NCBI GenBank assembly: GCA_964016885.1
Contig: OZ024740.1
Coordinates: 389,484,001-389,548,000, forward strand
Direction of reading: 5' to 3'
Length of the DNA: 64,000 nucleotides
Origin: Eledone cirrhosa
Lineage: Eukaryota
Shown: positions 1 through 64,000 of the stretch, piece by piece
How the letters are laid out: the number at the start of each line of letters is the position of its first letter
How positions within the stretch are numbered: position 1 is the stretch's first letter
The notes under the pieces: model-generated
What the model saw: only the letters and a program-made list of their open reading frames with translations
Told to the model about the DNA's origin: nothing
The model's database searches: none
Made by a program: the position numbers and the translations under genes

Positions 1-1454
1 AACCTCAATGCGGTCGTTCAACAGGTTAGAAATATCAAAATTTAGCATACACTTAAATACGTGCGCATTACATAATGAAGTCCTACATAATATAGTCCCT
101 AAAAAGATGGGGTGACCCTAGCAATAACACCGTTTACCATAACTTTGTTAATTATCCTGGTGTTAAACAACAACACTTCAACAAAACTGTTTTAATTACA
201 CACTAAACAAAAAGTATAATTAAACATTTCTAGAGGAAACACGTCAGCTGCTTTTTCAAATCGTTGTTGAATGTAGAAAACCGGTTACGTTCTAACGCCC
301 CAAATATACTAGGTCAGAAACGGAACGATAAACATTTTATCTCCGCCCAGGAGATGAGCTAAAAACGTGACCAGCTTACTACCAACAGACTGTTAAGGAG
401 GGAAATTCAAATTTTTAACATGTTGACATTGTTGTCTAAACTAGTTTGAATGTTTATTTTTGTTATCACTCCTGGCTATGATAATTGAAACCAGATGTGA
501 TTCTTTAATATATATACATTGTGTTTGAGAAAAAGGAGAGAAGAGGAGATATGAATGGTAATAAATGTATGACTCCAGATGAGATATAAAACGGTTGCTA
601 GTATTTCTGCTTTCTAAATAAATAGCATGAAATTCGAACATGCCAGAGAGCGGTTTTAAAATATGAAAGTGTGGAATATGAATGACAAGTATTTGAATAT
701 CAAACTTTAACATGCATACACCAATAAAGCAATTGGACAATAATTTTGTTTAAAGGGTCAGAAAGAATAATTTTTTTAACTTCTACAGAGGTCATTTGGA
801 AAAGATGGGTAATTAGTATTATACATGAGCTCAATCCCAGAGTAGTATTCCTATTTATTCTAATGAAGTTTAAAGGAATAAAAAGAGAGTTAACCGTGCC
901 CCGTTTCAGTGTCTCAGACTGGTAGGAGGAAGTTGTTCTCAGACAAGGCTCGAATGTCAGCATCAAAGTAAGGACAAAGTAATCTGGGTGACTGATACTA
1001 TCTTCACCTGTTTAATCTCCATTAAAAACATTGTTAGTTTTTTTTTTAACAGACCCTCACCTTCAGGAGCAATAAAACAGAAGTTACCGATAGAAGGCGT
1101 TTTGTTAACGGTATTTTTAACAAGTTTTTAGTTATACATTACATGTATATACAAAGTACTTCTAAGCGGCAATTCGACCCGTTAGAAATAGTAGCCAAAT
1201 CTTTAAATCACATCCAATGATTTTAAAAATGAAAATATATAAACAATATGGTCATAGGTATACAGAAAGACGGGATGGTCACAATTGGGGCACGTTTGAT
1301 AGGTGTGCTCAACCAGAGTATGTCTAGAGTTTAATAATCGACAACATGCTAACAGTTAAAATATCATAGGAAGGGGTACAAAAAATATGTACCAATAGGT
1401 TTAAGTCTTCCAGAATGTTTAAGTTAATTTTAATCTAAATAAAAAGATACCAAC

Positions 1455-2032
1455 CCAAACATTATTAGAATCTGCCATCTGTTCGTAGGCTTTTCGTAGT
1501 TGACAGACTGACGGATATATATTCTTTTCATCGTCGTTGGAAATATCGGATTCGGAATTGCAATCGGAGCCGACATGGGTTGTGATGGAATTTAAGTGCC
1601 TCGAGGGTGTCAGACAAGAATCATTACAATAACTGAGTGTGTAAAACACGGAAGAGCCATCGCTTAAATGTTGGGAGGGCGAATAACTAGTTATAGTTAA
1701 TGGTTTGATGTTGAGGTTTGCTCTATGGACTGGCGGATGTTGGACATAGTCAAAAATACGTTTAGGCTTTGTTGAAGAATTATTGGGTTTTGTTGAAAAG
1801 CAGACAATGCTGGAGCAAGATGTATCAAGAATATCTGTGATATCAGATTGAGAAGTGAATGATAGTGACCAGGAAGGGGTTTCAAAGTGTGCTAGACTAC
1901 CGGTTCGAATAGGTGAAGAGGCAACGGGGGTTAAAGAGCTCAAAACAGTGTTTTGTTCTGAGCTGTAATAGTCATTATCCTCGTAGAAACTATCATTTAA
2001 CATCTTGAACAAATTCATAACCGAAATAATGT
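1455..2032 (-). CDS. Candidate coding exon of an unknown Ser/Thr-rich host protein
   Basis: 215-aa stop-free ORF in AT-rich DNA. A polypyrimidine tract + TAG acceptor (ctttcattcttttcttcaaaccatag) ends at 2033, there is an in-frame ATG at 2018, and a possible GTTGGT donor at 1454. No recognisable domain. Confidence 0.35.
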
Positions 2033-2111
2033 CTATGGTTTGAAGAAAAGAATGAAAGCTAAGCAAAATGTTCAGTGATAATCCGATTTTTTTTTTTAAA
2101 TAACATGAAAA

Positions 2112-2156
<45 letters not shown>

Positions 2157-2760
2157 GGCAAAATTAAATAGATTAAAAAAGAAAAAAAATGGAAACAGAG
2201 GCTAGTTTAGAAATGATAAACAGAAAATATATTGTTGAAAAAAAACACATTTAACTTAGATACAAAAACAAAATTTAATGAAACAAATGGCTATCAGCAA
2301 AATTCAATTAGATGTGCAATTAACGGGGGGGGGGGGGGGATAACTAAAATTAGAAAAACTAAACTTAACCAAATTAAAGGAATAAAGACAACAGAATTAA
2401 GTATTTAAAATCGACATATTTAAAAAGAGACATAAATAAATACGCTAAAACTAATGAATTGAAATTATGAGCATTATTTACAAGTTTTTCGGTTTTCGAA
2501 ATGAAACAAAACACCCGAGACAGTTAAAAATGTTTGAAAATTTAAGAGTGTTTGAAATAAATATAAGATGTTATAATAATGATTAAGTAGTCTACTACTA
2601 AAGCGGATAATAAAAGCAGTGAAGGTAATAAAAAATATATTACAGCTAGACCAGTATAAACGAGTGAGAAAGATGCTTCAACATAAAACAATCTCTAATA
2701 ATCCACCGTAATTTATATCAACAGCAACATCTTTTTTGCATATTATAATAACTCTTTCCA

Positions 2761-2788
2761 ACTTACCCGTGTTTCTTCGTCCATGGTG
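2761..2788 (-). CDS. Candidate first coding micro-exon (MDEETR)
   Basis: Minus strand reads caccATG GAC GAA GAA ACA CGG|GTAAGT: Kozak-like start plus a consensus splice donor. Confidence 0.3.
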
Positions 2789-3534
2789 AAATATCAAGAA
2801 TGTACTTGAATTCCTGTGGTCGATTCGCGTTGATTTATAATAAGCAATAAATTAGAAAAGAATTTGAATTATATTCGAGATAACAATAAACGGAAGCGAA
2901 TAAGAAATTAAGCTTCCAACTCTGAATTCAAACTTAGCGCCGGTTGACGGTGTTGACGACGGAAATATTATTCGGTAGTTTCCGGAGAAATTTTCGTAAA
3001 GCTATCTACCGAGAAGAAAGGGAAATTAAATTAAGTGGTTAAAAAATTAATATTTTTAAAAATAATATAATTGTCGTTTAAAATTTTAAGTAGAATCTAT
3101 TGAAATTTAAGTAGATATCCCCAAAATATATGATCGCTTATCTTCGGTAATGCCCGCCAGTTGGTTCTTTCAAAACAGTTTGATGACGGTTGTTACTTTC
3201 AGTGACGTATAAGGAAGTTGTTTGTGTTGTTCAGCAGTGACCATCCCACCTGTTTCGTATGTGCAGAGAACACATACTCCAACGTGTGCTTTTTTGGCTG
3301 CTATTTCTAGTAGAGGTTCTGTCAATTACTCGCGTGTATGGAAGTCGTTACGATTTTAGTGGGAAATACTTTTTTTTTTGTGTGCTATAAACTAATTTGA
3401 CCTCCAGCATGTTCGCATTGTTTTGTTGGTTTTTTTTTTGCCTTTTAATTTTCGCATGTTATCAACGAATATGATCTCCAAAGTAGTCGGAAACGATTAA
3501 CTTTGTAATAAAAAAAAAGAGGGTGGAAAGACGG

Positions 3535-4167
3535 TCTTACACGGGCCATTATTGCTACTTTCACCCATCTTTCATGGAATTGGCTGGGACTGAGTGCCTT
3601 TTTCCACCTTGATCCTTCTTTCGAAGTGGTATCGGAAGAAGAGGACCATTTGTTGGCCGGCGACATATCCCCACAGTTTCCTCGTTGCAAACGCATCTGG
3701 GACATTTCTTTTCCAAGGGGTTTCCGTCCCGGAATCCGTGTCTGTAGAGCCTTTCCCGAACGGGCAGGGCCCCTCGGTATAATAATAAGTATTAGTGGTT
3801 GTAATAAAAATGCAATCAAAATGTAATAAATGGTCCTCTTCTTCCGATACCACTTCGAAAGAAGGATCAAGGTGGAGAAAAAGGCACTCAGTCCCAGCCA
3901 ATTCCATGAAAGATGGGTGAAAGTAGCAATAATGACCCGTGTAAGTGGGCCATCTCTCTATATCAGCTTGTACAGGTAAGAGAAGAAGGGAGCACCCCCC
4001 CCCTCTCTCTGTGCTCCCTGGCAGAAAGGTCGCACACTTTCTACGGGGGTGTGTGTGACCCCAAAAGGCTAATAAATCGCAAAAAACAAACAAACAAACA
4101 AAAAAGGGGCAAATAAAGAAATCTATGCCCCAGTGGCAAATAAATCGAAAAAAAAAAAAAAAAAAAA
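3535..4167. mobile_element. L1/Tx1-clade LINE 3' end with inverted duplication
   Basis: Minus 3777->3535 encodes RGALPVRERLYRHG..KCPRC..EETV (zf-RVT-like C-terminus) and ..FHERWVKVA. Plus 3827-4167 repeats ~115 bp of this in inverted orientation and ends in AATAAA + poly(A). Confidence 0.7.
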
Positions 4168-5055
4168 TCTATATTTCTTTTAACGGCTAAAAAAAGGGGG
4201 AATGTAAATTTACATTGAAGTAAGCAGCAACTGCAGCAAGTAAGCGGCATTTAGGCAGCTAAAATTGGATATCGCCAAATAATTATTTCCCACCAAACGC
4301 GAGATAGGTGTAAATCTGCGAAACTCCTTTTTCTACAAAGTTAGTCGTTTTCTGGGTAAATAAAAGTCGATTGCGGGCATGTTGGAGGTCAGATGAGTTT
4401 ATAGCACAGGGGGAAAAAAAAACAAAGAAAAACGAGGAACAAAAGGTATTTTCCACTGAAATCGGCGGGATGGTTGTTCTAGAAATTTACCTTTTCTTTA
4501 ATCATTATCAAAGATAATTTAATTTTAAACATTTTTTTTTTTATAAATCCTTCTGAATTTAGACGCGGAAATACTTTTGCGGTCTTGTCCTTGGGGCGCA
4601 GGCCAAAAACTGCCGCGCTCTCCGCCCATAGGCTATCACCATCCCCATACCCCTTCAATTCTTCTGTGACCCTAGAGCCCTTGCCTTTCCCTTCCTTTTC
4701 CGTTTTTAAATATTAATAAAGTTTATATATATATATAAAATTTACAAAATATTTATGTTCATGCATATTATGATATTTCCTTTTCTTTTACTAATATATC
4801 TTTCAGAATTTACATTGGCAGATTAATCAGGTGTCGTTTGTTTTCATTTTATTTACGACGAAAGAGCAGAATCAGTAGAGCATCAAACAAAATGCGCTGC
4901 GGCATTTAGTTATGGCACTTTACATTCTTTTCAGGGTCAGTATAATCGACTTTCCTCTCCTCCTAAAACTGCTGGCCTAATACCTAAGTTATAAACTACG
5001 GTGATTGCTGTCTACTTAAAACGAAAGAATGCCTATATTTTTTATATTTTTGACG

Positions 5056-7060
5056 TCTCTACTCGTGCCCAGACTGAATCTCCCTGCGTGATGCGCACCT
5101 GTTTCGCGTCTGGCCAGAGAACGTAAAACCCACACACTTATTCGCACATGTCATAACATACGCCCGCACTTTACTGCGGTACGCAGACCTAGAGGGCGAC
5201 ACGGCCCAAACTTCCGACGTGATGTCATTGGCCCCTCACTTCCAGCAAGACTGCCTCTGCACTTCCGGCTCCCTATCCGCACCACTCCACCTATCTCAAA
5301 GATCATCCCATCATCTCACTCCATGTTAAATTTCGCTGTCCACTTAGGTGAGCGGCGTCCCCGTTGAGATCCCCACAAAGCGGGGATGAGGCTTTTATTT
5401 TCGTCTCTGAAGTCCATCAAATTTATGACTCTGCGGACATCCAAGACGTGACGCGGTATTCCATCCATAGACACGTTGTTTCAGGAATTTACACCCATTA
5501 CTGTTCTCTTTCCCCCATTGAGATGTGCAGCGCGCATTTAGGGGATCGACTCATACTTCGTCTACCACCTTCCCTCTCACGTCCACAGGTCTTTTGTAAT
5601 GACGTGCACGGATGTCGCCATTCATATCTGTATATCACCCTGTGACATCGACCGGAGCGACATATTGTACCTGAACACTTTCTCCATTGGTGAAATGTGT
5701 CCCCTCTCCGCCATTGTCTTGATCGTGCGACTGTGTCTCTCCACGATCCCATTCCACTCGTTGTTTATGCCGCTCACATTTCACCCACCTCCTCCTGCAC
5801 CTCCGAGCGAAATGCCGTGCAGAAGGAGGTGGGTGGAATGTGAGCGGCATCAACAATTCATTCAAAGGGCCCCGCTCCAGGAATATCTCTCAGCCTCCGT
5901 GCGATTTCCTCCGCAGTCCTCGTCTATATCTCCCTCCATATCGCCATCCGCCCCGGTCAATAGTAGATCATTGAGGGATACGTCCCCTATCGGTAGTGTG
6001 TCACACCCACGGTCAATCGCTTCCAGTTGTGCTCCACTGGGATATTACCCGTCTCGTGCACGCCAAGCGCGGTAAGGTGGGAATCGACTTTCCTGGCTAA
6101 GAACAGGGTCCTATCCACTCCCATGTGATGCCTGGCATGCAACCTCCTCAACTCAGAGTCACTTAGCCGACACGCTGCATCTATCGCCTTTTCAGAATCC
6201 TCTGGCACTTCCAGTTAGGCTTTCTTTCCCTCACTTGATTAGGATGTCCGCCATATTTCTTTCCGATGGCACAAAGACCACGCTCAACTTCAGGCATAGC
6301 TCTCCCAGAATTCCCAGGCGACGCTTCATTAGCATCTTTGCCGCCCTTTTTGTCCCCACCCTCCTATCGCTGGTAAGCACTGATCTCACCCATCAAGTAC
6401 AGTAGCCAAATCAGTACGAATATCTATAGCGTGCAGCCTCCATCTCAGGGCAAGATTCACTCCCTTCAATTCGGCCACGTTGATGTGGTCGCACTCCTCT
6501 TTTTCCCCGAGCCAGGATGCCCTCAACCTCAACACCCCCTATTTCCAGAACGACCCATCGCGCTATGCTGCTTGCATCACACCATACGGTCCCGTTCTCC
6601 GACTGGCTTCCTCATACTGGGTCTTCCGCCTTTAACCTCTCTAGATCTCCCACATCGTGGCTACCATCCTCTCTCCCACCCTGTCTCCCCAGCTCACCCC
6701 GTTTGTTCGTCTCTTGACATAGATGCGTTCTGTTCGGAGTTACTCCGCGATTGGATAGTGACCCACCAATTTTCCACACATCGAGAAAAGTTCTCGTCTG
6801 GCCATGCCGGTGCCTCGTTCTGGGACTTCATTTCCTCTCCGAAATACCTGTGTGATGCTCACCTGCTTCGTGTCTGGCCAGAGAACAGCAAAATTCGCAC
6901 ATGTCATAACAAAATGTCCACACTCTACTGCGGCACACAGACCATGAGGGAGATACGGCCCGCACTTCCGACGTGATATCAGTGGTTCCTTGCTTTCGGC
7001 ATGACTGCCCCTGCACTTCCAGCTTCCTAGCCACAGAATTTTATAAACGACTAGACTACC
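5056..7060 (-). mobile_element. Degenerate Gypsy-type LTR retrotransposon remnant
   Basis: Fragments translate as RNaseH/integrase junction (ELRRLHARHHMGVDRTLFLARK), integrase core (NGIVERH..IKTMAER) and C-terminus (NNVSMDGIPRHVLDVRRV). Diverged direct repeats at ~5090-5275 and ~6850-7030 (probable LTRs). A related fragment lies at 51656-51810. Confidence 0.7.
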
Positions 7061-8224
7061 CGTGACCTGTTGGGTCACGTTCACTTAAAAATATTTTTTT
7101 TTAAATCATGTTTACTTCAAAATAATTTTTAAATAATTAAAATATACACAGACATCTCTTTCAATCTACTCTCTCACAACCACTATCTTTTTCTCTCTAT
7201 CTTTCTCTCTCTATTTATGAAGATGCCCGGAAAAAACCCGTATCTCGAGAACCCGTGCTCTGATTTACGCGAAACTTGTTTTATTCCATTTGTATCCCCA
7301 TTTCAGGGGCAACTTCCTTTCAGAGTATTTTGTCATTATGCGCCGTTTTGGCTGTATTACATTACAGACAAGATACAATCACAGAGTTTTAGTAGTATCT
7401 AGGTTGATGTTATCGTTATGGCCAGCTATATACACACTCTCTCAAACACATATATATATGGTAATCAATTACATTAGCCCGAAATAAGAAAATGATAAAT
7501 GTCTTGTATGATTCATTCAATTTGGGGTTGGTTTTCGAATTCCACCTAAATTACAGCAATAGCAACAACTGCACAGAATGCAAGAATAACAACAGTATAT
7601 TCAGTAGCAGCCAACAAGCTAAATAGAAGCAGCAAAAGTGTTTTGACGTGAGTGATTTTCCGGATTTGCCAGGCACAAAGGTGAACATCAACAGAGGCAA
7701 TGGAAGCGAGAATAGCACCTCACCACCACCAACAACAAAAATACTACCAAGGATGGCTCTTTCGTAGGTATTACAGGTTTACATGATACAAAAGTTTGCA
7801 AATTTGGGTAAAGCGGAAATATTTCGTAGACCGGCATCAGGGTGGTTTTGGCTATTCCGTCAATGTTTCCTCAGGAAAAACAAAGTTTACCTTCATAGCG
7901 AGACTGGTGTAATTGTAAAGAAAATTTTGAGTGTGCCTTCACTAAAAAACGAATAATTTCTGGTGATTTTGAACGTTAGAGTCATTCTAAACACTAAAAA
8001 CTATAGGACAAATATAAATTTCAGTTTCAAAGCTAGACGGGTGTAATTGTAAAAATCTACCGAAAAACCCCAGGGAAATACTCATTTATAGGTGTCTGGC
8101 GTCTGGAAGTAAGAACATTGACATCATTCCAAACGTCCAAATGGAAAAATGTCTGAGTGGCATCTGGAACAATACAAAAGTCAAGCAATATGGCAGTGTC
8201 TGTGAGATTACATTCAGAGAAACC

Positions 8225-10394
8225 TATAACATGGTGACTGGGTTGTATGTACAATGTTTATTTAACAAGGTTGAGCTATGTAGAGCAGAATAGTTGACAT
8301 GCCAAGAGAGATGAAAGGATGAATTAAAGTTAGTTGTTTACCGTTTTGAAGTCAGCACGCAAGAGACCAAGAGGTCTTTACATTACCATGTTCAGGTTGC
8401 CAGAGAGTATACACTCGGCGGAACGCGCCTGGCGCCTGGCCGAAGGGCCAGGCAGGTTAAAAGAGAAGGAGATAGCTTTCAGCTCTCTCCTTTATAGGGT
8501 CCCTGGACGGAGGTGACAAAGAAGGTTCTGCCACCTCAACGGGAAGTAACTCCAGCTACTTCCTGTCTAGAGAGCGCTACTGGTGATGTGATCGTCATAA
8601 CAAGGGAGGCAACTCTTGCTACATTATCTCCCGCCAGATTTTTAAAACATAAAAATCGAATCAATCATGTATGAAGTAAGATGGCGAGCATGTAACACCA
8701 AAGTCCAGGCATGAAAATTACAAAAAAATAATGTTTGCAATAAAAGCAAAACAGCAAAATATAAGCATGCAAAAATCAATGATAGATATCAAGGTAGCCA
8801 ACCGTTCTTGGTCAGAGAACGACTGGACATCTATCTATCCATCACACAAAGATACAATGTAATCAATCTAAAAGAAGAGGTCAATGGAGCAAAGAAACAT
8901 AGTTATTAAAAATAAGGTTCAAATGTTCAAAATACAGTTCACAGGTGACAGCAGGAAAGAAAGTGTGTCCTCCAGAGAATGTATGCAGGTGGTTTCTTGA
9001 CTGTGGTACAACGTAAAATTCCCAACCTCCGAAGGCGGTAGGATTTTCTCACAGGAGAGTGCTGCAAAAATAAATTCTGTTTTGTTCTGCTGGTTTTGGT
9101 TGGTGATAAAGCAAAGATGAAGCTGTGTTGTTGTCTCGCGGAGTGAGCCTATTCGATGTTGTTTCCATTCACAGTAAAAAGTTTCCCAGAAAAAATGAGT
9201 TGCGCAAAGTGCTAGAAATAACAGCCAAAGTTGATGGTCGATGTTGAGAACGCGTTGACTTGGATGGGTCAAGAGGCCAGCGACCATAGAAATAATCATT
9301 CTGAATAAATGCGCAGTTTTCAACGGCAAATTTACGTGGTAAATTTTTAAACCGGCAAATAGGAGAATATAGCTTAAGGCTGGAGAATCCTTGGCAAGAA
9401 ACATTATCTATGGCGTGTATTATCTCAGTGAGTCGAGATGTGTGCTCCCACACGTGCCGAAACAAGGTTAAAGTCAAGTTGAAAAAAAAAAATTTCTATT
9501 GCGCGAGAAAATGGCGCGAAAATGATAGTGCAACCATTTTGAAAAATTTGTGTGTGAACGTGACATGATGAAAAAGAAGGAAGGCTATATTCACTTTGTA
9601 TAACAAATATGGCGAGGGTTCACTTTTTTTTGTGAAAGTGATGAAAAAGTAACGAAAAAGGCTTAGTTGAATGAGTAAGCGAGCTGTGATGTTCATCAAA
9701 ATTGACATGTTGAATATAAGAATACAGGAGTCCAAGTCTTTTTGACTGTTCGTTGTGAGACGAACGAAGGATATATCCATTGATTGAAACACATTTAAAC
9801 GATGTAAACACGTGAGGTGAAAAGCAAAATTTTTTCTTGTTTGTTTGCTGCTGAGGAAAAGATTACTTATATTTTTCGTTGTAGACAAAATCCATGTGGA
9901 ATGTTGTTAGAGGAATTTTTTCTTTTTGAAATACTGCTAATTAATTTTCTTTTTTTCATATTCACACAATACCAGATCCTATTATTTTTTTCTCGGGGTC
10001 ACCAATTATAACATGACACTGGGTTGTATGTACAATGTTTATTTAACAAGGTTGAGCTATGTAGAGCAGAATAGTTGACATGCCAAGAGAGATGAAAGGA
10101 TGAATTAAAGTTAGTTGTTTACCGTTTTGAAGTCAGCACGCAAGAGACCAAGAGGTCTTTACATTACCATGTTCAGGTTGCCAGAGAGTATACCCTCGGC
10201 GGAACGCGCCTGGCCGAAGGGCCGGGCAGGTTAAAAGAGGAGATAGCTTTCAGCTTTCTCCTTTATAGGGTCCCTGGACGGAGGTGACAAAGAAGGTTCT
10301 GCCACCTCAACGGGAAGTAACTCCAGCTACTTCCTGTCTAGAGAGCGCTACTGGTGATGTGATCGTCATAACAAGGGAGGCAACTCTTGCTACA
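8225..10394 (-). mobile_element. Non-autonomous LTR retroelement A (LTRs 8225-8623 and 10007-10394)
   Basis: Near-identical ~390 bp direct repeats, 4-bp TSD AACC, PBS TGGTGACCCCGA next to the 5' LTR (~9993-10004), PPT GGCGGGAGATAA before the 3' LTR. No pol recognisable in the 1.4 kb internal region. Confidence 0.9.
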
Positions 10395-10461
10395 AACCTG
10401 CCCACAGGCATTCTCGTGTAGGATTGATGTTTCTGCCTAGAGCCCTACATATTTTGGTAGG

Positions 10462-12341
10462 TTTAGAAGTGTAATAAGATTATGTTATGAGTGTGAATGT
10501 TAATATTCGTATTTGTGTATTGTGTATCAACAGAAGTCACCAGTGAAGCAGTTAAAGGCAATGTTGTAGTAAATAGCATCAGAAGACTTTATAATGTTTT
10601 AATATAATTTATTAACAAAGATTGCGGTATGAGCTACGTTTACTGGGCTGGATGGCGTGCCATAAGAAATGAAATAAACAAAATTAAGGTTTGAGAAGGT
10701 ACGGCCAACTGGCTGAGACGTTAGCCAGGCCTGTAGTGATGTTTTGTCGTTACATATTGTTTATGCTTGAGGAACAAAATCAAGAGGCTGTTACCTTAGC
10801 GATATCGAGCTGCAAAGAGAAAGTGTTTATCGAAAGAAGCGGGAATTTCTCCCTCTGGACGGAAGTTGAGATACATTTCCCTACACTGCTAGCGATTGGC
10901 TGAACTCAATCAAACAACGTACGGAAAGGGTATCAATGCGCCAGAGGAAACTAGCTCGCTACAATACCCCCTATTTAGCCTGGAAGGGCGATAAATAAGA
11001 TTGAATTAGCATTGATTACCAGCAGGAAAACGCTGAAAGAGAGCACATCAATGAAAAAATTGAACAAAAGAATACATGCAAGAAGAAAAATTGTAAATAA
11101 GACGTTAAGGGTCTTGTTGAGCCGCTGTGTCAAATGACTAGCTGTTTTGTTATTTATACGCGACCACCCGGAGTCTAACAGAAAACGGATAAAGTCTGAC
11201 ATGGGCGAAAATTTGCTGTTCTTGCATTAAATGTTAATTGTTATGGTAATTGTTTTACCAGAGCTGTGTAGCTGTTATGGTAAATGTTGTACCAGAGCTG
11301 TGTAGCTGTTGTCAATGATGATGCTGTTCATGTTTTACCAGAGCTGTATAGCTGTATGGCAAATGTAGTACCAGAGCTGTGTAGATGAAGCTGTTATGGT
11401 AAATGTTGTACCAGAGCTGTGTGGATGAAGCTGTTATGGTAATTTACCAGTAGCTGTGTACGGGCAGGTATCTGCATTTGCCGATTATTAATTCCGGTGA
11501 AGAGAGATCCAACGACTCTAAGGATAACTAATGTTGTCGCTGCTGCTGTCAATTTTGTTTATGTTATTGTTGTTGTCGTCGATGGATGCCATGTTGAAAA
11601 ATAAATTTTTTCGTGCTATATTTTTTTTAAATACAGCTAATTTTTCCTCAAAGAATTGTTTTCTTCGGCGAGTTCATTGAAGGCAAACAACGTGATGTCA
11701 TGTTATCGACAAGAAAGTGTTCACATGGTGTGTTGATACAATACAATACAAGAAAGCTTGCGTGTTGTTTTCTTTTTAAAATAGTACTTCTTTTCTTTTT
11801 TAGAGGAACATTTAGTTAGAAAATGTTCCCTCGACGGGGTCACCAATTTAGAAGTGTTTAATAAGATAGATGTTATGTTAATATTTGTATTTGTGTATTG
11901 TGTATCAACAGAAGTCAACAGTGAAGCAGTTAAAGGCAATGTTGTGGTAAATAGCATCAGAAGACTTTATAACGTTTTAATATAATTTATTAACAAAGAT
12001 TGCGAGAAGAGCTACTTTAGCTGGGCTGGATGGCGTGCCATAAGAAATGAAAAAAACAAAATTAAGGTTTGAGAAGGTACGGCCAACTGGCTGAGGCGTT
12101 AGCCAGGCCCGTAGTGATGTTTTGTCGTTACATATTGTTTATGCTTGAGGAACAAAATCAAGAGGCTGTTACCTTAGCGATGTCGAGCTGCAAAGAGAAA
12201 GAATTTATCGAAAAAAGCGGGAATTTCTCCCTCTGGGCGGAATTTGAGATACATTTCCCTACGCTGCTAGCGATTGGCTGAACTCAGCCAAACAACGCAC
12301 GGAAAGGGTATCAATGCGCCAGAGAAAAGTAGCTCGCTACG
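10462..12341 (-). mobile_element. Non-autonomous LTR retroelement B, TRIM-like (LTRs 10462-10963 and 11847-12341)
   Basis: ~500 bp direct repeats, 5-bp TSD GTAGG, PBS TGGTGACCCCG at ~11835-11845, PPT TAGGGGGTAT before the 3' LTR, and a non-coding 0.9 kb interior. Confidence 0.88.
11238..11460. repeat. Internal minisatellite of LTR element B (~33-39 bp unit, ~6 copies)
   Basis: Repeated ttgtaccagagctgtgtagctgttatggtaaatg. Confidence 0.85.
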
Positions 12342-13334
12342 GTAGGTATGTTGTAAGCAGGTGAAAATATAAACATAAATAATATTAAAAGTAGTGTCTG
12401 ACAAATGATAAAATAAACGAAGCCGGTATGGAAAGATATTATATAGATATTTAATGAAATTCCTGAAGCAGGAAAGACGCTAAAGGTTTCAGAGATGAAT
12501 GTTTACAATATGAATTTTTAAAAACTGGTAGTTTATTTTGAGAACCTCGGAAGGACGATAGGGAGACCCGAGCAAAATTTGAACTGGGGGATAAATACTG
12601 AGAGGATATGGCGAGGGTGATACATTTTTAGTATTTCCGTTATTAGAAACTAGGCTTATTGTATTTTGATTATCTAGGGGGGGGGGGATGTTCGCTATAT
12701 TATGTGTACTGGCGGTAGAAGTACATATATATTTTGATTTTCTTCTAATTACTAAAAGTGATATTCTAAGATTTCGAGAGGTTTCAAGGAAACTGGCCTC
12801 CCGTTGCAAAGAAAGGCTAAAATGCATGTGGGAAGGAGATATATTTGTACAACACTCACGAGCGTATCTATGAATATCTGTGTAGGCATGTCAGTCCGTC
12901 TTTTTCTCTGTCTCTCTTTTTATATTATATTTTATTATATATATATATAAAATAAAGTACCAGTAATACACTGTTTAATTGCTGGCCTTGTGCCAAAAGT
13001 AGAAACAATTATATATATATAGTTCTGGTATGTCAAATTAATACCATAGAACAACCACTGTATCATAGACACCCTATATATTCCCAGGGGTACTTAGTAC
13101 CTGTGGGGATATTAACTTCTTTTAATATTCTCCGTTATGTAGAGAACAAATCTGTTGTTTTATTTAGCTGCTATTTTTAGTGGCGAAATAGACAATACGT
13201 CTATGTTTACTTCCGCTTCTACTAAGGGCTGGTTCATGCATAGGTCAAATTTACGGCCCCATTCGATCCTGTGCTAGCTGGCAGATGGCAATATATTTTG
13301 CCGTTCCTGGGACTTCTGTCCTAGGTAAGGAAAA

Positions 13335-13417
13335 TGTTCTCTGATGATCTGAACATTTCCATTGGAAGCTCCTAGGGATCTCCAATCTTTTGTGAAGTGA
13401 AACCGTCGGTAAAAGCA
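13335..13417 (+). ncRNA. Type I hammerhead ribozyme in a pLTR-like unit (13020-13500)
   Basis: tgttct CTGATGA [stem II with attgga/tccaat] GAAA ccgtcg GTA aaagca. Core intact, one mismatch in stem I. Confidence 0.65.
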
Positions 13418-13701
13418 AATGGAATAGGTAAATATTTAAATTATATTTTTTAATTTATTTAAAAAAATTGTTTGAATCTTGCTTGCTCCGCCTATCTCAA
13501 TATTATATATATATATATATATATACATATATATATGTATATATATGTATATGTATATATATAAAAGAAATAAGAGATTTCGCTTCAAGCATAGCTTTAT
13601 TCAATATGTATAGAGATTTCGTATTTCTAAAGAAATACGGTTTTAGGAAGCCGTAGCTACGCAAATACCTTCTGGTAGTGTCCAGCAGAAGCAAGGGGGC
13701 A

Positions 13702-13745
13702 ATCGTCTATGCATTTCAGGCTTCACTGGCCTTCGTTAGGACGAT
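13702..13745 (-). ncRNA. Hammerhead ribozyme, core-mutated copy (CUAACGA)
   Basis: Reverse complement atcgtc CTAACGA aggc..gcct GAAA tgca TA gacgat. Stems are perfect, but the G5A change is predicted to inactivate it. Confidence 0.75.
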
Positions 13746-14050
13746 CCCTCCCACCGCTTGCGACTGCTTATAATAGAAAAGAAATAAGATTTCGCTTCAA
13801 GCATAGTTTATACAATATGTATAGAAATTTCGTATTGCTTCCTAAAACCGTATTTCTTTAGAAATACGAAATTTCTATACATATTGTATAAAGCTATGCT
13901 TGAAGCGAAATCTTATTTCTTTTCTATTATAAGTTGAGCCAGCTTATGCAGCTTCATATGCAAATGAGATTAATCACCTCATTTACACAGACGAGAAAAC
14001 TATATATTCTCAGCTGTTTTCAAGTTCAACAGTCCCAAGCGGTGGGAGGG

Positions 14051-14094
14051 ATCGTCCTGACGATGGCCAGTCAAGCCTGAAATGCATAGATGAT
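14051..14094 (+). ncRNA. Minimal type I hammerhead ribozyme
   Basis: atcgtc CTGACGA tggc-cagtcaa-gcct GAAA tgca TA gatgat; palindromic stem III. Confidence 0.85.
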
Positions 14095-14202
14095 TGTCCC
14101 CCTTGCTTCTGCTGGACACCACCAGAGGGCGTTAGCCCCCCCCGGTGTTTGCGTAGCTACGGCTTCCTAAAACCGTATTTCTTTAGAAATACGAAATTTC
14201 TC

Positions 14203-14265
<63 letters not shown>

Positions 14266-14270
<5 letters not shown>

Positions 14271-17200
14271 GGTAGATGTCTGTCTGTGTGTGTATATGAT
14301 TTTTATGCATTTCCACATTTCTCTACCGATTTTGATGATTTTTTTCCAATGTGCTCCAGGGCAGGTCAACGCGTATTTACTTTTGCCAAAAATTTCCTGC
14401 TTCTATGAAAGAAATTCAATAAAACTAAATACATGCTGTAACCCTCTCTCTTACACGCTTCATTCCTCTCACTACCCTAAATCTCCTCCGCAACTCTCTT
14501 TAAAAGGTTACTGCCTCCGTCTCCGAAGGAACGCGACACAAACTTTGATAACCCTCTCTCTTACACGCTTCATTCCCCTCTTCGTTCGTCATACATCAAA
14601 TAAAAAATTTAAAAAGCCGATAACACTAAATACATACTGCTCTCTCAATGTTACATTTTACATCAAATAACAAATATTCAAAAGCAACAGATGAATTTAT
14701 AAAACAACAAACGTAACAATAACGACTCTTAAGCGTTCATTTACTTGAATCTCAACAAAAACATTATATTTTATTGTTGTCCTTTTTGTAATTTTTCTTT
14801 CTTTGTTTTTCTTAATATGAGACAAAAAATTAATGAGAAAACTTTTTTAACGAACGTCCGATTTCGATGATTTATTTTCCAGTGTGCTCCAAAATAACGC
14901 CCCTGTTTACGCTCTTTTGGGCTATAACTCAGACAGGCTTGGCTTACAGGTTTGACCTATTATTTGACGTGCATTCTTCATAGATCTTACTTAGTACTTA
15001 CTTTCCACTTACTCACCGTTCAATTGAAAGTTGTGACTACTCCCCCTTTCACACTCCATTACCTGCATCAATATTTACGTGTTAAGTCCTGCTACAATAT
15101 AGTACTCACTTTAAACTAATTCAAAGTTCATTTGAAAATGTTCGCTACCAAACACATTCTTTGAATCTACGGTCATGCCACCCCAAAAAGACCACGACTT
15201 AGTCACCAAACTAAAGCTGCTTCTGCTGCCAAACGAAGAAGAGCTACAGAGTTGTCCGTAGAAAAATTGACTCGGTTGTCACAAAATGCAACTTGAAATG
15301 CAATTACCCGGGAAACCGAGACAAAAAAAAAGAGGAGCATCCGCCTTTCCGGAAATGCATTTGTAACTGCAGTTGCACGTGCAGCGCAAACTGATGAACA
15401 ACATTCTCGACGACGAAGCAAAAATGCGGCCTCCACCGCTGCGGCACGTGACGGTGAGGACGAAGAACGCCGCTACAGTCGACGACGAAGAGATGCCGCC
15501 TCAACTGTTGCGTCACGTGCTGCCGAGGACGAAGGGCAGCGTTCCAGACGTCAACGTACGGACGCCGCTTCAACAGCTTCGGTTCGCGCATCAGAGACTG
15601 CGCAAATTCAATTACAAAGGCTAAACGCCAACGCACTCCGCAGGAGTGCTAAACGAGGTACACAGAGGATCAGTTGCACTCAGTGGTCTCATAAGGCTTT
15701 CCACTATGACCCAACAGTAAACTATGCACTGATGCCAGAAGTTCAGATTGGATCTATGTCTGTCATTTGCCAATATTGTCGGGCAAAAAAATGGCCTGGG
15801 GAGACTTCAGGGATGTAATGCTCTGACGGCAAAGTGAAACTGCCTCCTCTACAGGAACCACCACAACCTTTGAAGTCTCTACTGACCGGTGCCACAGCGG
15901 AGTCGGAACACTTCCTTCGATGTTCCAGGAGATTTAACGCTGCCTTCCAAATGACCTCTTTCGGAGTTAATATCATACGCGAGGACGGCTTCATGCCTAC
16001 CTTTAAAGTTCAAGGACAAATTTACCACAGAATCGGTTCGCTACTGCTCACGACAGACGGACAGCCCCAGTTCCTACAGCTTTACTTTGTCACTGACTAT
16101 TTGGACCAAGCGGAACGTAGCGCTTCAATTTCGCCTGGCACAGACATGAAAATTCTGTTGCAACTCCAGAGAATGTTGCACGAAAACAACAACTACATTC
16201 GCAGTTTTAAATGCGCATTGGAGGCTGCTCCGTTGCCAAATTTTGCTGTTATAATCGACGCTGACGGGAAACTACCAGGCACCCACGCCCGACGTTTTAA
16301 CACTCCCACGTGCAATGAAATAGCTGTGCTTCTTCATGGAGAACAGTACAACAAGCGGGACATCATACTTCAGTGTAGGGACAATAGTCTGCAACGGATC
16401 AGCGAGACGCAAAGGTCCTACGACGCATTCCAATATCCCCTACTTTTCCCATTCGGTGACGACGGATACCACTTTGGAATTCCTTTGTGCAACAGCAACA
16501 AATCTATTTCCTCTATGCAATTCTACACCTACCGATTCATGGTCCACGAATGCTGCTTTAACCAACTCCACCGTGCAAGAGTACTCTTCAACCAGCTTGC
16601 TGTAGACGCGTGCGCAAAGATGGAATCTGAAAGGCTGTGCTACATAAAGGACAATCAAGCACGCCTTCGTTCGGACAGCTACATTCACTTACGGGATGGA
16701 GTAAGGAATGACGTCGATCCCGAGAACCTAGGAAAACATTGTATCCTTCCGTCGACCTTCATTGTGAACGCACACAGGATGCTATGACGTACGTGCGTCT
16801 CTACGGCAGACCGGATCTCTTCATCACTTCAACATGCAACCCTAAGTGGAATGAAATTACCGCGGAATTATTCCCCGGACAAAGAGCGTCAGATAGACAC
16901 GATTTACAGCACGAGTCTTTCACTTGAAGTTGACAAAACTTATTGAACTCCTAAAATCAGGTAAGGCCTTTGGACCTGTTAGGTGCACCGTTGAGTGACA
17001 AAAGAGAGGCCTGCCACACGCTCACCTACTCATTTGGCTGATAACGAAAATCAACGCAAGCAGCATTGACAGCATCATTTCAGCAGAAATACCCGACTCG
17101 AAATTGGACAGAGAACTCCACAACATCGTCACTGCTCACATGGTTCATGGGCCATGCGGAAACGGTTTCAACATGAATTCTCCATGCATTAAAGAAAGAA

Positions 17201-18249
17201 GGTGCACCAAGAGATATCCTAGGCCATTCCTCCGAGAAACTCGGACAGGTGGCAACGGTTATCCATTATACCGCTGCAGGGAGCCAGCGGACGGAGGAAT
17301 TGTTGCGAAAACATCACATCACAACGTCGACAACCAGTGGATTGTACCCTACTGCCCACTTCTGCTTAAATTGTTTAACGCCCACATTAACGTTGAATAC
17401 TGCCACTCCGTCAAATCGATAAAGTACGTCTGCAAATATATCAATAAGGGGTCCGATGCTGCGTCCTTTAGTCTTACAATGGAGAACAACCGAGACGAAG
17501 TCGAAGGTCGGTCGATACATCAGCAGCAATGAAGCGTTCTGGCGATTCTTCCACTTTGCAATACACCATAACTGGGGTGGACAAAGATGGGGTTGACAAT
17601 TTTCCAACAGAATTCCTCAATTCCTTGGACCTCTCTGGACTGCCACCTCATGAACTGCGCGTCAAAGTTGGGTCTCCAGTCATGCTGTTGAGGAACCTGG
17701 AACCACCACGTCTCTGCAATGGAACACGGTTAGTGGTAAAAAACCTCCTGCCTCATGTAATTGAAGCCACAATTCTCACGGGCTGCGGCGCTGGAGAAAA
17801 CATCTTCATACCCCAGAATACCACTAACTCCATCAGGTACGGAATGCCCCTGTACTCTGCGCCGACTTCAATTCCCCGTTAAACTTCGCGATGTCAATCA
17901 ACAAGTCCCAAGGCCAAACGCTATCAACGGCAGGCCTGCATTTAGGCCAGCCGTGCTTCTCACACGGCCAATTATACGTCGCATGCTCAAGAGTGGGATG
18001 CAAGCAGAACTTATTCATACTTGCGCCCAAAGGCAGAACAAAAAATGTGGTCTACATAGAGGTGTTGTGACTCCTCTATTCAGCACCACTGCAGTCTTGC
18101 CGGTCTGACATATGGTGAGTAGATGCTATTGTTGTATATTTTCAAACTTACCCGTATTTACTTTCAATGCCTCAATATTCATAATTGAGTGGAATCATTA
18201 AAAGTACTTTAAAGCAATTAAACTCCGAGCAACACCGGGCACTTCTGCT
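14266..18249 (+). mobile_element. Helitron (defective, internally deleted)
   Basis: RepHel remnants inside. 3' GC hairpin ccgagcaacaccggg at 18225-18239 followed by ttctgct. The 5' end merges with (TA)n. Confidence 0.85.
15176..18070 (+). pseudogene. Helitron Rep/Pif1-helicase pseudogene
   Basis: Helitron N-terminal domain (FKVQGQIYHRIGSL, SYDAFQYPLLFPFG), Rep motifs (PDLFITSTCNPKW; E*QKRGLPHAH; KYVCKYINKG) and Pif1 C-terminus (GLPPHELRVKVGSPVMLLRNL..LCNGTRL). Has stops and frameshifts; the helicase N-terminal half is deleted near 17570. Confidence 0.92.
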
Positions 18250-18324
18250 GTAGAAATCAAGCCAGAATCAGTTCCCGTCCCACCCTTGCAAGCAGGGAAA
18301 AGCGGACGTAAAATGAAATGATGA

Positions 18325-18328
<4 letters not shown>
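18247..18328 (+). mobile_element. 3' tail of RTE-partnered SINE
   Basis: Matches the reverse complement of 62912-62993 (..cccttgcaagcagggaaaagcggacgtaaaatgaaatgatga). Confidence 0.75.
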
Positions 18329-18368
<40 letters not shown>

Positions 18369-18377
<9 letters not shown>

Positions 18378-19208
18378 TAAACAAATAATGAATAAAACAA
18401 TGAAACAGTTCCTTATATTAAACAAAAAAAGTTCATTATTTAACGATCGTTTCTAGGATATATATGTGTTAGAATTGGCATGCATATTCAACAGATCTAT
18501 GTACAAAATTATACAAAATTATACAAACTATCAAGATTAAATATACATACCAAACACACATATACGCCGTCTTCAGAAATAATGAAATATATTTATTGAT
18601 AATAACAACAATTCAAAATTTCAGGTCCGTTTGGGAACAAAATTGACCAATGAAAATACAAAAGGTTTTATGCAGTTTGGTGTGTGTATATACATGTAAC
18701 TACCCCGTACACATATTTATACAAAGATGTATGCTCAACATGCATACGCATGCCAAAAAGATGCATGCAAATACAAAATTTCAAGGTTAATGTCTCTGTA
18801 AGTTTATAATGCACAGATAAGATGCGTATAGACACATAAATATGAAATAAGTGTATACACATATTCTCATACTCACACATATCCGTACACTCACACACAC
18901 GCGCGCGTATATGCATAAACATACACATAATTACGAACATACATACACACACACACCCCCACACACACATATATATGTGGATATAATATTATCATAAGCA
19001 CATGGATATTAATTCACTCACATAAACACTGCCACACACATTTAGATCAAGATACAGAAATTAGGTGGGAGGGGGGGGAGAGGTCAGTATTCAACGGTTT
19101 GGGCAGACTGCTTATTTATAGATGTATCTATAAACTAAGAAATAAAAAATAAAAATTAAAAAGGAAAGAAAAGAAAAAGAAAAAAGAAAAAAGAAATATA
19201 TCAAGAAA

Positions 19209-19269
<61 letters not shown>

Positions 19270-19357
19270 CACACATCTACACTTAGAACACACATACACA
19301 CACATATATAAACATATACATATACACACATACACACATATACACACATACATATAA

Positions 19358-19390
<33 letters not shown>

Positions 19391-19905
19391 TACACATATA
19401 ATCACACATACATATATAGACACACATATATATACACATACACGCACATATACATACACATACATACTTATATACATACAGATATACACATACATACCTA
19501 TATATACACACAAATACATACAGACATACATACATACATACACACAAATACTTACGCATCCATATATCGGTATATACATACAAACACCACTACACTCTCA
19601 CACAACTCAGACATACAAAGAAAAAGGTATATACCTATACACATATACACATACAAATAGAGATACATATACATATATATATATATATACACATATATAT
19701 ATATATATATACATACACATATACACACATATATATACATACACATACATACATGTACACACACATACATATACATACATACACACATACACACATACAT
19801 ATATAGTCATACACACACATACACCTACACGAACATACACATACACATATATAAAGATATATATACACACACACACATACACACACACACATATATATAA
19901 AATAA

Positions 19906-19972
<67 letters not shown>

Positions 19973-20523
19973 CACATATACATAGACATATATGTACATA
20001 CATACACATACATACATACATATACACACATATATATATATATATACACATAGACACATACATACATACACACACAACATACATACACACACATATATAC
20101 TCATACATAGACATAGATATATATTCATACATACATACGCACTTACATATACTCATATATACAAATACATACGCATCCATATATGCGTATATACATACAA
20201 ACACCACTACACTCTCACACAACTCAGACATACAAAGAAAAAGGTATATACATATACATATATACACACATTAATAGAGATACATATACACATATATATA
20301 TATATATATACACATACATTTATATATATACACCCACACACACATACAACCATAAACACACATACAAACACACACATACACACATATATACATACATATA
20401 TATACACACACACAAAAAACACACATACACATATATATTTTTACACACATATATACATATATATACATATACACACCCTCACATATACACACATACACAT
20501 AAGTTATATTATAATAATAAATA

Positions 20524-20554
<31 letters not shown>

Positions 20555-20587
20555 CGAATATAGACATATATACACACATAGATATAC

Positions 20588-20623
<36 letters not shown>

Positions 20624-21534
20624 TCACATATATATGTGCGCACACGTACATATATACACATACACACATATACACATAAACATATACATGTGCATACATG
20701 TACATACACACATATACCCACATAGATACGAAGATAGACATATATATAGAGAGACATACATATATATACACATATCTATATATACACATACATACACACA
20801 TACATATATATATATATACACACACACATACACGCCCACACACATATATATACACACACAATCTTACATTCTTATTTGCATGCGCATATATGTATTTTTA
20901 TATTCAGATATAAATACCCAAACATATATACACCTACCTACATATATATTCATACATTCACGCTTACATACACAGATGATAATAGTATGGGGGAAAGGGG
21001 GGGGGGGAGAAGGGGATTATAGTAAATATATGTTTCAAGAAACATAGAATATTATCTGTATCTGGATCCCAATATATGTTTTTACATAGTTTCAGTGTTA
21101 GGAAATACAAGAAATAAGGCAAAATTATGCATTTCAAAATAAGTATACCATTAATTATATGTTAACTAAACTAAAGATAGTTAACATATTGATTTCTAAG
21201 GTGTAAATTAGTTAGGTTTATAATATTTGAAGCAGAATTTTGAAGTTAAATAGTAGTAGAGTATTAATTATAGTATAACTAAATTAAAGTTATTAACGTT
21301 ATGGTATCAATATTAGGAAATGAATTTAGTAATAGGGAAAAAACAAATAAAGTATTACATCGGTAGTAGAATATAAATTATAGGTTAACTAAATTAAAAA
21401 TTATATATTAATTTCTATAGTATATGTTAATTAGGTATATAATAAATAAAACAGATATTGTATTTTATCAATAGCAGAATATAATTATATGCAAATAGAA
21501 ATCAAAATTAATACATATACATATACATATACAT

Positions 21535-21605
<71 letters not shown>

Positions 21606-21899
21606 CACACATACATACACATACATATACATACATACATATACATATTTTTTCAAAAATTGCAAAGAATATATTAACTAGGTATACATCCAAAACACAT
21701 CCCATTCTATGATTACATGACACTCTGCAATCCGTCTGTATAAGGATACTAATTTTAAGCCAATTAAATTAAATTTTTAGGTTGACTAAATTTAAAACCA
21801 AATTATAAATATATTTCTAAAATGTATATTAATTAGGTCTATAATACTAAAAAATATTTCTCTGTCATTGGATACACGATATTTTGTTATATTTTATCT
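18369..21899 (-). repeat. Left arm of giant inverted repeat (3' UTR/pLTR of Penelope-like element)
   Basis: Reverse complement of 22320-25952 throughout. Mostly (TA)/(CA)/(TACA) microsatellite with unique anchors. Confidence 0.95.
18432..18586 (-). ncRNA. Hammerhead ribozyme with long stem II (left-arm copy)
   Basis: Inverted copy of 25735-25889. Confidence 0.75.
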
Positions 21900-22103
21900 G
21901 TAAAGGAATTTTAATAAAAGGTTTAAATAAATTAAAATTAATCTATAAATTAAATTACTAAGTATATATTAGTAATATTTAAAGGTTTTTCACAATTTAT
22001 GATTACACAATATTTTATATTCTCATCTGTAGTAGAATTTTAATTAAATTAAATTTATAGATTAACTAACATTTAAATTAAATTAATTTCTAAAATAATG
22101 TTA

Positions 22104-22319
22104 TTAATTAGGTTTATAATATTTAAATGTTTTTTTTAGTTTATGATTACACGATATAAGTAATTCCTGTCGTTTATTTAATAGGATATCCTTAGATTTC
22201 ATTATTTCAAATAGTTCTTGGGAACATAATCTACATTCATTTCTATTATTTTGATAAGGGGTGGCTCTTTTGAGCACACTCCAGGTCAAATCATATTCTA
22301 TATTCTTATTTTTAAAATA
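22104..22319 (-). pseudogene. Penelope-like GIY-YIG endonuclease C-terminal fragment
   Basis: LKNKNIEYDLTWSVLKRATPY..CRLCSQE..LLNKRQELLISCNH aligns by eye with the C-termini of the PLE ORFs at 34175-34678 and 35941-36476. Confidence 0.85.
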
Positions 22320-26188
<3,869 letters not shown>

Positions 26189-26562
26189 AGTTATTTGTAC
26201 AGATAAACATGAACATAATTAAATAAGTACAAGTAAATATTAGTCTTTAATAATTGATAGAATAACCGAACGATGTAAAATATTTAAGCAAACCCATACA
26301 TAAGAGTAAAGTAGGTAAAACCATAAAGATTCCAAAGTTAATATTTATAATATGTTTTTAAAATGTTTAAACATTTTAGCAGTCTCGCTGGTTGTGTGGT
26401 ACACATGCTGGTTATATAGTTGTACAACTGCTAATTTCAAATGGTACAGACTATTCAGAATTCAATCATCTCTCGCCAAGAAGAAGAATTATGCTTCTCG
26501 TTTTGCTAGAATGTAGAAGGTTTCGCTGTGCAAAAGCCCGGCTCGCCCCAGGCGCTCCAGTT

Positions 26563-26929
26563 GTGCTTTAGCACTGCGAAGCCGAAGGAAGCTAAAGTCA
26601 CAGAGACACAGCTAAAACTGCCAAGGCGAGCCGTGCTTTAGCACTGCGAACCCGAAGGAAGCCAAAGCCACAGAGACACAGCTAAAACTTTCAGGGTGAG
26701 CCGAGCTTTAACACTGCGAAGCCGAAGGAAGCTAAAGCCACAGAGACACAGCTAAAACTTCCAGGGTGAGCCGAGCTTTAACACTGCGAAGCCGAAGGAA
26801 GCCAAAGCCACAGATACACAGCTAAAACTTCCAAGGTGAGTCGAGCTTTAACACTGCGAAGCCGAAGGAAGCTATAGCCACGGAGGCACAGCTAAAACTT
26901 CCAGCGAACCCGAAGGAAGCTATAGCCAC
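26563..26929. repeat. 70-bp minisatellite, ~5 copies
   Basis: gcttta(g/a)cactgcgaa at 26565, 26635, 26705, 26775 and 26845. Confidence 0.92.
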
Positions 26930-27000
26930 AATGCTTCTCGTTTTACTAAAAGTTAGAATGTAGAAGGCATTGCTGGGCTAAATCCCCGCTCGCCTCGAAC

Positions 27001-27985
27001 GTAAAGAGGAAAAGGGGAGCAAAGAAAAACGGTGAGTAAGGAGAAAGGAAAAGTAAGGGGAAAAGGAGAGCAAGGAGAAATAGGAGAGTAAGGAGAAATA
27101 GGAGAGTAAGGAGAAATAGGAGAGTAAGGTGAAATAGGTGAGTAAGGGGAAAAGGAGAGCAGGGCGAAATAGGAGAGTAAGGGGAAAAGGAGAGCAAGGA
27201 GAAATAGGAGAGTAAGGAGGAAAAGGAGAGCAAGGAGAAATAGGAGAGTTATGGGAAAAGGAGAGCAAGAAGAAAGGGGAGAGTAAGGTGAAAAGGAGAG
27301 CAAGAAGAAAAAGGAGAGTAAGGTGAAAAGGAGAGCAAGGAGAAATAGGAGAGTAAGGAGGAATAGGAGAGCAACGAGAAATAGGAAATAGGGGGAAAAG
27401 GAGAGTAAGGAGAAATAGGAGAATAAGGGGGAAAGGAGAGCAAGGAGAAAAGGAGAGCAAGGAGAAAATGGAGAGCAAGTAGAGCAAAAAGAAAAGGGAT
27501 AAAAAAGGAGAGCAGGGAGAGTAAGGATAAAAGAAGAGCAGTGAGAGATATGAGAGTAAGAATAGTAAGGATATAATGAGAGCATGAAGAACGGGAGAGA
27601 AAAACAGGTAAAGTGTTTGGAAAGAAGAGAAAAGGGGGAGAGATGAAGGGGAGGAACGGAGAAAGGGGAGGAACTGGAAAGGGAAAGAAGGTGAAAGAAG
27701 GGGCAGAGTGGTAGAGAGTGGGGAAAGAGGTGAAAATGGGAAAAGGGGAGGATAGAGGGGGAACAGTGGAAAAGAAGGTGAAAGATGGAGAACGGGGGAG
27801 AGAGGTGGAATGAGAGGAAGGGGAGGATGGGGAGGAAGGAAAGGATGGGAATGGGAGGAAGAGAGGAAGAGAAGGAAGGAGAGGAAGGGGAGGAAGAGGA
27901 AGTACGGGAGGAAGGGAGGTAGGGGAGGAAGAGGAGGATTGAGAGGAAGGGGAGGAAGGAGAGGATTGAGAGGAAGTGGAGGAAA
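27001..27985. repeat. Purine-rich 18-20 bp minisatellite and GA low-complexity tract
   Basis: Repeated ggagagtaaggagaaata-type units. The overlapping ORFs are low-complexity artefacts. Confidence 0.85.
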
Positions 27986-28042
27986 GGCGGGATTTGAACA
28001 CAACGTAATAATAGTAATGATAATTATTGTTCCTACCTTAGT

Positions 28043-28228
28043 CACAAGGCCAGCAATTTGAAAGTCGATTAAATCGCACCAGTGTATTACTGGTGCTTTA
28101 TTTTATCAACCCCCGTAATGATGAAAGGTAAAGCTAAGCTCGGCGGGATTTGAACTCAGAACGTAAAGGCCCGTAACTCTATGTCACGAAGCAGGTTGTC
28201 CGACGCTCTACTGATACTGCAAATCCGC
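28043..28228 (-). mobile_element. tRNA-derived SINE (main family)
   Basis: Reverse complement of the family consensus, with B box GAGTTCAAATCCC. Confidence 0.8.
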
Positions 28229-28263
28229 TATAATAATAAAAGCACAAAAACAAATGCAGGTTC

Positions 28264-29220
28264 ACACTTAGAGCGGGCCCATTCACTCGGGTCATGCTCG
28301 CCACTCTCACCCACCTTTCAACAAATTGCTTTGTGAGGCAGCACTTCCCTTTCCATCCTGATTTTCCTCTTCGCCAAAAAGTAAAGTGCTCGTCTTCAAA
28401 CCTTTCAAGCGTGTCCACCATACAACCTCTTTCGCCATGGCCACAAGACAGATAAAAACGGCCTTCCCTTCTTGACTAGAAGGCGGTAGGACAATCTTCA
28501 CAATGGATTCGGTTGATAACCGGATTTGTCCTACACAAGTCAGCAATGCTCGGACACTGGCCGATTGCGTGCAGGACGGTTTCGTCGCCCTGCGCGCATC
28601 TCGGACAGGCCCGGCTGACGGTATTTCCATGCCTGTAGAGTCTATCTTGAACTGGCAAAGCCCCTCAGTAACACTGCCAGGTTAAGGATTTCTGGAAATT
28701 ATCCATGCCTAGGTTGAAAGTCCTCCCGAAAAAACTGGCTAGTTGATTTTCGTCGACATCTAAAGTTTCCCCAAGAACGTCGTCGTTTTCATCTGCCACT
28801 AACCTTCTATAGAATGCTAAGGTAGCGTTTCTACCGATCACATTGCCCGATTGGCGGAGAGCTATAGGCGCCTGAAGACATTCTAATTTCCAAGCTACCC
28901 CTCGGTCTCTGCTTGACCCAAGACTGCAGCTCCGTTAAGGATACGACCTGGGGGAACACGCATCTGGTGAACGGTGACCACACCTGTTCACCGTTAAGGA
29001 AATGATGGAGATGTAGTCTAGCGCATGATCAGCCACGGCATTCCCAGTCCTCCATGCAGCGAGTGTTGACAGCAGATGGACTGCCTGACCATCGGAACGC
29101 ATCCATTCCACATAAAGCAGAAGAGCAAACGCCCCAGTGCTGTCAGACGCGGTTGGAGATAAAGCACACCAACCAGGCGGCAGTAGATGGCGGACGCGAT
29201 GTACGCGTTCGCCAACTCTG
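28264..29220 (-). mobile_element. L1/Tx1-clade LINE ORF2 3' fragment
   Basis: ..HGGLGMPW.., LPVQDRLYRHG..CPRC..ETVLHA, AKEVVWWTRLKG, FVERWVRVA; frameshifted. Confidence 0.8.
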
Positions 29221-31158
29221 AGTGGGAGACCGACACCGTAGTGGTATGATAGTAGCTCGTGTTGATTTTTGTCGTAATAGTGATTGTTGTTGTTGTCGTT
29301 TCATAGCCTTAGGTTAGCCCTGACCAGACATATGATCAAAAGCCTTCTACCTGTGACTATCCCAACTTTTTTGTATATCAGAGAGTATATTATCCAATGT
29401 ATCCTTCTTAATCTAAGACGGTAAGTTGTGATTTGGAAAAGATTTGGGTGTTATTTCTAGCAGGTTGTGTGATTGCTAGAGGTTTCCTCATTGGCTCCTC
29501 GTGTTGATTTTTATTTAGATACTAGCGTACAGGAGGCTATGGCATTGGTGTCATGGACAAGCGCATTAACGACGCTAGTGAAGGTTATAGAAACCTCAGC
29601 TTTAAGGAAGGAAAACGAGATTCTGTGAATACCAAGTATTTCTCATAGATATTAGAAACCCAATAGGTTCTAAGTATGTGCAAACGCAGTAGTGTTGAAT
29701 TTATATTACTAGTGTCTGTTTCAAGTATATTCAATCAGCAATTTTCAATAAACACAGTCTACAAAAAACGAATAGTGAACTAAATACACTTGATGTAACG
29801 AACACAATAACTAATCAAGTTTATGCCCGTATCGAGGGGAAGTAAATATTGTCGAACAATGCTTAATTTTTAAAAATGTTACTTTTTATTTTTTAAGGGC
29901 TTGGTCATGGAAACGGAGAACAGTGTTTATGGTTCAGGGCCTCGTATCTGCTGGTAGGAAGGGAAAAAGTTATCCTTAGACCGGAGATATGTACAGAATG
30001 CTAGTAACTGAGTAGACTCTGCTATATGTACCCAAGATCATGTCTGCCATTTATGATTAAGTAAGAAACCAATCCTTTTTAAGGGAAAGAAATTTGAAAA
30101 TACAATGTCCACGCGTGCTTTGAAAAGGCTTGAATGTTTCCTCTTTTTGAAAGATAAAATGTCCCTTTATACCTCATTAAAAGAATTATTCACATTCTCT
30201 TGGGCAACATTAGAATATATTGAAAACTAGAGCGCAGTTTGCTCCCTTTACAATATATTTGTATTGATTTATATTTTCCTTGACGTCATTTTTTTGCGCC
30301 TTTTTGTCGCTCATGCTCTCGATGTCTCCCGCATTGATGTCTCCCGCTCAACACGTTTAGGCCATGTATAGAAATATATTTTAAAAATATAAACACATTT
30401 ATATAATGAATATGATTTGTAAAAGAAACAAATCACTGAAATTACTCAGAGAAAAAAGGAAAGGAAAGAAAACAAAAAGCGGGAAAAGACATGCCTACTC
30501 AATTTCTGGTTATATTTTGAAGACTAAGACGTTGAAGGAATCAAGTACCGTCGCGAATATCACGTGATACGTCAGTAAAACGAGCTGCCAACGATGACGA
30601 GAATTTCGTTATCAGCAGCCCAACTCCCCTTAAAGTCACGAATTCAAAGTCTAAAAAAAAGAAATAACTCTAGTTATCTAATATGATAAACAATTATGAT
30701 TTCATTTTTTTATAGCATTTTCTTTTCCTTTCCTAATCTGAATATGACCTTGTCATTTTAATCAATAATGTTGTGTGTATGTGAACATGTATGCACGGTA
30801 ATACAAATGTTAATACAAATGTTAACATAGTCATGTTCTAAATATGTTGAAATTATATATATATATATATATATATTAGTATAATTATATATATATGGAA
30901 AAAAATGAAACGAAATTTCATTTCTCACTCTTAGTACGGCTGTTACTTAAATATAAGTATGTATACGTACATACATATATGTATACAGATGTACAGTAGT
31001 ATGTATATATATACATACATGCACACATATATATATGTACGTGTGGATTCACCGAACATTTATTATAATGCTCGGTGTGTTTGTAAACAAACATCCCGAA
31101 TTAAGCCGTACAGTGTCTAGCAACCATCGTTGCTCATTTGTTCAACACTGACAAAGGA

Positions 31159-31201
31159 ACGCTGTACTAGTTTCAAGCTTATTAACTATCGTCAGCAACG
31201 T
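31159..31201 (-). ncRNA. Minimal type I hammerhead ribozyme
   Basis: Reverse complement acgttg CTGACGA tagtt-aata-agctt GAAA ctag TA cagcgt. Confidence 0.85.
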
Positions 31202-31588
31202 ATACCTTCCTGCCAGATGATTGAACGTCTGAAAGTATATACTTTCCTTATGCATATTAACGGCTGAGCAGCCTAATTTGCATATCCAGTGAGTTAATCG
31301 GCCGGGCGCACCGAAAACGGTAAACGGAAAAAATGAAACGAAATTTCATTTCTCACTCTTAGTTCGGGTGTTACTTAAATATAAGTATGTATACGTACAT
31401 ACATATATGTATACAGACGTACAGTAGTATGTATATATATATACATACATGCACACATATATATATGTACGTATGGATTCACCGAACATTTATTATAATG
31501 CTCGGTGTGTTTGTAAACAAACATCCCGAATTAAGCCGTACAGTGTCTAGCAACCATCGTTGCTCATTTGTTCAACACTGACAAAGGA

Positions 31589-31631
31589 ACACTGTACTAG
31601 TTTCAAGCTTATTAGCTATCGTCAGCAACTC
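31589..31631 (-). ncRNA. Minimal type I hammerhead ribozyme (second tandem copy)
   Basis: Reverse complement gagttg CTGACGA tagct-aata-agctt GAAA ctag TA cagtgt; stem I weaker. Confidence 0.75.
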
Positions 31632-32197
31632 ATACCTTCCTGCCACATATATATATATGTACATACGTACATATATATATATATGTGTGCATGTATGTAT
31701 ATATATATACATACTACTGTACGTCTGTATACATATATGTATGTACGTATACATACTTATATATATATGTATATATTAGTATAATAAGCTTAACAATAAC
31801 CAAATACTAGAGATATTCAATGGTCTATGGTCACTGATTGGTCGACTCAATTGACCTAATATTTGAAAACAACGGTTTTTTCTACTCTTTTGTCGTTATT
31901 TCTTCTTTCTTTCTTCTTTTTCTTCTTGTTTATATTTATTTCTTCATCCTTTTCACCATTCTATATATTCATTGATATATGTATTTTTTTTTCTTTCTTT
32001 TTCTTATATATATTTTTTGCATATCTTCTTTACACACTCTCTTATATCTCTAATTCGCTACACGTCCTTTTCTTCTTTAAGTTTATCATATTATTATTTG
32101 TGGTATATAAATGTTGAGATTTGATGAAATAAATCACTGCCAATACTGGAATTGAAATATCAAGACCGTAGAGGTATGTCATATATCAAATCATATA

Positions 32198-32259
32198 TTT
32201 TATCTGACGAGGACGTTTTTGAAAAAAACCCAACATACTACCTTCGAAATATAATAAAG
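32198..32259 (+). ncRNA. Degenerate hammerhead in a Penelope 3' fragment (31790-32308)
   Basis: ttttat CTGACGA ggac..cttc GAAA ta TA ataaag. Homologous to 38912-38978, but stem III has collapsed. Confidence 0.55.
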
Positions 32260-32339
32260 CATATATTTTGATTATGTGAATACCTTCATTTGTTAATATT
32301 TTGAATAATATATATATCTATATATATATATATATATAT

Positions 32340-32459
32340 GAAGGCGTGTGGCTGAGTGGTTAGAGAATTGGATTCGCAATCGTAAGGTTGTGAGTTCGAT
32401 TCCTGGACCAGGCGATGCGTTATGTCCTTAAGCAAGACACTTTATTTCACGTTGCTCCT
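32340..32459 (+). mobile_element. tRNA-derived SINE, second family (5' part)
   Basis: A box TGGCTGAGTGG and B box GAGTTCGATTCC. Same family as 47320-47660 and the head of 62910-63240. Confidence 0.75.
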
Positions 32460-32750
32460 TCTACCTGGAGTTGCGACCGATAGATAGTATTAGCAATTGG
32501 AAAGACCAACGGAAACATTGTTCCCTCGGTCCGATTTGACGAAAGTCGATCGTTCCTTTAATATATATATATATAAATACAATATCGGAGAAAGCTTTTT
32601 AGCGATACTCCGGCCAAATTCCAACTCACTCAACAAACATTAGGAAATAAGTGAGTATATTCCCAATTATGCGTTCGGAGTGCTAACTAAAAGTATTGCG
32701 TGGAAAATTGGCTGTATTATTTCATATGAGACATATCTAATATATCTCTT

Positions 32751-32903
32751 CCCAGACGGACGTCTCGTTTCATTATAGGATTCCTACAATTTGGGTGAAA
32801 TTATACCAATTTATGTAGGAGCTTGATATAGATATATATAGATATAGATATAGATAGATCAATAGATATATATTTAAGTGGGCTCCTATAATTCATCAGT
32901 GGG
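32751..32903 (-). ncRNA. Hammerhead ribozyme with branched, microsatellite-containing stem II
   Basis: Reverse complement ccca CTGATGA attatagga..tcctataat GAAA cg-agacgtc-cg TC tggg. Canonical GUC site and perfect 9-bp base of stem II. Confidence 0.85.
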
Positions 32904-32969
32904 TGCCCCAATAATACTAATATTGATAATCTAACCAACATCAGTATTTTATATATATATATATATATA

Positions 32970-34979
32970 AAAGAAAGCCAAATATAAGAAAGCTAACCCT
33001 ATGGCCTATCACGACATTAATACAGAAGCCAAAGAACTTGCCGCCGCCCTTAAGGTAGATAACAAGCTACAATCTCTAGCTAAGCGGGAGGCGTTCCTCA
33101 CCTGAAAGATCACGAGGTAGACTTTACTTCTAACCCCACATGTAGACTAATAAACCCGGCACGCACAGATATGGGACTAGTCAGTAAGGCCATACTTAGA
33201 AACATAGTTAAGACCATTAGGACCAAGTCCAACCTGTCCCAGTGGGAGAACAGCGACTCCGTAATTAAGTGGTTCAACTCCTTCAAATCCAAAAAAGCGA
33301 AGTTCACACAGTTCGACATTGTTGATTTTTACCCGTCGATCTCAGAGACCCTGTTAAACAAAGCGTTGGACTTCGCTACCACTTACACTACCGTCGATGG
33401 TTTAGACAGGGAAATCATCGCTCACTGCCGGAAAACCCTCCTCTTCAACGACGGAGTAGCCTGGGCAAAGAAGTCAACAACTTCAGACCCATTCGACGTC
33501 TCCATGGGATCGTTTGACAGTGCTGACGTATGCGAATTGGTTGGCCTATTTATTTTAGATATATTACCTGTTAGATTCCCGGACTTCCACACGGGAATAT
33601 ACCGCGACGACGGACTGACCTTATCGAGCCATAAAAGTGGTCACGACCTCGACCGTTTAAAAAAGACTTAGCTTCTACCTTCAATGAGTTAGGACTTAGG
33701 ATAACAGTAGTTACTAACCTCTCTAGCGTAGATTTCTTAGACATTCATTTAGACCTTCGCACACACACCTACAGACCCTTCCATAAGCTAAACGAAAAAC
33801 TCAATTACATTCACAAGGACTCATGCCACCCTCCCACTGTTTTTAGAAACTTCGTAAATAATATCAGTACTAGAATCTCAAACTTCTCCTCTTATAAGGC
33901 TATTTTTGACAGGGCGGCACCCTACTATAACACGGCGTTAGCTAACAGCGGCTTCTCGCAGCCTATCACTTACTCTCCCACTATCAACAACACCATTAAG
34001 AAAAGAAAGCGTAGCAATAGACAAACTATCTGTTTCTCTCCTCCCTTCTCACTCAACGTTAAAACCAATGTAGGCAAACAATTTCTAGCCCTCTGAGATA
34101 TACACTTTCCCGTAGGTCATAAATACCGCTCCATCTTTAACCGACACAAAGTAAAACTAGGATAGTCCTGCGCTATGAACATGAAGGCCCACATCACCAA
34201 CAGCCCTAAGAGCAACACCCCACCAGGGTACTCTTGCCGTAAGCCCGAAGCTTGTTCCCTTCAACAGCAATGCAACACACCCGCTGTAATTTATGAAGCT
34301 GTGGTCACTTCCAACCGACCAAATCAACCACAGGAGGTCAAATCCTATGTGGGTATGGCGGAGGCCCGATTTAAGGAACGCTTCCTGAACCACCAGTCGA
34401 CCTTTAGGTACCCGGACAGACGTTCATCCACGAAACTCGCGAGCTACGTATGGTCCCTCAAGGACTCAAGTATAGACTACTCCATTCAATGGAAAGCCAT
34501 CACTAAGTCCAAGCCATACGCAAGGGGAAATCCGTCGTGTGGACTATGTATTGATGAACGAATAAATATTCTAAAGAGATTATGCAATAGCGATTGCCTA
34601 AACACGAGAAATGAATTCTTCACACGTTGTCCACACGTCTCGAAACACCTCTTACACAACTACAAAGCTCCGGATTGAATCACAATAACATCCTAATTTT
34701 CTTATCAACTAGAAACTTTTCGGACTTTCGCAGTTATCTCCCTTACACCTCTCGCACGCTTTTTAGTGTTGCCTGTGTGAAGTGACGGTTTCTGCGCATG
34801 CGCGTTCGTAAGGTTGTCCTTCCTGTTTCGTATAACCATGTCCATACGAGCTGAGGATCCGCTAAGGTGAAACAATTGTTCTCGGTATGGTGAACTAACT
34901 GTTGTGTAACCACTTCTACCTAACTCGTCCCATGGACTGAGTGCTCTACCACTACGGATATTACCTTCTAGTGTTCTAC

Positions 34980-34984
<5 letters not shown>
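32970..34984 (+). mobile_element. Penelope-like element 1, 5'-truncated (RT + GIY-YIG, frameshifted)
   Basis: RT motifs FDIVDFYPSI, GSFDSADVCELVG and YRDDGL; Cys linker SCRKPEACSLQQQC; GIY-YIG VIYEAVV..SYVGMAEARFKERFLNH; HHR in the 3' region. Confidence 0.93.
34842..34890 (+). ncRNA. Minimal hammerhead ribozyme in the 3' pLTR of Penelope 1
   Basis: ccatacgag CTGAGGA tcc-gctaa-ggt GAAA caattg TT ctcggtatgg. Confidence 0.85.
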
Positions 34985-35067
<83 letters not shown>

Positions 35068-35343
35068 GTAGACCTTAAATTAGAGGTTGAAAGTGGTACC
35101 AAAATAGTTAATTTCCTTGATGTTACCCTTAACTTAAACTCTGGTTTTTATTACCCTTTCCATAAGCCCAATGAAAACTTAAATTACGTTAACTATTACT
35201 CTAATCACCCTAAATCTGTGAAAAATGCAATTGTCAATAGTGTACAGAAACGCATAACTAGAATATCTCCTAATAAATCCATATTTGATGAAAAAGCAGG
35301 ATATTACAATGATGCGCTAAGAAAGGCAAGTTATAAAAATAAT

Positions 35344-35528
35344 TGTTTCTACTTTTGGCACAAGGCCAGCAATTACCCAGTGCATTACTGGTACTTTATT
35401 TTATCGACCCCGTAAGGATGAAAGGCAAAGTCAACCTCGGCGGGATTTGAACTCAGATCGTAAAGGGACGTAACAATGCTGGAAAGCATGGCGTCCGACC
35501 CTCTACCGATACTGCCAATCCACCGCCC
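35344..35528 (-). mobile_element. tRNA-derived SINE inserted in the Penelope 2 ORF
   Basis: Full-length copy with a 13-bp TSD TTATAAAAATAAT (35331-35343 / 35529-35541). Confidence 0.92.
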
Positions 35529-36610
35529 TTATAAAAATAATATAGAATATATAGACAATAATAATTTGAATTATAATCCTGATAAAAATAATAATATGTC
35601 TGACATGTTTAAACGAAATTCTAAAAATTATAGTTCAAACACCAGTACTGTGAATAAATCGGGGGAAAAAACCAGAACTAAATCAGTTATATGCCCCCCC
35701 CCCCCCATGCTTCTGTAGCAATAAAAACACCACTCGCTAATCTATTCTTTAAAGCTTTAGATAATTTCTTCCCTATTCAACTTAAATACCGTTCCATATT
35801 TAATAGACACACAATTAAGCTTTCTTATTTTACAACTATGAATATGGCCCAAAACATCGCTAAATTAAATAGTAGAATTCTAAACCATAATCAGCATACA
35901 TTTAACAATAGAATATAATAACACTAACAATATTGATACTATGAATAACATTAACAGCAATATAAGCACTATCAATAGAACATTTCGAAGTAATAATAGT
36001 GTTAACATAAATTATAATAATAATAAATCGAAATGTAATTGTAGAAATAAACCAGATTGCCCTCTACAAAATAATTGTCTGGGTAGCAATTTGGTGTATA
36101 AATGCACCGTAAAAGCAAATAACATCACATACAACTATATAGGGGCAACTTCTTCGACATTTAAATCGAGATTTGGGAATCATAAATGCTCTTTTTCAAA
36201 TCCTAATAGGAAGTCTTCGACTTCTTTATCACAACTTATATGGTCATTAAAAGACAAACATTTAAAATACTTGCTTTTTGGACGAAGCTATGTAATAGTA
36301 GAATTTACTCGAATTCGTCAATATCACCTAACTGCAACCTCTGTACCATGGAGACCCTATTAATAATTACTAATTATGAAAACTTAATTAACAAAAAAAG
36401 TGAATTATTCTCAAACTGCCTTCATAAAGCTTTGTCTACATTCCAAGCCTCGCAAAAAGTCAGGAAAAAACACTAAATAAACAGGTTTTAATTTTTGACG
36501 TCTCTTATTAAAACGTTATAACAGATTATAAAACTTTAATAATGTTTTATTTATCATTTATGATAGAATTAATGTTAGACTAAAGGGTCCTGTTTAAGTA
36601 TATAAACATT

Positions 36611-36789
36611 TTGGCAGTATCGGTAGAGGGTTGGACGCAATGCTTTCCAGCATAGTCACGTCCCTTTACGATCTGAGTTCAAATCCCGCCGAGGTTGACT
36701 TTGCCTTTCATCCTTACGGGGTCGATAAAATAAAGTACCAGTAATGCACTGGGTAATTGCTGGCCTTGTGCCTAAAGTAGAAACAATTA
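36611..36789 (+). mobile_element. tRNA-derived SINE (main family)
   Basis: Family sequence with A/B boxes and tail ..gtagaaacaatta. Confidence 0.88.
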
Positions 36790-37537
36790 TTTGTTAACAT
36801 GTTCTCTTGATGAATATGCACATCTTTGGATTATTTTAGATATATATAATTTAGATTGGGATCCTTATATATTTGTTTTTGTTTTAAATATATAATTTGG
36901 ATATATAAATTATAAGATCACCTGTTATAATTGAACCGTAAATCATTCATGCATTTATATATTTTACTCATTTTGAGTATGTTTTAGGATTCAGAAAGTT
37001 AGATTTGTACATTTTAATTTTTTTTTTATATATATTTAGGTATAAATGTCACAAATGATACTAGTCGACAAATATTGGTCTTTCTTTTCACTGAACTGGA
37101 TGTAAAACTACAATTATAACATTACTAATAATGATTGTAATTATTTATTTATTATATGTATATCGTTTCACTAATACCTATAATACTCTCTATATATATT
37201 TGAACAAATCTGTTTATCTAGTATAATAACATGCTCCTAGTTACATTTATAAGTAATTTGGATACTTAAATGACTCTCTATTGTTATAATTGTTAGATAT
37301 TTTCTTAATGTTCTAAATTATATAACGATTATTACTTAATTTAATTTATTTTAATTAAATTCGGGTTACCTTCGGGTCATTGAAATCCTTAGCTCCTCTT
37401 TCTATCATCTTCGTGGACACTTTGGAAGTGTTGTTAGTCTACTATATAAATTTAAAAAGAACTCTCTTGCATTTTAAAACTATATTTTTTTATATTGGGC
37501 ACTTTTATGATCGCAAACAATTCATTATTTTTACTAG

Positions 37538-37727
37538 GGCGGTGGATTGGCAGTATCGGTAGAGGGTCGGACGCCATGCTTTGACGTATAGAGTTAGGGC
37601 CCTTGCCATTCTGAGTTCAAATCCCGCCGAGGTTAACTTTGTCTTTCATCCTTACGGGGTCGATAAAATAAAGTACCAGTAATGCACTGAGTAATTGCTG
37701 GCCTTGTGCCAAAAGTAGAAACAATTA
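37538..37727 (+). mobile_element. tRNA-derived SINE (main family)
   Basis: Full-length family copy. Confidence 0.9.
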
Positions 37728-38911
37728 TTTTTACTTTTTCACTTTTTATTTTGAATCTAGTCCTTATCCTTAGGATTCATGAAGTTTTGACTTGTATATT
37801 TATAGTATATATCTATTAAATGATCCTATTATAATAATTGATCTAAAACATTAATTTTAACAATATTATCAGTAACTTATTTATTGTATTGTATTATGTC
37901 TAATTGAGAGGTATCATCTTAATCTTTAGACAATATAATCTTTGTGTATTTTTTTGATAAACGCATATATATAATTTAATAATCAAACTTTTTAAAGTTT
38001 AATTATAAGGCCTGTTGATCCTTTAGGCATCCAAATTGTTAATCTTAAAATTCTTTAAAAATTATAACTGTAATTATTTTCTAAATTATATAATGTAAAC
38101 TATTTTCAATATAATATAAATAATTTAATATTATATAATAAATTTAGTAAAGTTTACCTTCGTGAGGATGTTTTCTTTCTCATGTTTGTAAATCCTTTAA
38201 ATTTGATTTCATAAAATTTGATTTTATAAATTAAATATGATAGTAAACTTTAATATTAATACAGATATTTATTAACTTTTATAACCTAAAATATTATTCA
38301 TTACTCTGAACTAACTTAAATTAAATGATTTGAATGTTAACGGTCAACCAGATATGTTTGGATATATCTTGTATATATAGATAATTATCTAAAGACTTGT
38401 TATTAACCTTCATATGAATACACCCAATTATATTTAAAATTTCGATTGATGAATACTTTTAGATAATTCAATAATTCAATGAATTGAGTTTTTTTTCTTT
38501 TTCCTAAAGCTAAGCCCAAACGTTGTTCTATATAGAAATATACAATTAATATCTCCCTTTATATTACACTATAAAAATTATTCCTCTTTATCTCTCTCTC
38601 TGTAATCAACCCTCTTTTGCTTTCTATGCTCTTACTAGCTATATTATCCCCTCATCTGTTTCTTTATCTATGCCTTTCTTTTCTTTCCTCTTTCTTCAGT
38701 AATTTAAATTATTTGAATCTCTAACAGTTATATTGCTGCTATATATTTGTTAAGCTTTCTCACACACACCCTCTCTATTATATGTATTATATGTAGGTTT
38801 TTTTCATGTTTCAATATTAAGGTATATAAATATTGAGTTTTGTCATATATTACTCACTACCATGACTGAATCTTAACCATCTACTATGTCAGGGTATGTC
38901 ATGCATCATCT

Positions 38912-38978
38912 TATTTTATCTGATGAGGACGTACTGTTGAAGTTAACTCAGTACCTCTGAAATATGTATAATAAAATA
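38912..38978 (+). ncRNA. Hammerhead ribozyme at the 3' end of Penelope 2
   Basis: tattttat CTGATGA ggacgtactg..cagtacctct GAAA tatgta TA ataaaata; 8-bp stem I. Confidence 0.85.
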
Positions 38979-39018
38979 TACTTGATCACAAGAATATCTA
39001 TTTTGTTAATATTTTGAA

Positions 39019-39080
<62 letters not shown>

Positions 39081-39499
39081 CATAAGGAAGTGGAGTGTGG
39101 GTATTGTAAGGAGTTACTGCCCGGCGGAAGAGTTCTTGCCGTTTCGGCGTTATTCACACACCGTCGAAACAGCAAGAGCTCAGCCGTCGGGTAGTAACTC
39201 AATACAATACCTACATTCTACTTTCTTAGATATCGAGTACTAAGCTGAACAATGGTCTTATTAGTCTAACTTGGTAACTCCCAATCATTACACACAATTA
39301 TGAAACCGTCGGTAACAGCAATGAAACAGGTGATTATTTGAATCGCTTTTTAATTTATTTAGAAAATTGTTTAATAACCGCTTGCTTCGCTACTTTTTAT
39401 ATTGTTCTGGCATCTCGAATTAGTACCATTGAACCACATGTATTATAAACAACTTGCATATTTCTACAAGTACATTGTAGCTGTTGAGGTATTCATCCA

Positions 39500-39611
<112 letters not shown>

Positions 39612-39644
39612 ACACGCTCATTCATTCACTGTCACTCTCTCACC

Positions 39645-39909
39645 CAAGGGGCTTGTTTCAGCGGGGTACCAGGGGACAAGTCCCCCAACCCACTTTTTCA
39701 AACGTCTATGTTTTATTTTTTGTTTATGTGATATAATAAATTCTTTTTAACCTTATTTTTTTTATATCTGAACTTCATTTGAATATATAACATTTAATTA
39801 GCGTAACATTTTACTTATGTGATAGGGCACCATAAGCAATTTATGCTCCTTTAAGAATCAACAAATGTTGGTTTGTTCCCCCACATTTTTAAGGCAAACG
39901 AAACCCCTG
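39645..39909. mobile_element. hAT-type MITE
   Basis: Perfect 8-bp TSD CTCTCACC. Imperfect TIRs caagggg..tttc / gaaacccctg. Confidence 0.7.
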
Positions 39910-40427
39910 CTCTCACCCATGCACACATGCACAATTTTTACCGAAAGGAAAAATTATTCTGGAGTTTTCTAATTTTTTTCAAACATGTATAAATCTTATC
40001 ATGCAAATTTTAGACTGGGTAGCAGGCAAAAAAATTATATTGTTTTGAATAAAATATGGAAGTGGACTTCGTCACAGTAAATCTGAACGAAGACAATGAT
40101 TTCCACCATAAATCAAAGGCCTTCTTTCTGGTGACCTCTATCTATGAATATATGTAAGTTTTATGTTCATAGATGTGAACGTATTAATTCATTAAATAAA
40201 CATGTTATATATGATATGTATTTGAATACTTATAAATATGAAAATGTGTATACTAATTCAGGGAGCGCCGTGTAGCGGAAGATACTAGGACTATAGCCCC
40301 CTCCCCCCCCCCCCCTCCCTACAAAAAAAGAAAATTCACATAAAAAATAATAATAATGATGAACAGGGGTATTCTGTAATAGGTAATAGCTAGAGGAAAA
40401 GTGAGATAAACACACACACACACACAC

Positions 40428-40484
<57 letters not shown>

Positions 40485-40506
40485 AAGCGAGTAGATGAAT
40501 ATTAAT

Positions 40507-40604
40507 AATTGTTTCTACTTTTGGCACAAGGCCATCAATTACCCAGTACATTACTGGTACTTTATTTTATCGACCCCGTAAGGATGAAAGGCAAAGTTAA
40601 CCTC
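40507..40604 (-). mobile_element. tRNA-derived SINE, 3' half only
   Basis: Family tail, truncated where HHR unit 3 begins. Confidence 0.8.
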
Positions 40605-40698
40605 ATTAATAATAACATTCGATTCGTTTGCAATTATGCAAACAAGCCTCATTTTAGAATGAGCCCCTCATTCTTGCTCTTGTGTTGGCATGTAAACA

Positions 40699-40748
40699 GA
40701 ACTGCAGACACTAATGTTTCTGGGTATTACCCTTCATCAGTACAGTTC
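40699..40748 (-). ncRNA. Type I hammerhead ribozyme, canonical GUC site
   Basis: Reverse complement gaactgta CTGATGA agggt-aat-accca GAAA ca-ttag-tg TC tgcagttc. Confidence 0.9.
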
Positions 40749-40814
40749 ACTGTTCAATTGCCAACTGTCAGAGCTAGTGAAAATATATGATATTTTCTAA
40801 AATATACAGTGAGT

Positions 40815-40910
40815 GATTGGTCTGATTTGCATATTAGCATACTGGCTGATCAGTCAGATCTGCATATTAGCAGATCCACTGATCAGCCAGATTTGCATAT
40901 TAGCAGACTG
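40815..40910 (-). promoter_or_regulatory. Three 33-bp repeats bearing octamer motifs, plus CCAAT
   Basis: ATTTGCAT at 40825 and 40891, ATCTGCAT at 40858, GATTGG at 40815. Confidence 0.5.
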
Positions 40911-41159
40911 GCCAGTCAGTTTCCTGTATACGAACGATTAATGGCCGGCTTTGCCAAATTCAAATTTAAAAAAAAAATGTTCGCTCGACATGGCTGAATA
41001 CAATAAATGTAATCTGAGTTTTTCGAATATTAATGATAATATTCGATTCGTTTGCAATTATGCAAACAAGCCTAATTTTTAAAGCCATGTCAGTAGAATG
41101 AGTCTCTCATTCTTGCTCTTGTGTTGTCATGTAAACAGAACTTTATATATATATATATA

Positions 41160-41645
41160 AGGTCAGCCCTTTGTTCTCAAGATTTGGGGACAGAGGAAGC
41201 GACAGAGATAAATAGCCTGCCTTAGATCAAGCGGTTCTTGATAGAGTAAACATGTGAACTATTGCTTCCTACAGACTCTCTTGGGGTCTTACAGACTCTT
41301 ACTTTCTCTTACTACCTCTCTCTTTCACCCAATCTCTATCTCTTGGTCTCTCTCTTAACCAAGACAGTGAAGTTCATGAAGTTTTCTTGGTAAATACAAT
41401 TTAATTCGATTTTTACAAACAAATAACGTACATACTGTGTATTTTTCGTATAGCTTTGGCGTGAGCTATTTGCAATAAATTAATAATATAGCGGTTTGGT
41501 GTCATCGTGGTTCATTTATATATATTCATTTTCTGCGTAATCAAGGAACTATCAAATCATCATCATCTTATTGAACACTTACTCACTTACCTGCATACAT
41601 GCAACCTCTAGTCTCACTGTATCACACAATAGTGACCACACCACA
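41160..41645 (+). mobile_element. Possible LTR with degenerate PBS
   Basis: TATA-like GATAAATA, AATAAA, and a CA end followed by tagtgacc resembling the TGGTGACC PBS of elements A/B. No second LTR seen. Confidence 0.3.
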
Positions 41646-41846
41646 CAGCAAGCTACAAGTGAGCACGCATGCAACAAACGAATCAACACACCAACACAAT
41701 CAACTACCAACATGACCATCAAAAACCATCGCTATATGACATCATTTTAATATGGTTTATGTATTTGCACATATTTCTCTGTGTTCTATTATTTCATTTG
41801 AAATAATAAATATTGAATGATTGATATATGTGTGCGAGTGTGTGTT

Positions 41847-41877
<31 letters not shown>

Positions 41878-42013
41878 GGGGTCTGTGTGTGTGCGTGTGA
41901 GATGATAATTCCGTGTTAATAAATTCGTTATTAGCTTTAGGTATAGATTAATAAACATCTGTGCAAACAAGTTTTTGTGCAGCAAGTATTCCTTTGTTGC
42001 GAACACTGTAGAG

Positions 42014-42332
42014 CAGGGGCGTGCAACTGGCGGCCCGCGGGCCACATTCCGGCCCGCCAGACCAGTCAGAGTGGCCCGCGATGACCGTTTTTAATTTTTA
42101 CTTTGTGGGCTTATTTAGAATTTTTTTCGTAACCGTAATACAATTTTCTGTTAGTTGACCTATACTAAAGCGCTTCGCTGATAGGGTTATGTGTGTTATA
42201 ATTTCCCAGTTCCGTGTTATGGAAAGAAGTTGTGTTGAATCTTTGGAATAATGCTTAATAAATATTAATGGCCCTAATAGTTGTTCCAATGTTCAAAAGT
42301 GGCCCGCCAATGGAATATCTTGCACACCGTTG
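42014..42332. mobile_element. hAT (Charlie-like) MITE
   Basis: TIRs caggggcgtgcaa / ttgcacaccgttg, TSD CTGTAGAG/CCGTAGAG, repeated GGCCCGC subterminal motifs. Confidence 0.8.
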
Positions 42333-42608
42333 CCGTAGAGTAAGGGTAAGCTCCATTTACTGAACCTGTCACACTTTAGTAAAGTATTCTTTAAAGGTAC
42401 AAAACAACACTATGTATGACTGCATTACATTCTAAACTAAAGTGTATACCCTAATACTATAAATTCCAAAATGATATGTCCACTAGCAAATATACTATAA
42501 ACAATTGAATTAACAAATCCAAATAGATATATTTGCAAGATACTAAGAGTTAGATAGGCTATAATGTATTATTATTTGTTCTCATTCAGTCGACATGTGA
42601 AATGAAAA

Positions 42609-43468
42609 TAGACCTGTCGCCTCTTCCCGTCCGACCGGGGAGATCACTTTCTCTTGTGAAAATGGGTATAGCTTTCATTATGTAAAATCTCCCCATTTTG
42701 CCTCATTTTTCACCGTTTTGGGGACTTTTATTTTCACGGTACTCCCCGTTTGGGCTTTTAGAGGTTTGCAGGACTGCGAATAGTTTTGAAAATAGATTAG
42801 TATTGACTCTTTTAATAAGTAATATTAAGCTCGAGTCAACTAAATTTGTGATGTACATTTGATTATCATTTGCACCATTTCACTTCACTTACACAATTAC
42901 ATAAATATTTCAACAGTAACATTGTTGACTTTGATTCAGTCACAATTGCAGGATCAAATTACGCACAAAATCTCTCCTTGACCCATTTCCAGTATGTCAT
43001 TAAAGAAGCATCCAAAATGGCTTGTTTTTCATACAAATAACCATCCATAAACCATACAAAGGAGACATTCACACTGCATAGAATGATAGTAATTACTATT
43101 TATTTAGTTGGTGAAGGTTATGAATCAGTCTTAATGTTTAACTCAGTTTCTGCTTTAAGCAACTTCCATCAACAGCAATGGCTAACTTTTTAGTTTAATT
43201 TTGTCAAGATTTGTACAGTTTATGCATAAAGATGTGTAACGTCACATGTGCAATTGGTCAGCTGGGTTAACTACAAACCCGTCAACTCTCCCTGTCGGAC
43301 GGGGAGATCTCCCCATTTTGGCTCATTTCTCACAGGCCTCCCGTTTTTGTGAAAGTGGGTATAGCATTCATTATGTAAAATCTCCCCATTTTGCCTCATT
43401 TTTCCTTATTTTGGGTGCACCTTTTTCATGGTACTCCCGGTTTGGGTTTTTAGAGGTTGGCAGGTCTG
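42609..43468. mobile_element. Two copies of a ~170-195 bp MITE (42609-42776, 43274-43468)
   Basis: Mutually similar; TIR-like agacctgtc/caaacccgtcaac .. gttggcaggtctg. Confidence 0.6.
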
Positions 43469-44653
43469 TAACCGCTTTGAAATCCAGAGCAACTTCTAAC
43501 GATGTATTTCTTATTAAGGTTGGTGCTTAACTCCAGTTTCTATATCATTAAGCGTCCTCAGTAATAGGACAATGACATCTGTATCAAATTCCATATCAGA
43601 CACATATAGAGTAAAATTAAGGCAGTATATTTTTTTCCTACTATTTCTGCGGGAGATGCAGCTCACCGAGTTGGTACAATATTAATCAAAGGGTAGATAT
43701 CTCATATTGTGATGATTCCTATTCACATAAAACGAGACTCACCGTTTGATTCTACTGAGCAGTATTCAGCCGGCGCATTTACACTTGGTGAAGCTCTAAG
43801 TTATAGATTGTGATACTTTAAGCTAAAACATTTGAAAAATTCATCGTAAAAATCTTTTTTGGCAAGAAGATGGGTTCCCCTGGCCAATGGGGCCCTGTGC
43901 TTAAGCACACCTAAGCACAATGGTAAATCTGGTACATACTGGCACAAATATACACACTACAAGCATACATTCATACATATGTACATACATATGCAGATTA
44001 TACAGATATATATTCACACTCACACATACAGAATTTCCAAGTCAGGAAAGAGACTACATTTTCAACTGGAGAAGTAAAAAGTCATTAAATTCAGGTAGCC
44101 ATTTTCTTGCAAGGCTAAGTATATTTGAAATATATTTGTTAAGGACATAAAATAAGATCCACAAATAGATAATTAGATGTATGTATATGGTGTATGTATA
44201 TGTATGTATGTTTTTGTTGTTGTTTTTTTCCAGAGTTTCCCTCTCCTAGAAAGGTGTTGTGACAACAACTGGGGGCCTTTCACTCCCAGGTGAAAAAAAA
44301 AATTCTATTTGGATGGCCGTTGACTCTGCTGAGTTCCTGCGGCTTCGGAAGTATCCGATGATGTTGACCAGTTCTCCTTTTCGGGTAGTGTTTTCGATGC
44401 ACAGAGAGCGGGATTGGTCGAGTGCAAAGCCTTTCCCCACTTAAAAAACCTTCAAAGCACAGGCATTGCTTGTTCAGGATATGTTACAGGTTCGTGTGGC
44501 TGGTCGTAGCCTAAAAGTGCACCAAACTCCATAATCTAACAAGCGATTGCAATACTCTTAGCAGAGTTTGCAGACATCGTGTATGTATGTATGTATGTAT
44601 GTATGTATGTATGTATGTATGTATGTATGTATGTATGTATGTATGTATGTATG

Positions 44654-45200
44654 TTATGTCGGGTCACTCTTGAGTGCTACTGGTAACATGTAACCCAGTA
44701 CAACCTGTCGCATGGTCGGGTCGTCGGCGACTAAACCGGCAACCCCACCAAGTTTACTTGGTGAGAGGGGGGGGGGTGATTTTCGACACCATGCAGGACA
44801 AAAAAACAAAACCTGACAATGGGCGGAAGAACTCATAAGATTCAACGGCCATCCAAAAGTGTGTAAATATGTATATACACATGTCCCACGTGGTTAAACC
44901 ACTGGGAGTGAAGGATCCCTAGCTTTTGTCAGGGCATTCTTCTAGGAGAAGGCAACTCAGGAAACTGGGATAACTCCGATATAAAACCTGCGGCTCAGTA
45001 GTTACCGATGATGTTGATCTTTTCTTCTTTTGGGGTTATAGCTACTGTCGCTCAGAGAGTGGGATTGGCTCAGTGCACAGTCTTTCCTCACTTTAAAAAA
45101 TATCTTCACGCACAGGCATTGCACGACAGAATTAATTAATAATTATTAATAATGGTATATCGTGCAATGGCCATAATCGATAACGAGGGGCAGCCATCAT
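44654..45200. mobile_element. Unclassified interspersed repeat embedded in (GTAT)n
   Basis: Flanked on both sides by (GTAT)n. A rearranged relative lies at 44250-44470. Confidence 0.5.
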
Positions 45201-45747
45201 GTATGTATGTATGTATGTATGTATGTATGTATGTATGTATGTATGTATGTATGTATGTATGTATGTATGTATATATGTATGTTTCTTTTTCAATTGTTTG
45301 AGTTCTTCTAATAAAAAAGATCTCTAACGACTCTGAACTTCCCTCCTATTGTAATCATTTTTTCATCACCAACTTTATTAGTAATCATTTATTTAATTTT
45401 CTCCCTATTTGTTGCTCAGTCAGGCGTAGTTTTTCATCGTCTATTTTTAGTAAGACTAGTAGATAGTAGAAATAATTACAGAAAAATTATTGAGCAGTAT
45501 CTAATAAAAACAAAACATTAAAGGGAACAAAATGAGAAGAAAGAGAAAAAGGAAATGAAAAGAAAAATAAGAAAATAAGGAAACGAAGAGAAGAATAAGA
45601 AAGAAAGGATCAAGCAATGAAAGAAAGGGAGAGGGGGGAAGACACTACATACCAGTCAGAGCGATGCCTCAGGCGCGCCACACGGACAAAATGGCGAAGG
45701 TGCCACAGTGGAGATTGGCCACAGACACCGGCTGCAAAAAACATCTA

Positions 45748-45895
45748 ATAATTGTTTCTACTTTTGGCACAAGGCCAGCAATTACCCAGTACATTACTGG
45801 TACTTTATTTTATCGACCCCGTAAGGATGAAAGGCAAAGTTAACCTCGACGGGATTTGAACTCAGACCGTAAGGGGATGTAACTATGCTAGAAAG
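45748..45895 (-). mobile_element. tRNA-derived SINE (5'-truncated)
   Basis: Family sequence. Confidence 0.85.
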
Positions 45896-46139
45896 AATTT
45901 AAGTCGACGCGAAATTATTTCTCTTTCTCCCTCAATTTAACAGTTTCTTATGCCCACGAGCTGCGACATGTTCTACGCCCCCAACACAAACCCAAGCACT
46001 GTCACCTGTAATACGGAGAAGAAGATAGCTAAATATCGGAGACTGCCATGTCTTAACTTTGGAACCTTTACTGTCACTGCTGCGACTATTCGTGCCTGTT
46101 TGTACTACAAGAGCCAGAAGGAGGACTTATTTCCAAGCC

Positions 46140-47060
46140 AAGTTCTGTAGGCCTCCTTCTTGCTCGGATGGCATCGTTGACCTTTTGATTGAATCAAGGG
46201 GTCCTCAAACCATCCAGCGCCCCACCAAGCCTCTTTCGCTCGCAGCATTTAACACCTGAAGCAGAAACTGCTGAGTTAAACAATTTCCACTCCGTTTCAA
46301 CGTCCTCAGTTTCCTCAGGGAATTCTCTGAATTTCGATGCAATAGTATCTACATACCTGGTCCTGATTTCCTTATCTACCAACGCTTCCCACTTTATCCT
46401 GTAGGTCTCCTTGGACCTGCCAGTTTTGTAGGATTCTTTGGCTTTAATTACTAGATGATCAGTTGACAGCTCAGCCACTCTTAACACGAACATCCAACAC
46501 AGAATCAGAGACAATGATAAAATCAATTATTGATCTCTGCCCCTGATTTCTCTTATACCATGTATATTTATCGATGTCTCTGCCCTGGAAAACGGTGTTC
46601 ATAATAGAGAATCTATTGCTAGAACAGAAGTTTAATAAGGCCTCTCCATTCGTATTTAGAACGGGATCGCCATTCCTTCCAATTATTCCTTAGTATGTCA
46701 GGTGGTCAGTGCCAACATGTGCATTGAAGTCTCCCTCATAATGGCATCCAATCCATAACACATTCTGACAAAAGGGGGCTTGTGAATACCCCTACTCCCG
46801 CCTGTGCAATCATTTCTGGTGCTACATCTGAATAGTGATTTTCCATCTTCTATCCAAATCTACAGTACTAGAGACACGGAACCCAAACTATATTTAGCCG
46901 ATAGCATCTAGCCTCCTCTACCAGTCCCTGCTCCATACCTGTAAAGGTTGTGATTTTCCAGGTTCTAATTGTTAAGGTTTGCTCCCTTCCGAACCCTCTT
47001 TGGGGTCTTGGGATACGCAATCTTTGTGCGCCCATCCCACCCCTCAAAGGACAGGCTGCA
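46140..47060 (-). mobile_element. RTE-like LINE AP-endonuclease fragment
   Basis: GDFNAHVG, D..LNTNGEALLNFCSSNRFSIMNT, AELSTDHLVI. Confidence 0.75.
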
Positions 47061-47980
47061 TGAAATTGCTAGTTTTTACAACATGAAATGGAGACTGTAA
47101 TATATTTTTCGAACAAGATTCTCTACCTAAGGCCTGAACGCGTCCCTTGTTAACCCGCGCAAGGGACGATGCTGTATGATTCTTTTTCTTACCTCTCACC
47201 ATATTGCATTTTTTGTGGTCTTATTTGCGCCAGTCACCAATCTGGTACATTCTCAAACCTGCAAAGACTAGGCTTTTCTTAGAGGCAGGCCTTACTCGCC
47301 TCATCATAGCTATATCACTGAGTTATGAGGTTGTAAGTTCAATTCCTGGACCGGGCGATGCGTTGTGTCTCTGACCAAGACACTTTATTTCACGTTGCTC
47401 CAGTTCACTGAGCTGGAGAAATGAGTTTGGACGTCACTGGTGCCAAGCTGTATTGGCCTTTGCCTTTCCCTTGGACAACATTGGTGGTGTAGAGAGGGTA
47501 TGAATGGAGACTGGTGTGCATAGGTGACTGTTGGTCTTCCACAACAACAGCTTACTTGGGCTTGCGCCTCGGAAGTTAACAGTCTAAGTACAAATCCCAC
47601 GACCAAAGGAAGGCCAGTGCCTAAGATCCTTTATTTCTTTGGGGATGGGGGACCTTCCTTGACTGGCAGGAGGGTGGAAGGTATTTATTCTTAGTCCGCT
47701 AATTAGTTTTTGTTTCTGGATGACTTTACTAAAAAAAAGGTATGGCTTGTAACAAGTTCGTTTTTCAACCAAGTGGTTCTTGATTCAGTTCCGCTACGTG
47801 GTACCTAGGGCAAATGTCTTCTACTATAACCTTGTGAGTGGAATTTGAGATACGGAATGTGCAGGAGCCCTATATATACAGGGGCGGAGATATTTGTATC
47901 TGACAAGGTGGGATCGTCTCGTTTATTATTATTACCTTCAACAAGACAGAGAAAAGTTGTTTCATTATTTTCTTTTTAAG

Positions 47981-48170
47981 GGCGGTGGATTGGCAGTATC
48001 GGTAGAGGGTCGGACGCCATGCTTTCCCGCATAGTTACATTCCTTTACGGTCTGAGTTCAAATCCCGTCGAGGTTATCTTTGCCTTTCATCCTTACGGGG
48101 TCGATAAAATAAAGTACCAGTAATGTACTGGTATAATTGCTGGCCTTGTGCCAAAAGTAAAAACAATTAT
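47981..48170 (+). mobile_element. tRNA-derived SINE (main family)
   Basis: Full-length, with a ttttcttttt-type TSD. Confidence 0.9.
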
Positions 48171-48533
48171 TTTCTTTTTTACTGTGACCTCTTTCCTGTT
48201 TAGCTAGAGGTCTTTTAGTTGTATTCTGTATTGGTAGCGAAGATTATATCCACAAAGAAGATATAGATGTAAGGCTTCGTGTTTATGTTTCATGGTTGCG
48301 GAAAAGATCAGAAGGCATATTTCCAAACATAATAAAGATTTATTTTCTTCTTCATGTTAATACAAGTACAGGGCGAGTGAAGAGCTGCAAACATATCACA
48401 TAATCAAGTTGAACGATAAATGTAATTCTCCGCAGATATATATACCGAGATTACCCTCGGCTTTAGAGGGAAAGATGAAGAAAATCAGGAAACGAGTTAC
48501 GCGCATTAATGCTCCGTAGAAAATCCCGAACGT

Positions 48534-48785
48534 AACTGCTAAAAGATGGTGAATCGACCGGGGGAAGCCATTTGTGAGCTGCTAGTGTCGACAAAATGCA
48601 AGGCGCAACTGCTAGGTAGTTTTTAAAGATGGAACCTCAACCGGGAAAGCCATTTGTAAGCTGCTGGTGTCGACGAGTCCAAAACGCAACTGCTAGCTAG
48701 TTTCGAAAGATGGCACCTCGACCGGGAAAGCCATTTGTGAGTTGCTGGTATCGACTACGAGCAAAGAGCAACTGCTAGCTAGAAC
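48534..48785. repeat. ~82-bp tandem repeat, 3 copies
   Basis: aagatgg..accggg..aagccatttgt..gtcgac..gcaactgctag at 48543, 48626 and 48707. Confidence 0.85.
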
Positions 48786-49744
48786 TGAAAAAAGGCGCGA
48801 AGCAACTGCTGGGCGGAAGTCGTCTTTTGTATTCATACACCACCAACCCTAAGGGCTGGCGAGTGACAAAGTACGACCAAATTACTCCGCAGCAATAAAA
48901 TAGTGCCATTGCTTGTTACACCTGCTATCGAAAAAACAACAACAAAAACATTACTTCCAGCAAAGAAACCTCATCAGTTTTCTTTATTTCACCATCGAAA
49001 CTGCAAATTGTGCGTTTTTTGTATCTCTGTACTCCACTTACACTTTTTCTCTCGAAACAATGGGCTGAACGATTATATTAATGATTTCTACTTTAGGTGA
49101 TTATTAGAAGAAAACTACAGCACATTTTTCTCTTTTTAAACGTTTTTTTTTCTATTTTTTTTATTAAAAAAATGTATAAATTATGTTTATATAATGATTA
49201 TAAATGATTGTTTCAATAGAATAAACTTCCACAAAGACAAATATATGTAACATTCTGTTATATCTTAAGGATGACATAATTATTTACGTTTGGACGCGTA
49301 ACCCCTGAGTCGTTGGAGCGCCGTAGTGACATACGGCGTGTCTTGAGCTGAACATGGCTGATTTCTTCGTAAAAATGAGAGACAGGAGAGGAAGTGAGAA
49401 AGAGGAAGAATCCACCCAGTATTAAACTGGTATTATTTTATCGCTCTAGAAATGATGAAAGGCAAAGTTGACCTCGGAGGCATTTGAACTCAAAGTACAG
49501 TGAGCCGGACTAAATACTGCAAAGCATTCTACTCGACGTTCTAACGACTCTGCTAATTCGCCGCCTAATTATTCATTAACTGACATTATAAGCCAGGGGA
49601 AATTTCGACTCCAGTACTTTACTGGTACATTTTAGAGTGGACTTTTTAAAACCTAACTTTTTAAAATTATTTCTTTAAGACATGATCTTCGAATTTCTAT
49701 GTTTTGAATATCAAAGATTCAGAATCTACAATAATAACAATGAT

Positions 49745-50880
49745 TTTTTTTATTAACCACAAAGAGTTTACATCAAGAAAAACATTAAGACAGTACAGGA
49801 CGAAAACATAAAACATAGTGTTTGTATGTGTGTACGGTTGGCTGTGTGTGTATAGTGTGAGGGTGATGAAAGGGTTAAGTAATCATATTGGTGGCCTCCC
49901 CACAGCCCCGCCGGACAGAATGGAGAAGGCGTTTCCTCGGAGGATGGTAAGGGAGATGCGCTAGAAGAGCCATTCCAACTTGCGAGGCTCACACCTGCGG
50001 CTGGCCAGTTCCGTGCCTATGGTAGTGAGTAGGGGGTAGCCCTAGGGCGGAGGGCACCACAAGTCTCCCTTGCCAAGAGTACGACCGCAAACCTATCGGA
50101 GAGCGACCGGTATTTGGAGAGATTGGCTTCCTCAGCCCGACGTGCAGCAGAACCTGGGTTAGTCGCAGACTGCACCAGGTTGCGGCTGGAGAAGGTGTCG
50201 CTGCAAGTGGCATCCCAGACGAGGAGTTTTCCACCGCGGAACGAGAAGATAGTCATGACGTCTGGCCTTTTGCCGTTCCCTCGGTCCAGCCCCACAGGCT
50301 CGAGCTGGGAAGGGAAGCCTGCAGCGTCCAAGCCATGCTTTATGACCTCGTTGAGGGTAGCATAGCGTGGAAGGTGGCCGGCACTGTGGAGACAGGAAAG
50401 CGGGTGGAGGCCGAAAGAGTCCACGGTGGATCCACAACGACATTGGTGTGGCTCGCAGATCCGGAGGCCAAGCCTCAAGGAAACGCCGATGCGCAGGCTA
50501 TTGTTATCCAGCTGCATGCCAGTGGAGAAGGAGGGCAAGGCATGGAATCCTGCATTAATGTGGGGTTTGGAGGCCGCACGAAAACTGGTCGAGCTGGCGC
50601 GTGAGCCTGTCTGAGGCCAGGCTGCACTGGATAGCATCCCAAATGCTTTGGGGGAGACTTGACGTTAGCAGAAGGAGGAGGGATGTCTGCTGGGCTAAGT
50701 CCAAGCCGGTCCCACGTCTCAGGCGTTTCCTGATCACAGAGGGTTCCGTACGACAGTGGGTTTTGCGTGTAAACAAAAATGAAAACAAAGAAGGTTCCTC
50801 AATAGGGAGGAGACGTTCGAGGTTCATTCGTGGAAACCCATAAAACTCCGGATGCTCAGATCTTTAGGGTAAGTGCCCTG
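49745..50880 (-). mobile_element. CRE-type non-LTR retrotransposon 3' fragment (Zn-knuckle + restriction-like endonuclease)
   Basis: CRCG..HPLSC..R(Y)ATLNEVI..LEP..KRPD..LVWDATC; A-rich tail at ~49745. Confidence 0.8.
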
Positions 50881-50911
50881 TCCCAGTTGTACTCCTCCAA
50901 TCTACAGGCTT

Positions 50912-51125
50912 ATACTCAGAGCGGGCCCATTCACTCGGGCCAGGCAAGCTTCTCTCACTCACCTTTCAACAAATCGCTTTGAAGGCAGCACTTCTCTCTC
51001 TTTACCCTTTTTTCCCTCCTCAAGTGGAATCTGAAGAAGTTAATCAGGGCTTCTCTAAAGAGGAAAGTGTTGGTCTTCAAACCTTTCAAGCGTGTCCACC
51101 ATACAACCTCTTTCGCCGGGGCCAC
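50912..51125 (-). mobile_element. L1/Tx1 3' fragment
   Basis: AKEVVWWTRLKGLK; same family as 28264-28445. Confidence 0.75.
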
Positions 51126-51136
51126 AATAATAGTTT

Positions 51137-51320
51137 TTTTGTTTCTACGTTTGGCACAAGGCCAGCAATTATCCCAATGCATTACTGGTACTTTATTTTA
51201 TCGACCTCGTAAGGATGAAAGGCAAAGTTAACCTCGGTGGGATTTGAACTCAGACCGTAAAGGGATGTAACTATGCTTGAAAGCATGGCGTCTGACCCCC
51301 TACCGATACTGCCAATCCAC
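51137..51320 (-). mobile_element. tRNA-derived SINE (main family)
   Basis: Family sequence; ACAATAATA flanks both sides. Confidence 0.88.
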
Positions 51321-52382
51321 AATAATAACAAATAAATAAATAGAAATAAAATAAAATGTTAAATTTCAAAAGAAATATAAACAAGATTTGAAAAAAGAAA
51401 ATCAGAAGCAACTGCATATATTTTGTTCGCATTTGAAGTGTATAAATATATTTTGTTTACATTTGAAAGTATTAGTTGTTCAGATTTTTGGAAAATTTAG
51501 ATGTAGTTCCAGTTTCAATTTATTTAAGGGATTTTATTTGATACTAAAGTATTATAGTAAAAAAAACTTACAGGAATATTAAGACCATATGCAACTTATA
51601 TAATGTTTATTACAACTTACATAATGTTTATGATTTACAAAGGAAATGTAAGAAGCGTCTCTACTCGTGTCCTGACTGAATCTCCCTGCCTGATGCTCAC
51701 CTGTTTCTGGCGACAACCAGAGTACCACCTCCATTGGTGAAATGTGTTCCCTCTCCACCATGGCTTTGATCATGCGATGGTGTCTCTCTACGATCCCATT
51801 TCCACTCGGCCTATACGTCGCACTGAAGTAGCGGATCCCATTTCACCCATCGAGCATCAACCTGAACCCCAGCCTGGTCAGGTAGTAAGACCGGTCCTTA
51901 TACCTAACCAACTGATACTACTACAGGCGATGCGATGTTGGTCCAAGCAAGACTCGATCAACCTGAAGGTAGTTTTCAAATTTAGACACAAGGCGAGTGG
52001 ATGGGAAAATCGATTATATCAACTCCAATACTTGACTGGTACTTTATCGACTTAGGAAGGATGAAATTCAAGGTTATTTAAGTTATAACCAAATACCACG
52101 CAGTATTTTGTCCGGCGCTCTGACTATTCTGTTAACCTCCCATAAAAAACAATAAGCTGGAGAGTGTTTATAAAACTTCGCGTTACATTGAATGAGTAAC
52201 ATTTTGTGCCCTTTACCCAGTGGGTCTGCTGCCTACTTGTTGAACTTTGTCTTACAGCAAGGAATTCTAACGTAGTGTTAGTACTAGAACACAGAAAACT
52301 TTTTTTTCTTCTAAAAATAACTAAAACAAACTTCTTTAAGGTTAAAATTAATTTCGGGAAAGCATCAAGTTTTCATGTTGAG

Positions 52383-52572
52383 GGCGGTGGATTGGCAGTA
52401 TCGGTAGAGGGTCGGACGCCATGCTTTGCAGCAAAGAGTTACGGCCCTTTATGGTCTGAGTTCAAATCCCGCCGAGGTTAGCTTTGCCTTTCATCCTTAC
52501 AGGGTCGATAAAATAAAGTACTAGTAATACACTGGGTAATTGCTGGCCTTGTGCCAAAAGTAGAAACAATTA
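52383..52572 (+). mobile_element. tRNA-derived SINE (main family)
   Basis: Full-length, TSD TTTCATGTTG. Confidence 0.9.
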
Positions 52573-54329
52573 TTTCATGTTGTGAAAACTTATTTATATT
52601 TTTTTTTTATTGAAACCTAAGTATTTATGTAAACCGCGCAAGCGCGTCTGTTTGTGTTTCTGTGTTTCTATGTGTACCTCTGTATGCATGTGTGTGTGTA
52701 TGAATGTATGTGTGTATGTATGTATGTGTGTATGTATGAATGTATGTGTGTATATGTATGTGTGTGCGTGTGTGTGTGTGTGTATGAGTATGTAATATTG
52801 ACACAATAGGTAAAATTAGCTAGACCTAAGGTCAATTGTCATGTTCGCCAATTTTCAAAGAGAGGTTTCAAACCAAAGTCCATTCTGTAATTTTAATACC
52901 TTTTGTTGGCTTTGTGTTGGCATTAATTCCACCCGAAACATTTCTCTTTAGCATGAAAACTCAAAGAAGAAGCGAGATTGATTGGCTGAACTGATTGGAA
53001 AATTACCTACCAATGTCATGTGTTGAAGTTTTAATTGGTTAACCAATAAATTTCCAGAACTCGAGAATGGAATTCTTTACCTCCAGAATATTTTCTATTG
53101 TTTGAATGTAACATAAACAATTAAAAATCATTAATTTCAATGGAATTTTTCCAAAAAAATCTATCTTCTCAAACTTCATATATAAAGGTAAATAAGAAAT
53201 GGCCTTCACTTTTTTTATTCTACTACCATAACAAAACTAATGTTACAAAAAATGACTCCTGCATTTAACTACGATGTTTTACCGGGAAGGTAGGTGAAAT
53301 CATATCTAATTAAAGAAATATGTAGAAAAATTGATTAAAACTCAAGGATGGAATCGAAAATTCTATTATTATTACATTTATTATTATTATTTCCATTCTT
53401 TGTTTATTTTTTTTATCGGTATTTCATTTTTTTATGTTTTTTTAATTTTTTGTTTTACTAATAGCCTTTTTTCGTGTGCTTCTCAGATATCAAAACATCA
53501 ATATATATCTAATGACAAAATACATGTTTATGTGAATACATTGTGTACGAACATCGGTATGATTGTGTCTTTTACAATCAGTCTTGAGTTTCTATGGTTG
53601 CATGCGTGTGTATGTCAACTTTAATATTGTTCTTACACAATATATAATGTAGTTCGTCTAAATCAGTGGATCTTAACATTTTTTTTTTGTTTTTGCTCCT
53701 TGCCACCTCAAAAATATTGACAACGTCTTTCTCAATATAAAAAAAAAAACATTTTTAAAAAAGATATAATCTAAAATTTAGAAAATGTGCAGCCCCCCTC
53801 TTCATACACACATAAAGAAAATCAATGATCTAAATTAGCCTAAGAGTGAGCCTCCATTTGTTCGCTAGAAAGGGTAGCGAAATATCTCCCTCAAATCACA
53901 ATATATAGCGCAATAAAATGGAGATATATTGGATAATGTAATCCTTATTCAATTATTTTTGAAAATCAAATCTATTGGTATTTCTTTTTTGAGAAAAACT
54001 CTATGCAAATTCTCCTAAGCATTGGTTCACTTTTTGGGGTTGTTTTTGCTCCTTGCCACCTCAAAAATATTGACACAGGTTTTCTCACTATAAAAACATT
54101 GGTTAAAATATATAATGTAAAATTTAGAATATGTGCACCCTGCCTCTCAATATGAAGAAAATCAAATCTATTTATCTATCGATCTTCATATATATATATA
54201 TAGATAAATACACATATACATACAGAGATATTCTGTTTCACAACATCGAAATACAATGTCTTTATTTTCTTCTGTGAATATATCAGTCTGATATTCTCAA
54301 AGCATACTGGCAACACTGATATATTCACC

Positions 54330-55122
54330 CTTGCATAGGTTGGACAGGCGCTTTACAGCACATCATCTCTTCACTTGCTGCATTATTTCCTCTGTGTGTT
54401 TCAGTGATTTGAGATCAGCTCTCACCACCTCCACCCAAGTCTTCATTGGTTTTCCTCTACTGTAGCTTCCTTCCATTGGAATTTCTTGGCACTGCTTCCC
54501 CCTGCGATCACCATCCATGCACATCACATATCCATACCAACACAGTCTTCTCTATTGCACACCACTGCTGATTCCTCTTATACCCAGATTTTCTCTCAGT
54601 TCATCCAGGATCCGTCGTTCTCTTATATTAAGAATACACTTCCATTGAAGCATGCTTGCTTCATTTCTCCCCATCCTGCATATATCCTCTCCAGCCACTG
54701 GCCATGTTTCAGAACCATGCAGCATAGCACTCCGTACACAGGCAACATAAAGCCGAACTTTCATTCGGAGGGAGAAAACTTTTGTTGTCAATAGAGGTAG
54801 TAGTTCCCTAAACTTCTTCCGTCATATTCTATTCTAGCTATCATGCTCTCAGAGAACCCTTCTCCATTGCTAATTAAATCACCTAGGTAGTAGAAACTAT
54901 AAACCACTTCTAACGATCCTTCATGGAAAAGATTTATATCCTTGGCACTATTACTATTAATTAACCCTAAATATCTACATACAAAGTCTTTCCATCCTTT
55001 TATCCTACACATTATCCCACTACATCTCTTGTGTACCCAAGATTTATATTGTGTACTATCATATAAAGTATATGCCTACTCTTTTTCTACATATTGAGCA
55101 ACACCATTTCCTTGATGGAAAA
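54330..55122 (-). mobile_element. RTE LINE 3' fragment
   Basis: LYVACVRSAMLHGSETW..RNEASML; paralogous to 57495-58340. Confidence 0.85.
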
Positions 55123-55210
55123 TGTTTAGAAAATATTTTGTTAGAAACTCATACAAATGTTAAATAATATTGTATTAATGCAGTGAAAATATTTATTGTT
55201 TTTTAAATTA

Positions 55211-55344
55211 TATTTACTGAAGAGATACGGCTTTCAGTAGAGCACCTATAATGGAGTTATTTAACTGATAATATCGGGGGGGGGGTCTCTCTACAATTGA
55301 TGAAATACTATAGTCGCGTTGAAACAACCGTAGATGTATAAATA
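55211..55344 (+). ncRNA. Hammerhead ribozyme with long stem II
   Basis: tattta CTGAAGA gatacggct..agtcgcgtt GAAA ca-accgtaga-tg TA taaata. Confidence 0.75.
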
Positions 55345-55490
55345 AATAAATAATAATAATAATCCTTGGTTTTATTGAATTTTGAATTATAAATACTCTG
55401 CTACTATAACTACTGAAGAATGAAGGGTAAAAATGTGCATTGAGCTTAACTCATCTTACCAATGAAGATAGTGAACTAATACACTATAAC

Positions 55491-55552
<62 letters not shown>

Positions 55553-55580
55553 CACATATATTGCACATATATATATATAT

Positions 55581-55819
55581 GTAGATAAATCTACCAAAAG
55601 TTTACGGTAGTGTCCAATCCGTATGAAGAACTCAATGTAATCCGGATATCATGAAAAGAGAAGATGCATTCAAAAACTACTTTCGGTGAAAAATAAACGG
55701 AAAACCGAGTCAAGATAAATTAATAAAATAATGAATAAACAAAGAAACAGTTCCTTATATTAAACATTTTTTTTTTTTAATATAAGGAACTGTTTCTTTG
55801 TTTATTCATTATTTTATTA

Positions 55820-55823
<4 letters not shown>
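55581..55823. mobile_element. Miniature Penelope pLTR end with short inverted repeat
   Basis: 55581-55766 is the reverse complement of 25897-26086. 55776-55823 is an inverted copy of 55717-55764. Flanked by (TA)n. Confidence 0.8.
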
Positions 55824-55916
<93 letters not shown>

Positions 55917-56048
55917 CATATATATATATTTTTAAAATGGCAAAATGAACAGATCTGTTTTTTCTCGAAGACTTTTTTCGTGTTTTCGTTTCTACTCCTG
56001 CTCCCTCTCCTGTATTATCTTTCTATTTCTTCTTTAATTTCTTATTCT

Positions 56049-56086
56049 GTTTTCTGATGAAGGACTAGCATCTGAAATGTTAAGAT
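56049..56086 (+). ncRNA. Degenerate minimal hammerhead
   Basis: CTGATGA agga..tct GAAA tgt TA; stems I and III weak. Confidence 0.35.
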
Positions 56087-56267
56087 TTTTTCTACTATAT
56101 TAAGCATGAAACTAACATATTTTTTACTGTACTTTATCGTCTGTTGTGATTTTTCCGTTTACTTTTCACACACACACACATATATGTGAACATATAAATA
56201 TGTGTTTGTGTGTCTATTTGTTTTACAAGACTCTTGATGTGAAATCATGAGTTGAAACACATTATTA

Positions 56268-56445
56268 TGGCAGTATCGGTAGAGAGTTGGACGCCATGCT
56301 TTGACGCATAGAGTTACGGCCCTTGCCATTCTGAGTTCCAATACCGCCGAGGTTAACTTCCTTTCATCCTTACGGGGTCGATAAAATAAAGTACCAGTAA
56401 TGTACTGGGTAATTGCTGGCCTTGTACCAAAAGTAAAAACAATTA
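56268..56445 (+). mobile_element. tRNA-derived SINE (main family)
   Basis: Family sequence. Confidence 0.88.
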
Positions 56446-56731
56446 TTATATTTTGAGAGGGTCATGCTGCCTATAAAAACATACGCAACAGTTTCACTTT
56501 AGGTTTGTTATTAGTCAAGTAGCCATTCCGAGGTTAGTTTGGTAACCTCATATTTATTTAATTCCCATATTTAACAGTTAAAGCTCTTTCATCACACCTT
56601 CTGTGACCCTTACAAAGCCTATTTTTGCGCCACTGTGTCTTCTCTTCTTTTTTTAAATTTTATTTACTCCCTCTGGACAATTAAATAATCACCCAGTTAC
56701 AAACTAACTGAAGAAAGGCATAATTACATAA

Positions 56732-56922
56732 TAATTGTCTCTATTTTTGGCACAAGGCCAGCAATTATCCCAGTGCATTACTGGTGCTTTATTTTATCAA
56801 CCCCGAAAGGATGAAAGGCAAAGTTAACCTTGGCAGGATTCGAACTCAGACTGTAAAGGGCCGTAACTCTGTGCTGCAAAGCATAGCGTCTGGCCCTCTA
56901 CCGGTACTGCCAATCCACTGCC
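56732..56922 (-). mobile_element. tRNA-derived SINE (main family)
   Basis: Family sequence. Confidence 0.88.
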
Positions 56923-57494
56923 ATATCATTACCTAATAATAAAACCAAAGTGTGTGTGTATAGAGGTGTATGAACAAACAAATGAAAAAAGCAATTATCA
57001 CATAATGTGGAAGTTAAATATATGAACTCTTACTTTTGCATTTCCTTTGGTTTCTTTGATGCACATGTATATGCCAAACTCTTCAGTCATGCAAGGAAAA
57101 AGTGTAGTGTCACAGCACACAGGTTGATAGTGTGAAATTCTTTACCCCCACTACCTCTCTTCTCTACTATCACACTAACTGACTGTATTTCATTCTATTT
57201 TTATCTTATTTACATTTTCTTAAGCGAAAATCCCATTACTGAATCCTACTGCATAGTGAATAGTTGAATTCCACTACTATAAGCTTTCTGATGAAGTGTT
57301 ATAAATAATTAAGTATTGCATATGATTGAACAATATATATTGTAGTCAGCATATGTAGACAATTCATAAAAGACACAGAAATATATAAACATATGTCAAA
57401 GCAAATAAATTCATAATCTCTTCGCGCTGACGTTTTATTTTTCTTGGTGCAATATATACACACACACGTGTGTGTATATGTATGTATGTGTGTG

Positions 57495-60315
57495 TCATCA
57501 TCATCATCATCACCATCATACATCTGCTTTTCCCTGCTTGCAAGGTTGGGACGGGTCTTATTCAGCACAGCATCTCTCCACTTGTCACGGTCCTTCGTCA
57601 TCTCCACCGTGAGCTTCAGCGATCTGAAGTCTGTTCTCACCACTTCCGCCCATGTTTTTCGTGGTCTACCTCTACCACGTCTTCCTTCAACTGGCATTTC
57701 CTGGCACTTCTTCACCCATCGGTCATCCTCCATGCGTATCACATGTCCATACCACCTCAGTCTCCTCTCTTGCACACTACATTCTATCCCTCTCAGACAC
57801 AGTTTCTCTCTCAACACATTCATGCTGGGTCGTTCACGCACATTGACATTGCACATCCAACGGAGCATGCTTGCCTCATTTCTCTCCAGCCATCGCATAT
57901 CCTCTGCAGTTGCTGTCCATGTCTCACTACCATGCAGCATCACGCTCCTCACACAGGCATCATATAACCAGCCTTTCGTACGCAGGGAGAAACCCTTCTT
58001 CGTCAGCAGAGGAAGCAGCTCCCTAAACTTCTTCCAACCCGTCCTTATTCTAGATACTATGGCCTTGGAACACCCCCCTCCCATGCTAATCTGATCTCCT
58101 AGGTACCGGAAGCTATCCACCACTTCTATAGTACCCGCCTGCATTTTAAAAATGTGTCTATCAATGCGACTTCTACTGTCTAATTTCCCTGTAGATCTAC
58201 TGCATAAGTATTTCTCCCTACCTGTTAGTTTTCCTGCTATCCCGCTACATCTCTTGTGTACCCAGGATCTGCATTGTGTGCATTTTATAGAATTTATGCC
58301 AGTTCCTTTTCTGCATATCTAACATGGCCATTTCCCTGATGGAATCAGAGTTTTGTCCTCTTTTCTACTCATCAACACTTTTGTCTTAGCTAGGTTTACT
58401 CTCAGTTCTCTTGCTTCCAACTGCTGTTTCCATAGCCAGAATTTATTCTCTAGCTCCTCTACTGATTCTGCTATAAGAACCAGATCGTCAGCATAGAGAA
58501 GTTCTCATGGACAGCCAGTCTTAAACTCCTCTGTTATGGCTTGGAGGACTATAATGAACAAGAGCGGGCTGAGGACCGAACCTTGATGTACTCCTACTTG
58601 TATCTGGAATTCCTCACTAAACTCCATTCCTACTCTGACTTTACTGACAGTACCTCTGTACAAAGCTTGCACTGTCCTCACAAGCCATTCCTCAACACCT
58701 AGTTTCCTTAGGGACCACCAGATGACAGATTGGGGTACCCTATCAAAAGCCTTCTCTAGGTCCACAAAGGCTAAGTATAGTGGCTTATTTTTCTCTAAGA
58801 ACCTCTCTTGTAATTGTCTCACCAAGAAGAGGGCATCTGTTGTACTCTTCCCAGGGACAAAACCAAACTGCATCTCATCTAGTTTGACCCTTTCTCTAAT
58901 TAGTTGTGCTAATATCCTTTCTGCCACTTTCATAACCTGATCCATCAGTTTTATACCCCTATAATTGCTCCTCTCCAGAGCATCCCCTTTACCTTTGTAG
59001 CAATTTATGAGAATACTGCTGCACCAGTCTTTGGGTATGACACCACCATATATAGCCTGATTAATGATGCGTGCAACCAGATTAGTGCCTACGTCCCCTG
59101 ATGCCTTCAGCATCTCAGCAACTATCCCCGATGGTCCAGCAGCCTTACCATTTTTCATTTCCTTAATCGCCTCTTGGACCCTATATTCGTCAATCTCAAT
59201 AGCTGGTCCCTCTGTCGGATCTACTGAAGCTAATTTCTCTCTCTCCCATTTGTTCTCCACATTCATCAGTCTCTCATAATGACATTTCCAGCCCTCCTTT
59301 TTCTGATCATTCGTGACACTAAGTACACCGGCATCATTCTGGACATTTATCTCCAACAACAACCTGATTTGTATTGACACACTGCCGTGCAATGTGGAAC
59401 ACGACACGCCTCTGATCTTCCTGTCGCAGAACATTGGCAAACCTCCTACTCTCAGCCTCCCTACGTGCTAAGTACACCTGACGTCTAGCTTCTCTCTTAG
59501 CAGCTGTATATCCTTCCCTACTCCCACCCTTTTTACAAGCCTTCCATGCTAGTCTTTTGTCTCTAATGGCCTTATCTACTGTGCTGTTCCATCACCAGGT
59601 CACTCTCTGTCTGGTTGGAGCTCTGCTCTAGCCACAAGTTTTATCAGTAGCCTGCAGTAAGTTGTCACGTAAGAAATTCCAGTTATTATCTATGTCATAT
59701 GTCTCTAAATTGTCTTCTTTTTCGTCATACACATCTTGAAGGGCTTTCCTAAATTTGTATTTTAGTGAAAGGTCTTTTAGCTTCCAGACCTTTCTTCTCC
59801 ACACCTTCCTGTATGTCTCATTCCATCTCTTGCTTACTGAGATATCACTAACGACTAACCTATGCTGTGGGGTACATTCTTCCCCAGGGTATCCCTTGGT
59901 ATTAGACACTATCTGCCTGTCCCGCTGCCTAACTAGTAAGAAGTCAATCTGGCTTATGTGCTTGCCAGATTTGTAGGTTATTAGGTGGTTGGCAGGTTTC
60001 TGGAAGTTAGTGTTGCAAATAGTCAGTGTACTTGCATCACAAAATCAAGAAGTCTCACTCCTTCCTTTCTTGAGCCGTAACCGTGCCCACCATGTACCCC
60101 AGTGTAACCATCCTGGAGCTGTCCAACATGACCATTGAAGTCCCCTGCTAGCATAATGATGTCTCCGTCCTCTATCATTGCGGTTGTTTGTAAAAGTTGC
60201 TCGTAAAAGCAGTCTTTCTCTTCTTTGCCTAGGCCTGCTTGGGGAGCATAGGCAGAGATGATTGTCAGTAGTCTCCTGCCTACAACTAATCTAAGCTTAA
60301 TTCGATTACTAACTC
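57495..60315 (-). mobile_element. RTE-clade LINE, near full-length ORF, frameshifted
   Basis: APE (ISAYAPQ, GDFNGHVG, QHRLVV), RT (YRGIKL, QFGF, FVDLEKAFDRV, GVHQGSVLSPLLF, LYADDL), a Cys/His insertion, and a (GAT)n tail. Confidence 0.95.
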
Positions 60316-60342
60316 AAACTACCTCTATTGTCTTATTGATCC

Positions 60343-60396
<54 letters not shown>

Positions 60397-60957
60397 GTAT
60401 GTATGTAAAAAGTAAACAGAAAAAAAAATAAAAGCAAACAACAAATGAAAAAATATAGTAGTTTAACGCTTGAAATAACAGAAGATAGAATGAAAAATAA
60501 ATGACGATATAGAAAGATAAAAAGTGAGAAGAGGAAGAAATGGGGAAAAAATGAGAAAAAAATAAAAAACACATGTGCATATTATACATGCATGGATTGT
60601 GTGTGAGAGATAATGTTTTCACTATTCTCATCTTGTCAGTCACAACTGATTTAAGTAAAAAGACAAATTATAAAGAAAAAAAATAGAAACAGAAACGAAA
60701 CCATTGTCGAATGTTTGTGATCAAGGGTTCACTTCCACTCTATTTGTTAGCTGTATTCTTAAACTAAACTATTTGATGTCCCAAAAGCTGATTAACCATT
60801 AAACAATTTAAGTATGCCCTAAATGCACCAAGGAAATGAATGTACCACAGAGTGTTTCTCTCAGTGCAAGATATATCATGGTGCAAATGGTAAATTAAAA
60901 CTATTTTTTTCTTTAATAATGAATAATAATTAGCTTATTATTCCTTTTTATAATATG

Positions 60958-61810
60958 TTTGGACTACACCCTTCGCACTACCATCACAAATACTGATGGT
61001 ATAACCATCAAGAGTCGTTTGAGTTGCTGTCATCAATCTATTGTGCTCCCTGATCTTGACTATGCAGATGTCATCACTCTTCTGAAAGATACCATTGTAT
61101 CAGCTCACGACCTCCTCCATCATGTTGAGATTGCCTGCCAAGAGGTGGGTTTGTTCCTCAATGCTTCAAAAACTAAAATCATGCATTTGAGGGCATCCCC
61201 TCTCAGTCAACTACATGCTTCTGATGGTTCACCTGTCGAACTGGTTCAAGAATTTAATTATCTGGGTGGTTACATTGACCCTGAGCATGATATGACCACT
61301 CGAATTAGTCAAGCATGGAGTGCAATAAATTCACTACAAAAAGTCTAGAAAGCTCCCATTCCAAGATCTATGAAATGCAAAGTCTTCAAAGCTATGGTTG
61401 AAACTATTTTACTATATGATTCAGAATCCTGAACTCTCAGTGTCACTTGCTCAAAGAGACTTGGTGGTTCCTACACAAAGATGTTATGTGAGGTGTTCAA
61501 GATTTTGTGGCAAAGTCACACTACCAACAAAGTTCTTTATGGTGACCTGCTATGAGTTTTATCAAAAGTTTGATCTTGTTACTTGGCTCATGCTGTGTGT
61601 TTCCCGCCATGATGAACCTGCTGGGAAACTGCTTCTCTGGTCACCAGATGCAAAGAACTGAGTAGCACATCTAAACATAACCATCAGGACTCTGTTGGTG
61701 AGGGACACTGGCTTCATTGGGCAGGGATCCACTTGCTGCAATGAGAAATCAGGAAGTCTGGAACAAAAACTTTATGCATGCTTCACCTTCAATGGAGAGA
61801 TGACTCAAGA
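60958..61810 (+). mobile_element. Degenerate non-LTR RT 3' fragment (RTE-like)
   Basis: LPDLDYADVI..GLFLNASKTK..VQEFNYLG..RISQAW. Confidence 0.75.
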
Positions 61811-62909
61811 AAAAGAAGCTGCTTATTGATATTTAATAATAAATAGATAAGATTAATAAAAAAAAAAAAAAAAAAAAAAGATTATATTGAATATAGACGT
61901 AAGGTCTGGTTTGGGAAAAAACAGGACTATGAAAGCTATTGCTGAGCTGTGCTTCGGACATCATTAATCCGGCCCTACTTGGGAGTTACATATATTAAAA
62001 GCAAGGAAAATAGTCTAAATATAAATAGCTCAGTAATTAATATCAACAATTTGTTTTTTTCTATATATAAACAATGTGCAATTTGTAATTTAAATAGAAT
62101 ATTGATTTCCACAATGTGACTGAGTAAGCTTTGTATCATAAACCTCTCACATCTATGGTAATGACATCTAAGTTACATATTGTACTGCATTGATTTTGAT
62201 TAATTCAGTACTAGTTGTGGTTGGTATGAGAGAATCATGGATGGTAAAGTTGATATGGCTTGAGACAAGCTAAAAGATTGACTATTCATTTACTAACACT
62301 ATCGCTGAAGGGCCCTCATGAACAATACAGTTCAACTAGCTCGAAGTCGGTATTTAATTATGTCCTTTTAAATTCTCAGTACAAATAGTGCTGTGGTTAC
62401 CTTTGCCTTCAATCTTTCTTGCAGGGGAAAAACTACCAATAGGGCTAGAACAGCAGCCTGGGGCTGAGTACTAGCCATGTGGATTCCTAACATTCAAAAG
62501 TGTCAGTTTGGTTGCAGGGGTTGCCAGAATTCCCTCAGCTAAACAGACATATCTTACTGTATATGGAGCTTCACTCCAATATTTCTGCCAGATTTTTTTA
62601 TCCCTTAACCTTATGTTATCTCCAGAACTCACAAAGCAACGAGGTAGACATTAAGATGTGATCCCACACTAATGGTTTACATTTCACATATATTGTTATC
62701 TTTTGAGGGGGCGATCACCATCGAGTCTTTTGTTGGTTTTGTGTGAAGCTGCAGGGACCCCAGTTACTGTACATCACAACAGGGAGTTATTATCAAAGAA
62801 TTGTTTCTGGAGTGTCTATATACAGTCAGTGGTGGAAGCTGAAAGCGGAAGGGTGGCACACTAAACGCATCACTGCAAACAAGTGACGCACATTCTGGTG
62901 ACAATTACT

Positions 62910-63240
62910 AATCATCATTCATTTCATTTTACGTCCGCTTTTCCCTGCTTGCAAGGGTGGGACGGTAACTGATTCTAGCTTGATTTCTACAGCTGGATGC
63001 CCTTCCTAAGACCAACCTCATTTACAGTGAGTGCTGGATGCTTTTTTTCCATGCTGCCTACACTTCCACTTTACAGTGTGGGCTGGGTGCTTTTTTGCCG
63101 TGGCACCTCCACGACCACTTTGCAGTGGAATGATAAGGACTCCAGTCCTATCATCTCATTTCTACAGCTGAGTAAACTGGAGCAATGTGAAATAAAGTGT
63201 CTTGCTCAAGGAAACAACACATCACCCGGTCTGAGAATTG
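62910..63240 (-). mobile_element. tRNA-head SINE with RTE-derived 3' tail
   Basis: Head matches 32400-32459. Tail cgtcccacccttgcaagcagggaaaagc matches the RTE 3' end at 57524-57553. Confidence 0.78.
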
Positions 63241-63254
63241 ATACTAATAATAAT

Positions 63255-63455
63255 GGTTTCTAAATTAGGTACAAAGCCAGTAATTTGGTGGAAAATGTAT
63301 GCTGATTATATCAACCTCAGTAATTAACTGGTACATTATTTTATCAACCCTGGAAAGATGAAAGGCAAATTTGATCTCATTGGGATTTGAACTCAGAACA
63401 TAAAGATCCAGAATAAATGCCTTAAGACATTTTCCTACCATTCTAACAATTCTGT
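63255..63455 (-). mobile_element. Older tRNA-derived SINE copy
   Basis: Diverged family sequence; similar old copies at 49400-49565 and 51985-52135. Confidence 0.65.
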
Positions 63456-64000
63456 TTTGTTAATTTTTCGTTAATGCCTTAGAGAGGGAGTCAGTATATT
63501 TAATGCCTTAAATATCACTAGAGAGGGAGTTGGTGTATTCAATTCAATTGATCCAGTATAGGAATAGTACTTATTATATCAATACCCAGAAACATATAAT
63601 GTAAAGTGACCCTGACAAGATTTGAACAAAACTAGATAGCATTAGGGATTTTAGTTCAACTTTCTCCTGCTTCTGCAAATCCTCATTTTTTTCTTATAAT
63701 TCCATTCACATATAGGATGTATTATAGGCATATCATATCAACCTTGGAAGGATTTGAACTGTGAGCATCAAGGATTCGTAAATAAATACTGCAAGGCATT
63801 TTGCCCAACCATCTAACAAATTTGCTAAAGTGCTGCTCACAAAACCAACCATTCATCAATTCAGACTAATGTGCTTCTTGTCATATACCACCAACAAATA
63901 GAACAGAGAAAACTTTGAAAATCTTAATCATATATTTTGCCTTGTATTGATTTCTGGATTTTTGTTTCATACTTTGGCTTAAACAGCATCATTTATTTCT

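What the first reader, a model, noticed from the sequence alone, without database searches (positions are those of the whole stretch)
40605..41142. Element 5' end falls within 3 nt of its own ribozyme cleavage site
Seen: on the minus strand the HHR would cut GUC/UGCAGUUC. The insertion begins at 41142 with AGUUC.., runs one full monomer, passes an intact HHR and continues ~95 nt. Inference: the cDNA was copied from an HHR-processed RNA, which is a genomic footprint of ribozyme activity in mobilisation.
Basis: partly seen in the sequence, partly recalled or inferred. Interest (0 to 1): 0.75.

Follow-up and report, generated by a model that had tools for sequence, protein, structure and literature searches.

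The report
Retrozyme copy starting at ribozyme cut
This is one copy of an abundant non-coding jumping repeat that carries a hammerhead self-cutting RNA motif and begins within three bases of the motif's predicted cut site; in 122 other long copies the starts are mostly scattered but pile up at that site about three times more than expected, which likely means that ribozyme-cut RNA was the template for some copies, although stalling of the copying enzyme on folded RNA would explain it too.

Summary
On the minus strand, 41142-40605 is 1.2 units of a 439-nt repeat with a complete type-I hammerhead motif. The predicted cut lies between 40707 and 40706. The copy starts 0-3 nt after the equivalent position.

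The repeat is a high-copy, non-coding family with the insertion marks of Penelope-like elements: variable 5' truncation, partial tandems, head-to-head inverted partners in about half the copies, and 3' ends abutting (TA)n. It fits the known animal non-LTR retrozyme kind. The scan has already reported other retrozyme families in this genome.

- Most 5' ends lie elsewhere: 105 of 122 other long copies start outside R196-203, and 52 of them carry the uncut upstream site.
- There is an excess at the cut site: 12 of 122 starts fall in the 5-nt bin at the site against 3.6 expected (p about 7e-4), and 9 begin exactly with the first base after the cut.
- Density rises 2.3-fold across the site.
- The excess covers the whole 3' strand of helix I, so polymerase stalling on structure is a live rival.
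- The site nearer the 3' end shows no clear spike.

No RNA data were available.

The parts
41143..41159 (-). (TA)n-like 5' flank of the insertion, read on the minus strand: ..TATATATATATATATAA before AGTTC
   Evidence: repeat family D2. Only 11 of 92 simple family 5' flanks are (TA)n-like.
40704..41142 (-). First, complete 439-nt unit of the repeat. It starts 0-3 nt after the position equivalent to the ribozyme cut. GC is 0.36 and there is no ORF longer than 43 aa.
   Evidence: The best other genomic copies are 88-91% identical.
40814..40920 (-). Three internal 33-nt sub-repeats inside the unit, each holding a CTGATCAG-type palindrome
   Evidence: repeat family D4 (3 copies, spacing 33, 76-80% identity)
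40686..40765 (-). Hammerhead ribozyme motif, type I, with an extended helix I. CUGAUGA is at 40740-40734, GAAAC at 40720-40716 and GUC ends at 40707. There is an A-A mismatch at the base of helix II. Helix III has 3 bp and its sequence is quasi-palindromic.
   Evidence: HH9 alignment; 1336 exact genomic copies of the 34-mer; energy of the hammerhead fold against the MFE fold
40706..40707 (-). Predicted self-cleavage site, GUC|UGCAGUUC, between 40707 and 40706. It is uncut in this DNA copy.
   Evidence: The position follows from the hammerhead core numbering (established knowledge). Cleavage itself was not tested.
40605..40703 (-). Partial second unit (99 nt), 94% identical to 41142-41029 with a 15-nt gap. 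Together with the first unit it forms the partial tandem (pseudo-LTR layout).
40485..40604 (-). 3' module of a very abundant SINE-like repeat, fused to the element. Other family copies carry the same kind of fusion with variable left junctions.
40411..40484 (.). (CA)n(TA)n(TG)n microsatellite at the 3' side of the whole insertion
   Evidence: The miRNA-model hits here are palindrome artefacts.

Best explanation
Window 41142-40605 (minus strand) is a 1.2-unit copy of a roughly 440-nt non-coding repeat with a hammerhead-ribozyme motif and the insertion marks of Penelope-like retroelements, and its start 0-3 nt after the predicted cut site likely reflects reverse transcription that ran off the 5' end of a ribozyme-cut RNA.

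What is shown directly:
- The family is high-copy.
- Its copies share a small set of 3' ends and have variable 5' ends.
- About half carry a head-to-head inverted partner.
- 5' ends are in excess at the cut site.

What is inferred:
- The unit is transcribed as RNA longer than one unit, or its monomers are copied in series.
- A Penelope-type reverse transcriptase/endonuclease supplied in trans primes near unit positions 140-180 on a nicked target, often beside (TA)n, and copies towards the RNA 5' end.
- Most cDNAs stop early, which gives the scattered 5' truncation.
- Each time synthesis reaches a ribozyme site, roughly one copy in five to ten ends there because that RNA had been cut by the hammerhead. 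The hammerhead probably acts as a dimer, given its 3-bp quasi-palindromic helix III.
- The internal uncut site in this copy means one of three things: only the upstream ribozyme had cut, or the enzyme jumped from the end of one cut monomer to the 3' end of another, or it copied a re-ligated circle.
For: Identity of the element:
- The 34-nt ribozyme string has 1336 exact genomic copies against 0 in the control.
- More than 3600 first-look candidates match the element.
- 3' ends cluster at R782/787 and R803-822.
- Inverted partners are present in 12 of 29 and 47 of 90 copies and in 63 of 122 long copies.
- The 3' flank is (TA)n-like in 90 of 155 copies.
- There is no ORF over 43 aa.
- GIY-YIG (Penelope-type endonuclease) matches are very abundant: 10595 first-look candidates, and all 150 scored are over the cut-off.
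- These features match published Penelope-like element hallmarks (PMC8557442, passages).

Footprint at the cut site:
- Among 122 unique long copies other than the window's, 12 start in R196-200 against 3.6 expected (p 7e-4) and 17 in R196-203 against 5.6 expected (p 2e-4).
- This is the fullest of the 24 5-nt bins between R126 and R245.
- 9 copies begin exactly at the first base after the cut. That compares with 1.6 per nt in the surrounding block (p 5e-5; this count was adjusted by eye).
- 5 of those 9 are simple insertions with unrelated flanks and no shared microhomology.
- There are 0 starts in R191-195, 23 in R154-198 and 54 in R199-243.
- The replication batch gave 6 of 31 in R196-203 against 1.3 expected.
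- Long-copy starts do not shift with the 3'-end class (list; class medians worked out by hand).
Against: - Only 17 of 122 long copies start at the site; 52 start upstream and carry it uncut.
- In the position-ordered sample, just 1-2 of 90 copies start at the upstream site.
- The raised density covers R196-225, which is exactly the 3' strand of the extended helix I. Bins at R211-215 and R221-225 are nearly as full. A second raised block, R236-250, lies on the 3' arm of a hairpin. This pattern suits structure-induced stops.
- Dropping the copies found only by the first search makes the site bin tie with R211-215, 10 each.
- At the 3'-proximal site, 6 of 34 starts fall in R636-642 (p 0.07).
- The edge of the short-copy cluster follows the 3' end (5 of 12 against 1 of 48, p 8e-4).
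- Copies that start at the site do not have a better-preserved ribozyme than the others: core motif intact in 13 of 17 against 70 of 105, p 0.58.
- The hammerhead fold is not the predicted minimum-energy fold (-11.4 against -28.6 kcal/mol).
- The Rfam score is far below threshold, and helix II starts with an A-A mismatch.
- Self-cleavage and expression are untested; no RNA run was listed (see Tried and rejected).
- The samples are not random draws, and two of them disagree on the share of starts in R196-261 (p 0.004).
Confidence: 0.45

Rival explanations
1. The reverse transcriptase stalls or falls off on folded RNA. The excess of 5' ends marks the 3' strand of the long helix I of the ribozyme domain, and a nearby hairpin, and needs no cleavage at all. 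On this reading the window copy simply stopped at the far end of that helix.
For: - The raised 5-nt bins run from R196 to R225 (12, 7, 6, 10, 6, 7) against 0-4 upstream and 1-2 just downstream.
- There is a second rise at R236-250.
- The predicted extended helix I pairs R199-222, and a hairpin pairs R232-250.
- A peak at R220-223 sits at the entry to the helix.
Against: - Stalling is expected at the entry to a helix or inside it, not at its last base.
- 9 starts fall exactly on the first base after the cut, and none fall in R191-195.
- The same helix at the 3'-proximal unit shows no block pattern (one search list).
- The structures are predictions only.
Confidence: 0.3
2. This is coincidence within ordinary 5' truncation. 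5' ends are spread over the whole unit with uneven local density, and this copy happens to end near the site.
For: - 5' ends are broad in the position-ordered samples: in S2, 73 of 90 lie in R260-602, and in S4 they lie throughout.
- Other small pile-ups exist at R142, R213 and R222-223.
- The samples disagree.
- BLAST-defined ends are uncertain by about 3 nt.
Against: - The bin was named in advance by the hypothesis, and it holds 12 against 3.6 expected.
- It is the fullest of 24 bins.
- The excess was seen again in 31 new copies.
Confidence: 0.2
3. The start is inherited or set by transcription. Source copies would be transcribed from a start site that lies at the cut position, as the pseudo-LTR of Penelope holds the transcription start, or a source copy that already began there would pass its end on to its progeny.
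For: - In Penelope and Chlamys the transcription start lies in the pseudo-LTR (PMC8557442, passage).
- Several copies that start at the site share the TGTTCGC variant.
Against: - It needs a start site that coincides to the base with the ribozyme cut.
- Starters have different flanks and different 3'-end classes.
- No promoter was tested.
Confidence: 0.05

Closest known systems
Animal non-LTR retrozymes (Cervera and de la Pena 2020, PMC7229834, passages read; Li, Clavereau and Pollet 2026 preprint 10.64898/2026.07.22.740005, abstract and passages read)
   Same: It is a non-coding, AT-rich repeat unit of a few hundred nt with a type-I hammerhead in every unit. It is dispersed in high copy, and mobilisation by Penelope-like elements has been proposed for this kind.
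   Different: - This family forms only partial tandems of under 2 units in the 277 copies seen, not long arrays.
- Its unit (439-441 nt) is at the upper end of the published size range.
- Circular RNA was not testable here.
- I found no census of 5' ends against the cut site in the passages I read.
Penelope-like elements with hammerhead motifs in their pseudo-LTRs (Cervera and de la Pena 2014, PMC4209133; Craig et al. 2021, PMC8557442; passages read)
   Same: The shared features are 5' truncation, a partial tandem giving a pseudo-LTR that holds the ribozyme, an inverted 5'-truncated copy at the 5' end, microsatellite-associated ends, and a short helix III that suggests action as a dimer.
   Different: There is no RT/endonuclease ORF, so the element is non-autonomous. 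No autonomous partner with a matching 3' tail was found in the 12 GIY-YIG loci examined. The papers state that the role of the ribozyme is unclear and lacks in vivo evidence.
R2 and L1Tc retrotransposons, whose HDV-like ribozyme makes the 5' end of the element RNA (review PMC6765202, passages read)
   Same: A self-cleaving ribozyme frees the template RNA from upstream transcript, so element 5' ends coincide with a ribozyme cut.
   Different: - It is a different ribozyme class.
- In R2 and L1Tc the ribozyme stays at the 5' end of the product and essentially all full-length copies start there.
- Here the hammerhead is left on the upstream product, and at most 14% of long copies start at the site.
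Schistosome SINE-like elements and newt satellite 2 with hammerheads (named in PMC6765202 and PMC4209133; passages only)
   Same: These are short non-coding repeats with type-I hammerheads and a weak helix III. Self-cleavage as dimers has been reported for the newt RNA (Forster 1988, seen cited only).
   Different: I made no sequence comparison. Their insertion anatomy was not compared here.

Membership tests
Type-I hammerhead ribozyme | Conserved core: CUGANGA, GAAA, and a cleavage triplet NUH | tested here: met
   CUGAUGA, GAAA(C) and GUC are all present in the right order. The 34-mer is conserved exactly 1336 times in the genome.
Type-I hammerhead ribozyme | Three helices around the core, with helix I open | tested here: met
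   Helix I has 8 bp and can be extended to about 24 nt. Helix II has 4 bp but an A-A mismatch at its base. Helix III has 3 bp with a 4-nt loop. The fold is not the predicted MFE.
Type-I hammerhead ribozyme | Score at or above the curated Rfam threshold | tested here: not met
   There were 0 matches at gathering score. The best hit is HH9 at 17.2 bits against a threshold of 52.
Type-I hammerhead ribozyme | Self-cleavage at the predicted bond | not testable with these tools
   This needs in vitro transcription or RNA-end mapping. No RNA run was listed.
Animal non-LTR retrozyme | Non-coding, low-GC unit of about 150-450 bp holding a type-I hammerhead | tested here: met
   The unit is 439 nt, GC is 0.36 and the longest ORF is 43 aa.
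Animal non-LTR retrozyme | Tandem arrangement, from dimers to long multimers | tested here: inconclusive
   I saw only partial tandems. The longest copies reach about 1.9 units (L059, L114, L002), and no array was found among 277 copies.
Animal non-LTR retrozyme | Expression as linear and circular RNA | not testable with these tools
   No RNA run was listed.
Penelope-like element, non-autonomous derivative | Variable 5' truncation with shared 3' ends, and a partial tandem (pseudo-LTR) | tested here: met
Penelope-like element, non-autonomous derivative | Inverted 5'-truncated copy abutting the 5' end | tested here: met
   12 of 29 and 47 of 90 copies, and 63 of 122 long copies. The window copy itself has none.
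Penelope-like element, non-autonomous derivative | Association with microsatellites at the insertion site | tested here: met
   The 3' flank is (TA)n-like in 90 of 155 copies, but the 5' flank is so in only 11 of 92 simple copies. The (TA)n may therefore partly be a tail and not the target.
Penelope-like element, non-autonomous derivative | 3' end shared with an autonomous RT plus GIY-YIG element of the same genome | tested here: inconclusive
   GIY-YIG matches are very abundant. None of the 12 loci examined shares the tail, and that is a tiny sample of more than 10000 candidates.

The most novel reading that the evidence does not exclude
Hammerhead self-cleavage works in vivo in this animal and makes the 5' end of roughly one template in five to ten each time a Penelope-type reverse transcriptase reaches a ribozyme site. 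On this reading, linear ribozyme-processed RNAs, and not only circles or uncut multimers, are copied into the genome. That would be a first genomic footprint of ribozyme activity in Penelope-type retrotransposition.
Probability: 0.4. Interest if true: 0.6.

Novelty: new member of a known kind. Interest (0 to 1): 0.42.

Why it matters
The papers I read say that the role of hammerheads in Penelope-like elements and animal retrozymes is unclear and lacks in vivo evidence (PMC4209133 and PMC8557442, passages). If the excess of copy starts at the cut site is real, it gives a cheap, genome-only readout of ribozyme action during mobilisation. It also names the competing template forms (cut linear RNA, uncut multimer, circle), which can be told apart by RNA-end mapping and by comparing ribozyme-dead subfamilies. 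As it stands the effect is modest and has a plausible structural rival, so this is a lead and not a result.

Tried and rejected
- **Rfam.** There were no matches at gathering score over the whole window. A search of 1001 nt at E up to 10 gave 45 hits and none was a hammerhead; most are miRNA models matching the (CA)n(TA)n(TG)n palindrome, which is an artefact.
- **Gapped pattern.** I used DNA queries and single patterns instead.
- **RNA evidence.** No RNA holder was listed: 3 runs of one study, kind unknown, kept as contigs. I did not lay them, because contigs cannot show RNA ends.
- **Ribozyme integrity.** Copies starting at the site do not have a better-kept ribozyme: 13 of 17 against 70 of 105, p 0.58. 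Inconclusive.
- **Autonomous partner.** None of 12 GIY-YIG loci has tail similarity. One (L372) merely has a family copy next to it, and one (L363) has a different minimal hammerhead-like string.
- **3'-proximal cut site.** There is no clear spike there. I first read the dense cluster of short copies just after it as a footprint, then dropped that reading because its edge moves with the 3' end.
- **Twin priming of the L1 type.** I rejected this for the inverted partners because both arms carry their own 3' end.
- **Nested SINE with a target duplication.** I considered this for the window's 3' part. The alignment of 15 other loci shows variable left junctions and a shared tail instead, and I left it unresolved.

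Full report
**What is in the window**

The minus strand from 41142 to 40605 holds one complete 439-nt unit (41142-40704) and the first 99 nt of a second (40703-40605). The two overlapping stretches are 94% identical, with a 15-nt gap (repeats D5 and D6).

Near the end of the first unit lies a complete hammerhead motif:
- GAACUGUA, the 5' strand of helix I
- CUGAUGA
- A-GGGU-AAU-ACCC-A, which is helix II with an A-A mismatch at its base
- GAAAC
- ACA-UUAG-UGU, a 3-bp helix III
- C, then UGCAGUUC, the 3' strand of helix I

By the standard core numbering the cut falls after GUC, between 40707 and 40706. The copy starts at 41142 with AGUUC. The three bases before it read TAA where the unit has UGC, so the start is 0-3 nt after the equivalent of the cut.

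Support for the motif is mixed:
- Rfam finds nothing at its thresholds. Its only hit is Hammerhead_HH9 at 17.2 bits against a threshold of 52 in a 101-nt search.
- The loose core pattern occurs by chance in 15 of 100 shuffles.
- The hammerhead fold (-11.4 kcal/mol) is not the predicted optimum (-28.6), in which CUGAUG pairs with CAUUAG.
- Against that, the 34-nt string from CUGAUGA to GUC occurs 1336 times exactly in the genome and 0 times in the reversed control.
- Helix III (ACAUUAGUGU) can pair with a second copy of itself over 10 bp, by my reading of the sequence. Published work links this layout to hammerheads that act as dimers (PMC4209133, passages; PMC7229834, passages).

**What the element is**

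The genome is 3.0 Gb. The element has more than 3600 first-look candidates, and the best are 88-91% identical to the window copy. I examined copies from five samples.
- S1: the best hits to the whole window element (29 unique).
- S2: the first 100 places on contig 1 with the exact ribozyme string (90 unique).
- S3: the best hits to the unit interior of two different copies (58 unique other than the window's own copy).
- S4: the first 100 places with an exact 30-mer, of which 99 loci were analysed.
- S5: a replication batch with two further queries (31 new).

Together these give 277 unique 5' junctions.

Positions are given on a natural 822-nt copy, R (L002). Its cut sites fall after R198 and R639, and the window copy spans R203-756.

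The family shows the following features:
- 3' ends cluster at R782/787 and R803-822.
- The 3' flank is (TA)n-like in 90 of 155 copies.
- 5' ends are variable.
- Copies never exceed about 1.9 units.
- A head-to-head inverted partner, carrying its own 3' end, is present in 12 of 29, 47 of 90 and 63 of 122 copies.
- The unit has GC 0.36 and no ORF over 43 aa.

These are the published hallmarks of Penelope-like elements (PMC8557442, passages). The unit fits the animal non-LTR retrozyme kind (PMC7229834). A 2026 preprint argues that such retrozymes derive from Penelope pseudo-LTRs (10.64898/2026.07.22.740005, abstract and passages).

GIY-YIG endonuclease matches are very abundant here: 10595 candidates, and all 150 scored are over the cut-off. 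None of the 12 loci I looked at shares the element's tail, so the partner is not identified.

Earlier notes of this scan describe other retrozyme families with Penelope-type insertions in the same genome. None covers this family.

*All copies.* 5' ends are spread widely.
- In S2, 73 of 90 lie in R260-602, 3 in R199-259, 11 in R142-198 and 3 further upstream.
- In S4, I set aside 15 copies whose alignment is broken by a nested SINE fragment. Of the remaining 66 copies with a 3' end at R803-822:
  - 34 start in R625-704
  - 6 in R505-624
  - 17 in R262-504
  - 4 in R199-261
  - 5 downstream of R704

So most copies do not start at a cut site.

*Long copies reaching the upstream site.* There are 122 unique copies with a 5' end at or before R265, not counting the window's own.
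- The 5-nt bins from R126 to R245 hold 3, 1, 4, 4, 2, 2, 3, 4, 4, 0, 1, 4, 3, 0, 12, 7, 6, 10, 6, 7, 1, 2, 4, 6.
- The bin at the cut (R196-200) is the fullest: 12 against 3.6 expected, p 7e-4.
- R196-203 holds 17 against 5.6 expected, p 2e-4.
- The 45 nt before the cut hold 23 starts and the 45 nt after it hold 54, p 5e-4.

Read base by base, 9 copies begin exactly with TGCAG: L035, L158, L169, L289, L183, L155, L192 (same junction as L214), L307 and L352. A further 3 begin one base later. 5 of the 9 are simple insertions with unrelated flanks. Three of the four with inverted partners (L192/L214 and L352) join at a TGCA microhomology.

The 31 new copies of S5 gave 6 in R196-203 against 1.3 expected, but only 3 in R196-200 against 0.9 expected (p 0.06). 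In S3 the starts of long copies do not shift with the 3'-end class; I worked this out by hand from the list.

- 105 of 122 long copies start elsewhere, and 52 carry the upstream site uncut.
- The excess is not confined to the cut. The whole stretch R196-225 is raised. That stretch is the 3' strand of the extended helix I (pairing R199-222 in the fold). A second raised stretch, R236-250, lies on the 3' arm of a hairpin. A peak at R220-223 sits at the entry to the helix.
- Without the ten copies found only by S1, whose query began at the window copy's own start, the cut-site bin ties with R211-215 at 10 each.
- At the 3'-proximal site, 6 of 34 starts fall in R636-642 (p 0.07).
- The dense cluster of short copies after that site is largely a length effect. 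For 3' ends at R775-790, 5 of 12 starts lie inside the ribozyme (R580-624). For 3' ends at R803 or beyond, 1 of 48 do (p 8e-4).
- Copies that start at the site do not have a better-kept ribozyme: 13 of 17 against 70 of 105.
- The samples are not random draws. S2 and S3 differ in the share of starts in R196-261: 4 against 13, compared with 38 against 20 (p 0.004). With S4 added the difference fades (p 0.14). I cannot explain this.
- BLAST-defined ends are uncertain by about 3 nt, and duplicates were removed only by identical 80-nt junctions.

**Mechanism**

My best reading has confidence 0.45. A Penelope-type enzyme copies RNA of this family from a start near unit positions 140-180 towards the 5' end. 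Most cDNAs stop early. When synthesis reaches a ribozyme site, roughly one copy in five to ten ends there because the hammerhead had cut that RNA:
- 17 of the 69 copies that reach the upstream site end in R196-203.
- 4 of the 36 copies that reach the 3'-proximal site end in R637-644 (list; my count).

The window copy would be one such product. Its internal uncut site is explained in one of three ways: only one of two ribozymes cut, the enzyme jumped from the end of one cut monomer onto another, or it copied a re-ligated circle. Everything from the RNA onwards is inferred. Only the DNA anatomy and the counts are shown.

The main rival (0.3) is stalling of the enzyme on the helix-I strand without any cleavage. 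Chance within uneven truncation (0.2) and an inherited or transcriptional start (0.05) remain possible.

**Comparison and novelty**

The element is a new family of a known kind. Ribozymes that define the 5' end of a retroelement RNA are known for R2 and L1Tc, which use HDV-like ribozymes (PMC6765202, passages). For hammerheads in Penelope-like elements the papers state that the role is unclear and untested in vivo.

I found no census of copy starts against the hammerhead cut. I searched papers twice and looked for "cleavage site" inside two papers: 0 occurrences in the preprint and 1, a figure legend, in PMC7229834. This search was not exhaustive, and I did not read supplements.

Two earlier notes of this scan looked at single junctions at cut sites in other families, with mixed outcomes.

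**Verdict**

It is a modest, statistically visible footprint with a credible structural rival, and it can be tested by a full census and RNA-end mapping.

Noticed in passing
window 40485-40604 (minus strand); loci L115, L228, L263, L111, L053, L342, L090, L093, L257, L254, L258, L250, L231: The window copy is fused at unit position about 114 to the 3' part of a very abundant SINE-like repeat of about 108 nt, which is present in most of the 3-kb loci fetched, often several times. In 13 other distinct loci the ribozyme element is followed by a SINE fragment with a variable left junction, and then by the tail ATTATTAATATTCGAAAAACTCAGATTACATTTAT. This suggests that the SINE and the ribozyme element share a 3' tail, and possibly the same reverse transcriptase, or that template switching occurs between them.
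   Followed up: partly
family-wide: The 3' flank is (TA)n-like in 90 of 155 copies, but the 5' flank is so in only 11 of 92 simple copies. The (TA)n may be partly a tail made at insertion and not only the target. The window copy is one of the minority with (TA)n at its 5' side.
   Followed up: partly
samples S2 against S3: The position-ordered sample with an exact ribozyme string has far fewer copies starting in R196-261, relative to further upstream, than the best-hit samples do (4:13 against 38:20, p 0.004). The fraction of copies with an exact ribozyme does not explain it.
   Followed up: partly
window 40686-40765 (minus strand): The predicted minimum-energy fold pairs CUGAUG with CAUUAG inside an extended helix I, which would be an inactive conformer. 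Two copies together are predicted 8.4 kcal/mol more stable than two separate monomers.
   Followed up: no
window 40406-40492: Hits to many miRNA models (mir-3149, mir-1277, mir-297 and others, all below their thresholds) are caused by the (CA)n(TA)n(TG)n palindrome and are artefacts.
   Followed up: yes
own genome; locus L363 about 2711: GIY-YIG endonuclease matches are extremely abundant: 10595 first-look candidates, and all 150 scored are above the Pfam cut-off. One locus has a different minimal hammerhead-like string (CTGATGA..GAAAC) downstream of the endonuclease domain.
   Followed up: partly
L016/L017, L037/L038, L123/L124, L152/L171, L244/L245: Several copies recur with identical flanks at nearby places, for example 1446 bp or 133 kb apart. 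These are segmental or tandem duplications of already inserted copies, and I counted each once.
   Followed up: partly
L192 (contig 28) and L214 (contig 1): Two distant loci share the same inverted-partner junction (..CGATT[G/C]GTT|TGCA..), which joins at a TGCA microhomology exactly at the cut position. Either the rearranged composite was itself copied, or the junction formed twice.
   Followed up: no
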